Shown piece after piece: positions 1 through 64,000 of a stretch of 64,000 nucleotides of DNA. The stretch is taken from positions 1,600,001 to 1,664,000 of the forward strand of contig CAXVYR010000004.1 of NCBI GenBank assembly GCA_963666975.2, in the 5' to 3' direction. The translations under genes and the position numbers were made by a program. The DNA comes from Terriglobia bacterium (lineage in GTDB: Bacteria > Acidobacteriota > Terriglobia > 2-12-FULL-54-10). The notes below the pieces were generated by a model. That model made no database searches. It worked only from the letters and a program-made list of their open reading frames with translations, and had not been told where the DNA came from. Each line of letters starts with the position of its first letter. Position 1 is the first letter of the stretch.

Positions 1-1364
1 CGGAACCTGCCCGGTGGTTCTATGATGGTTTCAACGTGAAGGCCGTGGGCGGTTGTTCCTTGCATTGGGGCTCGTTTGCGTATCTCCCCATTCCAAAGGA
101 TTTCGCGAATTGGCAGAGTGCGACCGGCGTGAACTGGAGTGAGAAAACTTTTCAGGAGGCGATCGACGAAGCTGTCAAGATGTACCATGTCCATCCGCTA
201 GACACCTATTTGTCAGATCCCCCTGAGCCAGGAAAGCTCAACAAAGGTGGCCGGATGTTTGCCCATGCTGCCGAAGCCTTGGGTCTTAAGGTCAACCTGC
301 CGGAGGATCCTCGGGATAAAGGAATCCGAGGCGTAGCGCGAGTGAATTGTATCCTCTGCGGATATTGTGGGAGAGGGCATTACTGCAGGTACGATTCCAA
401 GGTAACGGGGCTCCACTATTTGAAGCTCATTGGCGAGGAAAATGGTCTTGAGGTCATTCCGGATTCCGAGGTAGACCGCATCCTCATTGAAAGGCAAGGT
501 GCTTCGTTTGTCGCAAAAGGAATTGCCTACACGCAGTCCGGAAGCAAGAAGGAGGCGCACGCTCCTCGCGTGATCGTCAGTTGCGGCACCACGGGGACTC
601 CGGTGCTCCTGTATCGTTCCGGCTATGGTCCGAAGGATTTTGTGGGTCAGAAGTTAATCGTAGAGAATAACAATGTGGGACGCAATCTGGATGGCGATCT
701 ATCCGGCGCTTCGCTGGACATCCCGGCGCTTTTTGAAGAGGACATCCATACAGAGGAAGGCGGTGCTTCCACTCTTCTGATCCATGAAGACGGAGACCGC
801 AACAAACTGCTTCTTACCGGTGTCGGCGGTGTAAGATACACGACCCAGTACCCTGACCTGCTCGCCCTTTATCCCGTTGCTCCTGATTTCGGGTGGGAAC
901 ACAAGGCCTATATGAAGACTGCGACGAAAAAGGTCGGCGTGTTGGGATTCGCGCTCAAAGCGCCGGTTTGGAACAAAGGCAGGGTGGGCATGCGCGGGGA
1001 ACACGTATACCGCCGCGATGACCCGGCGATTCTTGGTCAGATCCACAAGGGATGGCCGATCGCTCAGGAAATAATAAGGAAATTGATTCCACGGCCGATC
1101 CAGGTCGATGACGCGCCTCCACGCTCGTTCGCAATCCTCCATGAGGTGGGGACCTGCCGGGCGGGCGTCAGCAAGGAGAATTCTGTCGTAACACCGGATT
1201 TCGACTCTCACGATATCGAAAACTTGTTGATCTGTAGCGCGGCTGTCATTCCTTCCGGGAACCACACCCTGTCTCATATGCCCACTGTCTCGGTCAGCTG
1301 TTATGCATGGCGGCGAATGGTGGCCAATCACTTTACTCGGGGGGCGGCGCCTCTGAAACTCTAA
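1..1364 (+). CDS. GMC-family FAD oxidoreductase (large subunit), 5'-partial
   Basis: Frame is open from position 3. Motifs KAVGGCSLHW, CILCGYCGRG (Cys cluster), VSCGTTGTPVLLYRSG, NVGRNL, HEVGTCRAG and HDIENLLICSAAVIP are typical of GMC_oxred_N/C. Confidence 0.88.
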   Translation, partial: EPARWFYDGFNVKAVGGCSLHWGSFAYLPIPKDFANWQSATGVNWSEKTFQEAIDEAVKMYHVHPLDTYLSDPPEPGKLNKGGRMFAHAAEALGLKVNLPEDPRDKGIRGVARVNCILCGYCGRGHYCRYDSKVTGLHYLKLIGEENGLEVIPDSEVDRILIERQGASFVAKGIAYTQSGSKKEAHAPRVIVSCGTTGTPVLLYRSGYGPKDFVGQKLIVENNNVGRNLDGDLSGASLDIPALFEEDIHTEEGGASTLLIHEDGDRNKLLLTGVGGVRYTTQYPDLLALYPVAPDFGWEHKAYMKTATKKVGVLGFALKAPVWNKGRVGMRGEHVYRRDDPAILGQIHKGWPIAQEIIRKLIPRPIQVDDAPPRSFAILHEVGTCRAGVSKENSVVTPDFDSHDIENLLICSAAVIPSGNHTLSHMPTVSVSCYAWRRMVANHFTRGAAPLKL

Positions 1365-1383
1365 CCGGAAGGGGCAAGAAACA

Positions 1384-1581
1384 ATGAAAAGGGAAGAAAA
1401 GAAAAAGGGCAGACGCGAATTCTTGAAGCGGTCGGCTCAAGCATTCGTTGTGGCGCCTGCTGCCGTCGCGTCTTTGCAACATCCCGGTCCAGAAGAAGAA
1501 GCGACGCAGATGACCGAAGAGCTTGCGCCGGGAGATCCCGGCTACCGGGACCCCGGAGAGTACGGCAGTATCTCTGAATAG
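1384..1581 (+). CDS. Small Tat-signal protein (65 aa)
   Basis: GRREFLK twin-arginine motif followed by a hydrophobic stretch; fills the operon gap; C-terminal GDPGYRD motif resembles the next gene. Confidence 0.6.
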   Translation: MKREEKKKGRREFLKRSAQAFVVAPAAVASLQHPGPEEEATQMTEELAPGDPGYRDPGEYGSISE

Positions 1582-1610
1582 AGGAGCGAGGAATAGAGGA
1601 GCGAGCCACG

Positions 1611-2282
1611 ATGCCCAACAAACGAACCAGCAGACGCAACTTCATTCGGAAGGCCGCCCTCGGAGCCGGCGCTCTGGTGCTCCCCGCTCAATCAACGCCA
1701 GCGGCGGCGGCGGCGGAACGATCAAGGATTCTTTCCGCTCTGGGAGACACGATCATTCCCTCCAAAACGGGCGATCCCGGCTTTAAGGACCTGGAAGCAC
1801 ACGGAATCACAGAGCAAGTGAACAAGACTCTCGCGGCGCTGAAGGATCCGTTGTTTGCCACCTTCAACGAGGCCAGCGCGCCTTTTTTCCAAGGTCGAAC
1901 GTTTGTCGAGTTGAATGAGAACGAACGCGCTGAGTTTTTGAAGAGGGTCATCCGCGGGGAGGGCTTCACGAATCCCTCCATTCGCTCTGTTGTCCAGCGC
2001 GTCTACAAGTTTGTTCGGATCACGGTGCTCCGGATCTACTACTCCAATTTCCCGGAGAACAAGGTTGCGCGGGATGCCGATGGAATTCCGTCCCAGAAGC
2101 CTGGAGATCTTCACCAGATCACGACCCCGAATACCACAAAGCTCGTCACGGGTTGGGATGTGGCCGGATATCGGGGTCCGCTGACGTGGGAACAAGAAGA
2201 ACGAATGAGAGCAGAAGTGCAGAAGGTTCACTGGCATGATGGCCTGGAAGATCTTGTGGTCCGTTACCGGCCGAAACCTTGA
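1611..2282 (+). CDS. Gluconate 2-dehydrogenase subunit 3-like Tat protein
   Basis: SRRNFIRK Tat motif; LGDTIIP and FVELNENERAEFL pattern; located next to the GMC flavoprotein; GAGGAG RBS. Confidence 0.75.
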   Translation: MPNKRTSRRNFIRKAALGAGALVLPAQSTPAAAAAERSRILSALGDTIIPSKTGDPGFKDLEAHGITEQVNKTLAALKDPLFATFNEASAPFFQGRTFVELNENERAEFLKRVIRGEGFTNPSIRSVVQRVYKFVRITVLRIYYSNFPENKVARDADGIPSQKPGDLHQITTPNTTKLVTGWDVAGYRGPLTWEQEERMRAEVQKVHWHDGLEDLVVRYRPKP

Positions 2283-2333
2283 ATGCGAAGACCGGTCATC
2301 GCAAAAGCCGACGCCGGTTGCAGGAGGAACGCC

Positions 2334-2741
2334 ATGAAATCGAAAAGTTTGTGGACGGCAGTTTTGCTGGGCTTGTTGGTGGCGGTCTGGACGGGGGTTC
2401 CTGCGGCGTCACTCCATGCTCAGAAGATTCAAAACGATTCGGATGAGAAGCTGAATGCCTTTTTGCCGGACGACGAAGAAAAGGTGTTGGTTCTGGTGTA
2501 TTGTACCGTCTGTCACAGCGCGGCCGCCACCCAGGAAAGAATCGCCAGCCGGGCGGGAGGCGATCAGGAGTTTTGGACTAATTTAGTGAGGCGGATGATC
2601 ACTGTCTGGAATGCCCAGATTCCCGAAGAAGACGTAGATCCCATCGCTGCCTACTTGACAAAACATTTTGGACCCGCCGCCGCTCGCCAGGGGCAACAGG
2701 CGGAAACGAAAGAAAAAGAAGAGGCTGAAAAGAAACCATGA
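2334..2741 (+). CDS. Mono-heme cytochrome c
   Basis: AGGAGG RBS before ATG 2334; signal peptide; CTVCH heme motif; W..LVRRM..W.A.I...D...IAAYL tail. Confidence 0.8.
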   Translation: MKSKSLWTAVLLGLLVAVWTGVPAASLHAQKIQNDSDEKLNAFLPDDEEKVLVLVYCTVCHSAAATQERIASRAGGDQEFWTNLVRRMITVWNAQIPEEDVDPIAAYLTKHFGPAAARQGQQAETKEKEEAEKKP

Positions 2742-2764
2742 GATTCAGCAGCCTCCCCGGATTC

Positions 2765-4498
2765 TTATCCAGTGGCTGCAGCAGCGTGACGTGCCGCTAA
2801 GAATCCAAATGTCGCTCCGGACATGAGCGAATATCCCGCCTGATAGCCCACGCCCCAAATACGGCCGCCTGCGATCATCGAGCCGCAAGCGTACAAACCG
2901 GGAATCGGCTGATTTGTCGTGTAATGCACCACTTGCCCTTGGGGGTTGACCACCAACCTCATTGCCGCTCGAAAGGGATCGGGTGTCGCTAACTGAACCC
3001 CATAAAACGGTGGTTTCTCCACTGGGCCCAAACTCACTGGGTTGCGGTTGAAGTCCAAGTCCTTGCCCCGCCGATCATGCTGATTGAAGCGGCCCACGGT
3101 GGCTTCCAGCTTGCCTGCCGGCAACTCCAACTTCTGACCCAGCTCCGCAAGCGTTGTTCCCCGTGTCACCCAACCCAAGCCCTCCGTGTTCCCTGGCGGC
3201 AGGCCGGCAAAAGAGTATTTCTCCAGAAGGTTCTGGTCGAAGATGAGATAGCACGGGATATTATTAAAGCGATGCTCGCCCCGAGCGTCGAATTGGCAGA
3301 TTTTGGACCCGAGCTCCGGAAAGAAATACTCGTTGCCAAATCGTTCTCCGAACCGATTTACGACCAGGCTATGGCGCATCCGGAGTTCGTAATTTCCCCT
3401 GGTCACTTGAGACCCATCTGGACCCTTTTCACCTGGAACAGCAAGATTCGGCATCCCCACGATCACCACTTCAGTGGAAATCGTTCCTCCCGACGGGACG
3501 GCCAGTCGCCATCCGGGCTCGCCGGTCCTTGTTAACACGGTGCCTCCCGTTGCCAGCGCGACTCCTTTGTCAGCCCGGACGTTTTCCTGGTTTCCATTGC
3601 GGCTGACAGTTATTCCGGTCACACGCCCGCTCTCCACCAGTAATTCTCCGGCGCTGGCTTCGGTCCACACTTCAATTCCTCGCTCCAGCACTGCGCGGAA
3701 TAAATAGGCAGCCAGCGCAGCGCCAGCCACCCGCCGCTCTTCATCTTTTTTCAGCAGCCCGTCCAACCGAGACCCCAACCGTTCCCCCCAAAGCGCCAGG
3801 CCGCTCTCTGAATCGCGAATGGGACCCGAATGCCCCACCTGGGGTCCGTCGCTCCCTCCCAGAGCTGGATTGTGCTCCTGGTTCTCAAGGGCTTCCGATA
3901 GACCATGATGAAAGGCGGAGAGTCGGACCTTGTTGCGCCAGGCTCCCAGAGTCTCAGCGGGAAAGGGTTCGCAAATGACCAGACGCCCGTGGGGCTTGGA
4001 ACCCGGGGCGACCGGATGATAGAACTCCGGCAGGTCGAGCAGGCGAAATTGGATGTTTCCCTTTTGGTGGAGATATTCCAGAACCTCAGGGGCATGGTCC
4101 ACAAAAGTCTCGCTGTATGACGGGAGGCTGTAGCCGGCGCTGGTGTAGCGGAGGTAATTCAGGGCTTGTTCCTGCGAGTCTTCGATCCCAGCCTGTTTCA
4201 TCAGGTAGTTGTTGGGCGCCCAAATGATTCCGCCTGATTGAGAGGTCGTGCCCCCGATGGCCGCTTTCTTTTCCAGAAGCAGCACTCGGAAACCCCGGTC
4301 ATGGCCGGCAATTGCGGCGGTGCAACCTGCAACGCCTGAGCCTACACAGATCCAATCGAACGAAGAGGACCATTCTCTCCTCACGGGAGTCGAACAACCG
4401 ACTGCCGAGACGGTGGTAGCCGCTGCTGCGGCGAGGGCTCCTCCTCCCAATCCCTGAATGAATTTTCTTCTGGATTTCGGTGCCGGAGATTTCTTCAT
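2765..4498 (-). CDS. Tat-exported FAD-dependent oxidoreductase (3-ketosteroid delta1-dehydrogenase/FAD_binding_2-like)
   Basis: SRRKFIQ Tat motif; VGSGVAG dinucleotide motif; GGTTSQSGGIIW; VNRFGERFGNE; PIPGLYACG. Start at 4498 after a GGAG RBS (the track extension runs through a repeat hairpin). Confidence 0.82.
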   Translation of the reverse strand: MKKSPAPKSRRKFIQGLGGGALAAAAATTVSAVGCSTPVRREWSSSFDWICVGSGVAGCTAAIAGHDRGFRVLLLEKKAAIGGTTSQSGGIIWAPNNYLMKQAGIEDSQEQALNYLRYTSAGYSLPSYSETFVDHAPEVLEYLHQKGNIQFRLLDLPEFYHPVAPGSKPHGRLVICEPFPAETLGAWRNKVRLSAFHHGLSEALENQEHNPALGGSDGPQVGHSGPIRDSESGLALWGERLGSRLDGLLKKDEERRVAGAALAAYLFRAVLERGIEVWTEASAGELLVESGRVTGITVSRNGNQENVRADKGVALATGGTVLTRTGEPGWRLAVPSGGTISTEVVIVGMPNLAVPGEKGPDGSQVTRGNYELRMRHSLVVNRFGERFGNEYFFPELGSKICQFDARGEHRFNNIPCYLIFDQNLLEKYSFAGLPPGNTEGLGWVTRGTTLAELGQKLELPAGKLEATVGRFNQHDRRGKDLDFNRNPVSLGPVEKPPFYGVQLATPDPFRAAMRLVVNPQGQVVHYTTNQPIPGLYACGSMIAGGRIWGVGYQAGYSLMSGATFGFLAARHAAAATG

Positions 4499-4557
4499 TG
4501 TTTTCTCCTCCGTGGCTACTCGCAGCGGAGCGAAGAGCAACGATCCACGACGAGGCT

Positions 4558-4620
4558 TGTCCCGAGCGAAGTCGAGGGAAAAGCGCTCCCTTCGGCAATC
4601 CCTCGGCTTCGCTCGGGACA
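4558..4620. repeat. REP-like inverted repeat
   Basis: TGTCCCGAGCGAAGTCGAGGGA (4558-4579) pairs with TCCCTCGGCTTCGCTCGGGACA (4599-4620) with one mismatch. Confidence 0.75.
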
Positions 4621-4683
4621 TGGCTCAGGGCAGGCTGTCGTGGCTACCACTGCCCAATATACACCAACGAGGGAAATGCTCTA

Positions 4684-4730
4684 GCCCATTCACGGCAGCA
4701 ACGGGGGTTCAAATCCCCCTGGGGACGCCA
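4684..4730 (+). pseudogene. 3' half of tRNA-Glu(TTC), att-site-like remnant
   Basis: GCC-CATTCAC-GGC anticodon arm, GGGGGTTCAAATCCCCC T-arm and TGGGGACGCCA acceptor end; no matching 5' half upstream. Confidence 0.8.
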
Positions 4731-4761
4731 TTTTTCTGCAAGACGTTGGAAGAGGTCAATC

Positions 4762-5583
4762 TCAGAGAGGTTGCTTGGCCCGGATCTTCTTTGCGCGGGC
4801 CTCCAGATTTTCTGCCTCTTCGTCACGGCCCATTTCCCGCAGCAGGGCAGCGTAGTTCTCCAGGATGGGAGCCACGTTGAGATGTTCCGGCCCGAGTTCT
4901 TTTTCCCAGATCGCCAGGGCACGCCTGAAATTCGGTTCTGCTTCCTCGAACTTCCGCTGGGTAACAAGTAGCATCGCCAGCTTGTTCAAGCCAATGGCCA
5001 CGTTCGGATGCTCCGGGCCGAGAACTTTCTGCAGGATGGCCACCGAACGGGCGGCCAGCGGCTCGGCTGCCGCGTAGTTCCCTTGAGCCTGGTACACGGA
5101 CGCCAGATTGCCGAGGCTTAAGGCGACGTCGGGATGTTCCGGCCCGAGGGCTTTTTCCCAGATCGCCAGCGAGCGCTGGAACAGCGGCTCGGCCTTCGCA
5201 TACTTGCCCTGGGCGAGATACAGCGCCCCCAGGTTGTTGACGCCGGGAGCCACGTTGGGATGGTCCGGACCGAGTACCGCCTCGGCGATGGCCAGCGCCC
5301 TTTCATACAGCGGTTCGGCCTCTGCGTACTTGCCCTGGGAATTGTACAGCCCTGCCAGGTTGTTGAGGCTCTGGGCCATGCGGGGGTCCTCCGGCCCGAA
5401 CTTTTCCGCTTCCCCGACGGCGGCGAAAAACTGCTTTTCGGCTTCCGTGTTGTTGCCTAGTTGATAGGCTTCCATGCCGGCGTTGATGTGCTGTTCCCAG
5501 AGATCGGCTGGGGCGAATGCTTGTGCAGATAACAGCACCCCGAAAAAAACTCCCGGCAGAGACAACCGTGCAACCATGCGCAT
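4762..5583 (-). CDS. Exported tetratricopeptide repeat protein (kinesin light chain-like TPR)
   Basis: Signal peptide; repeated 42-aa units LNNLA.LY..QGKYAEAEPL..RAL.I.EK.LGP.HP.VA. Confidence 0.92.
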   Translation of the reverse strand: MRMVARLSLPGVFFGVLLSAQAFAPADLWEQHINAGMEAYQLGNNTEAEKQFFAAVGEAEKFGPEDPRMAQSLNNLAGLYNSQGKYAEAEPLYERALAIAEAVLGPDHPNVAPGVNNLGALYLAQGKYAKAEPLFQRSLAIWEKALGPEHPDVALSLGNLASVYQAQGNYAAAEPLAARSVAILQKVLGPEHPNVAIGLNKLAMLLVTQRKFEEAEPNFRRALAIWEKELGPEHLNVAPILENYAALLREMGRDEEAENLEARAKKIRAKQPL

Positions 5584-5693
5584 GCAGCCCCTTTACTTCA
5601 GCAACTATTTTCCCCCGACTTCTGGAGAAAGCGGATAGCAAACCTCCCTTTGTTTATAAACGTCTTTGCAATTGAACTCAAGAGCGTTCGTGA

Positions 5694-5737
5694 CGCAGCA
5701 ACGGGGAAGTAAATCTCCCTGGGAACGCCATTCTTCT
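5694..5737 (+). repeat. Degenerate second copy of the tRNA-Glu 3' remnant
   Basis: GCAGCAACGGGGAAGTAAATCTCCCTGGGAACGCCATTCTTCT aligns with GCAGCAACGGGGGTTCAAATCCCCCTGGGGACGCCATTTTTCT at 4695-4737. Confidence 0.7.
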
Positions 5738-5782
5738 ATTGCCCTTTTTGCAGATCAAGCCGAATGGGTCTGTGTGAAAACC

Positions 5783-5873
5783 ATCAGAGCCGCGACCGTG
5801 AGGGAGCGGTCAACCCAGCTGTAGATGCCCACTGATCGTTCGGGGTCCGCTTGCTAACGCGCGCGGCTCGGAT
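5783..5873. repeat. REP-like inverted pair
   Basis: ATCAGAGCCGCGACCGTGAGGGAGCGG and CCGCTTGCTAACGCGCGCGGCTCGGAT form an imperfect inverted repeat in an intergenic region. Confidence 0.65.
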
Positions 5874-6071
5874 TGCTTTGTCTGCGCCGTAGCTTTCACA
5901 CAAGCTCGAATGGCTTTCTATAGGCGGGGAAAAGGGTGGAGTCATCCACTGCACAGTGCAAAAGGTGCGACCCGGAGGAATACGTGGTGCTCGACGGAGT
6001 TTTACCTGAAACATCCGCTCAATTTGCGGGTGCAAAAAACCTAGCTGTCGTGAGGTGACCGGTCCACTTAT

Positions 6072-7595
6072 TTAGATGGCCCTGGAAGCTCGTTCTTCCT
6101 GCGGAGTAATACCGGCGAGTTGTTCACGGGGCATGGTGAAAGAAAAGCGGCTGCCTTTTCCGATTGCGCTCTCCACCGAGATCTTCCCGCCGTGCAGTTC
6201 CACCAACTGCTTCACGATGCTCAGTCCCAGACCGGTGCCCTCCTTGATGCCGCCCGTAGTCTCACCCACTTGCTGGAAAGCTTGAAAAATAGCTCTTTGG
6301 TCTTCGGCGCGGATTCCTATCCCTGTGTCGCCCACCGTCAGCCGCACCGCCGCTTCTTCCGGCTTCGCCGCGACCCATACCCGGCCTCCTTCCGGAGTGA
6401 ACTTCTGCGCATTGCTCAATAGGTTGAAAACGATCTGCTTGAGCCGCACCCGGTCTGCCCACACCGTCAGTCCAGCTTCTACTTCGCTTTGGATCACGAG
6501 TTTCTTCATCTCCATCAGCGGGCGGACCGCCGTGAGCACCTCCTCTATCGCCGGCTTCAGATCGATATAGCGCCCGTTGAGGCTGATATTCCCGCCCTCA
6601 ATTTTTGTCAAATCCAGAATGTCGTTGATCAGCGCCAGCAGGTGCTCGGAGGACATTTGAACGTTTTGGAGGAAACGCTCCTGCTTGGGGGTCAACGGAC
6701 CGCCCGCTTGCCTGGCCATGAGTTCCGTAAACCCGGCTATCGAGTTCAGCGGAGTCCGCAACTCGTGGCTCATGCTCGCCAGGAAGGCGCTCTTGCTGCG
6801 GCTGGCGGCCTCCGCAGCATCTTTCGCGGTCTCCAACTCGCGCGTGCGCTCTTTGATTCGCTCTTCCAGCACGTTCTGGGATTTCCTGAGCTGTTGATCT
6901 TGATCGTAAATTTGGTCCATCATCTCGTTGAAGCGGTCCACCAGCATTCCCAGCTCGTCTCCCGTCTGTTTGACGGCTCGGATGGCGTAGTTTTTTTCCT
7001 CCGAAACCCGGCTGGCAACTTCTGCCAGACCTATCACCGGCGCAGAGATGAAGCGTTGCAGGAACGAGGACACCAGCAGTACAACCAGCGAGGAAAGCAG
7101 CAGGACAACGGCGAAAATTTCCCCGTAGGTCTTCATTCGGGAGGATAGCTCTTCCATCGCGCTCTTTAGATACAATGTGCCGACCTGCTCTCCATTCAGC
7201 AACACGGCGGAAGTAAGGGTCACCGAATTGCGTGCCACTTCGGTTCCCTGGGACGGTGGTCTGGAAGGAATCGCATCGCCCGAGCCTTGGCGCAGGTAGG
7301 AGGAGAACACCCTGCCTTCGCGGTCGTAGATGACGCCCGCAATCACTCTGGGGTCTCCTCGCAGAGCCGCCAGCACCTCGCTCCCCGTCCTCTCATCGTC
7401 AAAGGCGAGCGCCGGACCCGAGTTTTCCGCGATCAGTTGGGCGACGGTGGACAGTTCCTGTTCGGCGTTCCGGCGATAGGCGTTCAGTTCGTAGAGGAGA
7501 AAGCCCGTGCAGGCGATCAGCAGCGCGATGCCGGTTGTGATCATGATGATGACAACCATCTTTCTGCGAATCGGAAGATTTTGCAGCAGGCCCAC
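6072..7595 (-). CDS. Membrane sensor histidine kinase (periplasmic sensor-HAMP-HisKA-HATPase)
   Basis: Two TM helices; [18 protein letters not shown]; H-box SHELRTPL; [16 protein letters not shown] and GTGLGL. GTG start at 7595 after GGAGG. Confidence 0.92.
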
Positions 7596-7596
7596 C

Positions 7597-8214
7597 TCAG
7601 TTCCTCCCACTCGCGGCGCTCTGGCCGCGCACTGTGGCCAGCCGGAGCAGTCTCGAGCTGATTTCCAACCCTGCCTGTTTGGCGGCGTCCAGGTTGATTT
7701 CAAAGCGAACTTTGCCGCTCTCGATCTTGAATCCAATCATCCCGCCGGTTTCAGCGAACCGTTCCATGTCGCCCACCGTAAGAATGCCCATATCGCGGGC
7801 CGCCTCGGCGATGTCGCTCATGCGAGGCCTTTCCGACCGCGACACCAAAAGAATATGGGAGGGCTCGAGTTCCGATAGCTCGGTGAACCGTCTGATTTCT
7901 ATTTCACGACCCTGCACGCTCTTGCCGTCGAAGGTTCTTTCCAGAATCGGCCCGAACGGGTCTCTCCCCAGCACTGCCACCACGAACGGCGCGTTGTCTC
8001 GGTCCTCCGGCCATTGGACGAACGAAAGGAAATGAAACAGCATCGAGGCTTTGACTTCATAGGCGAGCGCCTCATCGGCATCCTGGGCGGAAAGCTGAGC
8101 GGCCGTTGCCGCTGGAACGGGATTCGAGAGCAGAAAGACCAGTGCCAGCCATGCAGGCACGTGGCGCAAGCATCGTCGTCTGCTGACCGTTCGTATTGAT
8201 ATCAATTTATCCAC
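7597..8214 (-). CDS. YfiR family (DUF4154) periplasmic protein
   Basis: [30 protein letters not shown]...[20 protein letters not shown]...[12 protein letters not shown]. Confidence 0.9.
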
Positions 8215-8217
8215 GCT

Positions 8218-10229
8218 TCAAAACGTCCACGAAAATTTTGCATACAGGCCCCGTTTCACCTGGGTTGGCTCAGGGCCGGTAATATCTCTAAATTCCTGGT
8301 GCCGCGGCTTGAGCAGATTCTGGAACACCAAGCTCAGGAAAAGGCGTTCCGTGGGCCGCCATCCCAGCAGGCTGTCCAGCCGCGTGTAGCCGGGAATATC
8401 CAAGCTGGGTAGGCGGCTGACAAAGTACAGGTGCGTGTCCCACTCCAGGTTGGAGGGCAGGTCCAGGGAAGACCAAAGCTGCGCCTGGTGTTCCGGGCTG
8501 TCTCCCTCTCTATCTACCTCGCGCGCTGCATCCACGCTGGTGGGTTGGCGGTGCAATTGGATGTCCAGCCAGGAATAATTCGCCCTCCATTTCCAACGGC
8601 TGGCTGCCTGCCAGACGGCGGTGGCTTCCAGGCCATAGGTTTCTCCCTCCAACTGGCCATCGATACGCAACGGAACTACCAAGTGGGGTGGCGGTGGAGT
8701 GCTTTCGAAAAAAGGGCGCTCTGGCTCGCTGGAGCGGAGATCGCTGTAGAGGTTGTAAAAGGCGCCACATCCAGCGAGACGTCCGGCGTCGGTTGATAGC
8801 GGTATCCAAGCTCGTAGGCCAGGATGTTTTCCGATTCCACGTCCCGGTTTCCTAACAGGGAGAGAATTGTTAACGGTCCTTGAGGATTGGGGATCACCGC
8901 GAGCCGGACTCGAGCGTCTTCAATGAAGCGGTTTGGGGTCCGGACTGCCCGCGTGACCGCAGCCCAGCCCGTCTGGCGGAGGTTCGGCGTCCACGCCAGC
9001 CGCACGCTCGGCTGAATTTCAAATCCCGTGGAATCATTCTCTTCAAATTTGGAGCCAATGCTCAAGCTGAGACGGTTGGGGAGAAGCTCGATCTGGTCTT
9101 CCACGAATCCGCTGAAGAGATGGTCAACTCGTTCGTTCGGACTAAAGGTGAGCACAAAACTATTTTGGATGTCATCTTTGATGCGTCGGTATCTGGTTCC
9201 CCAGACGAAGTTGTGCCGTTCTCCCCACGAAAACTGGTGCTGGAAGTCCAGGTCGAAATTATTCCGGACTTCTCCGAGCAAGAGTTGTTTTCGCTCGGCG
9301 CGGTCGTAGTAGAGCTGAAGTTGCGTTGTGGAAGTGGCGGAATAGTTGCGCTGCCAGCGGCCCAGCAGGTACCCGCCGTTGAGTTCCCGGCGCTCATCTG
9401 CGGTGGAGAGAAAAGGAGGGGAGATGGTGGCAAAGTCCTGGGTTGCGCCGGCGTCGGTGTCATAAATATCTCCTTGCAGGGTCAGCGAATCGCCGCCTGC
9501 CGGGGCCCAATCCATGCGGAACCCCCCGCGCAAAGAGTCCCAATCGTCGGCTCCTTCCCTGCCATCCAGGCGGGTCAAGCCGTCCCGGTTGAAATACTTG
9601 CCATAAACGCGATAAAAAGCCTGCTGGCCGATTTGTCCGCCATACCGCACGCCTCCAAAGCCTTTTTCCACGGACCCTGAACCGCCGGTGAGGAGCCCTC
9701 CTTGGGTATCCTCTGCGCGTTTGGTGATGATGTTGATCACGCCGTTGGTCGCGTTCGCGCCCCACAACGTCGCCCCGGGCCCGCGAATCACCTCGATCCG
9801 CTCCACGTCTTCCAGCAGCATGTCCTGCACATCCCAGTTCACTCCCGCAAACAAGGGGGAGTACACATTCCTGCCATCGATCAAAACCAAAACCTTGTTC
9901 GCAAACAAACCGTTGAAGCCGCGGGAACTGATCGCCCATTGACTGGAGTTCAACTGCGCCACATTGAGGCCCGGAACGCGACGCAACGCTTCCGGAATGC
10001 TGGTGGCCCCAGAGCGGCGAATCTCCTCCTGGGTAAGCACGTAAATTGCCGCCGGGGTCTCCGACAAGGTTTGCCTTCTTTTCCCCACGGTGCTGACCTC
10101 GACCATCATCAATTCTTCCAGGCTCAATTGGGTGAAGTCCTGAGCAGCCCAAGCCTCCACTTGGAATTCGTTCCATACCAGTCCCGGAAGCCCTGGAAGT
10201 ACCAGCCACAGGCAAATTGCCAGCCTCAT
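8218..10229 (-). pseudogene. TonB-dependent receptor 1, single frameshift near 8763
   Basis: Plug motifs (SLEELM, ERIEVIRGPGATLWG) and C-terminal WTF. Adding one base at about 8763 gives DVAAFYNLYSDL, which joins ORF 8218-8682. Could be a sequencing error. Confidence 0.85.
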
Positions 10230-10827
10230 GGCTTGACCCTAACCCGGTGTTTGCAAGCTGGTTGTAGATCTGACGGTTCATTGTTATCGAACTTGCCCTC
10301 TATGAGATTAAGCTTAATGCCAGCGTCACCATTCAGTTGTGAAGTCGTCCTGCGGGCTCTTTCCGTCAGCGAAACCAGAAGCTTTCCCCTTTGCACAAGA
10401 GAGCAATTTTTGAATTTCCGGTCTATAGATGGAGAAGACATATTCGGATCAAAAAGACCATTCATATCCTGCGACAAGATTGATGCCGGGGGAGTCGATA
10501 CCTGAACCATGGTACCGATAGCGCTTGTTTGCCATATTCTCCAGTGCAATTGTGAATCTGCCAAGGCGATTGAACTCCATTCCGCCGCGGAGATTAAAGG
10601 TTAAAAAACCTGGAGTCCCCCCGACAGGTATTCGCGGGTCTTCGACGTCGCCTGGCGCTAGCCTGTCTTGTCTGGAGGCAAACAGATTGTAGAATTCAAT
10701 CCAGAGATTCTCTTCAGGTGTCCACTTGAGCCCGAATACTCCCTTGATTGGAGGTATTCGCCGGAGGGGATGATGAGTAATTGTGTTTATCCCTCTGATC
10801 CAACTGATATTTCCACGGAGGAGCCAA

Positions 10828-12271
10828 GAGGGTGTCCCATACATAGTTGAAGGTTGAACGGCGGTTCGGCCCGAATCGAATAGAATCGGGCCAAGCCTAA
10901 ATCCTATAGAAGGAGAACCGCCGAATGAAGGGAAAATATCACGTTTTGGAACTGGGTTCCAAGGGAGCCGAAGAAACCATCCAGAAGTTTTGCCAAACCA
11001 ACGGACAGATGCTGTTGCCGGTGGTGGATCTGATCACGGAGGCGCGTCTGGCGGTGGATGAGGTGATTGATCGGGCCGGGCGAGGTTTGATTGAAACGAT
11101 TCTGAGCATGAGCGCAGAGCAAATCGCGGGGCCAAAGAGTCCCGGGAAGGCGAGCGGAGAGGTGCGCTGGCATGGCCGGCAATTGGGGAGGGTGAAACTG
11201 GCCGATCGCCAGCTGCGGGTGGAGCGGCCGAGGCTGCGCCGGAAGGGCGGAGGGGAAGAAGCGGTGCCGGCCTACGAAGCACTGCGGAAAAGCGAGAAGA
11301 CGGGCGAGGAGATGTTCGAGGCACTGTTGAAAGGGGTTTCGACGCGGAACTACCGCGAGGTGATCCCGGAGATGGCCAACAGCGCTGGGGTGTCGAAGTC
11401 TCAGGTGAGCCGGGAAGCGGCCGAGCAAGGAGCGCGGCGGCTGGAAGAACTGTTGGCGCGGCGCTGGGAGGAGGTCGAGATTCTGGTGATTTACCTGGAC
11501 GGAATGCGGTTCGGCTCCCACCACGTCATCAGCGCCGTGGGCGTGGACATCGAGGGCCGCAAGCATGTGCTGGGGATTCAACTGGGCGCGACCGAAAACG
11601 CCGCTGCGGTGAAAGACCTTCTCACCCGCCTGCGCCAGCAAGGTTTGCGCACGGATCAGCGCTATCTGTTTGTGATCGACGGCGCCAAAGCGCTCCGCGC
11701 GGGGATCGAGGAAGTATTCGGCAGCAATCAGCTGGTGCAGCGTTGCCGTACTCATAAGCTGCGCAACGTGGCTGAGCGGTTACCAAAGGGCGACAAAATG
11801 CTGGCGAATCAGGTGCGGTCGCTGATGCGCGCCGCCTGGCGATTGCCCCAAGCCGAGGAAGGCATCGTGCGCATAAAAAAGCTCGCTGGGATGATCGAGT
11901 GCGATCATCCGGCAGCAGCCGCCAGCTTGCGCGAAGGGTTGGAGGAGACCTTTACGATCAATCGAGCCGACGTTCCTCCCAGCCTCCACCGCTGCCTGGC
12001 AACCACGAACCTCATCGAGAGCCCGCAGTCGGGCGTGCGGAAAAAGACTGGCAATGTTTGCCGCTGGCGCGACGGCGAGATGACGTTGCGCTGGGTAAGC
12101 GTTTCTGCTGACCGGGAAGAATTTCCGGAAGATCATGGGTTATCACGATCTCTGGGCTTTGGCTTCGATTCTCGGCCGAAGTCCAAACGCTGCTTCCTCT
12201 CACAAGGAGAAAGTGGCGTAATATGAACTCAACCCGCCGTCCCAACCTGCAACTGAGTTTGGGACACCTTC
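10828..12271 (+). mobile_element. IS256-family insertion sequence, copy 1
   Basis: IRs GAGGGTGTCCCATACATAGTTG / GAAGGTGTCCCAAACTCAGTTG; 8-bp TSD GGAGCCAA (10820-10827, 12272-12279). Confidence 0.95.
10925..12226 (+). CDS. IS256 (Mutator-like) transposase, C-terminus frameshifted
   Basis: IYLDG, VIDGAKAL, QRCRTHKLRN and TTNLIES motifs; 5 bp shorter than copy 3 near 12097. Confidence 0.9.
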   Translation: MKGKYHVLELGSKGAEETIQKFCQTNGQMLLPVVDLITEARLAVDEVIDRAGRGLIETILSMSAEQIAGPKSPGKASGEVRWHGRQLGRVKLADRQLRVERPRLRRKGGGEEAVPAYEALRKSEKTGEEMFEALLKGVSTRNYREVIPEMANSAGVSKSQVSREAAEQGARRLEELLARRWEEVEILVIYLDGMRFGSHHVISAVGVDIEGRKHVLGIQLGATENAAAVKDLLTRLRQQGLRTDQRYLFVIDGAKALRAGIEEVFGSNQLVQRCRTHKLRNVAERLPKGDKMLANQVRSLMRAAWRLPQAEEGIVRIKKLAGMIECDHPAAAASLREGLEETFTINRADVPPSLHRCLATTNLIESPQSGVRKKTGNVCRWRDGEMTLRWVSVSADREEFPEDHGLSRSLGFGFDSRPKSKRCFLSQGESGVI

Positions 12272-12357
12272 GGAGCCAATCCTGGTGAAGCTGAACATTC
12301 GTGTCCATTTCGAACCCCTGGATACGCGCCTCCCCTATGTTCTGTCTCTGGAAGATG

Positions 12358-12462
12358 CTATTGAACATTTCATAATATAGTGACATTTCCACAGGCTACA
12401 AAAGCCCTATAGAAGGCCGCCCAGCGAATCTAAGTGTTACTATATTATGTAAACCTCAACAG
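12358..12462. mobile_element. 105-bp MITE-like insertion with terminal inverted repeats
   Basis: CTATTGAACATTTCATAATATAGTGACA at the left end; reverse complement CTGTTGAGGTTTACATAATATAGTAACA at the right end; AT-rich; interrupts TBDR2. Confidence 0.6.
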
Positions 12463-14245
12463 ATTCCCCCTCATCCTGGATTCCGTTGTTGTTTAAATCC
12501 AGGAACGATAGGTTTCCAAAGGTCCCGCGCGTGCGTTGAATCAGATCTTTGTACTTGCTGATGAAATAAGACACCGTCCCGGAGAACTTGTTGTGCTGCG
12601 CCTTCATTCCGATCTCATAATTCAGGCTTTTCTCCGAACTAAGATGAGCATTCGGAACTTCGAATCCAACGCCAAAACTTCCCAGGATCGTCGAGTCATC
12701 TATGTTCGGTGCCCGGAATCCTTGAGCTATCCCGAAGAAGAGGCCCAAATTTCCTTTTAGCTTATACATACCATACGCACTACTCGTTAAAGCCCTGGGA
12801 TGGGAATCTATTTGGAGGGAACGCACCTCAGAATCAGAGGCGACAGCATGCGTATGAAAACGGCTGTATCGAACACCGAGGTTGAAAGATAAGGATTCGG
12901 AAACCGAAATCTCGTCTTGCAAAAAGGCGGCAAAAGATCGGTAGATCGAACCGTCAACGAACGTTCCTGCCTTCGTGGTCCGCACACCGGATACGCGATC
13001 GACATCGACTCTTCGACTGATCACACGGTCGCTGTAATAGTCAGTGCCGTACGTCAGCAGTTGCCGTTCACCGAGCGGAGTACGCAATTGAATGGTGAAC
13101 CCTTTCGATTGGACCTCGTCGCGATGCTCTCTCTCGGTGTTCGGTTGCGCTCCCTGAATTCTGTTGAACCGTTCCAGTTGGTTTTGGTAGGACACGCCCA
13201 CACGAAGGGAGGAGATGAAGGGAACAGGATTCTGGAACTCGTATTGGAGATACGCCAGATCTCTCCTTTGCGGATTCCATTCATACTTCAGGTCGCGGCC
13301 TGATAACAACACGTCCGTTCTGGAGACATTGTTCTGTCGGACCCGTTGTACTGCGAGCACCACATTTTGTTGGCCGGAGAGGCTGTAGGACAGTTTGAGA
13401 TCCCCATCCTGTTCGCCGTAGGCTGTAAAGTCTTGCAGTCCGGTTCCGCCGCCTGCCCGAAGATCGCCAAAATGCTTAAGGCTCATGCCCCCAGTGAAGC
13501 CAAGCTTTCGGAAATTGCCGCTGACCTCCAGCCGCCCGACCCCTGACCTGTCCGCACTGGCAAACCGGCCAAAGGCCCGTGCGTTCATGGCAGAGTCGGT
13601 GGGGGAACCTGCTTTGGACTTTGTTATGATATTGATTAAACCTCCCAAAGCGTCGCTGCCGTACAGGACCGATCCCACGCCTCGAACCACCTCAATTCTT
13701 TCCACTTGATTCACGTCAATAGTATTCAGGTATTGGTTGGGCCCCAGGCGGAAGATCGCGTTCCCGGGAAGGCGAGCGGAGAGATTCAGCCTGATTCCAT
13801 CAACCAAAACCAAAATCTGATTGCCGATCAGTCCTCGAATGACGGGGGCGCCCCCTCCGTAATTTGTCTCCTGGACCAGAACGCCGACCACCTCGTTCAG
13901 CGCTTCCGGGACGGTGCGGTAGTTTCTCTGCCGGATTTGCTCGGCAGTGACGACCGATACCGACCGCGGCGAGTCGATATCTTTCTGTTCACGACGTGCC
14001 GCCGACACGACAGTAACGTCCATCAGCTCGTCTAAGCTCATCTCTGACAAGTCCTTGACCGCACTTGGACCTTGACCGAACAGAGCATGTTCACTGAAGG
14101 TAAGCACCAAGAGCGCTAGCACGCATAAGTGCATTCTGGGTTTCATAAAGAGCGCTTCTTACTTCCTATCCCCGATTTCCGTAGCCGGGGAGTCCAGCGT
14201 GGGGGAATCATAGACTCCAAAGACTGTTGTAGAAAAAGCAGGGGC

Positions 14246-14446
14246 CTACATGAGGATTTGCCCCCTCGCCGAGTTGTGAGAGACATGGCACAAGGTGCAG
14301 CTCCCGCCCGAACTGGGAATGTCGTGAACTGTGCTAATGACAGTGCTTTTGTCATTCACTTGCTGCCCAAAAGCAGATGTCATCAGGCCTGCAACAAACA
14401 GCGCCACTATTACCACCCCGAAATACTTAGCGGACTTCAACCTCAT
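14246..14446 (-). pseudogene. Truncated c-type cytochrome N-terminus
   Basis: Signal peptide then HD...CTLCHVSHN..., resembling multiheme cytochrome N-termini; stops after 66 aa. Confidence 0.55.
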
Positions 14447-14522
14447 GCGAGCCTCTCGGGGAGCCGAATTTTCTCTCGAAACCTAAAGACTTCGCCTTTT
14501 CAACAAGGAATCTTAAGGATCA

Positions 14523-14677
14523 CACTGTGCTGACCTCAACCATCATCAATTCTTCCAGGCTCAATTGGGTGAAATCCTGAGCAGCCCAGGCCTCCACTTG
14601 GAATTCTTTCAATACCAGCCCCGGCAATCCTAGCAGCGCCAGCCATAGGCAAATTGCCAGCCTTACGGCTTGGCCCT
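14523..14677 (-). repeat. Diverged duplicate of the 5' 155 bp of TBDR1 (10086-10240)
   Basis: Encodes RLAICLWL.L.GLPGLV..EFQVEAWAAQDFTQLSLEELMMVEVSTV then a stop; the start codon position is GTA. Confidence 0.88.
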
Positions 14678-15076
14678 TAACAACCACACGAGATGAAATC
14701 GTACCCATCAGAACTGTCCTCCTGTAAGCTATAAAATACATGGTCCCTTTGGCTTGCGAAGCTGAGTAGGGTGCAAGCTACAAATAGCCGAAAACTTTAT
14801 GCTATCCAGGAAAAACTTGTCGGCAGAAAACTGTATCCTGTTGAATTATTTATATCTAATAATCGCTGCCGCATTTGCCGGATGCGGTTGCCGGATGTAG
14901 TCGCCGGATGAAGCACCGTAGCAGTGCCCCCCTGACCTCTTTTTGAGCAGATGGAGGTTTTGTCTCAGAGAGAGAATGAAAGTCTCCTCACGGCTGAGCA
15001 GCCCAATGGGGTCGTGCGGGACTTCCGTATATCGTGTACAAACTGGGAATGTGGAGGCCTATTACTGCAGCAGGCG

Positions 15077-15451
15077 CTACAACTCCGCCTCAAGTACCTC
15101 TAAATGAAACGGTTTAGAGATATAGGAGGTAAAGCCAGCCTCTAGCATTTTCTTACGATCACCCAGCATCGCATAGGCAGTCACGGCAATCACGGGAAAG
15201 GTGGCGTATTGGGGATTCTCGCGGATTCGCTGGATGAGCCCCATGCCGTCCAGCTTCGGCATCTGGATGTCTATCAAAGCAAGGTCCGGCTTGCTCTGCT
15301 CAATTTTTTGGAGCGCTTCCTCGCCATCGCTGGCCACGATCGCTTCGTACCCCATGCTGAGGAGCATTTCCTCCAGCAGTTCACGATTGATTGGGTTGTC
15401 ATCGGCGATGAGGATTTTCTGCGATTTTGAATTGCCATCGATCGTCTTCAT
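15077..15451 (-). CDS. Single-domain response regulator (CheY/DivK-like)
   Basis: ILIADD, LIDIQMPKLDG, VTAYAM.GDR and YISKP. Confidence 0.92.
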   Translation of the reverse strand: MKTIDGNSKSQKILIADDNPINRELLEEMLLSMGYEAIVASDGEEALQKIEQSKPDLALIDIQMPKLDGMGLIQRIRENPQYATFPVIAVTAYAMLGDRKKMLEAGFTSYISKPFHLEVLEAEL

Positions 15452-15927
15452 TCCAAGTATCGCTTAACCGGGATTTTTCCTGTCATGTTTTTCCAGATGT
15501 AAGAACATACACTTGCCAACCCGCCGATTCAAGCACAAATCGCCGCGGCCTGTTTTTGGATGCATCGCGGTTCTATTTGTTCCTTTTGGTTGTCCCTTCT
15601 GGTTGCCTTTTCTGGCTGGGCTGTGGGATTCTGCATGCAGTCGAATATCTGCCGGATCATAGAAATGACACGTTCTGTTTGGAACCTTGATCCAAGGTCA
15701 CAATTCCGCGCCGTGTCAAACTAAGGTATTATCATCGGCAGATTTCATTTTCCTCTTGAGGTGCTATATTGCATAGTAGAATAGGGCTAGTCACCAAATG
15801 GCGGAGGTATGGGCACCGAGTTTTACGCTAATCATTAAATTGTCCCCTGGCAACGGCTCTTGCGTCCAATCCAGACAATCGCAGCTTCGCGAAAGTGCGC
15901 AATCGGTTTTCCGGGAGGGTCTCTGCA

Positions 15928-18441
15928 ATGTCGGTAGCGTTAAGAACAGCGTTAACAACCTTGCTGGGTTGGATGGCAATCGCACTGGCCGGGGCTGGCT
16001 ACCTTCATGCAGCCAGCCAGGAGGCATCGAACGCCGTTCCGCAGGCCGCTTCTCATTACAGCGCCGTACTGAACCGCTACTGCATCACCTGCCACAACGA
16101 GAAGCTGAAGACCGCAGACCTGGTTCTGAGCAAGCTGGACATCGCCAACCCTGGCGCGGACGCCCCGGTATGGGAAAAGGTGGCGCGCAAACTGCGGACC
16201 GGGCAGATGCCTCCTGCGGGGATGCCGCGGCCGGAGCAGGCCTTTTACGATGACTTTGCCGCCTATCTGGAAACCGCGCTGGACCGCCTTTTACGATGAC
16301 TTTGCCGCCTATCTGGAAACCGCGCCGCCGCAGCCAAGCCCAATCCCGGCAGGCCCGCCGTCCATCGCCTGAACCGCGCCGAGTACACCAATGCCGTCCG
16401 CGACTTGCTCGCGACCAATATCGACGGCGCGTCGCTTCTTCCAGCCGACGACGCCAGCCGGGGCTTTGACAACATTGCAGATATCCTCTCGGTCTCGCCG
16501 CTGCTGGTGGAGCGTTACATGTCGGCGGCGCGCAAAATCAGCCGCCTCGCCGTCGGCGACCCCAATGTCCGCCCATTCACTGCGGAATACAATGTTTCCA
16601 GGCGCCTTGTGCAAGACGACCGCATGAGCGAAGACCTCCCGTTCGGGTCGTTCGGGGGAACTGCGATTCGCCATCACTTTCCGCTCGACGGCGAGTACCT
16701 CATCAAGGTCCGCTTGCAAAGGAACAACGACAATTACATCCGCGGCCTGGGCGAGCCGCACCAACTTGATGTCCGGCTGGATGGCGCCAGACTCCAGTTG
16801 TTCACGATTGGCGGCGAGCACAAGGGCAGGTCGGGGCCGGTTTATGCCTTCATCAATAAAGATTACTTGGGAGACCCCGCGCAAGAGAAATATGAGTTTT
16901 CGGCGGATGCGGGATTGGAAGTGCGTTTCCAGGCCAAGGCGGGCACGCGGCTGGTGGGAGTCGCTTTCCTGAACCAGCCCTCTGAGCCGGAGGGCAAGCT
17001 GATGCCGCGCCAGTTTTATGATGACCTCCTTTCGTTTAAGGGAGGCGACCCTGCCGTTGACAACGTTTCGATCAGCGGCCCCTTTAACCCCAAAGGGCTG
17101 GGCGACACACCCAGCCGCCGCAAAATCTTCGTGTGCAACCCCGCCGGCACCGTCATCGCTGACGAGGAGCCCTGCGCCAAAAGGGTTCTCTCCACGCTGG
17201 CGCGCCGCGCTTATCGCCGGCCTGTCACCGAGGCAGACGTCCTCACGCTGCTCCAATTCTACAAGGTGGGCCGCAGCCAAGGCGGCTTTGAAGCGGGCAT
17301 CGGGACGGCGATTCAAGGAATACTGGTCAGCCCGGAGTTTCTGTTCCGCATGGAACGCGATCCGGAGCGCGATACTGGGAGCAATGCCGGAAACGTTGCG
17401 CCCGGAACCGCATATCCGGTCAGCGACCTGGATATAGCCTCCCGCTTGTCGTTTTTTCTCTGGAGCAGCATACCCGATGACCAGCTTCTGGATTTGGCCG
17501 AGCGCGGCAAGCTCAGCGATCCCGCGGTGCTGGAACAGCAGGTGATTCGGATGCTCGCCGACTCCCGCTCGAAGGCGCTGGTCGGGAACTTCACCGAACA
17601 GTGGCTGGGCCTGCGCAAACTGGGCACGGTCTCTCCGGACCCGAAGGTGTTTCCCGATTTTGACGACAACTTGCGCGAGGCGCTGCAGCAGGAAACAAAG
17701 CTTTTCGCTGAAAGCATTGCGCGGGAGGATCGCAGCGTACTGGATTTCTTGCGCGCCGACTACACCTTCCTCAACGAACGGCTGGCGCGGCACTATGGGA
17801 TTCAGAAAGTTTACGGCTCAGGCTTTCGGCGTGTGACGCTGGCTGACGACGCAAGGAAAGGCTTGCTGGGCCAGGGCAGCATTCTGACGGCGACCTCCTA
17901 CGCCAACCGAACCTCCCCGACCCTGCGCGGCAAGTGGGTGCTCGAAAATATTCTGGGCACGCCACCGCCGCCTCCGCCGCCGAACGTTCCGTCCCTGAAG
18001 GAAGAAAACGGCGGCAACAACCGTGTTCTGACAATGCGCGAACGATTGGAGCAGCACCGCGTGAATCCCTCCTGCGCGGTCTGCCACACGCGGATGGACC
18101 CGCTGGGCTTCGCGCTGGATAACTTTGACGCCATCGGCCGGTGGCGAACCACCGAGGGCGCGACACCTGTTGATTCTTCGGGAACGCTCCCCGACGGCGC
18201 CAAGTTTCAGGGTCCGTCTGGGCTTCGGCAGATACTGCTGAGCCGGCGCGAGCAGTTTGTCCGGACCGTTACGGAGAAACTTCTCATGTATGCCCTGGGC
18301 CGCGGGCTAGAATATACCGATGAGCCGGCCGTCCGCGGGATCATGCGGGCCGCCGCTCCGAGCGACTACCGCTGGTCGTCGCTTGTTTTGGGAATTGCCA
18401 AAAGCACGCCATTCCAGATGAGGAGGTCGAGCGAGCCATGA
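15928..18441 (+). pseudogene. DUF1592/DUF1588-type (planctomycete cytochrome PSD/PSCyt) protein with a premature stop from a duplication
   Basis: YCITCHN, MPP, HRLNRAEYTNAVRDLL, SRLSFFLWSSIPD, TSPTLRGKWV and CAVCH. The N- and C-parts share one frame; a 36-bp insert (16288-16323) introduces TGA at 16297. Confidence 0.85.
16240..16325 (+). repeat. Perfect 40-bp direct repeat
   Basis: GCCTTTTACGATGACTTTGCCGCCTATCTGGAAACCGCGC at 16240-16279 and 16286-16325. Confidence 0.95.
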
Positions 18442-19790
18442 TGGTTTTCAAGAAGGTGATCCCGCGCCGCACGTTTTTGCGAGGGGCCGGCGCCACGCTG
18501 GCGCTGCCTTTGCTGGACGGAATGGTTCCGGCATTCGCCGGAGCGCTGGACGCAACGGCAAAACCGGCGGTCCGCCTGTCCATTGTCTTTGTTCCAAACG
18601 GCAGAATCATGGACCATTGGTCGCCGAAGGAGGAGGGCGCCGCTTTCAAGCTGCCTTCCATCCTGGAGCCGCTGGCTGCGTTTCAGGACCGCCTGCTGGT
18701 GCTGAGCGAACTTTCCAGCATGCCGAACGAGCAACTGCTGCGGTCGATTGGATTGGACGCGGGACCGCATTCGACAGCCAGCGGCATCTTCCTGACGGGC
18801 GTTTATCCGAAGCCGAACGGGCAGGCGGGGATTTCCGTGGACCAGATCGCAGCGAAGGAACTCGGCAAATACACCCAGATGGCTTCGCTCGAACTTTCCC
18901 TGGAGTCCGGCGAGACCGGCGGCGGAGGCGACGGCGCCGACAGCGACGCCTACCTCAATACGATGTCGTGGCGCAGCGCCACGACGCCGCTCCCGGTGGA
19001 AAACAATCCGCGCAGTGTGTTCGAGCGCCTGTTCGGGGATAGCGACAGCACCGACCCGGCAGAGCGTCTCCGCCGCATGCAGCAAGACCGCAGCATTCTC
19101 GACATCGTAACGGGGCAGGTGTCCCGTCTCGCGACGGGACTCGGCCCCAGCGACCGCGCCAAACTCACCGAGTATCTCGACGCCATTCGCGATGTCGAGC
19201 GGCGCATCCACAGGGCCGAAAAAACAAATCCCCGGGAACTGCCCGTGATGGAGCGGCCCGCGGGCATACCGGCCGATTATGAAGAGCACGCCAGGTTGAT
19301 GTTCGATTTGCAGGTGCTGGCCTATCAGAGCGACATGACCCGCGTCATCACCTTCGCGATGGCGCGCGAAAAGAGCGAGCGGGCCTACCGCGAGATCGGC
19401 CTGGAGGAAGGCCACCATGCGCTGACCCACCATGGCTACAATGCCGCCATGATGGCCAAGTGCGTCCAGCTTGAGACCTACCAATCCCGGCAGTTCGCCT
19501 ACTTCCTGGAGAAGATGCAGTCCACGCCAGACGGCGACGGCTCCCTGCTGGACCACTCGGTCATCCTCTTCGCCAGCAGCATCAGCGACGGGCACGCGCA
19601 TTTCCGCGGCAACCTCCCCGTGGTCATGGCGGGCGGAGGAGCAGGCCAAATCAAGGGAGGCCGTCACATCCGGTATGCTAAAGAGACCCCCTTGGCGAAT
19701 CTGTTCTTGACCGTTTTGGACATGACCGGCGTTCGTGTGGAGAACTTCGGCGACAGCACCGGGAAACTGGAGATGCTTTCGGTTGTGTAG
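18438..19790 (+). CDS. DUF1552 (HXXSHH) family Tat protein
   Basis: RRTFLRGAGATLALPLLDGM, VPNG, SVDQIAA and GHHALTHH; overlaps the upstream stop. Confidence 0.92.
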   Translation: MMVFKKVIPRRTFLRGAGATLALPLLDGMVPAFAGALDATAKPAVRLSIVFVPNGRIMDHWSPKEEGAAFKLPSILEPLAAFQDRLLVLSELSSMPNEQLLRSIGLDAGPHSTASGIFLTGVYPKPNGQAGISVDQIAAKELGKYTQMASLELSLESGETGGGGDGADSDAYLNTMSWRSATTPLPVENNPRSVFERLFGDSDSTDPAERLRRMQQDRSILDIVTGQVSRLATGLGPSDRAKLTEYLDAIRDVERRIHRAEKTNPRELPVMERPAGIPADYEEHARLMFDLQVLAYQSDMTRVITFAMAREKSERAYREIGLEEGHHALTHHGYNAAMMAKCVQLETYQSRQFAYFLEKMQSTPDGDGSLLDHSVILFASSISDGHAHFRGNLPVVMAGGGAGQIKGGRHIRYAKETPLANLFLTVLDMTGVRVENFGDSTGKLEMLSVV

Positions 19791-19820
19791 ACGCTGCTGA
19801 GAACATGTGCTCGCCGGAAG

Positions 19821-21497
19821 TTGAATGGAGGAAGAACAACGGTGGACATCAGAGGCAAAGTGAAAAGCCTGGGTATTTGCCTGGGTATTTGGTGGATGCC
19901 ATCTCTTTTTTTTGTAGCCACACTGGCCGCCGCCGAAGGCGATCTCCGTCTGGTGAACGCGGCCAAGAACAGAGATCGCGAAGCCGTGCAATCTCTCCTG
20001 CAACAGCAGGTCGATGTGAACACGCCCCAGCCGGACGGCGCGACCGCGCTGGCCTGGGCGGCGCATTGGAATGATCTGGAAACGGCCGATCTTCTGATTC
20101 GCGCCGGAGCCGGCGTGAACGCCGCGAACGATTACGGCGTAACGCCTCTCGCGCTGGCGTGCAGCAAGGGCAGCGCCGCGATGGTGGAAAAGCTGCTCCA
20201 GGCCGGGGCGGATCCGAACGCTGCCCAATGGACGGGAGTGACGCCGCTGATGACCTGCGCCCGCACGGGCAGCGCAGACGCGGTGAAGTCTCTGCTGGCA
20301 AGGCAAGCGGGCGTCAACGCGAAAGAAACGAGGCGGGGGCAGACGGCTTTGATGTGGGCGGCGGCTCAAAAAAACTTGGAAGTCGCCCGGCTGCTGACCG
20401 AGTATGGAGCCGACGTCAATGCCAAATCGCATATGCCGGGCGGGTTCACACCCTTGCAGTTTCTTACCTACGGGGTGAGCCGGCGCGATCCCAGCGGTCC
20501 CGACAAGCTCGAACCGGGCGATGTCCATCCAGACCCTTCGAGTTCCATGGGCGGTTTTACTGCGTTGATGTTTGCCGCCCGTCAGGGCGACCTGGACTCT
20601 GCCCGCCTGCTGGTGGATGCGGGAGCGAACGTGAACGCCTCCTCTCCTGATTACGGCAGCGCATTGGTGGTGGCGGCCTCCAGCGGCCACGAGCCGGTGG
20701 CGCTGTTCCTGCTGGAGAATGGCGCGGATCCCAACGTGGCGGACATTTGGGGATTTGCCCCGTTACACTACGCGCTGGCGGACGGGATCACAGCCATCGG
20801 CATGTCCAGAAAAAGAATTCCCACCGACCGCTATTGGTTGCGGTCCAACATGCCGGAACTGGTGAAGTCGCTCCTGGAACAGGGAGTGAACCCGAACGCC
20901 CGAGTCGCGAAGGGCTTCCCGCCTTTCAACTACGCGCCGTTTGCCCGCACGATCGGCAATGCCATGCCTCAAATCAGGCAGCCTGGCGCGACACCATTCC
21001 TGCTGGCAGCCGCTTCCTTTGACGCCCGCCTCATGCGCCTCCTGCACTCCCACGGAGCCGATCCGTTGCTCACCACCGATGAGGGTACGACGCCCCTGAT
21101 GGTGGCCGCCGGGATGGGCCGGCTTGATGAACTCACCGAGGAAGAAAAGAAGATGGCTATGGAAGCCGTCAAGCTGGCGGTGGAGCTGGGCGGCGATGTC
21201 GATGTGGCGAACGTGAATGCAGCTTACGTCAATGCCTCAAACCAGGACGGCCGGACCGCGCTGGCGGCGGCGGCCTACCTGGGAGCGAATTCCATTATCC
21301 AGTTCCTGGCGGACCAGGGAGCCGATCTGGAGGCGACCGACAGGTACGAACAGACGGCGCTCAGCATCGCGCAAGCTATTCCCCCGAAAATAAAGGGGAA
21401 CGATAAACGCTTCCACGGAGGCAGCCCCCGTAAAGATACAGCGGCCCTTCTTCTTAAACTGGGCGCCACCCCACAGCCCGCACGGAAGATGGAATGA
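19821..21497 (+). CDS. Exported ankyrin repeat protein
   Basis: Signal-like N-terminus; many G.T[AP]L..AA...GADVNA repeats. Confidence 0.9.
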   Translation: MNGGRTTVDIRGKVKSLGICLGIWWMPSLFFVATLAAAEGDLRLVNAAKNRDREAVQSLLQQQVDVNTPQPDGATALAWAAHWNDLETADLLIRAGAGVNAANDYGVTPLALACSKGSAAMVEKLLQAGADPNAAQWTGVTPLMTCARTGSADAVKSLLARQAGVNAKETRRGQTALMWAAAQKNLEVARLLTEYGADVNAKSHMPGGFTPLQFLTYGVSRRDPSGPDKLEPGDVHPDPSSSMGGFTALMFAARQGDLDSARLLVDAGANVNASSPDYGSALVVAASSGHEPVALFLLENGADPNVADIWGFAPLHYALADGITAIGMSRKRIPTDRYWLRSNMPELVKSLLEQGVNPNARVAKGFPPFNYAPFARTIGNAMPQIRQPGATPFLLAAASFDARLMRLLHSHGADPLLTTDEGTTPLMVAAGMGRLDELTEEEKKMAMEAVKLAVELGGDVDVANVNAAYVNASNQDGRTALAAAAYLGANSIIQFLADQGADLEATDRYEQTALSIAQAIPPKIKGNDKRFHGGSPRKDTAALLLKLGATPQPARKME

Positions 21498-21820
21498 GAC
21501 AGCAGAATTCTGCCATTCAAGCAACACACAATTAGGACACTCCCCCGCGACTTTGTGACCCGCGCTTGCAACCGCAGGCTAGCTGGCGTATGATGCTGCG
21601 CAAAATGAAGCATAAAATCTAAATCTCTTGTGCCGCCGCAGCATGCGTTTGTTTTCCCTTCCATTGGATCATCGATGACAGAGGATGAGGGATCGCTGGC
21701 AAGGGGGATCGCATTTTTCGATTTCGCTTATCCGCTTCTGAGAATGGTGTCTTGATGCGGGTTTGGCTGGCGGGAGAAAGTAATGACACGGGGGAAGAAC
21801 TGTTGCAGAGCAAGCTGGGA

Positions 21821-24037
21821 ATGGCGCACAAGAGGACAAGCTTGCGATGGCTGCTTTGTCTGATTGCGCTGGTCTGCCCGCTTGCGAAGCCGCGGTTGTT
21901 CGGCCAGCAACCGGTTGTAGATTCTGCTTCCCCAAGCCAAAACAAAACTGTAGTGGCCGTTCGCACCACCCTCCCTGTCCAAATCGACGGCGATCTGTCC
22001 GAGGCCGCATGGCAAGAGCTTTCCCCTGCCACTCGTTTCGTTCAGGCGGAACCGTACGAAGGGGAGGCGGCGACCGAGAGGACGGAGGTGAAGGTCCTCT
22101 ATGACGACGAGAATCTCTACATCGGGGTGTACTGCTACGACAACGATTCTGCCCGGATCATGACCAATTCATTAAAAAGAGATTTCACATCCGCTGAAGC
22201 TGATGCGTTCGAGGTCATCCTGGATACATTCCGTGACGCCCGGAACGGATTTCTGTTTATCACAAACCCGCAAGGCGCAAAGCGGGACGTTCAGGTCAGC
22301 AATGAAGGGCGCACGCAAAACGTGGATTGGGACACGGTGTGGGATGTCCGCTCCCAGGTGAATGGAGACGGCTGGACCTCGGAGATGATGATTCCGTTTA
22401 AGAGTTTGAGTTTTGACGAAAAGCAAGGAGGCCAGCTTTGGGGCATCAATTTTTCCCGCCGGATTCGGCGCAAGAATGAGATCGCTTACTGGGCTCCGGT
22501 GCCGCATCGCTACAATATTTCGCGGGTGTCGCTGGCAGGAACATTAACAGGATTAGAGGAAATTCGCCGGCGCCGCAGTTGGAAGGTGAAACCCTTCGGG
22601 ATTGCCGGCGTCCGCAAACTGTCCCTGCAGGATTCCGTCGAGGAGGAGATTGACGCGGGCGTCGACGCCAAATACAGCGTCACGCCGGGCATGACCTTGG
22701 ACCTGACCCTGAACACCGATTTCTCACAGGTGGAGGTGGACGAACAACAAATCAATCTGACGCGGTTTCCGCTGTTCTTTCCGGAAAAGCGCGAGTTCTT
22801 CCTGGAGAACTCCGGCGTCTTCCAGTTAGGGGACATCCCGTTTGAACTCGGCCCGGCCCGCTCCAGGGAGACCCAGCTCTTTTTCAGCCGCCGCATTGGA
22901 TTGTCGGAAGACCGGGAGCCGGTGTCCATATTGGGAGGAGCCCGCCTTTCCGGCCAGCTTGGCAAATTCAGCCTGGGACTTCTCAACATGCAGACCCAGG
23001 ATGCGGACGATGGCACGCCGGGGAGCAACTTCGCGGTAACGCGCGTGAAACGCGACATCCTGGCAAACTCCGATATCGGGGCGATTGTCGTCAACCGCCA
23101 GGGGTCGGAAAGAGGCGACTTTAACCGCACTTTTGGTGTGGATACGAATTTCCGCTTTTGGCAAAACCTGACGATCAACGGTTATTTGGCTAAAACGCAA
23201 ACCGACGGGCTTTCCGGCCGCGACCTCGCCCGGAAAGTTACGGGACAATGGCGCGACAATCTGCTCCTGTTCCAAGTGGTATTTTCCGAGACGCAGGAAA
23301 ACTTTAATCCGGAGGTCGGCTTCACGTCTCGCCCGGGAGTGGAAACGCGATTTATTCGGAACCGGATTGAGTTGCGTCCCCGGCCGCCTCGCAATCCCAT
23401 CATCCGCGAGTTCCAGCCACACATGATCATTCGCTATTTTATGGATGAGAACAACCGGATCATCACCAAGCAAGGCCACTATGCCTTACAGGTCGATTTC
23501 CACGACGGCAGCAGTTTTGAAATTTTTTACGCTCCGGAATTCGACCGCTTGGACAGCCCCTTCCAGATTCGTCCTGATTTCGCGATTCCCGTGGGAGACT
23601 ACAAGTTCGACGCGTGGCATCTGGAGCTGGCAACCGATCCAAGCAAGATGCTATTCGGGACTCTGAATTTTGCAAAAGGAAATTTCTATTCCGGGAAGCG
23701 AACCAGCCTGACCGCCACCGGGACATTCCGTCCCAATTACCGTTTTTCTGTGGAAAACAGATACAGCCTGAATGACGTGGACCTAGAGGAAGGCTCCTTC
23801 ACAACTCATCTGGTCCGCTCCCGCATCAACTATTACTTCAGCACGCGCATGTTTCTGAGCGCCTTCCTGCAATACAACAGCGACCGCAACCTGATCAGCT
23901 CCAACATCCGCTTCAATTTCATTCACCGCCCGCTCAGCGATCTGTTCGTTGTCTACAATGAAGACCGGGATATCAGCGGGACCGGCAGAACCGACCGGGC
24001 GTTTACCGTCAAATACACCCACCTGATTTCTTTCTAG
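21821..24037 (+). CDS. DUF5916 / CBM9-like domain outer-membrane protein
   Basis: IDGDLSE..W, ATERTEV, NTDFSQVEVD..INLTRFPLFFPEKREFFLE; terminal Phe. Confidence 0.88.
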   Translation: MAHKRTSLRWLLCLIALVCPLAKPRLFGQQPVVDSASPSQNKTVVAVRTTLPVQIDGDLSEAAWQELSPATRFVQAEPYEGEAATERTEVKVLYDDENLYIGVYCYDNDSARIMTNSLKRDFTSAEADAFEVILDTFRDARNGFLFITNPQGAKRDVQVSNEGRTQNVDWDTVWDVRSQVNGDGWTSEMMIPFKSLSFDEKQGGQLWGINFSRRIRRKNEIAYWAPVPHRYNISRVSLAGTLTGLEEIRRRRSWKVKPFGIAGVRKLSLQDSVEEEIDAGVDAKYSVTPGMTLDLTLNTDFSQVEVDEQQINLTRFPLFFPEKREFFLENSGVFQLGDIPFELGPARSRETQLFFSRRIGLSEDREPVSILGGARLSGQLGKFSLGLLNMQTQDADDGTPGSNFAVTRVKRDILANSDIGAIVVNRQGSERGDFNRTFGVDTNFRFWQNLTINGYLAKTQTDGLSGRDLARKVTGQWRDNLLLFQVVFSETQENFNPEVGFTSRPGVETRFIRNRIELRPRPPRNPIIREFQPHMIIRYFMDENNRIITKQGHYALQVDFHDGSSFEIFYAPEFDRLDSPFQIRPDFAIPVGDYKFDAWHLELATDPSKMLFGTLNFAKGNFYSGKRTSLTATGTFRPNYRFSVENRYSLNDVDLEEGSFTTHLVRSRINYYFSTRMFLSAFLQYNSDRNLISSNIRFNFIHRPLSDLFVVYNEDRDISGTGRTDRAFTVKYTHLISF

Positions 24038-24349
24038 ACCGTCTATAACGGCGCCGGCGTTGTCAAGAGACAGCAGCAGCGTAGTGAGCCGGGAGCAGAA
24101 GCTCCCGGAGACAGCCAGTCCCGCCTCTCCGGCGCACCTCACCGCTACCTGGCCGTATAACGCTCTAACCGGAAAGTGGGAATGAAGAACCCCTCTGGAG
24201 GTCCAATGGACAAGATATCGACTATACATCCATTGAGGCTGGCGGACGACTTGGCGTTGGCCTGTAGCCATTGCTCCGACCCAAATCGGTTTCCCAGCCC
24301 CTTATGATGTAAACTCTCTCACTGAAACTGGCGCTAAAAATCGGTCTGG

Positions 24350-24814
24350 TCAGTCGTGTATTTGCTGCAGAAGCGATCCCCGGCAAGATATCGCCCCACA
24401 CCCGCAAGCGTAAAGCTCTCTCCATCGCGCCGGGTAGTCCTGTTCGAGTTCAAGCTGGTAGTCGTAAAGCAGCTCCGCTCCGCGCGGGATTTCGCGGATT
24501 GCCTCAATAAAGACTCTCCCGTCCTCGGCGATGGCTTCACAATTCGGATCGCAGGAGTGGTTGATATGCCGCGCATCGTTGCCCTGGCACGTTGCATCGA
24601 TGACCGTATCTTCATCGACCGCGAACAGGAAGGTAATCGTATGCTCGATCGGATCGTCACTATAGCGAGCATCCGCCGCTTCATGTGACATGCGCTCACC
24701 GGTGTATTCGATGATCCGTGCACCTTTCGGGATGTGGTGTATCGCGAAGGCCCCTTGCCCGTGAATCGGCGACTTGCGAATCTGGAACAATGGATGGAAC
24801 GACCGAGCAGACAT
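24350..24814 (-). CDS. SET domain protein (putative lysine methyltransferase) with post-SET
   Basis: SPIHGQGAFA, IEYTGE, RHINHSCDPN, ELLYDY and CGCGAISCRG. Confidence 0.92.
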   Translation of the reverse strand: MSARSFHPLFQIRKSPIHGQGAFAIHHIPKGARIIEYTGERMSHEAADARYSDDPIEHTITFLFAVDEDTVIDATCQGNDARHINHSCDPNCEAIAEDGRVFIEAIREIPRGAELLYDYQLELEQDYPARWRELYACGCGAISCRGSLLQQIHD

Positions 24815-25189
24815 CAGTATCGAGATAGAGGATTTCTGGAAAGCTTTGGCCGGAATTTCCTTTTTGAACTCCTGGCCGCAGAAATTATACGACAACTGCT
24901 TACGTTGCAGCAGCATTTCTCATCATGTATGCAACCAAATTGCCGATCAAGAATTATCCTGCTTCCACTCTCCACCTTTTACCTCTCCGTGCGTTCGCGT
25001 TAGGCCAAAATGAGCACAGCTTCGCAATCAGCCGGATTTTTTTGAAAAAAGAGTGGCAGGCGCGCCCATACTGAGCTATTCGTAGCCGCCAGGAAAGTCG
25101 GGTTCACATTGAGAGGAGGGCACAGCCTCACCTTGGTGTACAATCTAGTCAACGCTGCCCCACCAAACACGGCACTTGAGGATGACGTT

Positions 25190-26548
25190 ATGCGACACGC
25201 CTGCAAAGGACTCCTGCTTCTTACCCTGCTGACCGCGATTCTGCTCACGCGTACGGGGTGCAGCGGGCCGAATGGCAATGCCGAGGAGCTCAACCAAGAC
25301 ATGATTATAGCGGGCATGGAAGGCGACACGGCTGCCGTCAAGGCTCTGCGCGCCAAAGGAGCAGACGTCAATGCGCAAAACCAAGCGGGAGGGACGGCCC
25401 TGATGTATGCGGCAACCGTTGGCCATACCACTACCGTACAAGCCTTGCTTGACGCGGGCGCAGACGTCAATGCCAAAGACAAAGAAGGGGGAACCGCCTT
25501 GATGCGGGCTGCCAGTAATGGGCAAATGACTGCCGTACAGGCATTGCTCGACGCGGGCACAGATGTCAATGCCAGACACAATTTAGGAGGGACAGCCTTG
25601 ATCGCTGCGGCAATCGGCGGCCATGTCGATGCAGTGCGAGTCCTACTGGACGCGGGGGCAAACGTCAACGCCAAAGACAAGGACGGAGGCACGCCCCTAA
25701 TATGGGCGACAGTTACTGGCCACACCGACATCATGCAGGCATTGCTCGACGGGGGCGCAGACGTCAATGCCAATACCACGGAGGGACGGACGGCCTTGAT
25801 GGCTGCTGCCTCCGGTGGTCACGCCGATGTCGTGGGGGCCTTGCTGGAAGCAGGCGCAGACGTCAATGCGAAAAACAAGGAGGGCTTTCCGGCCCTGATG
25901 ATGGCGCAGTTTGCCGGGCAAACCGAAGTGACTGAAATCCTCGAGAAGGCCGGAGCCAAAGACATCGACCAAGTCCTGCTGGAAGCGGCGGCGAATGGCG
26001 ACTCCGCTACCGTCAAGGCTCTGCTCAACCGAGGAGCAGACAGCAATGCCAAAAACAAGGACGACGGAGCGGCGGCCTTGTTGACGGCAGCCATCAATGG
26101 CCACACAGCGATAGTACGGACCCTTCTCGAAGCGGGCGCCGACATCAATAACGCCGAGAACATGAAGGGACAGACGGCCTTGATGGGAGCGGCAAACGGT
26201 GGCCACAATACCACCGTGCGAGCTTTGCTCGAAGTGGGCGCAGATGTCAATGCGAGAGACAACGATGGCTTGACGGCTCTGCTGTCGGCGGCAGAAGGAG
26301 ACCACACGGCTACCCTGAGAGCCTTGCTTGGCGCAGGCGCTAACCTCAATGCCAAAGACAAAAAGGGACGGACGGCTTTGATATTAGTGGCAACTTCTGG
26401 CCATATTTCTACCGTGCAAGCCTTGCTCGACGCGGGTGCAGACCTCAATGCCAAAAACGAGGAGGGAGAGACGGCCTTGGTGTGGGCGCAAGCGATGAAG
26501 CAACACGATGTGGTTGAAATCCTCATCAAGGCCGGAGCCGAGGAATAA
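25190..26548 (+). CDS. Ankyrin repeat protein, probable lipoprotein
   Basis: Signal peptide ending TGC; about 12 regular ankyrin repeats; GAGG RBS. Confidence 0.9.
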   Translation: MRHACKGLLLLTLLTAILLTRTGCSGPNGNAEELNQDMIIAGMEGDTAAVKALRAKGADVNAQNQAGGTALMYAATVGHTTTVQALLDAGADVNAKDKEGGTALMRAASNGQMTAVQALLDAGTDVNARHNLGGTALIAAAIGGHVDAVRVLLDAGANVNAKDKDGGTPLIWATVTGHTDIMQALLDGGADVNANTTEGRTALMAAASGGHADVVGALLEAGADVNAKNKEGFPALMMAQFAGQTEVTEILEKAGAKDIDQVLLEAAANGDSATVKALLNRGADSNAKNKDDGAAALLTAAINGHTAIVRTLLEAGADINNAENMKGQTALMGAANGGHNTTVRALLEVGADVNARDNDGLTALLSAAEGDHTATLRALLGAGANLNAKDKKGRTALILVATSGHISTVQALLDAGADLNAKNEEGETALVWAQAMKQHDVVEILIKAGAEE

Positions 26549-26643
26549 CAAAGGGGCGGCGAAGAACTAAAATATCTCTCTCAAGGATTGGCGCAAATAA
26601 TTGGCCTAGTCCATCTGAAGCGGCTCCCTGCATTTGACGACGG

Positions 26644-28383
<1,740 letters not shown>

Positions 28384-28728
28384 GCGGAGGCTCCTGTGAT
28401 GTCCCGTGTACGCTCGTCTGGCTCTCGTCGTTTGCAAGGTCGTTTGCAAGAGAGAAGTGGCTTGTACTCGCTGACCTGTATTCGCTGACCGGGCCGATAT
28501 TTTGTGCCTGTCCCAGTGAGAGAGTCTACATCACGGCATGGAACTGTGAAACTGGTTTGGTGGCAGGAATGGACGATTGGCCCCGGCGTTGCGGCGGCTT
28601 ATCACCAAGCGCCCGCAATGGCCGGTTGGTTGGCTGGTTAGTTGGCTAGCCCGGCAAGCGGCCGAAGGGCGCCAACTTTTCCTGAATGGGCCGTTCTGAA
28701 ATTTAACTCCTCCCTCGTCGTCTAATGC

Positions 28729-29670
28729 TTAGCGATGTGTGATGCCCTGCAGCTGGTGACTTGGCCGCCGGGCCCAATAAGCAGCAAGAAAAGACCCACT
28801 GAGATTGTGCCAGACACTGAACACTGCTCCGGGCAAAGCGGCAGCGGCGGAGAAAAATTGCGTCGCCAGAACGACTCCAAGCCCGGAGTTTTGCATTCCT
28901 ACTTCGATGGCAAATGTCCGGGAAATGCGCGCGTCGAGGCCGAAAAGCTTCGGCAGGCTATAGCCTGCTGCGAGTCCCAAGCTATTGTGCAGCATCACGG
29001 CAATCACCAGCGGCCAAGCTAGAACCGCTGTGAGACCGGCATTTAAGGCAACGACAATCGCAATAATGACCACGATTGCCGCCACTGAGATCAGCGGAAA
29101 CATCCCGCGCAAGAATGCGAGCCGCGCTCCGAAAAATTGGTTCACCGCAACCCCAGCGAGCACCGGCAATATGACAACCTCAAGAATGGATAGCAGCATG
29201 GAAATTACAGGAACCGGCACCGATTCTCCGACATAAAGCCAAGTCAGTGCAGGGGTAAGCAGTATGGCGAGGAAAGTAGAGACCGTAGTAAAGGTGATGG
29301 AGAGGGCTACGTCGCCACGCGCCAAGTAACAGATCACATTCGATGCCGTTCCTCCTGGACATGCTCCCACCAAAATGAGGCCCACCAAAAGGTCCGGCTG
29401 CAAGCTCATGGCATGGCCGACGGTCCAGGCTGCAAAAGGCATGATCCCAAACTGTAATACCGCGCCGCTCGCTATCAGCAGCGGTCGGCGCGCCACTTCC
29501 AGGAATTCTCGCGCAGTCAGGGTCAAGCCCATGCCGAACATGACCACACCAAGAAGCGGTATGATTGCGGGGCTCAACGGCGTCAGGTTATCTGGCCACA
29601 CAAGCGCACCGACAGTCCCGACTACAGCCCAAAGGGGAAACAGGACTACCAAAAGATCAACAAACCGCAT
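28729..29670 (-). CDS. Bile acid:sodium symporter family transporter
   Basis: MFGMGLTL, CPGGTASN, EVGMQNSGL and FSVWHN. Confidence 0.93.
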   Translation of the reverse strand: MRFVDLLVVLFPLWAVVGTVGALVWPDNLTPLSPAIIPLLGVVMFGMGLTLTAREFLEVARRPLLIASGAVLQFGIMPFAAWTVGHAMSLQPDLLVGLILVGACPGGTASNVICYLARGDVALSITFTTVSTFLAILLTPALTWLYVGESVPVPVISMLLSILEVVILPVLAGVAVNQFFGARLAFLRGMFPLISVAAIVVIIAIVVALNAGLTAVLAWPLVIAVMLHNSLGLAAGYSLPKLFGLDARISRTFAIEVGMQNSGLGVVLATQFFSAAAALPGAVFSVWHNLSGSFLAAYWARRPSHQLQGITHR

Positions 29671-29853
29671 GGACCGTGACCTGGCCGGGATTTTTCACCA
29701 ACGGCAATGAGACGAGATTTCCGATGGAACCTTCCTCTTCGCACAAAAGCATTTACTGGATCACTATTGCTTGTCGATGTAACTCGCGCCGCGCTGTCAT
29801 CTTGCAGAGCCCTGCGGCTGTGCTCCGGGCAGGCGGCGCTTCCATTCTTCAAA

Positions 29854-30360
29854 TCAGTTCAGCACGACGTTGCTTTGCGCTGTCTCCCGCTGCTCCGGGG
29901 CCTCCACAATGTCTGCCTTGAGGCTGGAAACAATGGCGAGCAGTTCCTCTTTTTCTTTCTGCGGTATTTTGAATTTATCGAGCGACCCCGCCAAGTGTTT
30001 CACCATGGCAGCCCATTCCGCCCCGGTGATTTCGAGTCCCCCATGGGAGGTCTTCATACTGCGCCCGATGTAAAAGCAAGGCCCGCCGGCGGCCTCGCAC
30101 AATTGATCCACGATAAGCTGGCGGCGGCGTTTTTTTGATTCCCTGCTGAACCCATTACTGAAGCGGGCAAACTGCGGATCGGACCCCAGCCGCCCAACAA
30201 AATCGTCCACGACCGCAGCAATCGCATCATATCCACCAAGCCGGTTATAGAGTGTCTCTGTTTTTCCCTGAGCAATGGCTGGGGTTGCTTCCCACAACGT
30301 GAACAACACCAGAGCCAACAACCCCGGGCCTATCTTCAATGAAAATCGTTGCATTTGCAT
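29854..30360 (-). CDS. Group I truncated hemoglobin with signal peptide
   Basis: LYNRLGGYDAIAAVVDDF, EAAGGP..Y.GRSMKTSH.GL.IT. Confidence 0.88.
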   Translation of the reverse strand: MQMQRFSLKIGPGLLALVLFTLWEATPAIAQGKTETLYNRLGGYDAIAAVVDDFVGRLGSDPQFARFSNGFSRESKKRRRQLIVDQLCEAAGGPCFYIGRSMKTSHGGLEITGAEWAAMVKHLAGSLDKFKIPQKEKEELLAIVSSLKADIVEAPEQRETAQSNVVLN

Positions 30361-31138
30361 TACCTGCCCTCAGCGGGAATTTTCCGTTTCAACCTTCGCT
30401 GGGCTCAAGATTGCACGCCAGCCGCCCCTGTCGCTCCAATCTTAGATCGTGCTCAAATGACTGCCGGATTGCAAGCTGATCAATTGCTCCCTGTAGGCAC
30501 GGATCACCTCCGCCTGATTGGAAATATTGTGAAAGATTACACGAGGAAAGAGGGTAAATCAATTAGCCCCGGGAACTCGCATGACCTCATATTTGATACG
30601 GGCCAGGGTCGCTTGAGCATTTAGATTGTGTGGCCTGCCTGATTCCTGGCGTGCATAATCCAAAGATACGGCTGCAACGAAAGCCGTTTGGTGTACAATT
30701 TTACTGTGGCCAGCGGGTTCAAAAAGGAAATTCCAGCTAAACGAGCCTGATGAAAACTCTGGTGTGACGGCAACGGGAGGTTGGGTAGATGCGCGTAAGT
30801 ATCCTTAGACGCCGAACCCAGCCTGTATTTTTCCAGCAGAAAGGGTGACTCGGTTTCCTTGAAAGCAAATACGGCGTTCTTCAGATCGATCATAAGCGGC
30901 TAAATGAATTTTTAGATGAATAATTCGGGTCTCCAACAATAAGATTTCATGAGGTGACGGTGGGCAAGAGGAACTTCCCTTTCGGCTTCACCGGCTCTTC
31001 TGCATCGCTAACGAGAAGGAACCAGCGTCTTTACTTGCGTATACGCCAAATACTCCGTGTACGGACCCTGGAAGTCCTCAATGTGTTCCCTGGTTATTGT
31101 CAGGCCATCCAGTTTCCGGGTTAGTCAAGGAGGTTTTT

Positions 31139-31402
31139 ATGCAGATTCTCCGGCAAGCTCAGTATCTTAGGCACGATCAGTACGGTCTCGGCGTAGTCAC
31201 ATCGTCGAATGCCGAGCGCACCACCATAGAATTCGATCTCCACGGCACAAAGAAGTTCAGCACCAGTCTCATGGTGGTTGAACTACTGTCTGGCGAGGCT
31301 CCCGCCAAACTTTCACCCCCAAAGCGCCGCAAGAAAGCAACCACTGCTTCCGCAGCAGCCAAGCCAAAAAAAGCCGCCCCCCGCCCTGCCGATAATTCCT
31401 GA
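31139..31402 (+). CDS. Small protein: PcrA/UvrD C-terminal Tudor-like domain plus Lys/Ala-rich tail
   Basis: AAGGAGG RBS; RHDQYGLGVV......TIEF...GTKKF; tail PPKRRKKATTASAAAKPKKAAP. Confidence 0.65.
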   Translation: MQILRQAQYLRHDQYGLGVVTSSNAERTTIEFDLHGTKKFSTSLMVVELLSGEAPAKLSPPKRRKKATTASAAAKPKKAAPRPADNS

Positions 31403-31895
31403 ATGGTGCTTTCGCTTACTGCTCCCTTCGCTAAGGGTTGGCACACAATAGAGGCTCCTGTTAAACGAAGTGTAGAAGCGAGCCGCAAGACCACCCCGAA
31501 CAGACCCCCAGAACAGACCATGGTGACTTGAGCTTGGATCAAATTTGAGCTTGTATCAAAAGAGTTACTGGGGTGGGCTTTTTGGCAAAGGGGACGCACT
31601 AATCGAAAGTTCTCATAAAAGGGGAACTGATTACCCTTTTGTGCCTGACCTGCGGCTACCTTTTTTGGACTGGCGCAGTTGCCAGCCAGATATCCCCTTT
31701 GTTTTCAATAAAATATGCGGCCCAGGATTGGGTCAGTAGATTGCCAACAATATTCAGCAATAAGTGACGCAAGCTCCATGTGCGCCAAGTGTTGGACCAA
31801 ACCTTTCCCCTAAGATGTAATGCATAGACTGTAAATAGGGTAAATCGATAAGACCGGGCTACCTTCAAATCTCTTTTTGGCAGACCCGAGAAGCA

Positions 31896-34776
31896 ATGGG
31901 AGCAAACCTTTTGACTGTACGTTATCTTGATCCTGACTTCGGCGCTGGCCGCCTGCTGACCCATTTTTTGAAGCTCCTGCTGTGCGTGGTCCTCATAAGT
32001 CCCGCAGTGTTTGCTGAGAAGTATGCGCTGCTGGTGGGGATCAACGAATATTCCAAGGTCCGCCCCTTGCGAGGCTCCCTCAACGATATCGCCCAGATCA
32101 AACAGATTTTGATCCGTGACCTGGAATTTACGGAAGACAAGATTCGGGTTCTTACCGACCGGGATGCGACCAAGGAACAACATCCTCTCCGCCTTGGACT
32201 CCCTGGCCACCCAAACCAAGGCCGGAGACTCACTGTTGTGGTACTACAGCGGACATGGCTTCATGATGCTGGACGAGAACGGCGACGAAGCGTTTAGCGA
32301 AGCGGGAGACCTCTACGATGAAATCCTGGTGCCCTACGACGCCGCGCCCTGGCCCCGGGAACGGGCCACGGACCCGAATCCCACGATGCTGAGCGATGAT
32401 GAAATCGCCCGCGCCCTTTCCGGCATGGCAGGCAAGCGGGTAGTGATCATTTTTGACAGTTGCCACTCGGGGTCGGCAACGCGCGCGGTGGGAGACGCCG
32501 GCGGCCGGTCACTCTATCCCGGCTTCGTGCCCTCCGATATCCCCAGAACCCGGAGTTTGGTTCATCCCACTGAGTCTCTGGACCTCGGCGGCCCTCTGGT
32601 TTTTATCTCCGCAGCGTCGCCTTTGCAGAGCGCCTCGGACATGGGTGAATTTGAAGGAGAGAGACACGGAGCCTTCACGGCCAGCTTGCTCCGCTCCATC
32701 AAAAAATCAGGGCCTGATTGGCACCGCACGCTGAGCTGGGATGGACTGTTTCGCGCGGCCAAAGAGGACCTGCTCAACCAAGGATTTTCCGGCCAGACGC
32801 CAGCCATCCAGACGACGGGCGGTTTGGCCAAACGGCCTGTTGAGGAGTTCTTCAATCCTCCGGCATCCAGCGAGATTGCCGATCTGGATTCGCCCAGGGG
32901 GGCCTTTGAGGTCCAGTTGGAGAGCCGCAAGTACCGGTTTGCGGAAGGGGACCTGCTGACGCTGGCTGTTCAAAGCGAGCGCAACGGTTATCTCTACATT
33001 TTTGACATCAACTCGGAAAAGAAAATCACCCAGCTCTTTCCCAACAAATTTGCTCCCGAAAACAGCATCCCGGCGGGCCAACTGAGGACGATTCCCAGCG
33101 AGAGCGATCCCTATCAGTTCCGGGCCGGCTCCCCGTTTGGAAAGAGCGTAGTGGTTGCCCTCGTCACCACCGAGCCGTGGAGCAAGGCGAATCAACTTCA
33201 ACTGCCCGATGATTTTCGTCCTATTACCGACAGCCAGCAAGCGGAGCTTCGGGAGCAGCTACGGCTTCTGCACGACGCCGCCCGAAGCGGCAGCGGCGAC
33301 AGTCAATGGGCCAGCCAAAAAATGGTGCTTGAAATCGTCCCCGCCGACCACGTCCAGCCGCCCGCCGAAGAGTGGGAAGCCGAAGAGTGGGAAATGGAGG
33401 AGGCGGAACCGGAAGAGACCGCAACGGTGACGGAAGCAACACAGGCAGAAACAAGTCCGGCGCAAGCAACCTCTGGCACACAAGCAACCTCTGGCACGAT
33501 GGAAGTCTCGCACGAAGCGCCGCCTCCTGCATCGGCTTCCCTGCCCCCGGCAGCGGAAGCAGCAGCCAGCGAGGCGGGGTCAGAGTCCGCAATTGCGGCC
33601 CCGGCCCCATCCGACGCCTCCCTCCTCGCTCCCCTTCCTGCGCCCCTTCCCGCTTCGGTTGACATTGAGGATGCGGGACTCAGTTGGGAAGACCAGCTCG
33701 ACCTACCGGGCCGGAAACCTGTTTTGTTTAGAAAGCTGCAGCAGATGGCTGAACGATACTCGCCCGTCTTCTGGCAGGATGTCAGCGGCGACTTTGACAA
33801 AAAGTTTCAGCCCTGGAAGGATTTTGTGATCCGCTACGACTTTGACCTCACCGAACAGGGTCCGAATTGGCCCGAGCCGCCGCGCTTCCAGGACGAGATC
33901 AAGCGGGAACGGAACCATTTTCTGGATGAAGCCTTCTCTCCCAACGCCTCCTTTAAGATCGAAACAGCCGAGGAAACGCTGGGAATATACAGGGTGCAGA
34001 ACACACAGGCCGGAGAAACCGTCCGGCTGGACCTGCGGCCTTTCGTTTACTGGACCGTGCTCACCACCTCCAGTCATTTCTTCTTCCAGTATGTGGTGTT
34101 TCATGCAGAGGATTGGAAAGGCCTTTTCGGCCACACCGGGGACCTGGAGGGCACCACCATCGTGGTGGACCGGGAAACGGAGCGGATGGTGGCGGCTTTC
34201 ACGCTGGCCCATGATGACGTCGATGTGGTCCGAAGTCTGGATGAAGATCCCGGATCGAACATTGGGATCCTCGTGGACCCGGAACTGGAAAGCCGCGGGC
34301 TGCTCGACGAGGGTGACGACCGCCCCGTCGATGGCATATTGGCTATGGATGTCACCAGGGATGGTGAGGCGTCTCCCAAGGAACATCAGGATATTTACAT
34401 CGAAACCAAGGGTCACGGGCAGTACGGTCCGAAAAAGATCAAGAAATCGCGGTACATCATTTACGCAACCTATTTGGATGATTCCACTTTCACAGCCCCC
34501 TCGTTTGAACGCGATCAATACCCCCAGACCGACCGTTTTTCGGAAGTGCTGAGCAAGCATAAGTACGAGCTGATCTACATTGGTTCAGGGGGATCGAGCG
34601 ACCAAACCACGCTTTGGGGTGAATACCGCACTCTGAAGCGGTTCGGAGGAGGAGTGAATCCTCCCTGGAACTGGCGTGACAACTGGTGGTTCAAAACCGG
34701 CTGGTGGAAAAACCCCCGGCGCATCAAAAAAATCGGAGACAAACGGTATCGCATTAATCCCTATCTGGAGCCCTAG
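31896..34776 (+). CDS. Exported caspase-family (peptidase C14) protein with DUF4384 and a C-terminal domain; frameshift near 32174
   Basis: KYALLVGINEY...LRGSLND in the 31896 frame continues (ATK.NIL) into the 32116 frame with YYSGHG and FDSCHSG; GYLYIFDI...ITQLFPN (DUF4384-like). Confidence 0.82.
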
Positions 34777-37765
34777 CGGATCAATCGGTAATGAATTCAA
34801 TATTTGAATTTGAGGTGTAGCCATGGTTCGATATCAATCCTTGCTGGTCGTTTTTTGGGCGGCGCTGGCGGCGTCCCTGGCATTCGGCCAGGAAAAAGGA
34901 TTTTCCGTGGAGGCGAAACCGGCGGAACTGCTTGAGCAGCAAGCCGGCATTGCCGAGCGGTACGCCCTGCTGATTGGAATCAGTGAATATGCGAATACCA
35001 CCATCGACCTCAATTTCGCTGCCAATGACGCGCGAGCCCTGAACGACCTCTTGCTTGACCCGGAGATCGGAGCTTATAAACCTGAGAACATTCGGTTGCT
35101 GCTCAACGAAGAGGCCACCCGCAGGAACATCATGAGCTCCCTCAATTCCTGGCTGGGAAACCGGGTTCAAGAAGAGGACAGCGTTTTGATTTTCTACTCC
35201 GGGCACGGCGCGCTGGGAAATGGCAATGAGGCTTATTGGGTCACCCATGACGCCGACGTGGAAGACCTCTATGCGTCCGCTTTGAGTAACACGGATATCT
35301 CAGGGTTGATTGCAAAGCTTCCTGCCAAAAGGAAGCTGACGCTGATTGACTCCTGCTACAGCGAGGCAACGGCCAAGAAGTACCGGGCATTGGTCCCAAG
35401 CGATATTTTTGAAGAGTTCACGGGCGAGGGGGTTGTCACCATCACGGCTTCCACCGGCCAGGAAAAGTCGGTAGAAGTGGGAGGCCACGGGGCCTTCACT
35501 TACCACCTGCTGGAGGCTCTGGAAGGCAAAGGGGATGTCAACGGCAACGGAGTGGTCGAGTTGGACGAGATGTGGAACTACCTGAACACCAAGGTGCAGA
35601 ATACGGCAGCCGACGCCGGAAACCGGCAGACTCCGGTGTTGCTCGCCGACCGCATGGAGCACGGCTTCCCGTTGACCATTAACCCCGCACGGGCGGCTGG
35701 CGCAACGCTGAACCAGCTCAAGGAGATGTACAGCGCGGGAACGATCACGGTCGATGAAATCGGCGAGGCCGAGCAACTGCTGACCACCAGAGGGGCTGAC
35801 CCGGAGCTGCGAAAACTCTATCAGGACATGGCGTCCGGCGTGCTGACACCCGACTATTTCCGAAGAATGCGGGAGATGCACCGCCCGGCGGCCACGGCTT
35901 CCAGCACTCCCGTCCAGCCGGCAACGCCTGCTGCGTACGCTTCTGAACCTCCATTCACCGCGGAATCAGCAATGACAGAAACCGCAGGAACAACCGGAAC
36001 CACGGGGTCCACCACGGGATCCTATGAAGAGACCGAGGCCTTTCGCGCCTCCGAACTGGTGAACTCTGCCGGGGGGTGGGAACGATTTCTCAGCCAATAT
36101 CCCAATGGCGCGCTGGCGGAGAGAGCCCGCGCTCGATTGACGGAAATGCAAGCTCAGGAGCGCGCCGAGACGATGGCCTACGACATCGCCAAGGCCGGCG
36201 ACACTGAAGCAGGCTGGCGTCAATACCTTGCCCGATTCCCCAACGGAAACTTTGTCTCCGAGGCCAGAGGCCGCATGCAGCAACTGCAGGAGAGCCGGCA
36301 GCACCAAGAGAGAGAACCGGCAGCTTACATTGTGGCCGAATCTCAGAACACCGAGGAGGGATGGGCGAATTTCGTCAGGGAATTTCACGACAGCCAGCTG
36401 GCCGTGGTGGCCCAGCGCCGCCTGGACGAGCTGCGCAAGGCCAACCGCGAAACTGAGAATAGCCTTTATGCCCAGGCACTCGAGAAAGACACTCAGCCAT
36501 TGTGGGACCAGTACATTCAGGAATTTCCCGATGGCCGCTTCCTGTCCGAGGCTATGGAAAAAAGAACCGTCGCAGTCAGAAGGGCGGATGAGGAGAACCA
36601 GTACCAACTGGCGGCCAACACAGATACCCGGGATGGCTGGATGGCCTACCCGGACAAGTTCCCGGAGGGCCCCCATGCCGGCGCCGCCCAGACTCGCATC
36701 CAGCAAATTACCTGGGCGGAGTTTGCCGACGTCGCTCCCATCGCCGGAGACTCGTTCATGATGGGCAACGCCAGAGACAAAGGCGACGCGAAACCTCCCC
36801 ACAAAGTGGAACTCGATCCCTTTCACATTGGCAGAACGGAGGTTACCAACGCCCAGTTCTCCAAGTTCCTGGAGGAGACGGGACGGCGCGCACCGACCCT
36901 GCGTGATTTTGCTTCCAACTACATGAGCGCCCAGCCCGACTTGCCGGTAGTGAATGTGACCTGCGCCGATGCCGAAGCCTACTCCAAGTGGCTGACGGAG
37001 AAGATCGGCTCCACCGTGCGGCTGCCCACCGAAGCCGAATGGGAGTACGCCGCCGGAGGCGGACAGGCTAACACTCTCTATCCCTGGGGAGCTGGCGATC
37101 CAAAAACGCAGGCTCGCTACAACGACAACGATCCGAGCGGGGTGAAGACTGTTAAGAGCGTAATTACTATATGAATCAAGAGAGGCTGCAATTGGAGCTG
37201 GTGGACCTGATTACCCGAACGGGTTCCTGAAAGCTTTCGGACGGAAACCTCCGCTTTATTTCGCACGGCTTCGCGCCATTTTAGCCCACTGCCTGACTAT
37301 TGCAGGCAATCTCTACAGCACTTCATAGCCAAAGAGAACTTCATCAACGTACCCCATATGAAGCATGTCAATAACACGGCAAAGATATGATCTGCCACAA
37401 TCCCACCACGTGTAATGGGCATCTATCATGAGGTAGTGCTTTACATCGACCCCCTCATGCTCTCGCAGTTCCTCAAGCTCCATTCCGTCTAGCAAACTTT
37501 CGTAAACCCCATCGGCAACGCGGCTACCGAATGTGGTGGTGTAATCGGCAAAAGATCGGGCGGCCGTCCCCATTTGATTCAGCCTGCGATTCTGTTTCTC
37601 CAATTTCTCCAAACGCCCGGCTACCGGGGGCCGGTCCAATGCAGGGGATGAGTTGAGTTTCCCTCCGGCTGTTTGTGTTCCTTGCCGGGCAGGATCGAAC
37701 CTTGCGCTGATGTCCGCTCGCAACAGGTCCTGACGAACCCCATCTGGATCATTATTAATGGCAGA

Positions 37766-40760
37766 TTACGGCCCAGAATCGCCGGGACGTATCCGCAGAG
37801 AGAGGGCAACGGACATTTCGCGGATTCTTTCAACGTTGGAGCTGGTTCCAAACAATGCAGCATCAAAAGCAAGTCTTTGGGTCAGGTTGAGACCAATGCC
37901 ACCCGTCGGCTGCCAGCGCTTCCGAGAGTACCTGGCACCGCCTCGGAATTCGATTCGAGAGAAGCGGTATTCCGTGCCTCCATGAAAGCTGAAGTTCTCA
38001 AACCCATAGCCCAGGTCCACGAGCGCTGACCAGTTCTCCCAGTGGTAAGCGCCGTTGCCTGAGTAGCGGACGGGTAATTTTACATCGATGCTGCCGGTGG
38101 GGGGCGGGAGACGTCTGTCTGCAAATCCTGCGTCGACCAGAAGACTGGCCAGCGTAAACTGCTTTAGTTTGAACTCCTCCCATTTGATGCGGTTGCCGAC
38201 ACCGTTGGCGCCAAATCCCAATTCCCAGTTATCGTGGACGATTCCTGCGCCGAAATCCAAAGCAAAGCCCCTGCCGGACCTGGAGGTTAATTGTTCAATG
38301 ACCACTGGGGTCAATTGATCAACAAGGTCAGGAGGCAATTGATACAGGAGTTCAGGAATTAGTTCCACAACTTCTTGAGGAGACAATTGCTCAATGACCC
38401 CCGGAGGGAATTGTTGTAATAACTCCGGGGTCAAGAATGGAAGTATCTGAGAAGTTGTTACAGAGGGTAGGCTAATAAGGCCGTCGGAGTCTGTGTCAAT
38501 TCGCACGTTGAAGTCCAGAGCATCGTACCGAAATCCGCGCAGGTAGTGATAGTTGGCCGCGAAATAAATTCCGTTGCGATCCGAAGAGCTGGAACCCATC
38601 CAATCGGAGGCTCCGAGTTTGAGCCTGTAGCCTCCGGTGATGGCCAGCGCAGCCTGTCCGGTTGAGTCATTGAGTATCCGGTAACTGTCTTGGGGTATGG
38701 AGACAGGGGAAGGTGTCCCAAACTCAGTTGCAGGTTGGGACGGCGGGTTGAGTTCATATTACGCCACTTTCTCCTTGTGAGAGGAAGCAGCGTTTGACTT
38801 CGGCCGAGAATCGATGCCAAAGCCCAGAGATCGTGATAACCCATGATCTTCCGGAAATTCTTCTCGGTCAGCAGAAACGCTCCTGCCACCCAGCGCAACG
38901 TCATCTCGCCGTCGCGCCAGCGGCAAACATTGCCAGTCTTTTTCCGCACGCCCGACTGCGGGCTCTCGATGAGGTTCGTGGTTGCCAGGCAGCGGTGGAG
39001 GCTGGGAGGAACGTCGGCTCGATTGATCGTAAAGGTCTCCTCCAACCCTTCGCGCAAGCTGGCGGCTGCTGCCGGATGATCGCACTCGATCATCCCAGCG
39101 AGCTTCTTTATGCGCACGATGCCTTCCTCGGCTTGGGGCAATCGCCAGGCGGCGCGCATCAGCGACCGCACCTGATTCGCCAGCATTTTGTCGCCCTTTG
39201 GTAACCGCTCAGCCACGTTGCGCAGCTTATGAGTACGGCAACGCTGCACCAGCTGATTGCTGCCGAATACTTCCTCGATCCCCGCGCGGAGCGCTTTGGC
39301 GCCGTCGATCACAAACAGATAGCGCTGATCCGTGCGCAAACCTTGCTGGCGCAGGCGGGTGAGAAGGTCTTTCACCGCAGCGGCGTTTTCGGTCGCGCCC
39401 AGTTGAATCCCCAGCACATGCTTGCGGCCCTCGATGTCCACGCCCACGGCGCTGATGACGTGGTGGGAGCCGAACCGCATTCCGTCCAGGTAAATCACCA
39501 GAATCTCGACCTCCTCCCAGCGCCGCGCCAACAGTTCTTCCAGCCGCCGCGCTCCTTGCTCGGCCGCTTCCCGGCTCACCTGAGACTTCGACACCCCAGC
39601 GCTGTTGGCCATCTCCGGGATCACCTCGCGGTAGTTCCGCGTCGAAACCCCTTTCAACAGTGCCTCGAACATCTCCTCGCCCGTCTTCTCGCTTTTCCGC
39701 AGTGCTTCGTAGGCCGGCACCGCTTCTTCCCCTCCGCCCTTCCGGCGCAGCCGGGGCCGCTCCACCCGCAGCTGGCGATCGGCCAGTTTCACCCTCCCCA
39801 ATTGCCGGCCATGCCAGCGCACCTCTCCGCTCGCCTTCCCGGGACTCTTTGGCCCCGCGATTTGCTCTGCGCTCATGCTCAGAATCGTTTCAATCAAACC
39901 TCGCCCGGCCCGATCAATCACCTCATCCACCGCCAGACGCGCCTCCGTGATCAGATCCACCACCGGCAACAGCATCTGTCCGTTGGTTTGGCAAAACTTC
40001 TGGATGGTTTCTTCGGCTCCCTTGGAACCCAGTTCCAAAACGTGATATTTTCCCTTCATTCGGCGGTTCTCCTTCTATAGGATTTAGGCTTGGCCCGATT
40101 CTATTCGATTCGGGCCGAACCGCCGTTCAACCTTCAACTATGTATGGGACACCCTCAGACAGGGCTGGAGCTGCCCAGAATATCGATCAGGCGTTGATCG
40201 AAGTCCAGGTCAGTGCTGACGGAAAGGTAGGGGCCTGCGCCAACGTAAATTCCGTGGAATGATTCATTGCCGCGCTGCAGAAATTTGAAAGTGTGACCCC
40301 AGCTTGGAGCAACCAATCCCTCGGCCAAAAACGTTCTGGGAGGGGTAAATCCTCGATAGTCGTTCAGGTCCCGGCTCATCTCTCCATTTCGTAGGTCATC
40401 GAGAAAATCAAATTCTCCTTTTCCTTTGCTGCGATCCAGCGTGTAGTGCAGGGGATTACCGGCGTAGTCAATCACCCGGACCAGGTCGAACTCCTCCTTG
40501 TCCGGATTAAAGACATCCATGTCTTGCACTATTTGCATCACCCCCAGAGGTATGACGATGGAACTGTATTCAAACTTCTGGGGAATATTCTTAAAGACAA
40601 TGTTGCCCGAGCCGATATTAGAAACACCTCCGAGGGAGATGTTGCGGGCGTCGAAACTATAGTTCTGCGCGAAAAGTGGCGAGGAGATAAACCAAGCGCA
40701 AAACAACAAGGTCCCGGCGCGGAAACAACTTTCGTCGAGAGTTCGCAACATGGATAACAT
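37766..40760 (-). pseudogene. Putative outer-membrane beta-barrel protein, interrupted by IS256 copy 2
   Basis: Signal peptide then FDARNISLGG. Removing the IS and one TSD gives SSSPVSIPQDSY...DWMGSSS in frame with ORF 37766-38599; alternating beta-strand pattern. Confidence 0.75.
38709..40156 (-). mobile_element. IS256-family insertion sequence, copy 2
   Basis: Same IRs as copy 1; TSD AGACAGGG (38701-38708, 40157-40164); transposase starts at 40059; 1-bp deletion near its 3' end. Confidence 0.95.
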
Positions 40761-40844
40761 AGATTTTCCTCTTTTTGGGGATTCGTAAGCGGGGCGTAGC
40801 ATAGCAAACCGGGATTTCCATTTTGAGCTACCCTTTTCCACAAG

Positions 40845-40873
40845 AAGCTAAACCTCCTGCCCTGTGGTGTCAA
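40845..40873 (-). promoter_or_regulatory. Outward-facing sigma-70-type promoter in the IS1380 right end
   Basis: Minus strand TTGACA-17 bp-TAGCTT, pointing at the gene that starts at 40760. Confidence 0.7.
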
Positions 40874-41157
40874 GCACAAATCACCATGGTCTGTTCGGGG
40901 TGGCCTTGCGGCTCGCTTTGACACTTCCCTTAAGCCGGAATTTCCTTTTTAGCTCCAACGACCCGCACTATACAGCCATCGCGGGGTTCCAGCGCACGAT
41001 TTTTTATTTGGCTGGGTCCAGGGCATCGGGACAGGGTCCTGTCTGCCCTAAAGCGAGTCCCTAAACTGCTGACCACGGGCCTTCCCATCGGCTCTTGCAG
41101 ACAACTCTCCATTCCTGGAGGATATCGGAATCGTTTTCTTGGGTGCCGCAGCCTGGG

Positions 41158-42531
41158 CTATCCCGACGGAAGCGGCAATCCATCGATCCGCCTCACCATA
41201 CTGGCAAATAAACGTCTCGTCAAATGGCTTTCCGCCAGCAGCAACCAATAATACCGGGCATGCTTAATCAGGCGTCCTCCGGTTTTGACCAATCGCTGCT
41301 GCAAGCTCGTCAGGGACCAGTTCCCGATTCTTTGCGGCAATGCCAGCCGCCGCCACAGGTTGCCGAGATTACAGGCAATGATGGTCAGCAACAGCCGTAC
41401 CTCGTTGGATCGGAACTTGTGGCAGCTCAGCCGCGTCATCTTCACTGCCTGCTTGCCCTCCTTGATCCACTGCTCGGCAGTGCCCCGCTTATTGTAAAAC
41501 CTCACCACCGCCCGACTCGGCAAGGTCAAGTTCGTAACGATAAACCCCACTCGCGGGAACAACTCTCCCTGGTGATGTTCCACCTTGGCAACGACCCGTC
41601 TCGCCTTGCCCCAACTCGCTGCTTGATAGAGAAAGCCCTTGTACTCCACCAACGGCTTCACACTGGGTCTTCCCACCGGGCGCGGTAACAGTTCGGCGAT
41701 ATCTCGTTCCAGGCTATCGTTCGCGGGTATGCGAATGGCGTACTTCACGCCGCGCTCCTCCAGCGCCTCATAAATCTCTGGCTTGGCGAAGGCGGCATCG
41801 GCACGAAACACCACCTCCTTGCCCAACTTCTGTTGCCGTTCGATCTCCGGCAGCAAGAGTTCTTCCCAGTCATCGGCGCTGTGCACGTTGCCCGGTCGCA
41901 ATTTGGCCGCCAGACAGTCACCATCGCGATTGAACAGCAACAACGGGTGATAGCAGCTCGACTCGAAATGCCCGTTGTAGGCGCTCTGCTCCTGCTGCCC
42001 GTAAACAGGAATTTCCGTGCTATCCATGTCCAGCACCACCCGCTGCGGTGAATCAACCGCCTCCGCCTTCGCGATCAGCCCCCGGTTGATCGCTGCCAGA
42101 CCAGCGAGATTCTCTTCTTGGGTCAACAGCTCCGTCTCGAACGATTGCAGCCGGGAAGTCAGCGCGGCTCCTCGCTCCCAGATCTTCTCCGAACCGATCA
42201 ACCGGAACGCCGGATCTTGAGAGAGCCGTTCCGCGTCGTTCATATCTTCGTAACCCGCCAAGCGGCTGTAAACGGACTGCCGCAGCAGATCAGCAAAGGG
42301 CAACCGTGTGTTCTTCCCACGAGGATCGACCAGGTGCTGCCTGATGAGTTCACCGAAGCCCAAATGTTCGTCCAGCTCTCGCACCAGGATCAGGCCACCA
42401 TCGGAAGTCACTCGTGATCCTTGAAAATCGACACGCAAAAACCTGTTGAACGAGAATTGAAAATGCTGATTTTGGTTGTCACCCGCTGGGTGTCTACCTC
42501 CTGGTGGCTGTATTGACGCTGGAACCAGCAT
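41158..42531 (-). CDS. IS1380-family DDE transposase
   Basis: VTSDGGL, LDMDST, YNGHF...CYHPL, RADAAF and YNKRGTAEQWIKEGK; exact start uncertain. Confidence 0.93.
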   Translation of the reverse strand: MLVPASIQPPGGRHPAGDNQNQHFQFSFNRFLRVDFQGSRVTSDGGLILVRELDEHLGFGELIRQHLVDPRGKNTRLPFADLLRQSVYSRLAGYEDMNDAERLSQDPAFRLIGSEKIWERGAALTSRLQSFETELLTQEENLAGLAAINRGLIAKAEAVDSPQRVVLDMDSTEIPVYGQQEQSAYNGHFESSCYHPLLLFNRDGDCLAAKLRPGNVHSADDWEELLLPEIERQQKLGKEVVFRADAAFAKPEIYEALEERGVKYAIRIPANDSLERDIAELLPRPVGRPSVKPLVEYKGFLYQAASWGKARRVVAKVEHHQGELFPRVGFIVTNLTLPSRAVVRFYNKRGTAEQWIKEGKQAVKMTRLSCHKFRSNEVRLLLTIIACNLGNLWRRLALPQRIGNWSLTSLQQRLVKTGGRLIKHARYYWLLLAESHLTRRLFASMVRRIDGLPLPSG

Positions 42532-42908
42532 GAATATTGGCGTCGGAGGTTAGTATAAGGTTAGCTTCGGAATTTTAAAACGGAAATCCGGGTTAAGAAG
42601 GAAACTTTTGCGCCAAACAAATTTGGGCTTTACAACATGGCGGGCAACGTAGCCGAGTGGGTGAGCGATTACTATTCTGACAAATATTACAAAACCTCTC
42701 CGGCCAGGATGCCCACCGGCCCGCCGTCGGGCAAGGAACGCGTGGTGCGAGGGGGAAGCTGGAACAACGGAAAAGACGAGTTGCGCGTTGCCCGGCGCGC
42801 CAAACGCGAGCCCTACAAAACAGATGATACTATAGGCTTCCGCGTGGTGATCGAAGGTCTCCCGCAGTAAGCAGGCAACACCGCAGGCTTGCCTGAGAAT
42901 AACTATTC

Positions 42909-43844
42909 CTATAGGTGGTCGTACAGGTGAGCAACGAAGGAGCCGTAGCCGTTATACGGCAGCGTCGGGCGGGTTTCTCCCGTGCCGATGTCTTTCTCGG
43001 TGGCCTGGGACCATTGCGGATGAGGCACGCTGGGATCGACGTTGGCGGTAAAGTGGTACTCATGAGGCGCTACGTCATTCCAAAAGGTCCGGGGCTCCTG
43101 GGCCGTGAACTCAACTGCGACGATTGACTTGATGCTCTTGAAGCCGTACTTCCACGGCACCGCCAGACGGATAGGCGCTCCGTTTTGCTTGGGCAGTTCG
43201 TGGCCATACATCCCTGTCACTAGAAACGACAATTCATTCATCGCTTCGGCCATCGTCAAACCCTGGGAGTGCGGCCAGGGATGCCTTTGATGCTTCATCT
43301 GGCCCGGGGCCTGAGCGGGGCGGAAAAACGACACCAGGCGAACGTACCGCGCCTCCGATGTGGGTTGCACTAAATCTATCAATGCCTTGAACGGAAAGCC
43401 GGTCCACGGCACCGCCATGGACCACGCTTCCACGCAGCGATGCCGGTAGAGCCGCTCCTCCAGCGGAAGCCGGCGGAGCAACTGGAACACATCCAGCGTC
43501 TGCGGTTTGTGCACCAGCCCGGTGACTTCAATCGTCCACGGCTCGGTCTGAAACCGGTCCACCAGCTTCCAGACCATTTCCTTCTGATCGCTGAACTCGT
43601 AAAAGTTGTTATAGCGAGTTGCTATAAGCTCGCTGGTGATGGGACGGTCGAGCCGGAAGGCCGGGTTCCGTTTCGCCGGGTAAGGACTGTCGCTCGCCCA
43701 CAGAGACCGGGGACCGATCCCCGCTGTTCCCAGCGCCGTAATACCGAGGGCCGAGAGAAACTTTCTCCGGTTCCAGAAGACGTGTTCCGGGGTCGCCTGG
43801 TGCTCAGGAATTTTCCACCCTCTCGGAATCCGGATGTGCGCCAT
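42909..43844 (-). CDS. msrP: Protein-methionine-sulfoxide reductase catalytic subunit
   Basis: NRRKFL Tat motif, YNNFYEF, RHRCVEAWSM, QNGAPIRL.VPWKYGFKSIKSI and HPQWSQATE; GGAGG RBS. Confidence 0.95.
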   Translation of the reverse strand: MAHIRIPRGWKIPEHQATPEHVFWNRRKFLSALGITALGTAGIGPRSLWASDSPYPAKRNPAFRLDRPITSELIATRYNNFYEFSDQKEMVWKLVDRFQTEPWTIEVTGLVHKPQTLDVFQLLRRLPLEERLYRHRCVEAWSMAVPWTGFPFKALIDLVQPTSEARYVRLVSFFRPAQAPGQMKHQRHPWPHSQGLTMAEAMNELSFLVTGMYGHELPKQNGAPIRLAVPWKYGFKSIKSIVAVEFTAQEPRTFWNDVAPHEYHFTANVDPSVPHPQWSQATEKDIGTGETRPTLPYNGYGSFVAHLYDHL

Positions 43845-44073
43845 TCCCGCCTCCTCCCGACCGCGCGGGTATGCCTGCCAACCCGCTATTCCCATGATTA
43901 TACCCCCAGTCAGCGCCCTGGCAATCTGAGCTTGAGGCAACAGGACGGCGGGCGTAAAATCTTTAGCGAACAAGCTTCTGCGGCGCGGTCCACAAAGGAT
44001 GTTTCGGAAAGGATGGACTAGGATGGGTGTCAACGGAAAAGGCTTGTGTGGCTGGTAACTGGTATTTCTGCTC

Positions 44074-44472
44074 TTGGCGCTCTCGGTCGCCAGCCTTGCC
44101 GCAGCCTACGCGGGCGCGGATGAGACCATACAGTTTCTGGCAGACCGGGGAGCCAAGCGGGACGTGATGGACCGGTTCGGCCAGACGCCGCTGAGCATCG
44201 CCTCAGCTATCATTACGGCAGGCATGGCCGACTACGCCGACCCCAGGCCGCGCCGGTACCGCAAGAGCACCGTAGACTTGCTGCTCCAATTGGGGGCTAC
44301 CTCATTGGAAGAATCCGGCGTCCAAAGCCTGGGCTCAATGGCCGTAAGCAAGGAGTGGAGACGCCCGCAATCCAAGCCCATGGTGAATGGAGAGCGTTCG
44401 CCGTGGGTTTTTCCTGTTATTTCCAAAAAGGAGAGATATCATTCCAAAGCCCGGCGGTCTTTGCCGGGATGA
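44074..44472 (+). pseudogene. C-terminal remnant of an ankyrin protein
   Basis: AAYAGADETIQFLADRGA....DRFGQTPLSIA matches the C-terminus of 19821-21497; no N-terminal part or clear RBS. Confidence 0.65.
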
Positions 44473-44569
44473 GGAATCTGCTTGTTCGAGCGGCTTCCGC
44501 ATCAACCAAAAGACAAGCAGATCCCTCGCGGAGTTTATCCTGAGCAACGCCGAAGGGCTCGGGATGACA
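44437..44569. repeat. REP-like nested inverted repeat
   Basis: TCATTCC...GAGGAATCTGCTTG pairs with CAAGCAGATCCCTC...GGGATGACA. Confidence 0.6.
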
Positions 44570-44603
44570 GCGCAGCATGGGATACACCAATGATGAAAAT
44601 GGC

Positions 44604-46052
44604 CTAAATAGCCGGTTTCCGGTTGTGCCAATCGGTGGCAGATTCGTAGGCATGGGCCAGCGCCAGCACAACGGAATCCCGAAACGGGGCGGCGCAGATC
44701 TGCAACCCGATGGGCAGGCCCGGCGGCGAGGTAGAAAACCCGGCGGGCACGGAAACGGCTGGAAACCCGCACAGATTGAACAGTGACTGGAAGACAATTA
44801 TGGGATGAGGGTTCTCCACTTCAATAGCCGGGGTGGGTGTGGACGGGGTCAGCAGCGCATCGAGCGGCTTGAAAACCTGGAGCATTTCGCGGAGGAAGAC
44901 CTTGCGAATTTGCTGTGCCCGCAGATATTGGGAAGCCGTTAGCAAGGAACCGGCCTCCACGGTCGTCCGCACCTGGGACACTTGCGGACCGGATTGATTT
45001 TCCGGGCCATATTCATCGGCTCGTGTCCGAAGGAACTGGCGATGATAGGTTGCTGCTTCGCTGATTCGGATAATGGTATGGGCTCGCCGCGCAACCGCTG
45101 TGCTCGAAGGCAAACTCACTTCCCGAATCTCCGCTCCGAGCCCTTCCATCATCTGCGCGGCACTCGTAAATGCGTTCCGTATATCGGAGTGGAAATCTTC
45201 CATCGCGGAGGCGGGCAGAATTCCCAGCCGCATGCCCCGGACATCTCTTCGCAAAAGACCAGGGTAGTCGGGAACCGGCGCCCGCGCGCTGTAGCGGTCG
45301 TTGGGATCATAGCCGGCCGTGGCCTTGAGAAGGATGGCGCAATCCTCTACACGCTTGGCCAAGGGGCCCAGATGGTCGAGCGTCCAGCTAATGGGGACCA
45401 CCCCGTAGCGGCTGACCACGCCAAAGGTCGGCTTGTGGCCCACCACGCCGCAGATGCTGGCAGGGATGCGAATAGAGCCGGAGGTGTCCCCGCCGGTCGC
45501 CCCTAATAGCATGGAAGCGGCCAGGGCCGCCGCCGAGCCTCCGCTCGACCCGCTGGCGTTGCGGGACAAATCCCACGGGTTATGCGTCCCCGGCGTCACC
45601 CCGCCGAAGGAGAATTCCGGCAGCCGGGTTTTGCCGATGAGGATTGCTCCGGCTTCTTGCAAGCGGCGGACGATGGTGGCGTCAAAATCCGGGACAAAAT
45701 TTTTCAGCATCGCCGCTGCGGCCGTGGTGGGGATGCCGCGCGTGTAATATGTGTCCTTGTATCCCACCGGAATGCCGTGCAGCGGACCCCGGTAGTTTCC
45801 CTGCTGAATCTCGCGCTCGGCGGCGCGGGCGGCCTCCAGCGCCTGCTCGGCGGCTACCGTGATAAAGGCTCCCACCTTGGGTTCGAGCGCCGTGATGCGA
45901 TCGAGCACCGCCTGGGTCAGCTCGACCGGCGACAGTTGCTTTTGCTGAATCTGCCTCGCCGCTTCCACCAAGGTAAGCGACGGCAGATCGAGCCCTCTTG
46001 ACGGGGCTGTCAAGCCTGCCTGCGAGGGAATGAACGCTGAAGGTTCTGCCAT
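44604..46052 (-). CDS. Amidase signature family protein
   Basis: GPLHGIPVGYKD, GSSGGSAAA and GGDTSGSIRIPAS. Confidence 0.93.
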   Translation of the reverse strand: MAEPSAFIPSQAGLTAPSRGLDLPSLTLVEAARQIQQKQLSPVELTQAVLDRITALEPKVGAFITVAAEQALEAARAAEREIQQGNYRGPLHGIPVGYKDTYYTRGIPTTAAAAMLKNFVPDFDATIVRRLQEAGAILIGKTRLPEFSFGGVTPGTHNPWDLSRNASGSSGGSAAALAASMLLGATGGDTSGSIRIPASICGVVGHKPTFGVVSRYGVVPISWTLDHLGPLAKRVEDCAILLKATAGYDPNDRYSARAPVPDYPGLLRRDVRGMRLGILPASAMEDFHSDIRNAFTSAAQMMEGLGAEIREVSLPSSTAVARRAHTIIRISEAATYHRQFLRTRADEYGPENQSGPQVSQVRTTVEAGSLLTASQYLRAQQIRKVFLREMLQVFKPLDALLTPSTPTPAIEVENPHPIIVFQSLFNLCGFPAVSVPAGFSTSPPGLPIGLQICAAPFRDSVVLALAHAYESATDWHNRKPAI

Positions 46053-46199
46053 TGCAATTACGTCCCTTTTTCCCGAGAGCCTCCCGAACGGCTCTGCTGA
46101 TTAGCCCTTGAAAACGGTATTTTGACACGCTATCCTGCCCGCTCACAGCTTTTTATGGTCGGCAATCTCGCATAGCGGTTTTGAAAAAGGGTAAGCTAT

Positions 46200-47759
46200 A
46201 TGATCGAAGCCGGGCAAAAGGCCCCTGAGTTTTCTCCGGGCCGCCCTCAAGGGGAGCCTGCCCTTCTTGTATTTCTCGAAACCGACTGTCCCACCTGCCG
46301 CCTCACGGTTCCCTACCTCAATATCCTGGCAAAAAACTCGGCGCGTGTGATCGGTATTTCCCAGGACAGCGAGGCGCTCACACAGAACTTTATCGAAGAG
46401 ATGTCGATCGTCTTTCCGGTCACCATCGACCGTGATCTGAAAATATCACAGGCCTATGATCCCGAGGCCGTGCCGACATTGTTCTTGCTGGATAGCGCGG
46501 GTGTGGTTGTAAAAATGCAGGTCGGCTTCGACAAAGACGGGTTGAACGCCATTGCCGCCGAGATGGGACAGTCGCCCGTTGCCGGTGCTTATGACGGCGC
46601 CCCGGCGACCAAGCCGGGTTGTACTTCCAGGCATCTGGAGCCATCGGGCGCGGATGAAACGGCGCAGCCGCTGCAGCTCCACCGGGGGCGCGGCTCGCGC
46701 GCCACACGCTTCGCCCTGGCCGAGGGAGAAGACCCTTACGAATATTGCAGGAGGGTCTTCGGCGACCCGCTGCCGGTGGTTCCTCCGACGGTGGAGCGCG
46801 TGGAACGAATGTTGCAGGCGACTCCGCTCGGCCCCCAGGCCAGACAACTCGAACCCGACGAAGTGATCGGGCAGATTCCGCCTTGTTACGGCGAAGCGAC
46901 GGTCGAGAAAATCGCAGCCAATGCCGTGATGGCGGGATGCGCGCCGGAGATGATGCGGGCACTGATTCCGCTGGTCCGCGCCCTCTGCGATGAGCGGCTG
47001 AACATCCACGGCGTGCAGGCGACTACGCACTTTGCCGCCCCGCTCATCGTCGTCAACGGCCCCATCCGCAACGAGCTTGGTTTTGCATACCGGCAGAACG
47101 TGTTCAGCAACGTCCGCCGGGCCAACAGCACGCTGGGGCGGGCCATGCAGTTGATCCTGCTGAATCTGGGCGGGGGCAGGCCGGACGGAATTGACATGTC
47201 CGCGCTCGGCAACCCCGGCAAGTTTTCTTACTGCATCGCCGAGAACGAAGAGGAGAGTCCGTGGGAGCCGTTTCACGTCGAAATGGGTTTCCAGGCGGAC
47301 CAAAGCACGCTGACACTGTTTGCGGCGGAGCCGCCGCGCGGGGTGGCCGAACACAAAGCGCGCAGCGCCAAGGGGCTCTTGAAGACCATTACCCGCACCC
47401 TGGCCACCGTGTTTACCTACCGAGCTTGTATGGGCTACGAGGCGATGGTCGTCCTGGTCCCGGAACATGTGAAGACCATCCATCGGGACGGCTTCCGCAA
47501 GCAGGACGTGCGGCAATTCCTTTTCGAGAACACCGGCATTCCTGTCCGCGCCTATGACGGCGAGGCCGGCGAAGGCACGCAGTTTGTTTCTCACTACAAG
47601 GAAGTGACCATTGACGGGGAGCGCTGCTATCAGAAATTCCGCGCGCCGGAGTCGATCAAGATCGTCGTCGCCGGGGGAACCGCGGGGAAATTCTCCGCGG
47701 TGATCGGCGGCTGGGTCTCCGGACCGCGCGGCAGCCAAATGGTGACCTATCCAATCTAA
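46200..47759 (+). CDS. Redoxin (CPTC) domain fused to a UGSC-associated uncharacterised domain
   Basis: GQKAPEF, ETDCPTC, IGISQD and VPTLFL; C-terminal LPVVPPTVERVERM, TVEKIAANAVMAGC, RANSTLGRA, GNPGKF...AENEEESPW. Confidence 0.8.
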   Translation: MIEAGQKAPEFSPGRPQGEPALLVFLETDCPTCRLTVPYLNILAKNSARVIGISQDSEALTQNFIEEMSIVFPVTIDRDLKISQAYDPEAVPTLFLLDSAGVVVKMQVGFDKDGLNAIAAEMGQSPVAGAYDGAPATKPGCTSRHLEPSGADETAQPLQLHRGRGSRATRFALAEGEDPYEYCRRVFGDPLPVVPPTVERVERMLQATPLGPQARQLEPDEVIGQIPPCYGEATVEKIAANAVMAGCAPEMMRALIPLVRALCDERLNIHGVQATTHFAAPLIVVNGPIRNELGFAYRQNVFSNVRRANSTLGRAMQLILLNLGGGRPDGIDMSALGNPGKFSYCIAENEEESPWEPFHVEMGFQADQSTLTLFAAEPPRGVAEHKARSAKGLLKTITRTLATVFTYRACMGYEAMVVLVPEHVKTIHRDGFRKQDVRQFLFENTGIPVRAYDGEAGEGTQFVSHYKEVTIDGERCYQKFRAPESIKIVVAGGTAGKFSAVIGGWVSGPRGSQMVTYPI

Positions 47760-47771
47760 AGGAGAAAGCTT

Positions 47772-48320
47772 ATGCCTACGGTGATCGTGAATCCGCTAAA
47801 TGAAAATCAGCAAACCAGCGTCCCGGCTCCGCCGCGCCTGAAGACGCTGGAGGGAAAAACAGTCGGGCTTCTGGATATCAGCAAGCCGGGCGGCAGCGTC
47901 TTTCTCGACCGTATCGAGCGGCTGCTCAAAGAGCGCCACGGGGTTGCCTGCGTAGTGCGCGAGGTGAAGCCGACCTTCACCAAGCGTGCGCCCGGCGAGG
48001 TGATCGAGAAGCTGCGCGGCGTGGACGCCGTAATCGAGGCGCTGGCCGATTGAGGGTCGTGCACAACGTGCAGTTTGCACGATTCGATTCGCCTCGAAAA
48101 CTCAGGAATTGCGGCCGTCCCGGTGGCGACGCATGAGTTCATGCTGGCGGCGCGGGCGCAGGCGAGCGCGCTTGGCCGGCCGGACTTTGATGCCGTATAC
48201 GTGGAGCATCCGATTCAAGACCAGACGAAAGAAGCAATTGAAGCCAGGGCTGAAACCGCTCTGGGCGAAATCGTTGCGCGGCTGACGGGTGACGGTTGCC
48301 GGATTCTGGATTTTGGGTGA
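47772..48320 (+). CDS. UGSC-family selenoprotein (Sec at TGA 48051-48053), 182 aa
   Basis: AAGGAG RBS; ORFs 47772-48053 and 48075-48320 are in one frame; read-through gives ALAD-U-GSCTTC; a hairpin follows the UGA. Confidence 0.88.
48056..48083 (+). promoter_or_regulatory. SECIS-like hairpin
   Basis: GTCGTGCA pairs with TGCACGAT; inner AAC/GTT pairs around a G-containing loop GTGCA; directly 3' of the UGA. Confidence 0.6.
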
Positions 48321-48365
48321 CGGGCAGAGAAAACGATCCACTCCTCCCCTGCCCATACTGCAAAA

Positions 48366-50666
48366 TCAAAAGCGATGCGTGTAGGACATTTTCGCGGCAA
48401 CTCTCCGGTCCTGAGTGGTGAGCTGAAATTGCTCGTCGATCCAGTTGTGCGTGTAAACGAAAAAGATGTCATTGCCGGGACGGACAATCCAGCGCAACCG
48501 GGACTGCCAGCCAAGTTCCCGGCTCACCGAATCGAACTGGATATTGTTCACCAGCGAAATCCAGGGGTTGAACTGGTTCCGGAAAACCGCCTGGAGCAGG
48601 CGTGTCGAGAAGTTTCCTTCCGCCAGCTCGACGCGATTCCATTCCCCTTCCAGATTGACGAGAAACCCCTTGCGCAGCCGAAAATTCAGATCGAGTGAGA
48701 TCTCCCGGCGGTTTCCGGAAAAGAAGCTTCCCAGAGTATATTCCACCCCCACGGCCACCCGCCTCCGCCGCGCCGTTCTGGCCTCGAACTCGTAGCGGGT
48801 AAACCGGTATCGATTCCCCTCGGGCAGCGTGATCTCATCCTCGAGGATTTCGAAATCCTCTTCCAAACGCTCCACGGTGGGATGGATACGGAATGCAATG
48901 TTGTCGCCGGAGTGAAGGAACATCTGGAAAAGCGCGATGTCGAACCTTCGGGTAACCATGCGATTCGACAAATCGGTCAGCAGCTCCAGATTGCTGCCGA
49001 AGCTGAACCGGCGAATCCAGGGATGATCCTTCGGACGGGGAGAATAAAAGAGGGCCGGATTGTAGCGCCGGAAATTTTCCCGCCGCGTGAAGCCCAGCGC
49101 CGGATCGTAGTTTTCCTGCAACTCCCGGATTGAGACCCGCGCGCGCCACACATCATTCGGATAGTTGAACCTCATCCCGTAAGCCTTGCTCTTGCCGGTT
49201 CCCAGCGGGTTGTTATTCCAAACGTAAAAGCCGGTGAGCTCCAGGTTTTGGGAGCCGCGGAACTGCGAGGTCGCCAGGGCGAAGTCCATTCCCAAGGTGT
49301 GGCGGTCCGGCTCCGGGCCGATGCGGGCCGCCCGGCGCGTGTACAGCATTCCGAGGTAAGACTTCTGCAAGAACCGGCGTCTCGTTCGGAGAACCGTGAA
49401 ATCTTCCCCTGTAAATACTCCCTCGTTCGCCGTCCGAATTTGCAGGAAGCCGAGATCGAAAGCTCCTATTTGTCCGGTGAGCTTTCCGCCGAAGTCGATT
49501 GCTTGTGGCAGGTCGGATTCTTCATTCAGGCCGATTCGTCGGCTGAAGAAAGGCTCCACCTGATTGGGCGCAAAATCAAAGAAGTTGCTTCCCTCCAGGA
49601 AAAAGGTCCGCTTCTCGGGGAAACGCAGGGGAAAGCGTGTCAAATTGACGAGGCGGTCGTCCACTTCCGTCTCAGCAAAATCTGTATTCAGCGTAAAATT
49701 GGCGCGCAAACCCGGTGTCAGATTGTAGAAAAAGTCTGCGCCCACATCCCCGGTTCGCACAGCGGAGGGCATCCTATCCCCGGGAGCATGCGTGATGCTG
49801 CCCACCACGTAGGGCTTGAAGTCGAGCCCGAAACCCTGGCTGATGTCCGAAAGCCCTTCCAGCAAACCCGTGTTGGACATCCGGAACAAACCCTGGTTGC
49901 GCGGAAAGCCCATCCACAAACTTTCTTCGTTCTTCCGGCGCACGGTTCGCTGAAAGTTGATTCCCCAGGCCGGGGCGTTTTCGTCGAAGTTTAACGTCCG
50001 AAAGGGAATCACGATTTCGATGGTCCAGCCGATCTCGCTTCGCTGCACACGAACATTCCAGATTCCATCCCAGGATTTGTTAATGCCGAAGCCTCTGGGG
50101 CCTCTTCCTCCACCGGGATCGATCAAACCGTCTCCCATTAGTCCGGATGGATTGACCTCGAAGAAATAACCGGAGCGGCCGTCGAGGTAGGGATCAATCG
50201 TCCACATGAAGCGGTCATCTCCGGAAAGCGGCTGGTCGCGCTGCAGTTGGTTTCCCAGCAACTTATCCGGCTCGGAATCGTAACAGATGACGCCCAAATA
50301 CAAACGGTTCTGGTCAAACACCGCCCGCACCTCGGTGCGCTCTGTGGCCGGCTGTCCATTCAGCGGGTCTTGCTGCAGGAAGTTCGTGGCCGGGACGGCG
50401 CGGTCCCACACGGGCTCATCGAGATTGCCGTCCAGCCGGATGGATTCAATTTCTCCCAGGCGGATGGCAGTCAGAACCCGCCGGCCATCCTCTTCCATGC
50501 TTCTTTGTTGTGCTTGAGGTTGCGCTCGGGGTTGCGCTTGGGACTGCGCTTGGGGCTGCGCATGGACTTGGACTCCGCCCAGAAGCAGGAAGAAAAGCCA
50601 GCAAAGGATAGGAAGGCTGATTGCGACCAACTGAGCGGAACAGCACGGGAAGTTACAGCTTTTCAT
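48366..50666 (-). CDS. DUF5916 / CBM9-like domain outer-membrane protein (paralog of 21821-24037)
   Basis: LDGNLDE..W, ATERTEV, NTDFAETEVD...NLTRFPLRFPEKRTFFLE; terminal Phe. Confidence 0.88.
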   Translation of the reverse strand: MKSCNFPCCSAQLVAISLPILCWLFFLLLGGVQVHAQPQAQSQAQPRAQPQAQQRSMEEDGRRVLTAIRLGEIESIRLDGNLDEPVWDRAVPATNFLQQDPLNGQPATERTEVRAVFDQNRLYLGVICYDSEPDKLLGNQLQRDQPLSGDDRFMWTIDPYLDGRSGYFFEVNPSGLMGDGLIDPGGGRGPRGFGINKSWDGIWNVRVQRSEIGWTIEIVIPFRTLNFDENAPAWGINFQRTVRRKNEESLWMGFPRNQGLFRMSNTGLLEGLSDISQGFGLDFKPYVVGSITHAPGDRMPSAVRTGDVGADFFYNLTPGLRANFTLNTDFAETEVDDRLVNLTRFPLRFPEKRTFFLEGSNFFDFAPNQVEPFFSRRIGLNEESDLPQAIDFGGKLTGQIGAFDLGFLQIRTANEGVFTGEDFTVLRTRRRFLQKSYLGMLYTRRAARIGPEPDRHTLGMDFALATSQFRGSQNLELTGFYVWNNNPLGTGKSKAYGMRFNYPNDVWRARVSIRELQENYDPALGFTRRENFRRYNPALFYSPRPKDHPWIRRFSFGSNLELLTDLSNRMVTRRFDIALFQMFLHSGDNIAFRIHPTVERLEEDFEILEDEITLPEGNRYRFTRYEFEARTARRRRVAVGVEYTLGSFFSGNRREISLDLNFRLRKGFLVNLEGEWNRVELAEGNFSTRLLQAVFRNQFNPWISLVNNIQFDSVSRELGWQSRLRWIVRPGNDIFFVYTHNWIDEQFQLTTQDRRVAAKMSYTHRF

Positions 50667-51087
50667 ACTAAATCTTATCGGCCTTCCCGGCTGATTCGCT
50701 TACTCGGAGTTTCGCCCCGGAATTCTATTATGGGAATATTAGAACTCGACCTTACACTACTATGTAGTTTATCCCAGCCGTCTTTTTGACTCAAGCTTAG
50801 ATGGTCAGGGGTGCTTTTAGGTTGCCCTCCGGCGCTGAGAACTTAGCTTCTGCAGGCTTGTCTGATCTGGCTTCCACCTCTCGGCGCTCTCCCCCGTAAA
50901 CGAAAGCTGCGGCAAGAGAAGATGTACAAGATTCAGTTCAGCCGTTCAGCGTTGGCAAGCGCGGTGGGTAGTTAGACGAGAGGATGGGTAGTTCAAGATA
51001 GATGGATGTGTTTTGGCCTTCCACAAAATCGCCTGCAAAAATTTGTACTGCGGGCTGGAGCGATCTGTACAGTCAGCCGCTCATTCA

Positions 51088-52218
51088 TCAAGAAACTGCA
51101 ACCAGGAATTCCTCGAGGACTGCTGTCTCTGGTTCGTCTTTGCTGTTTTTCACCCTCTCCGGAAACATGCAGATTGCACCCGCTTCTCTTTTCACATTCT
51201 GCCGTCCCGCCTGTATCCACTCTGCGGGCGGGATAGCCAGAAAAGCTTCCACCACCTTTGGATCGTACTGGCTCCCGGAACCGTTCCGAATTTCCTCGCG
51301 TGCCACCTCATCGGAGCGCATTTTTCGGTAGGGCCGGTCGTTGGTGATGGCGTCGTAGGTGTCCACCACCGCAAAGGTTCTCGCTCCCAGGCAGATCTCC
51401 TCACCCCGAAGCCCCTGCGGATAGCCTCCGCCTCCATACTGCTCATGGTGCTGGATCACAATCTTTGTGCCCTCTTCCAGGCCTGGAATCTCTGTAACGA
51501 TGTTATATCCCGCGTCCACATGCTTTTTCATCAGGTCCCACTCGTCGGGGTTCAGCGGGCCGGGTTTGAAAAGCACGCGGTCGGGCACCACAACTTTGCC
51601 GATATCATGCAGGAGAGATCCCAGACGAATGCTATCTATCTCCCCGGCGCTCAGACCCATTTTCCGAGCGAGGAAGTGGGCATAATTGCTGACTCTTTGG
51701 ACATGGGCGAACGTTTCAATATCTCGCAGCTCTAAGGTCTTGCAAAAGGACTCCATCGTTGCGAAGGCGATGGACCGGGATTCGTTCACCACCTCTTGCA
51801 ACCGGCACCGCAAGCCGAGCATTTCCTGCTCCTTCCTCGCGAGCGCCTGTTTCTTGGATACCGCTTCCCGCACCGAGCATTCTGCCGTCTTAAAATCAAA
51901 AGGCTTGAGGAGGAAGTCGGAGACGCCCAAACGCAAGGCTTGGATAGCCATATCCATGCTTTCAGTGCCGGTCATCAGGATCACAGCGATCTCCGGGTTG
52001 GACTGGAGGATGTTACGCGCCACATCCAATCCGTTCATGCTGGGCATGACTACGTCGCTGAGAACAACCTGGGGTTGTAGCTTTTGAAAGATGGACAGTG
52101 CCTCCTGGCCGCTGCCTGCTGTCTGGCAACTATAACCGCGTGTGGAGAAGAGGTTGGCGATAACCTCACAAACCTGCGGCTCATCGTCTACAACCAGCAT
52201 GCTTCGGCTCTCTTGCAT
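51088..52218 (-). CDS. Response regulator with HD-GYP phosphodiesterase domain (RpfG-like)
   Basis: AGGAGG RBS before ATG 52218; LVVDD, SDVVMP and LKPF; HDIGK and HHEQY.GGGYPQGL. Confidence 0.92.
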   Translation of the reverse strand: MQESRSMLVVDDEPQVCEVIANLFSTRGYSCQTAGSGQEALSIFQKLQPQVVLSDVVMPSMNGLDVARNILQSNPEIAVILMTGTESMDMAIQALRLGVSDFLLKPFDFKTAECSVREAVSKKQALARKEQEMLGLRCRLQEVVNESRSIAFATMESFCKTLELRDIETFAHVQRVSNYAHFLARKMGLSAGEIDSIRLGSLLHDIGKVVVPDRVLFKPGPLNPDEWDLMKKHVDAGYNIVTEIPGLEEGTKIVIQHHEQYGGGGYPQGLRGEEICLGARTFAVVDTYDAITNDRPYRKMRSDEVAREEIRNGSGSQYDPKVVEAFLAIPPAEWIQAGRQNVKREAGAICMFPERVKNSKDEPETAVLEEFLVAVS

Positions 52219-52457
52219 TGTGCGTCTCCTCCTTTGGATCAGTAAGGAACCCTGCAGCACATGGCGCTGAGGATGATCTTGGTTTAGCAATTCGCGTTCC
52301 ACGCCGGAAACTTCTTCGATTGGATTCGGGAAGTTGTTTTGATTTAGAGTGATATGCAACCTAATGGCAGAGTGCCGGACGTGCTCAAGCAAGAAGCTGG
52401 AATGCGGAGACTGTCGAAAAATGAGACATCCGCGCGGGAGAAATGGGCTTTCCACCC

Positions 52458-53906
52458 GAAGGTGTCCCAAACTCAGTTGCAGGTTGGGACGGCGGGTTGA
52501 GTTCATATTACGCCACTTTCTCCTTGTGAGAGGAAGCAGCGTTTGGACTTCGGCCGAGAATCGATGCCAAAGCCCAGAGATCGTGATAACCCATGATCTT
52601 CCGGAAATTCTTCTCGGTCAGCAGAAACGCTCCTGCCACCCAGCGCAACGTCATCTCGCCGTCGCGCCAGCGGCAAACATTGCCAGTCTTTTTCCGCACG
52701 CCCGACTGCGGGCTCTCGATGAGGTTCGTGGTTGCCAGGCAGCGGTGGAGGCTGGGAGGAACGTCGGCTCGATTGATCGTAAAGGTCTCCTCCAACCCTT
52801 CGCGCAAGCTGGCGGCTGCTGCCGGATGATCGCACTCGATCATCCCAGCGAGCTTTTTTATGCGCACGATGCCTTCCTCGGCTTGGGGCAATCGCCAGGC
52901 GGCGCGCATCAGCGACCGCACCTGATTCGCCAGCATTTTGTCGCCCTTTGGTAACCGCTCAGCCACGTTGCGCAGCTTATGAGTACGGCAACGCTGCACC
53001 AGCTGATTGCTGCCGAATACTTCCTCGATCCCCGCGCGGAGCGCTTTGGCGCCGTCGATCACAAACAGATAGCGCTGATCCGTGCGCAGACCTTGCTGGC
53101 GCAGGCGGGTGAGAAGGTCTTTCACCGCAGCGGCGTTTTCGGTCGCGCCCAGTTGAATCCCCAGCACATGCTTGCGGCCCTCGCTGTCCACGCCCACGGC
53201 GCTGATGACGTGGTGGGAGCCGAACCGCATTCCGTCCAGGTAAATCACCAGAATCTCGACCTCCTCCCAGCGCCGCGCCAACAGTTCTTCCAGCCGCCGC
53301 GCTCCTTGCTCGGCCGCTTCCCGGCTCACCTGAGACTTCGACACCCCAGCGCTGTTGGCCATCTCCGGGATCACCTCGCGGTAGTTCCGCGTCGAAACCC
53401 CTTTCAACAGTGCCTCGAACATCTCCTCGCCCGTCTTCTCGCTTTTCCGCAGCGCTTCGTAGGCCGGCACCGCTTCTTCCCCTCCGCCCTTCCGGCGCAG
53501 CCGGGGCCGCTCCACCCGCAGCTGGCGATCGGCCAGTTTCACCCTCCCCAATTGCCGGCCATGCCAGCGCACCTCTCCGCTCGCCTTCCCGGGACTCTTT
53601 GGCCCCGCGATTTGCTCTGCGCTCATGCTCAGAATCGTTTCAATCAAACCTCGCCCGGCCCGATCAATCACCTCATCCAACGCCAGACGCGCCTCCGTGA
53701 TCAGATCCACCACCGGCAACAGCATCTGTCCGTTGGTTTGGCAAAACTTCTGGATGGTTTCTTCGGCTCCCTTGGAACCCAGTTCCAAAACGTGATATTT
53801 TCCCTTCATTCGGCGGTTCTCCTTCTATAGGATTTAGGCTTGGCCCGATTCTATTCGATTCGGGCCGAACCGCCGTTCAACCTTCAACTATGTATGGGAC
53901 ACCCTC
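52458..53906 (-). mobile_element. IS256-family insertion sequence, copy 3 (apparently intact, 1449 bp)
   Basis: Same IRs; TSD TTCCACCC (52450-52457, 53907-53914); uninterrupted 433-aa transposase at 52508-53809. Confidence 0.96.
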
Positions 53907-54235
53907 TTCCACCCGCAAACTGCCGTACTCAGAAACTTTTCCCTGTTGCGGATCGAGGATCGGAAACTTCCACAGCCATTGCGCGCATCGCCGGGACGTT
54001 AAGAATCTAAACGACGTTACCAAGAGATAAAACAAACCGGAAGAGCCGCAGTCAGCTTCTCTCATTTTTATTGAGCCGCTGAATTTGCTGCTGTTTCATT
54101 TCTGTACAGCAAGCCGTTGCATGGACAGCCTGCCTGTCCATTGACAAACTTACATTTGCCGGGTGTGGTGAACTATGTATAGTGAACTGTGCGCAGTGAA
54201 CTATTTGTAAAATTGTTAGAACTTTCCGGAAAGGC

Positions 54236-55650
54236 TTACTGTTTCTGCAGTGAGGGCTGCACCTTCTCGTCAACCACCTTTTGGCCATTTGCTTTCTGAC
54301 TAATCAAGCGATACAGGGTGGCGCGGCTGATGCCCAGCATTTCAGCGGCCCTCACTTTGTTGCCGCCGGTATGCTCCAGAACCTGCAAAGCATAGCGTCG
54401 GTTATATTCCTCGAGCGACACCCACTTCTCCTCCCCGGATACCAACTCCGGGAGAAAACATCGCAGGTGTTCCGGCAGGTCCGCGCTGTCAATGACTTTA
54501 CCCCCCGTCATCATGCAGGCGTTGCCCAGGACGTTTTCCAATTCCCGCACGTTGCCCGGCCATGCATACCGGGCCAGCAGGGCCTGCGCCCGGCGGGTGA
54601 TGCCTCGGATCGGTTTTTTGTATTGAGCGGAGAAGTGCTCCACAAAATAGCGCTCCAGCAGCGGCACATCCTCTTTCCTGTCGGCCAGTGCGGGAAGGTG
54701 GATTTCGACCATAGAGAGCCGGTAATAGAGATCTTCCCGGAATTGCCCGGTCGCCATCATGGCCCGCAGGTCTCGATTGGTGGCGGCAATCACCCGCACG
54801 TCGGTCTTGCGGACGGTGGGAGAACCGACGCGCTGAATCTCCTGGCTTTGGAGCACCCGCAACAGCTTGGCCTGCGTCGTGAGCGGTATCTCGCCGATTT
54901 CATCCAGCAGCAGCGTCCCGCCCTGGGCATATTCAAAGTAGCCGAGTTTGTCTTGGGTAGCGCCGGTAAAGGCTCCCTTTACATAGCCGAACAATTCACT
55001 CTCAAAGATGGTTTCCACCACAGCCGAGCAATTGCACACCGCAAAGGGTCCCGGTGCAAAGGGACTTCGTTTGTGCAGAGCCCGCGCCACCAGCTCCTTT
55101 CCGGTTCCGGTCGCCCCGGTGACCAAAACCGTTCGGAAATGCGGCGCCACGCGGCGAATGCGGCTGTAAACCCCCAACATCAGGGGGCTGCGGCCGACGA
55201 TGCCCTCAAACTGATAGGAGTCCAGCAGTTCACGGTCGAGCTGCAGGGTCCGGTGCCGCTGGCGAGCTTCCGCCGCCAGTCCGTCAACCATCCGCCACAA
55301 ACGATCCGCATCCAGCGGCTTGGTTAGAGATATTCACTGGCGCCGCTCTGGATCGCCGCCACTGCCGATTCAGTCGCAGTGGGGTGGGTCATTAAGATCA
55401 CGTCGGTCCCGGAATCCGCTTCCAGAATCCCCTCTAACAACGCACCGCCTTTCCCTCCCGGCATCATCCAATCGAGCAGCACAATTTGGGGATGTTCTTG
55501 GTGGACCAGTTGCAGGCCCTCGTTGGAGTCCTTGGCAGAGAGAACCTTAAAGCCATCGCGCGACAAGGCATCGGAGATAACTTCCCGGCATGCTGGATCG
55601 TCCTCAATCGCTAGAACAGTTATGGAAAAATCTTCACCAGTAGTCATCAA
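54236..55650 (-). pseudogene. NtrC-family sigma-54 response regulator, frameshift near 55327
   Basis: Receiver (IEDD, LLDWMMP) at 55324-55650; AAA+ [25 protein letters not shown] and a Fis HTH. Removing 2 bp restores EYLTKPLD. Confidence 0.87.
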
Positions 55651-55931
55651 AAACCTGCCTACAACAGCGACGCTGCCGAGCTAACCAGCTTAGAGTGAAC
55701 ACCCCCTTAGAAAGAAGCTGTCCAAGCTGTATTTACGCTACATTAAGGTTCATCGACCGAGGAGGGCTTCCAGGTTAGCCTTCTTCCACATCTCACCCGT
55801 GGCAGGCGTTCCACCGGAGCGTCTTGAAATTGACCATACTCTGGCAGCGATTGTTCATTTTTCGAACATTTTGCGAATGGCGCAGCAACCCAAAATATAT
55901 CCATCTGTAACATTCCAAGCAGGATAAGAAT

Positions 55932-55946
55932 TGGCACCCTGCTTGC
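55932..55946 (+). promoter_or_regulatory. Sigma-54 promoter upstream of fliC
   Basis: TGGCAC-CCTGC-TTGC matches the -24/-12 consensus with correct spacing. Confidence 0.78.
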
Positions 55947-56110
55947 TCTAGCGTCCGCGGGCATTCCAAAGATATAAAGATTTAAAGATATATAGATATC
56001 GGGAGGCTTATGAAACGTGCGACTTGAGCCACAAGACGCAAGCGGCTCTGCCTGCCAGGCCGGGCACCCCGATCCGTGATGGGGAATTTCGAGCAAGGAT
56101 ATAGAATTTT

Positions 56111-56923
56111 ATGGCACTTAGCGTTTTGAACAACATTGGATCCCTCGCTGCACAGAATCAACTGAGTTTTATACGGAAGTCGTTGCAAACCACGTTTTTT
56201 CGTCTGGCCTCCGGCTCACGCATCAACAGCGGAGCAGACGACGCGGCGGGGTTGGCCATCGCCGACGGGTTGCGCGCCAACGTCACCGCGCTGGAGCAGT
56301 CCTCAAGAAACGCCAACGACGGCGTCGGTGCCCTGCAGGTAGCCGATGGCGGACTGGGTCAGGTCAACAATTTGCTGAACCGCGCCGTCACGCTGGCCAC
56401 ACAGTCGGCCAACGGCACCCTCAGCGACTCGCAGCGGATGGCGCTCAACGACGAGTTCACCTCGATTAAAGCTGAAATCGACCGTATCGGGTCAAACACC
56501 ACGTTTAACGGCAGCTCGGTATTTAGCGCCAGCACCACATCCATCGTTATTAGCGACGGCACCGGGAGCAGCACCATTGGCACCACGGTGGGCACACTCT
56601 CCAGCGCAGGTCTGGGTCTGGCCACCGATATCTCCAGCGCCGCAAACGCCAGCACGGCCCTGACCGAGATCAACACTGCCATCAGCACGGTCTCTTCAAC
56701 GCGGGGCACTGTGGGAGCCTCCATCAACCGGCTTGATTCAGCCGCAAACGTCATCAATACCCAGGTGCTGAACCTGCAAGCAGCCGAGGATGGAATCCGC
56801 GCTACCGACATCGGTAAGGAGGTGGCGAACCTGACACGCCTCTCCATCCTGAACCAAACCGGTGTCTCAGCGCTGGCGCAGGCAAACCTGCAACAGCAGC
56901 AAGTTCTGTCGCTGCTCGGATAG
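56111..56923 (+). CDS. fliC: Flagellin
   Basis: RLASGSRINSGADDAAGLAIA, RNANDG, RGTVGASINRL and ALAQAN. Confidence 0.95.
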   Translation: MALSVLNNIGSLAAQNQLSFIRKSLQTTFFRLASGSRINSGADDAAGLAIADGLRANVTALEQSSRNANDGVGALQVADGGLGQVNNLLNRAVTLATQSANGTLSDSQRMALNDEFTSIKAEIDRIGSNTTFNGSSVFSASTTSIVISDGTGSSTIGTTVGTLSSAGLGLATDISSAANASTALTEINTAISTVSSTRGTVGASINRLDSAANVINTQVLNLQAAEDGIRATDIGKEVANLTRLSILNQTGVSALAQANLQQQQVLSLLG

Positions 56924-57045
56924 ACCAGCAAAACCTCTGGCGGCGGGGTCCTACAGAGGCCCCGTACGCTGAATACTTTGATTGCCCATGCTAGGAATAG
57001 ACTTGCTCGCATTTGTACTTTGCAACACCCCTGGGAGTATCCACG

Positions 57046-58365
57046 ATGGGTTCATTTAGTTTCGGAGCTGTCGGCTTCTCCAGCCTTTCCGGCTTCGACG
57101 TACAAGCGCTCGTGAACCAAGTGCTCTTCGTTGAGAAGGCGCCCGTTCGCTTGCTGGAAGGACAACAATTGCAACTCGACGATCAATCGTCCGCGCTCAG
57201 CGGCATCAACTCCGAACGGCTCGGCTTGAAGGATGCGGTCAACGCTCTCAATGACCCCTTTGGCAAGTTCAACTCCAAGCTGGCTGCTTCTGCCGATACC
57301 AGCGTCCTCACAGTCACAGCCGATGCGACGGCCACGGCCGCGACGCACACCGTCACAGTCAGCGCCCTGGCCACAACCTCTTCGTTTTCCTCCAACCAGC
57401 TCGCCGACGGCACCACCACGTTTGCCACGGGCAGCATCGGCCTGCAGGTCGGCGCCGGCGCGCCCGTCACGATTACGGTAGATAGCAGCAACAATACGCT
57501 GGACGGCCTCGCCGCGGAGATCAACAACCAGGACCTCGGCGCGACGGCCACTGTGATCACCGACGCCAACGGCGCCCGCCTCTCGCTCGTCAGCAACACC
57601 ACCGGCCAGCCGGACGACCTGACCATCTCCAACAACACAACGGGCCTCACACTCACTGAGGACGTGACCGGAACGAACGCCTCGCTTACCGTGGACGGAG
57701 TCTCCATCAGCAGCACGAGCAACACGGTGTCCGGAGCGATCCCCGGCGTGACGCTCAACCTGACTGGCGCTTCGGGCACAGACGTGACGGTGACGGTGCA
57801 GTCCGACACCGCCCAGGCGCGGGAGGCCATTGACGAGTTCGTGGCCAGCTACAACGCAGTAGTCGAAGCCGTCAATGCGCAGTCTGGCGCGGGCTCTCCG
57901 CTCGCCGGCAACAGCTCTTTGCGGCTGGTGCAGGAACAGGTCCTTTCCGCCGCGACCCATTCCATTACCGGCAACAACGGCTTCGTGAACCTGGCCGCGA
58001 CCGGGATCAATACGCAGGCCGACGGCACGCTCTCGGTGGACGGCGATAAACTCGACAGCAGCCTGTCCACAAACTTCTCCGAGGTCCAGAACCTGCTTCA
58101 GTCGCAATCGCCCGCCGGCGTCGCACAGAATTTCAGCGACAAACTAACCTCTTTGACCGACACCATCAACGGACCGCTCCACATCGCCCTGAAGGGCATC
58201 AGCAACAACTCGAAGAACATGACGGACCAAGTCGATGCCTTTGAGGTCCGGCTGGAGTTTCGGCAGCAGGCGCTGATCGAAGAGTTCAGCCGCATTAACA
58301 GTTTCCTGCGCGCACTCCCCTCCATTGAATTGCAGATTCATAATCAATTGAATGCTCTGCAGTAA
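57046..58365 (+). CDS. fliD: Flagellar filament cap protein
   Basis: SGFDVQALVNQ, VSALAT, NTV...IPGVTLNL, FVASYN and DGTLSVD; follows fliC. Confidence 0.9.
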   Translation: MGSFSFGAVGFSSLSGFDVQALVNQVLFVEKAPVRLLEGQQLQLDDQSSALSGINSERLGLKDAVNALNDPFGKFNSKLAASADTSVLTVTADATATAATHTVTVSALATTSSFSSNQLADGTTTFATGSIGLQVGAGAPVTITVDSSNNTLDGLAAEINNQDLGATATVITDANGARLSLVSNTTGQPDDLTISNNTTGLTLTEDVTGTNASLTVDGVSISSTSNTVSGAIPGVTLNLTGASGTDVTVTVQSDTAQAREAIDEFVASYNAVVEAVNAQSGAGSPLAGNSSLRLVQEQVLSAATHSITGNNGFVNLAATGINTQADGTLSVDGDKLDSSLSTNFSEVQNLLQSQSPAGVAQNFSDKLTSLTDTINGPLHIALKGISNNSKNMTDQVDAFEVRLEFRQQALIEEFSRINSFLRALPSIELQIHNQLNALQ

Positions 58366-58479
58366 AAAAATTTGATCCTCCCAAAAGTTAGTTAGCCTGA
58401 GAAGCCGTATCACCTCAAAGTCGCCCCATTTTGAAGGTGCTAGAGCATTTTCCCGTAGGAGTAGAGTTCTGGCAGCCAC

Positions 58480-58531
58480 GTAGCGCCAGCGTCCTCGCTG
58501 GCCCATTGGGCCGCCAGGATGGCGGCGCTAC
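58480..58531. repeat. REP-like palindrome
   Basis: GTAGCGCCAGCGTCCTCGCTGGCCC...GGGCCGCCAGGATGGCGGCGCTAC. Further palindromic units (GCGGCTTCAGCCGC, GCGCTGAAGCGC) lie at 58689-58769. Confidence 0.6.
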
Positions 58532-58798
58532 ATTCCTCCTATACACTATCGGGAGAAATGCTCTAGACCGGTTTCAGAGTTCGTGTATCCCCTATTGCGC
58601 TCTTGTCAGGGCACGGTTTGACGGGGCCCCCAGCGCGCCGCTGTCAGCGTGCTGGGATGTCTTTAACCGTGCGGCCACCCGGATCACGACAGCGGCTTCA
58701 GCCGCTGAGGTCGAGGTTAAATCGCTGGAACACGCAGAGTTCGAGACTCACCTCAGGCGCTGAAGCGCACTTGCTGGAGAACGTTTCGGCACGGCTTC

Positions 58799-59220
58799 AG
58801 AGAGTGTGTAAAAACCACCCTTGACAAGTTTGTATAATGTGTCTCAAGGAGGCACGATGAGATTTATGACCTACAACCCGGAGCAAGGGTATCTGCTGCC
58901 GCCCAGCGTGCGAGATGTGTTGGGAGGGGATCATGTCTGTTTCTTCCTGCACCGAGCCGTCGAGCGGCTGGACCTGGAGGCGTTCGAGCAAGGATAGGTC
59001 GAGCAAGGCCGCCCAGCCTATCACCCGGCGCTGCTGCTGAAGGTGTGGCTGTATGCCTACGCGCTGGGCTACACGGCGGACCTCGCCGTCAGTGAGGATC
59101 ACCTCATCGTGGAACAGCGCGTCACCCGGAATGCCACCGACCGCCGTTCGCTGGTCCCGGTAGTCGAGGCGGTCGAGCAACGCTGCGGGGAACGGCCCCA
59201 GAAGCTCAGCGCCGACGCCG
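58799..59220 (+). pseudogene. IS1182-family transposase remnant
   Basis: From ATG 58857: YNPEQGYLLPPSVRD.L..DH, an in-frame TAG, GRPAYHP.LLLKVWLYAY, then fused directly to GYTADLAV...LSADA. Confidence 0.8.
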
Positions 59221-59392
59221 TTATAGATGGTCTAAATTGTCCAATTGTTCCATTGCCGGCGAGTACGCAGAGATGGCATGCCGGATATCATCGCCGCGCA
59301 AGCGAGAAACGCGTCTTGCAGCTATTGTCTCAAGGGGTGGGTGGGATATCAGTCCGGCTTGAACGGTATCCGGGGCGGAAGCCCGGATAGAA

Positions 59393-59926
59393 TCAGGCTG
59401 GCGGTCTCAAGCCGCCTGTGATTCCGGCAAGCAGGAGGATCACAACTATCTGCACGAGCCAGCCCAATACGCAGACGCCCACGGCACGGCCCGTGCTCTT
59501 ATAATCCAGCGCCTGCCTCACCGCAATGACCATCGCCACCAGCATCCAGATTGCGGTGACAAAGAAAACCAGACTCCCAAGAACGGGCACCACTCCAAAG
59601 ACTCGAAGGACCCCGGGTGAGCTGGAGAAGCCGGTGGTCCGCAACAACTCTCCCAGGTCAGCCCGTGTCTGAGGCTCGGGCAGAAGACGGGTGCCGATAA
59701 AGTACGTGAGAAAAGCCCAGATGAACCAGCCCGCCAGCGCCGCGATGGTGCCCCAGAAAATCCCAGAGACCCCTACACTTGAGATGGAACCCACCCCTGC
59801 TGCCAGGCTGGAGAGGATCACCACGGTCATTGCCTGCCCCATGGCCTGCTTGTCCGCCTCCACCTCCTCGTAGAGGTTGATATCCAGCTTGGCTGCGCGA
59901 ATCATGCGATCTTTCAAGTCGGCCAC
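59393..59926 (-). CDS. YIP1-family membrane protein
   Basis: RMIRAAKLD..LYEEVEAD, LLRTTGFSSSPG and AVRQALDY; five TM segments. Confidence 0.8.
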   Translation of the reverse strand: MADLKDRMIRAAKLDINLYEEVEADKQAMGQAMTVVILSSLAAGVGSISSVGVSGIFWGTIAALAGWFIWAFLTYFIGTRLLPEPQTRADLGELLRTTGFSSSPGVLRVFGVVPVLGSLVFFVTAIWMLVAMVIAVRQALDYKSTGRAVGVCVLGWLVQIVVILLLAGITGGLRPPA

Positions 59927-59977
59927 GTTGTCCTCCGTGTCTTTCTTCGCATCTTGCCTATAGATTGTTCAAAAAAC

Positions 59978-60742
59978 TTATTCCGCATACCACTTGCGGA
60001 GGCGGACTTCCACACCTGCTGTGTTGCGGAGCGCGTCGGCGAATTCCTGCGTGTTGCTGCCCCGGGAATGATAGGGGTAAACCACCTTGGGACGGAAGCT
60101 TTCCACGCACGCGGCCGCCTCGCCAGGAGTCATTGTGTAGGGAAGGTTCATGCAAACAAAGGCGACGTCAATGTTCTGCAGGCCCTTCATCTCCGGGGTG
60201 CATGCGGTGTCGCCGGAAATATAGACCCGCTTGTCCGCCAGGGTCAGGATGTAGCCGTTGCCCCGGCCTTTGTCGTGGAACAGCTTGCCCGGCTCCGGTC
60301 CCCGAGTCAGGTTGTACATCGGCACGGCCTCAATCCGCACTCCCGCCACGGTTTTTGTCTCGCCGTTGCGGATGGTCTGCGCCTCGGTGATGGTCTGAGC
60401 GACGGCGGGAGGCGCTACCACGACGGTTGACGCCTTTTTCAAACTGTTGACCATTTCGCGGTCCTGATGGTCGCCGTGAACATCGGTCACCAGGATCAGG
60501 TCGGCTTTGGGAAGACCGGTGAAGTCTCCTCCCCCGTTACTGGCAGGGTCAACGTGAATGGTCTTGCCACCGAACTCCAGCATGAGGCTGCCATGTCCAA
60601 TCGGGGTGATGCGAAGCTCACCCCCGGAGGTCTGGATCACGTCAGCGGATCGCGCCAGCGGTGCGAAGCTCAAAGCCGCGAAAACCGCCAGGAACAGGAC
60701 CCCGTGGAGCGTATAGTGGTGAACGCAAGGGTTTCTCTTCAT
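59978..60742 (-). CDS. MBL-fold metallo-hydrolase, exported
   Basis: GHGSL, VDP, TDVHGDH, GDT and PYH; GGAGG RBS. Confidence 0.88.
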   Translation of the reverse strand: MKRNPCVHHYTLHGVLFLAVFAALSFAPLARSADVIQTSGGELRITPIGHGSLMLEFGGKTIHVDPASNGGGDFTGLPKADLILVTDVHGDHQDREMVNSLKKASTVVVAPPAVAQTITEAQTIRNGETKTVAGVRIEAVPMYNLTRGPEPGKLFHDKGRGNGYILTLADKRVYISGDTACTPEMKGLQNIDVAFVCMNLPYTMTPGEAAACVESFRPKVVYPYHSRGSNTQEFADALRNTAGVEVRLRKWYAE

Positions 60743-60862
60743 ATCGGCCACCTCCATATAAGCAATCAAGCTAAGCAGTCAAGATCAGCCGGTTAGAATC
60801 GGAACCCCCACAATAGCTTGAGAGAACGGCAAAGGCAACCAAAAACAGCGCGGCAAAGCAGC

Positions 60863-62008
60863 TCAAGGCTGCTCTTCGCATAACGTTCCCATCTCAGCCC
60901 ATTCATAGCCCGGCAACAGCGGAACCGGAGTGTAGTCGGCTTGAGCGGCCAAGCGGCTCAACTGCTCGATGCGGTCGCTCGTCAGAGGGTGAGTAGAAAA
61001 ATATTCCGCCGCGCGAGGCATATCCCCGCTGCTTTCCTCCAGCTTGTTCAAGAAGCGGATCATTCCACTGGAATCGATTCTGGCTGCCTGCACCGCTTTC
61101 ATTCCTTCCCGGTCCGCCTCGGCCTCATCGCGCCGTCTGTAGCGCAACGCGCCAATGGTTTGAGCGGCGTCGAGAACCGTCGCCAACCCCGAAGCGTCGC
61201 CCACCGCCGCGGCAAACAGCACGCTCATCGACATCTCGCGGAACAGGGCCTTGGTGGCGTGCCTCTGCACAATATGCTGCATCTCATGAGCCAGCACCCC
61301 GGCCAATTCCTCCGGGCTTTCCGTTTTTTCCAGCAACCCCTGATAGATCACAATCTGCCCGCCTGGAGCTGCAAAGGCATTGACAGCAGGATCGTCCACC
61401 ACGGTAATCACAAACGTGTAGGGGGAGTCCGGTCCGGGAGCTGTCACTGTCAGTGTAGAGACAATCTGATCCAGGACCCCGATGCGCTCCGGGTCTGCGC
61501 ATCGCTTGCCGGCCGGGGCCATCTCGCCGACCACCTCACGGCCAAGCTGCTCTTCCCAGGAAACCGGAACGCGGGCGGCAGCTTGGTCGGCCAGAACAGG
61601 GATCCCCCAAAAATAAAGCGCCCACACAACCAGTATCGCTCCCGCTCCGGCTAGGAGTATGAACTGGAGCCGGAGCGACCGGCGGGCCGGGTTGTGGAAA
61701 CGGGCAGGGGCATCGGGGGCGATTTGATGGATCGCCGCCAGGAACGTCTCGTCGGCGACGACGACGGCTTCCGGAAGCTCGTCCCCTTTTTCCAAGCGCA
61801 CTTGCTCTCCGGAATGGAAGCCCTGAGTCTGGCGGATTTCCTCGTAGGGCCACCACAGGTCCGGACCACTCTCTTTGCCGTCCTGTTTCACGATGTGCAG
61901 GGCATTGCCCGTCACCGTGATCTTCACGGCCTGGCGGCTGGCCGTCCGGCCGTCGAAGTAGGCGCCTTCCCAAACTGTTTTCAGCGGAGATTGAGATTGA
62001 GGTTGCAT
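60863..62008 (-). CDS. M48-family metallopeptidase
   Basis: YFDG N-terminal domain, TM helix, NAFAAPGG, AHEMQH, EAEAD and STHP. Confidence 0.92.
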   Translation of the reverse strand: MQPQSQSPLKTVWEGAYFDGRTASRQAVKITVTGNALHIVKQDGKESGPDLWWPYEEIRQTQGFHSGEQVRLEKGDELPEAVVVADETFLAAIHQIAPDAPARFHNPARRSLRLQFILLAGAGAILVVWALYFWGIPVLADQAAARVPVSWEEQLGREVVGEMAPAGKRCADPERIGVLDQIVSTLTVTAPGPDSPYTFVITVVDDPAVNAFAAPGGQIVIYQGLLEKTESPEELAGVLAHEMQHIVQRHATKALFREMSMSVLFAAAVGDASGLATVLDAAQTIGALRYRRRDEAEADREGMKAVQAARIDSSGMIRFLNKLEESSGDMPRAAEYFSTHPLTSDRIEQLSRLAAQADYTPVPLLPGYEWAEMGTLCEEQP

Positions 62009-62052
62009 TGGCCGCGGTCGTTTGCTGTCTATATGCCCATCTATATACCCGT

Positions 62053-63162
62053 CTATATACCAAGGTCAAAGTCGAGGAAATCGGTCTCCAGAAACTCCGC
62101 CATGCCTTCGCCGGTCGCCGAGGCGGCTTGCGCTTCCTGCTGGATGCTTGCCAGGTCCAACGGTCCTTCGACGGAAAGATGGGCGAAAAGGAATTCCGTC
62201 TCGCGGACCCACACCCACGGATAGGCCAGCCCCATGGAAACGATCAACAGAAACCAATTCACCACCTTCAGCTCCAACAGCTTTCCGCCTGTGATCGTTG
62301 AGTTGAGCCGAGCGGTCCCGAAGGAGGTGTGCTGCCAGTAATAACGCTGTTTCTCCGCAGTAAACCAGAACCAGTAGAGGCCGAAGGTCAGCATGGTGAG
62401 CAGCCCGCCCACCAGGTGGATGTGGAACAGCTCTCCCCCATCTCCTTCGTAGTCAAAAGATGTATTGCCGAAATAGCTGTGGCTGGCTAGAAACCTCCTC
62501 ATGTTCGTCAGCAACCACGGGTAATAAATACCAAACGTGATCCCGGTCAGGATTGCGTCCCGTGCAAAGATTCGGATCAGTTCTTTCGTGCGCCCCCGGA
62601 AGGAAACCCGGATTCCTCTCCAGGAGGTGCGGCTTAACCGGTACCTTCGAGAGCCGACCACCACGACGGGCACCAAAATCACAAGGCTGCCGTAAAAGAA
62701 AAGCTGGCTCAGGGCTTCTCCGGTGGGTCCTTCCCAAACCGACTGGATTCCGAACATGGCGCCGAAAAACACGACCACGCCCAGGAACGCCTTGCTCCAC
62801 CCGATGAACAGCTCCTTGCCGGTTCCGTGGAAGGCGAAGCGGTCCCCTGCAAACTCCGACTGGCTGTACAGATATTGCCGGACTTTGACCTTGCCCCAGA
62901 AATAGTAAACACCCAGGGTGAGGACAGAGAGCAAGAGATTGACGCTGTAGATGCCAAACAGCGCTCCCCCGTCACCGTGGAAGGAAAGATAACGGGTCGC
63001 CCATTCCGCGCCGCCGGTTTCCGTTGCCGCCGGTTCCGCCGTGACGCTGGCTTGTCTTTCTTCCGGGAGGCTGGGTTGCTTCGTGGCGCTCACGAAGTAG
63101 TGGCCGCAAACGCATTGCCAGGTTTTTTCCGGAATGATCGCTCCACAGGCAGGACACTGCAT
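62053..63162 (-). CDS. YjgN (DUF898) family membrane protein with N-terminal Zn ribbon
   Basis: CPAC..CVCG; FHGDGG.LFGI..VNLLLSVLTLG.Y.FW; RTSWRGIR.SF. Confidence 0.87.
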   Translation of the reverse strand: MQCPACGAIIPEKTWQCVCGHYFVSATKQPSLPEERQASVTAEPAATETGGAEWATRYLSFHGDGGALFGIYSVNLLLSVLTLGVYYFWGKVKVRQYLYSQSEFAGDRFAFHGTGKELFIGWSKAFLGVVVFFGAMFGIQSVWEGPTGEALSQLFFYGSLVILVPVVVVGSRRYRLSRTSWRGIRVSFRGRTKELIRIFARDAILTGITFGIYYPWLLTNMRRFLASHSYFGNTSFDYEGDGGELFHIHLVGGLLTMLTFGLYWFWFTAEKQRYYWQHTSFGTARLNSTITGGKLLELKVVNWFLLIVSMGLAYPWVWVRETEFLFAHLSVEGPLDLASIQQEAQAASATGEGMAEFLETDFLDFDLGI

Positions 63163-63510
63163 CCGTATTATCCCCCTCTGCGCACGGTACCCAAAAAGAA
63201 TCGATCCGGATCACCCGGCACCGGACATTTCCCAAATGAGCCGTGGGGCAGTGTGCGGAGACCCCATGCCCGCAAGCCGCCAAGATTGTGCATGGAAGGC
63301 AAGGCGAGCCGATGCTAGCCCAACGCAGAAATCAGAGTCAAGGCCAAATCTCCAGACTGTCGTTAGCACATGATATGTCCGGTGGAATTAGCAAGTGAAG
63401 TGTCCGCTTGGAAGGCAGCCTGGGGTAAGACCCCTGAAGGGGTTGCGGATTTTGCAGTCCAGGCAGGACCGCATAGGGGATACCCATGCGGTCCATTCTT
63501 CCTGGTTCCG

Positions 63511-64000
63511 CTAGGAAGCGGAGGTGGGATAACGAGCAGACAAGGAAGGAGAGGTCAAATGCTTCCAGCCGGTAAAGGGAAGCAGTTCGGTTTTTTCTTC
63601 CGACAAGATAAAGGCGCGTTCGACGACGTGCTGCAGCTCGCGAACATTGCCGGGCCAGGGATGAGCCTCCAGCGCGCGGCTCGCCTCCCGGGGAAGGATT
63701 TTGCGCGGCCCGCTGGCTTGCCGGCACAGCGAGGCGAGGAAATGCCCGGCCAGCGGCACGATATCCGCCAGCCGCTCCCGCAACGGAGGCAGCTCAATCG
63801 GAAAAATCGCGAGCCGGTAGTACAGGTCCTGCCCGCCGCCACGCGCGCGGCCAGGTCCGTGTTGGTCGCCGCAATCACCCGCACGTCCACATGCGAGGTC
63901 CCCGTGCTGCCCAGCCGCTGCAGTTCCCCCTCCTGGAGAAAGCGCAGCAGCTTGGCCTGCATGCTGAGAGGAATCTCGCTGATCTCGTCCAGAAACAACG
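63511..64000 (-). pseudogene. Sigma-54-dependent activator (5'-partial; frameshift or deletion near 63830)
   Basis: [14 protein letters not shown] and DVRVIAATN in one frame; DLYYRL, LRER and WPGNVREL in another; no clear HTH. Confidence 0.8.

What the first reader, a model, noticed from the sequence alone, without database searches (positions are those of the whole stretch)
37158..42592. ISEcp1-style one-ended transposition unit of an IS1380 element carrying non-resistance cargo
Seen: the caspase-FGE gene is split by 5435 bp bounded by a TTAAGA duplication, and excision restores KTVKKETFAPNKFGLYNMAGNV. One junction is the IS1380 left IR. The other lies 3.65 kb beyond the IS's own right IR (40809), at GCGTAATTACTATATGAA, which matches that IR at 10 of 18 positions by my alignment. 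The TSD is absent beside the true right IR. Known: ISEcp1 and IS1247 (IS1380 family) mobilise downstream genes using degenerate alternative right ends. Inference: the same capture mechanism in an environmental bacterium, moving an outer-membrane protein gene that was hit by IS256.
Basis: partly seen in the sequence, partly recalled or inferred. Interest (0 to 1): 0.75.

Follow-up and report, generated by a model that had tools for sequence, protein, structure and literature searches.

The report
IS1380-type element that carried neighbouring DNA
A jumping gene of the IS1380 family landed in a caspase-like gene of an environmental bacterium and most likely dragged about 2.3 kb of foreign neighbouring DNA with it, which is a known habit of this family rather than a new mechanism.

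Summary
The insertion is real. 5,435 bp (37158-42592) split a Peptidase_C14/FGE-sulfatase gene. They are flanked by TTAAG(A), and a congener carries the uninterrupted gene with a single copy of the site.

Two details of the finding are wrong. The insertion sequence's own right end is at 40935, not 40809. The 40809 repeat belongs to a 121-bp stub of a second IS1380-type element. TTAAG is also present directly beside that true right end (40930-40934), so there are three copies.

The cargo consists of:
- a 24-codon recJ 3' stub;
- a 5'-truncated DUF7687 gene;
- one whole outer-membrane beta-barrel gene;
- the stub of the second element.

The IS256-family copy inside the barrel gene arrived later. 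Public runs hold the same cargo without it.

Best reading (0.68): an ISEcp1/ISPme1-style one-ended transposition unit. The third TTAAG is explained by target preference: it is the commonest flank, 6 of 51 ends. The left end resembles an IS end only weakly (10-11 of 20). No donor locus and no second unit were found.

Such units with non-resistance cargo are already described in environmental Paracoccus. This is a new member of a known kind, of modest interest.

The parts
34823..37156 (+). 5' part of the interrupted gene (Peptidase_C14 caspase domain plus first part of the FGE-sulfatase domain)
   Evidence: Pfam PF00656 at 8.9e-18 and PF03781 at 9e-30, profile positions 6-138. An 89% identical uninterrupted ortholog is in G002.
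37152..37156 (.). left copy of the target duplication TTAAG (37157 A may be a sixth duplicated base or the first base of the unit)
   Evidence: Sequence. The empty site in G002 has one copy, GTCAAGAAGG.
37158..37177 (+). left terminus of the unit: surrogate right end with weak likeness to IS1380-type ends
   Evidence: 10 of 20 matches to the repeat at 40935 and 11 of 20 to the repeat at 40809. Genome background for at least 10 is 1.4% and for at least 11 is 0.5%.
37158..37230 (+). 3' stub (24 codons and stop) of a recJ gene, cut at the unit's end
   Evidence: 92% identical over 84 bases to the 3' end of the genome's own 520-aa recJ-like ORF at C4:1960992, which continues upstream. 84-85% identical to the same gene end in G001 and G002. 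I named it recJ from the ORF's sequence, not from a family search.
37313..37723 (-). 136-aa ORF holding only the C-terminal part of a DUF7687 protein (probably a 5'-truncated remnant)
   Evidence: Pfam PF24736 at 8.1e-38, residues 61-136 on profile positions 102-177 of 187. The two homologous ORFs examined are 284 aa (DUF7690+DUF7687) and 230 aa.
37766..38708 (-). C-terminal part of an outer-membrane beta-barrel gene
   Evidence: 42% identical to residues 200-486 of a 492-aa homolog. The model of that homolog has pLDDT 82.7, and its best solved-structure matches are TodX, TbuX, FadL and porins.
38709..40156 (-). IS256-family element (1,448 bp), a later insertion into the barrel gene, with 8-bp duplication AGACAGGG at 38701-38708 and 40157-40164
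   Evidence: Transposase_mut at 3.9e-35. Inverted repeats. 49 copies of at least 1,440 bp at 99% or more in the genome. Duplication. Contigs of runs X19 and X24 join 38700 to 40157 without it.
40157..40760 (-). N-terminal part of the barrel gene with signal-peptide-like start
   Evidence: 52% identical to residues 14-200 of the 492-aa homolog. The two halves abut at residue 200.
40809..40929 (+).
   Evidence: 16 of 18 complementary to the left repeat. 73-79% identical to the right ends of full elements in G002, G028 and G036 and to three ends in this genome. Its flank GCAAA is not TTAAG.
40930..40934 (.). third copy of TTAAG, directly beside the IS's true right repeat
   Evidence: Sequence. 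TTAA at this position is shared with a partial copy of the stub at window 31461-31530.
40935..42592 (-). complete IS1380-family element ('IS-A', 1,658 bp): right repeat at 40935, transposase 42531 to 41158, left repeat ending at 42592
   Evidence: DDE_Tnp_1_4 at 4.9e-116 over profile positions 3-433 of 435. Collinear with 10 genomic relatives at 79-83% identity. The identical right end with another flank is at C4:2372815.
42593..42597 (.). right copy of the target duplication TTAAG
   Evidence: Sequence. Contigs of X19, X22 and X24 run from about 42555-42567 across it to about 43150.
42598..42870 (+). 3' part of the interrupted gene (end of the FGE-sulfatase domain)
   Evidence: PF03781 at 6e-22, profile positions 170-254. 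92.7% identical to the G002 ortholog.

Best explanation
The 5.4 kb is a one-ended transposition unit of an IS1380-family element. The literature calls this a transposition unit for ISEcp1 and a transposable module for ISPme1.

Inferred history:
1. In a related bacterium, a 1,658-bp element (IS-A) inserted at a TTAAG lying 121 bp inside the right end of another IS1380-type element (IS-B). IS-B sat 48 bp upstream of an outer-membrane barrel gene.
2. In a later round the transposase bound the left repeat of IS-A. It skipped both good right repeats (40935 and 40809) and cut about 2.3 kb further on, at a weakly similar sequence inside the last 24 codons of recJ.
3. The resulting unit of about 3,979 bp inserted at a TTAAG in the caspase/FGE gene of this genome and duplicated those 5 bases.
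4. Later an IS256-family copy hit the barrel gene in part of the population.

Shown: the insertion, its duplication, the empty site, the ends, the identity of all parts, and the late and polymorphic IS256 hit.

Inferred: the order of events, the foreign donor, and the use of the surrogate end by the transposase.
For: 1. The whole 5,435 bp is one insertion. It has flanking TTAAG, and the reading frame is restored exactly. A single-copy site exists in a congener's 867-aa ortholog.
2. One end is a bona fide left repeat of an intact IS1380-family element.
3. The other end is not an IS end. It cuts a recJ gene 24 codons before its stop: homology to the genome's own recJ starts at the junction and that gene continues upstream. 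This is what a surrogate end at an arbitrary place predicts.
4. The cargo lies beyond the right repeat and the barrel gene has the same orientation as the transposase, as in ISEcp1 units.
5. Relatives of the element make 5-bp duplications: 5 of the 8 copies with both ends have perfect ones.
6. The left end matches IS1380-type ends better than 98.6-99.5% of genome positions.
7. The cargo is single-copy in this genome and has lower G+C than its surroundings (51-53% against 57%). Its recJ stub is 92% identical to the host's own recJ. This fits DNA brought in from a relative.
8. TTAAG is the commonest flank of IS1380-type ends here, at 6 of 51, or 4 of 49 without this locus. TTAA at 40931-34 is shared with another partial copy of the IS-B stub. 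So an earlier, independent insertion at TTAAG is plausible.
9. One-ended capture is documented for this family: ISPme1 and IS1247a modules (passages of PMC3281130 and PMC9330008) and ISEcp1 (passage of PMC3316993).
Against: - The same TTAAG stands beside the IS's own right repeat. Under this reading that is a coincidence, with a chance of roughly 7-12%.
- The surrogate end is weak: 10-11 of 20, without the terminal CC. At least 8 sites within the cargo match as well or better.
- Two good right repeats had to be skipped.
- No donor locus was found in the own genome, in 40 relatives, or in the genome and metagenome collections.
- No second unit with a different end was found. The three IS copies with unmatched flanks could not be resolved.
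- No other copy of IS-A above 80% over its right end was seen in 400 genomes of the class.
- Nothing was tested experimentally.
- Short contigs cannot phase the left junction across the 45-bp recJ repeat.
Confidence: 0.68

Rival explanations
1. Two separate events at the same TTAAG. Either IS-A made a simple insertion into the gene and 37158-40929 was later inserted into the left copy of its duplication, or 37158-40929 entered first and IS-A then inserted into the right copy of that duplication. Either order gives three TTAAG copies without any coincidence.
For: Three identical TTAAG copies at 37152, 40930 and 42593. IS-A on its own looks like a textbook simple insertion with a perfect 5-bp duplication. 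TTAAG is a preferred target, so a duplicated site is again a good target.
Against: - The 3.8-kb segment has no transposon end at either side. The left side is a cut recJ gene. The right side is position 121 of an IS stub and shows no likeness to a left repeat (read). No known mechanism would paste it in with a 5-bp duplication.
- TTAA at 40931-34 looks native to the IS-B stub.
- No contig in four public runs shows either intermediate. The only skipping joints listed there are the loss of IS256 and short-sided ones. Absence in contigs is weak evidence.
Confidence: 0.12
2. A composite transposon that once had a second IS copy at its left end, later lost by deletion together with most of recJ.
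For: The genome holds 13 IS1380-type hits of at least 1,300 bp and many solo ends, so pairs of copies are available.
Against: No trace of IS sequence remains at the left end. Apart from the IS256-family copies, the only other match of the cargo in the genome is the host's recJ. A deletion that removes a whole IS and stops exactly at the target duplication, keeping the frame restorable, is very unlikely.
Confidence: 0.05
3. Not transposition of the left end at all: foreign DNA joined next to a resident IS by illegitimate or microhomology-mediated recombination, for instance after uptake of a relative's DNA.
For: The left junction shares only GA or A with the recJ sequence. The cargo looks foreign by G+C and is a patchwork of gene remnants.
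Against: A clean 5-6-bp direct duplication of the target with exact restoration of the frame is the signature of a staggered transposase cut, not of end joining.
Confidence: 0.05
4. Assembly artefact: the IS copies caused a mis-join.
For: The genome is full of repeats. The left junction lies in a 45-bp repeat.
Against: Both flanks are single-copy. Contigs from three studies carry the gene-to-stub junction (36400-37185), the cargo into IS-A (40157 or 40178 to 40838, 41023 or 40964) and IS-A into the gene's 3' part (about 42555-42567 to about 43150).
Confidence: 0.02

Closest known systems
ISEcp1 transposition units (IS1380 family; blaCTX-M, blaCMY-2 and others)
   Same: A single IS copy at one end. 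The cargo lies beyond the right repeat and is co-oriented with the transposase. The whole unit is flanked by a 5-bp duplication. The distal end is a poor surrogate of the right repeat. The general description comes from a passage of PMC3316993 and the listings. The details of ISEcp1 ends are recalled.
   Different: The transposase is a different family member; I made no direct sequence comparison with ISEcp1. The cargo is not a resistance gene. The host is an environmental bacterium: the two named records that share the recJ peptide pattern are labelled Acidobacteria and Terriglobia MAGs. A stub of a second IS with a good right repeat lies inside the unit. No outward promoter was shown: one weak consensus match against 0.4 expected.
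Transposable modules (TMos) of ISPme1 and IS1247a in Paracoccus
   Same: IS1380-family elements of environmental bacteria that mobilise adjacent genomic DNA of variable length from the 3' side of the element, with non-resistance cargo (passages of PMC3281130 and PMC9330008). IS1247 is listed there as 1,672 bp with 16/13 repeats and a 5-bp duplication, close to the 1,658 bp and 5 bp seen here.
   Different: Those were caught on trap plasmids, so movement was observed and several modules per IS were seen. Here there is one natural unit, inferred from sequence alone. The primary paper (PMC2347374) was not held, so I could not compare the surrogate ends.
IS91 / ISCR rolling-circle one-ended capture
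   Same: A single element mobilises adjacent DNA by missing its own end (passage of PMC9330008).
   Different: By that passage those elements make no target duplication and use tyrosine (rolling-circle type) transposases. Here there is a DDE_Tnp_1_4 transposase and a 5-bp duplication. This is not a member.

Membership tests
IS1380 family insertion sequence (the 40935-42592 element) | DDE transposase of the DDE_Tnp_1_4 type, one ORF | tested here: met
   PF13701 at E 4.9e-116, profile positions 3-433 of 435, 457-aa open frame.
IS1380 family insertion sequence (the 40935-42592 element) | about 1.65-1.7 kb with short terminal inverted repeats | tested here: met
   1,658 bp. The ends CCGGAATTTCCTTTTT and CCCGGATTTCCGTTTT agree at 13 of 16. 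For comparison, IS1247 is 1,672 bp with 16/13 repeats (Table 2 passage of PMC3281130).
IS1380 family insertion sequence (the 40935-42592 element) | 4-5-bp target duplication | tested here: met
   TTAAG on both sides of the element itself. 5 of 8 genomic relatives with both ends have perfect 5-bp duplications.
One-ended transposition unit / transposable module of an IS1380-family element | one IS copy only, its left repeat forming one end of the unit | tested here: met
   The left repeat ends at 42592 against the duplicated TTAAG. There is no IS sequence at the other end.
One-ended transposition unit / transposable module of an IS1380-family element | cargo lies beyond the right repeat (3' side of the transposase gene) | tested here: met
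   The transposase reads 42531 to 41158. The right repeat is at 40935 and the cargo is 40934 down to 37158. The barrel gene is on the same strand.
One-ended transposition unit / transposable module of an IS1380-family element | whole unit flanked by one target duplication, with a demonstrable empty site | tested here: met
   TTAAG at 37152 and 42593. The empty site is in the G002 ortholog.
One-ended transposition unit / transposable module of an IS1380-family element | distal end resembles the right repeat (surrogate end) | tested here: inconclusive
   10 of 20 and 11 of 20 matches (background 1.4% and 0.5%). At least 8 equal or better sites lie inside the cargo, and the terminal CC is missing.
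One-ended transposition unit / transposable module of an IS1380-family element | the flank beside the IS's own right repeat stems from an earlier, independent insertion | tested here: inconclusive
   It is the same TTAAG as the unit's duplication. This is compatible with the target preference (6 of 51 ends) and with TTAA being native to the IS-B stub, but it is also what a two-step history predicts.
One-ended transposition unit / transposable module of an IS1380-family element | several units of different length from the same IS, or the donor locus | tested here: not met
   No donor and no second unit were found. These searches cover samples of the collections only.
One-ended transposition unit / transposable module of an IS1380-family element | observed transposase-dependent movement of the unit | not testable with these tools
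   This needs a trap-plasmid or mating-out assay.

The most novel reading that the evidence does not exclude
The three identical TTAAG copies are not a coincidence. In this reading, IS1380-type transposases re-open the duplicated target beside a resident element, and foreign DNA is pasted between that duplication and the right repeat. Cargo would then be acquired by docking at an IS end rather than by reading through the right repeat.
Probability: 0.07. Interest if true: 0.6.

Novelty: new member of a known kind. Interest (0 to 1): 0.3.

Why it matters
The locus is a clean natural example of an IS1380-family element that moved chromosomal DNA of a relative (a recJ stub, a gene remnant and a whole outer-membrane channel gene) into another genome. 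It lies outside the clinical setting where this mechanism is usually studied. It could only be recognised because it landed in a conserved gene whose intact form exists in a congener. That is the condition which the Paracoccus work names as necessary for finding such modules in silico (Discussion passage of PMC3281130).

It adds a lineage and shows nesting of two family members inside one unit. It does not add a mechanism. A search for IS1380 together with Acidobacteri* gave 5 papers, none on this subject by title or abstract.

Tried and rejected
- **Donor locus.** The C-terminal barrel protein found no relative in genome contigs or in metagenome contigs. A degenerate pattern for the recJ C-terminal peptide gave 2 genome records, both without the cargo's downstream sequence as far as one search shows for the genus, and 0 metagenome records. 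The exact IS-B/IS-A junction gave 0 records.
- **Other units in this genome.** I searched the left-repeat-side flanks of the three relatives with unmatched flanks (C4:733816-735474, C3:1365176-1366835, C3:1044627-1046286) in G001 and G002. They hit only short repeats or many copies, so no empty site could be defined.
- **Other IS-A copies.** None above 80% over the right 300 bp in 400 genomes of the class. The best was 79%.
- **Empty-site reads.** The joint 37064 to 42631 has only 20 bases on its shorter side and unknown content between. It does not lie at the insertion site. I take it for paralogous FGE-domain sequence, not an empty site.
- **Outward promoter.** One weak consensus match at 41223-41195 against 0.4 expected. 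This is not evidence.
- **TTAAG as part of the IS end.** Rejected. Relatives have other 5-mers (ATTAG, GTCAG, TTAAT, CTAAC, GTAAA), and the 96% copy of the right end has TTAAA.
- **40809 as the IS end.** Rejected.
- **Earlier notes of this scan.** None for this place.
- **The primary ISPme1 paper.** PMC2347374 is not held. I did not ask for supplementary files; none of my claims rests on them.
Full report
**What is there**

The window is G000:C4:1600001-1664000. The + strand ORF 34823-37174 carries a Peptidase_C14 domain and the first part of an FGE-sulfatase domain (profile positions 6-138). The frame 42598-42867 carries the rest of that domain (profile positions 170-254). TTAAGA stands at 37152-37157 and again at 42593-42598, with 5,435 bp between.

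A genome of the same genus, G002, has an 89% identical ortholog as one open frame of 867 aa. Its DNA aligns to both flanks (88.7% and 92.7%). At the site it reads GTGAAGACTGTCAAGAAGGAAACT, with one copy of the target. The insertion and its target duplication are therefore real. Both flanks are single-copy in the genome.

**The insertion sequence and its true ends**

The ORF 42531-41158 on the minus strand is a full-length DDE_Tnp_1_4 transposase (E 4.9e-116).

The repeat finder pairs the left repeat (42577-42594) with 40807-40824, 16 of 18. But 10 relatives of the element in this genome (79-83% identical), aligned over their right ends, all start at CCGGAATT. This aligns with CCGGAATTTCC at 40935. 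A 96% identical solo right end at C4:2372815 starts at the same base behind a different flank. The element, here called IS-A, is therefore 40935-42592, 1,658 bp.

Of the 8 relatives with both ends, 5 have perfect 5-bp duplications: ATTAG, GTCAG, TTAAT, CTAAC and GTAAA. Three have unmatched flanks.

Directly before 40935 stands TTAAG (40930-40934). The locus thus has three copies of TTAAG, and IS-A alone looks like a simple insertion.

**The 40809 repeat**

40809-40929 is 73-79% identical to the first 115 bases or so of full IS1380-type elements in G002, G028 and G036, and to three ends in this genome. The bodies of those elements are 80-85% identical to IS-A from its base 286 on, but their right 285 bp differ. 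So 40809-40929 is a stub of a second family member, here called IS-B. Its flank is GCAAA.

**The cargo**

From the left:

1. 37158-37230 is the last 24 codons and the stop of a recJ gene on the + strand. It is 92% identical over 84 bases to the genome's own recJ-like ORF at C4:1960992. That ORF continues upstream for 520 aa, and the differences are largely synonymous. G001 and G002 match at 84-85%.
2. 37313-37723 (minus strand) is a 136-aa ORF of which only residues 61-136 match DUF7687, on profile positions 102-177 of 187. A full homolog is 284 aa with DUF7690 and DUF7687 and lies beside a D12-class adenine methyltransferase gene. A second homologous ORF is 230 aa. The cargo copy is probably a 5'-truncated remnant.
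3. 40760-40157 and 38708-37766 (minus strand) are the two halves of one gene. They match residues 14-200 (52%) and 200-486 (42%) of a 492-aa protein of a family of about 450-470-aa hypothetical proteins without a Pfam domain.
   - A model of that homolog has pLDDT 82.7 and a long run of strands. Its best solved-structure matches are all outer-membrane barrels, led by TodX, TbuX, OmpU and FadL (E about 1e-5, TM 0.28-0.37).
   - "Outer-membrane protein" is therefore supported at the level of fold class.
4. The gene is split by an IS256-family element, 38709-40156, with the 8-bp duplication AGACAGGG. This element has 49 copies of at least 1,440 bp at 99% or more in the genome.

Apart from the IS256 copies and the recJ stub, the cargo has no other copy in the genome. 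It found only distant relatives in 40 related genomes. Its G+C is 51-53% against 57% for the window.

**Read support**

Six public runs hold 94-99% of the sampled words of 36500-38700. I laid three of them, from three studies, plus one metagenome run with a small share. All are contigs.

In X19, X22 and X24:
- one contig covers 36400-37185, that is the gene into the first 28 bases of the stub;
- the next starts at 37171;
- contigs run from the cargo across 40809 and 40935 to 40838, 41023 or 40964;
- contigs run from about 42555-42567 across the right junction to about 43150.

The break at 37171-37185 is explained by the 45 bases that the stub shares exactly with the host's recJ. For the same reason these contigs cannot phase the left junction further.

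Contigs of X19 and X24 (255 bases on the shorter side, depth equal to the flanks) join 38700 to 40157. So does a low-depth contig of X22, with 22 bases on the shorter side. The cargo therefore exists without the IS256 copy, and that hit is later than the arrival of the unit. Without it the unit measures 3,979 bp and the cargo about 2.3 kb. No contig shows a clean empty site, IS-A alone or the cargo alone.

**Mechanism**

A single insertion event needs two ends. The right-hand one is the left repeat of IS-A. The left-hand one lies inside a gene and has no IS sequence. This is the pattern described for one-ended transposition in this family:
- ISPme1 and IS1247a mobilise adjacent DNA of variable length from the 3' side of the element in Paracoccus (passages of PMC3281130 and PMC9330008).
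- ISEcp1 is given as an example of elements that recognise surrogate ends (passage of PMC3316993).

Orientation fits: the cargo lies behind the right repeat, and the barrel gene reads the same way as the transposase.

The likeness of 37158 to an IS end is modest. It scores 10 of 20 against the repeat at 40935 and 11 of 20 against that at 40809. Genome-wide frequencies are 1.4% and 0.5%. It is not the best site in the cargo. If the duplication is 5 bp, as in the relatives, the unit starts at 37157 and the score falls to 9 of 20. I cannot decide between 5 and 6 bp.

**The third TTAAG**

Under the one-ended reading, TTAAG at 40930 is left from the earlier insertion of IS-A into IS-B in the donor, and it equals the new target by chance. 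That chance is not small. Among 51 IS1380-type ends found by pattern in this genome, TTAAG is the commonest flank (6 of 51; 4 of 49 without this locus). The positions show a T-T-A-A-A/G consensus. In loci from other genomes the flanks fit the same consensus, but none of the 10 ends listed is TTAAG. I put the coincidence at about 7-12%.

A partial copy of the IS-B stub at window 31461-31530 is 89% identical over 46 bases and reads TTTAAC at the same position. This suggests that TTAA was native to this IS-B lineage.

The rival is two events at the same TTAAG. It needs no coincidence, but it needs a 3.8-kb segment without any transposon end to be pasted in with a 5-bp duplication, and I know no mechanism for that. 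Weighing a roughly tenfold likelihood advantage against a much lower prior, I give the one-ended unit 0.68 and the two-step history 0.12.

A composite transposon with a lost second copy, end joining and misassembly each get 0.05 or less, for the reasons given under the rivals.

**What was not found**

- No donor locus.
- No second unit. The flanks of the three relatives with unmatched duplications are repetitive and gave no empty site in G001 or G002.
- No further copy of IS-A above 80% over its right end in 400 genomes of the class.
- No convincing outward promoter.

**Comparison and novelty**

IS-A meets the tested features of the IS1380 family: transposase type, length, repeats and 5-bp duplication.

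The unit meets four structural features of an ISEcp1/ISPme1-type unit. It is inconclusive on two: likeness of the surrogate end, and independence of the inner flank. It lacks the two that would make it certain: several units or the donor, and observed movement.

Capture of non-resistance DNA by this family in environmental bacteria is already in print for Paracoccus. I therefore rate this as a new member of a known kind.

The lineage is probably acidobacterial. The only two named genome records with the recJ peptide pattern are labelled Acidobacteria and Terriglobia MAGs, and the barrel protein's named relatives are Acidobacteria and Vicinamibacterales MAG proteins. A full-text search for IS1380 together with Acidobacteri* listed 5 papers, none on this topic by title or abstract.

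Interest: 0.3.

Noticed in passing
window 38709-40156, 10828-12271, 52458-53906 and genome-wide: An IS256-family element is present in 49 copies of at least 1,440 bp at 99% identity or more (3 of them in this window), which points to a recent burst. The copy in the barrel gene is absent from contigs of runs X19 and X24 at full depth, so insertions are polymorphic between samples.
   Followed up: partly
whole genome G000: The genome holds 13 IS1380-type hits of at least 1,300 bp and dozens of solo or truncated IS1380-type ends of several sub-types. Their flanks share a T-T-A-A-A/G consensus, with TTAAG the commonest.
   Followed up: partly
window 31461-31530 (minus strand): A partial, inverted copy of the IS-B stub (89% over 46 bases) carries a 13-base internal duplication (GGTCTGTTC...). 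It lies in an intergenic region about 3.3 kb upstream of the interrupted gene. Contigs of X19 and X24 show the same structure.
   Followed up: partly
window 37316-37543; loci L025-L104: The C-terminal 76 residues of the DUF7687 remnant are 76-95% identical to proteins in the 80 loci kept. Those records are labelled Planctomycetota, Acidobacteriota, Chloroflexota, Actinomycetota, Proteobacteria and others. In the one locus examined, the full 284-aa gene (DUF7690+DUF7687) lies beside a D12-class adenine methyltransferase gene, which suggests a widely exchanged restriction-modification partner.
   Followed up: partly
G000:C3:1099028-1099563: An IS-B-type right end (about 106 bp) is joined directly to the last 430 bp or so of an IS1380-type element. 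It looks like an internal-deletion (MITE-like) derivative.
   Followed up: no
proteins P0003-P0122: The barrel gene belongs to a family of about 450-470-aa hypothetical proteins without a Pfam domain. There were 130 hits at E of 1e-5 or less, and the named ones come from Acidobacteria and Vicinamibacterales MAGs. The predicted fold is nearest to TodX/FadL-type channels, at low TM-scores.
   Followed up: partly
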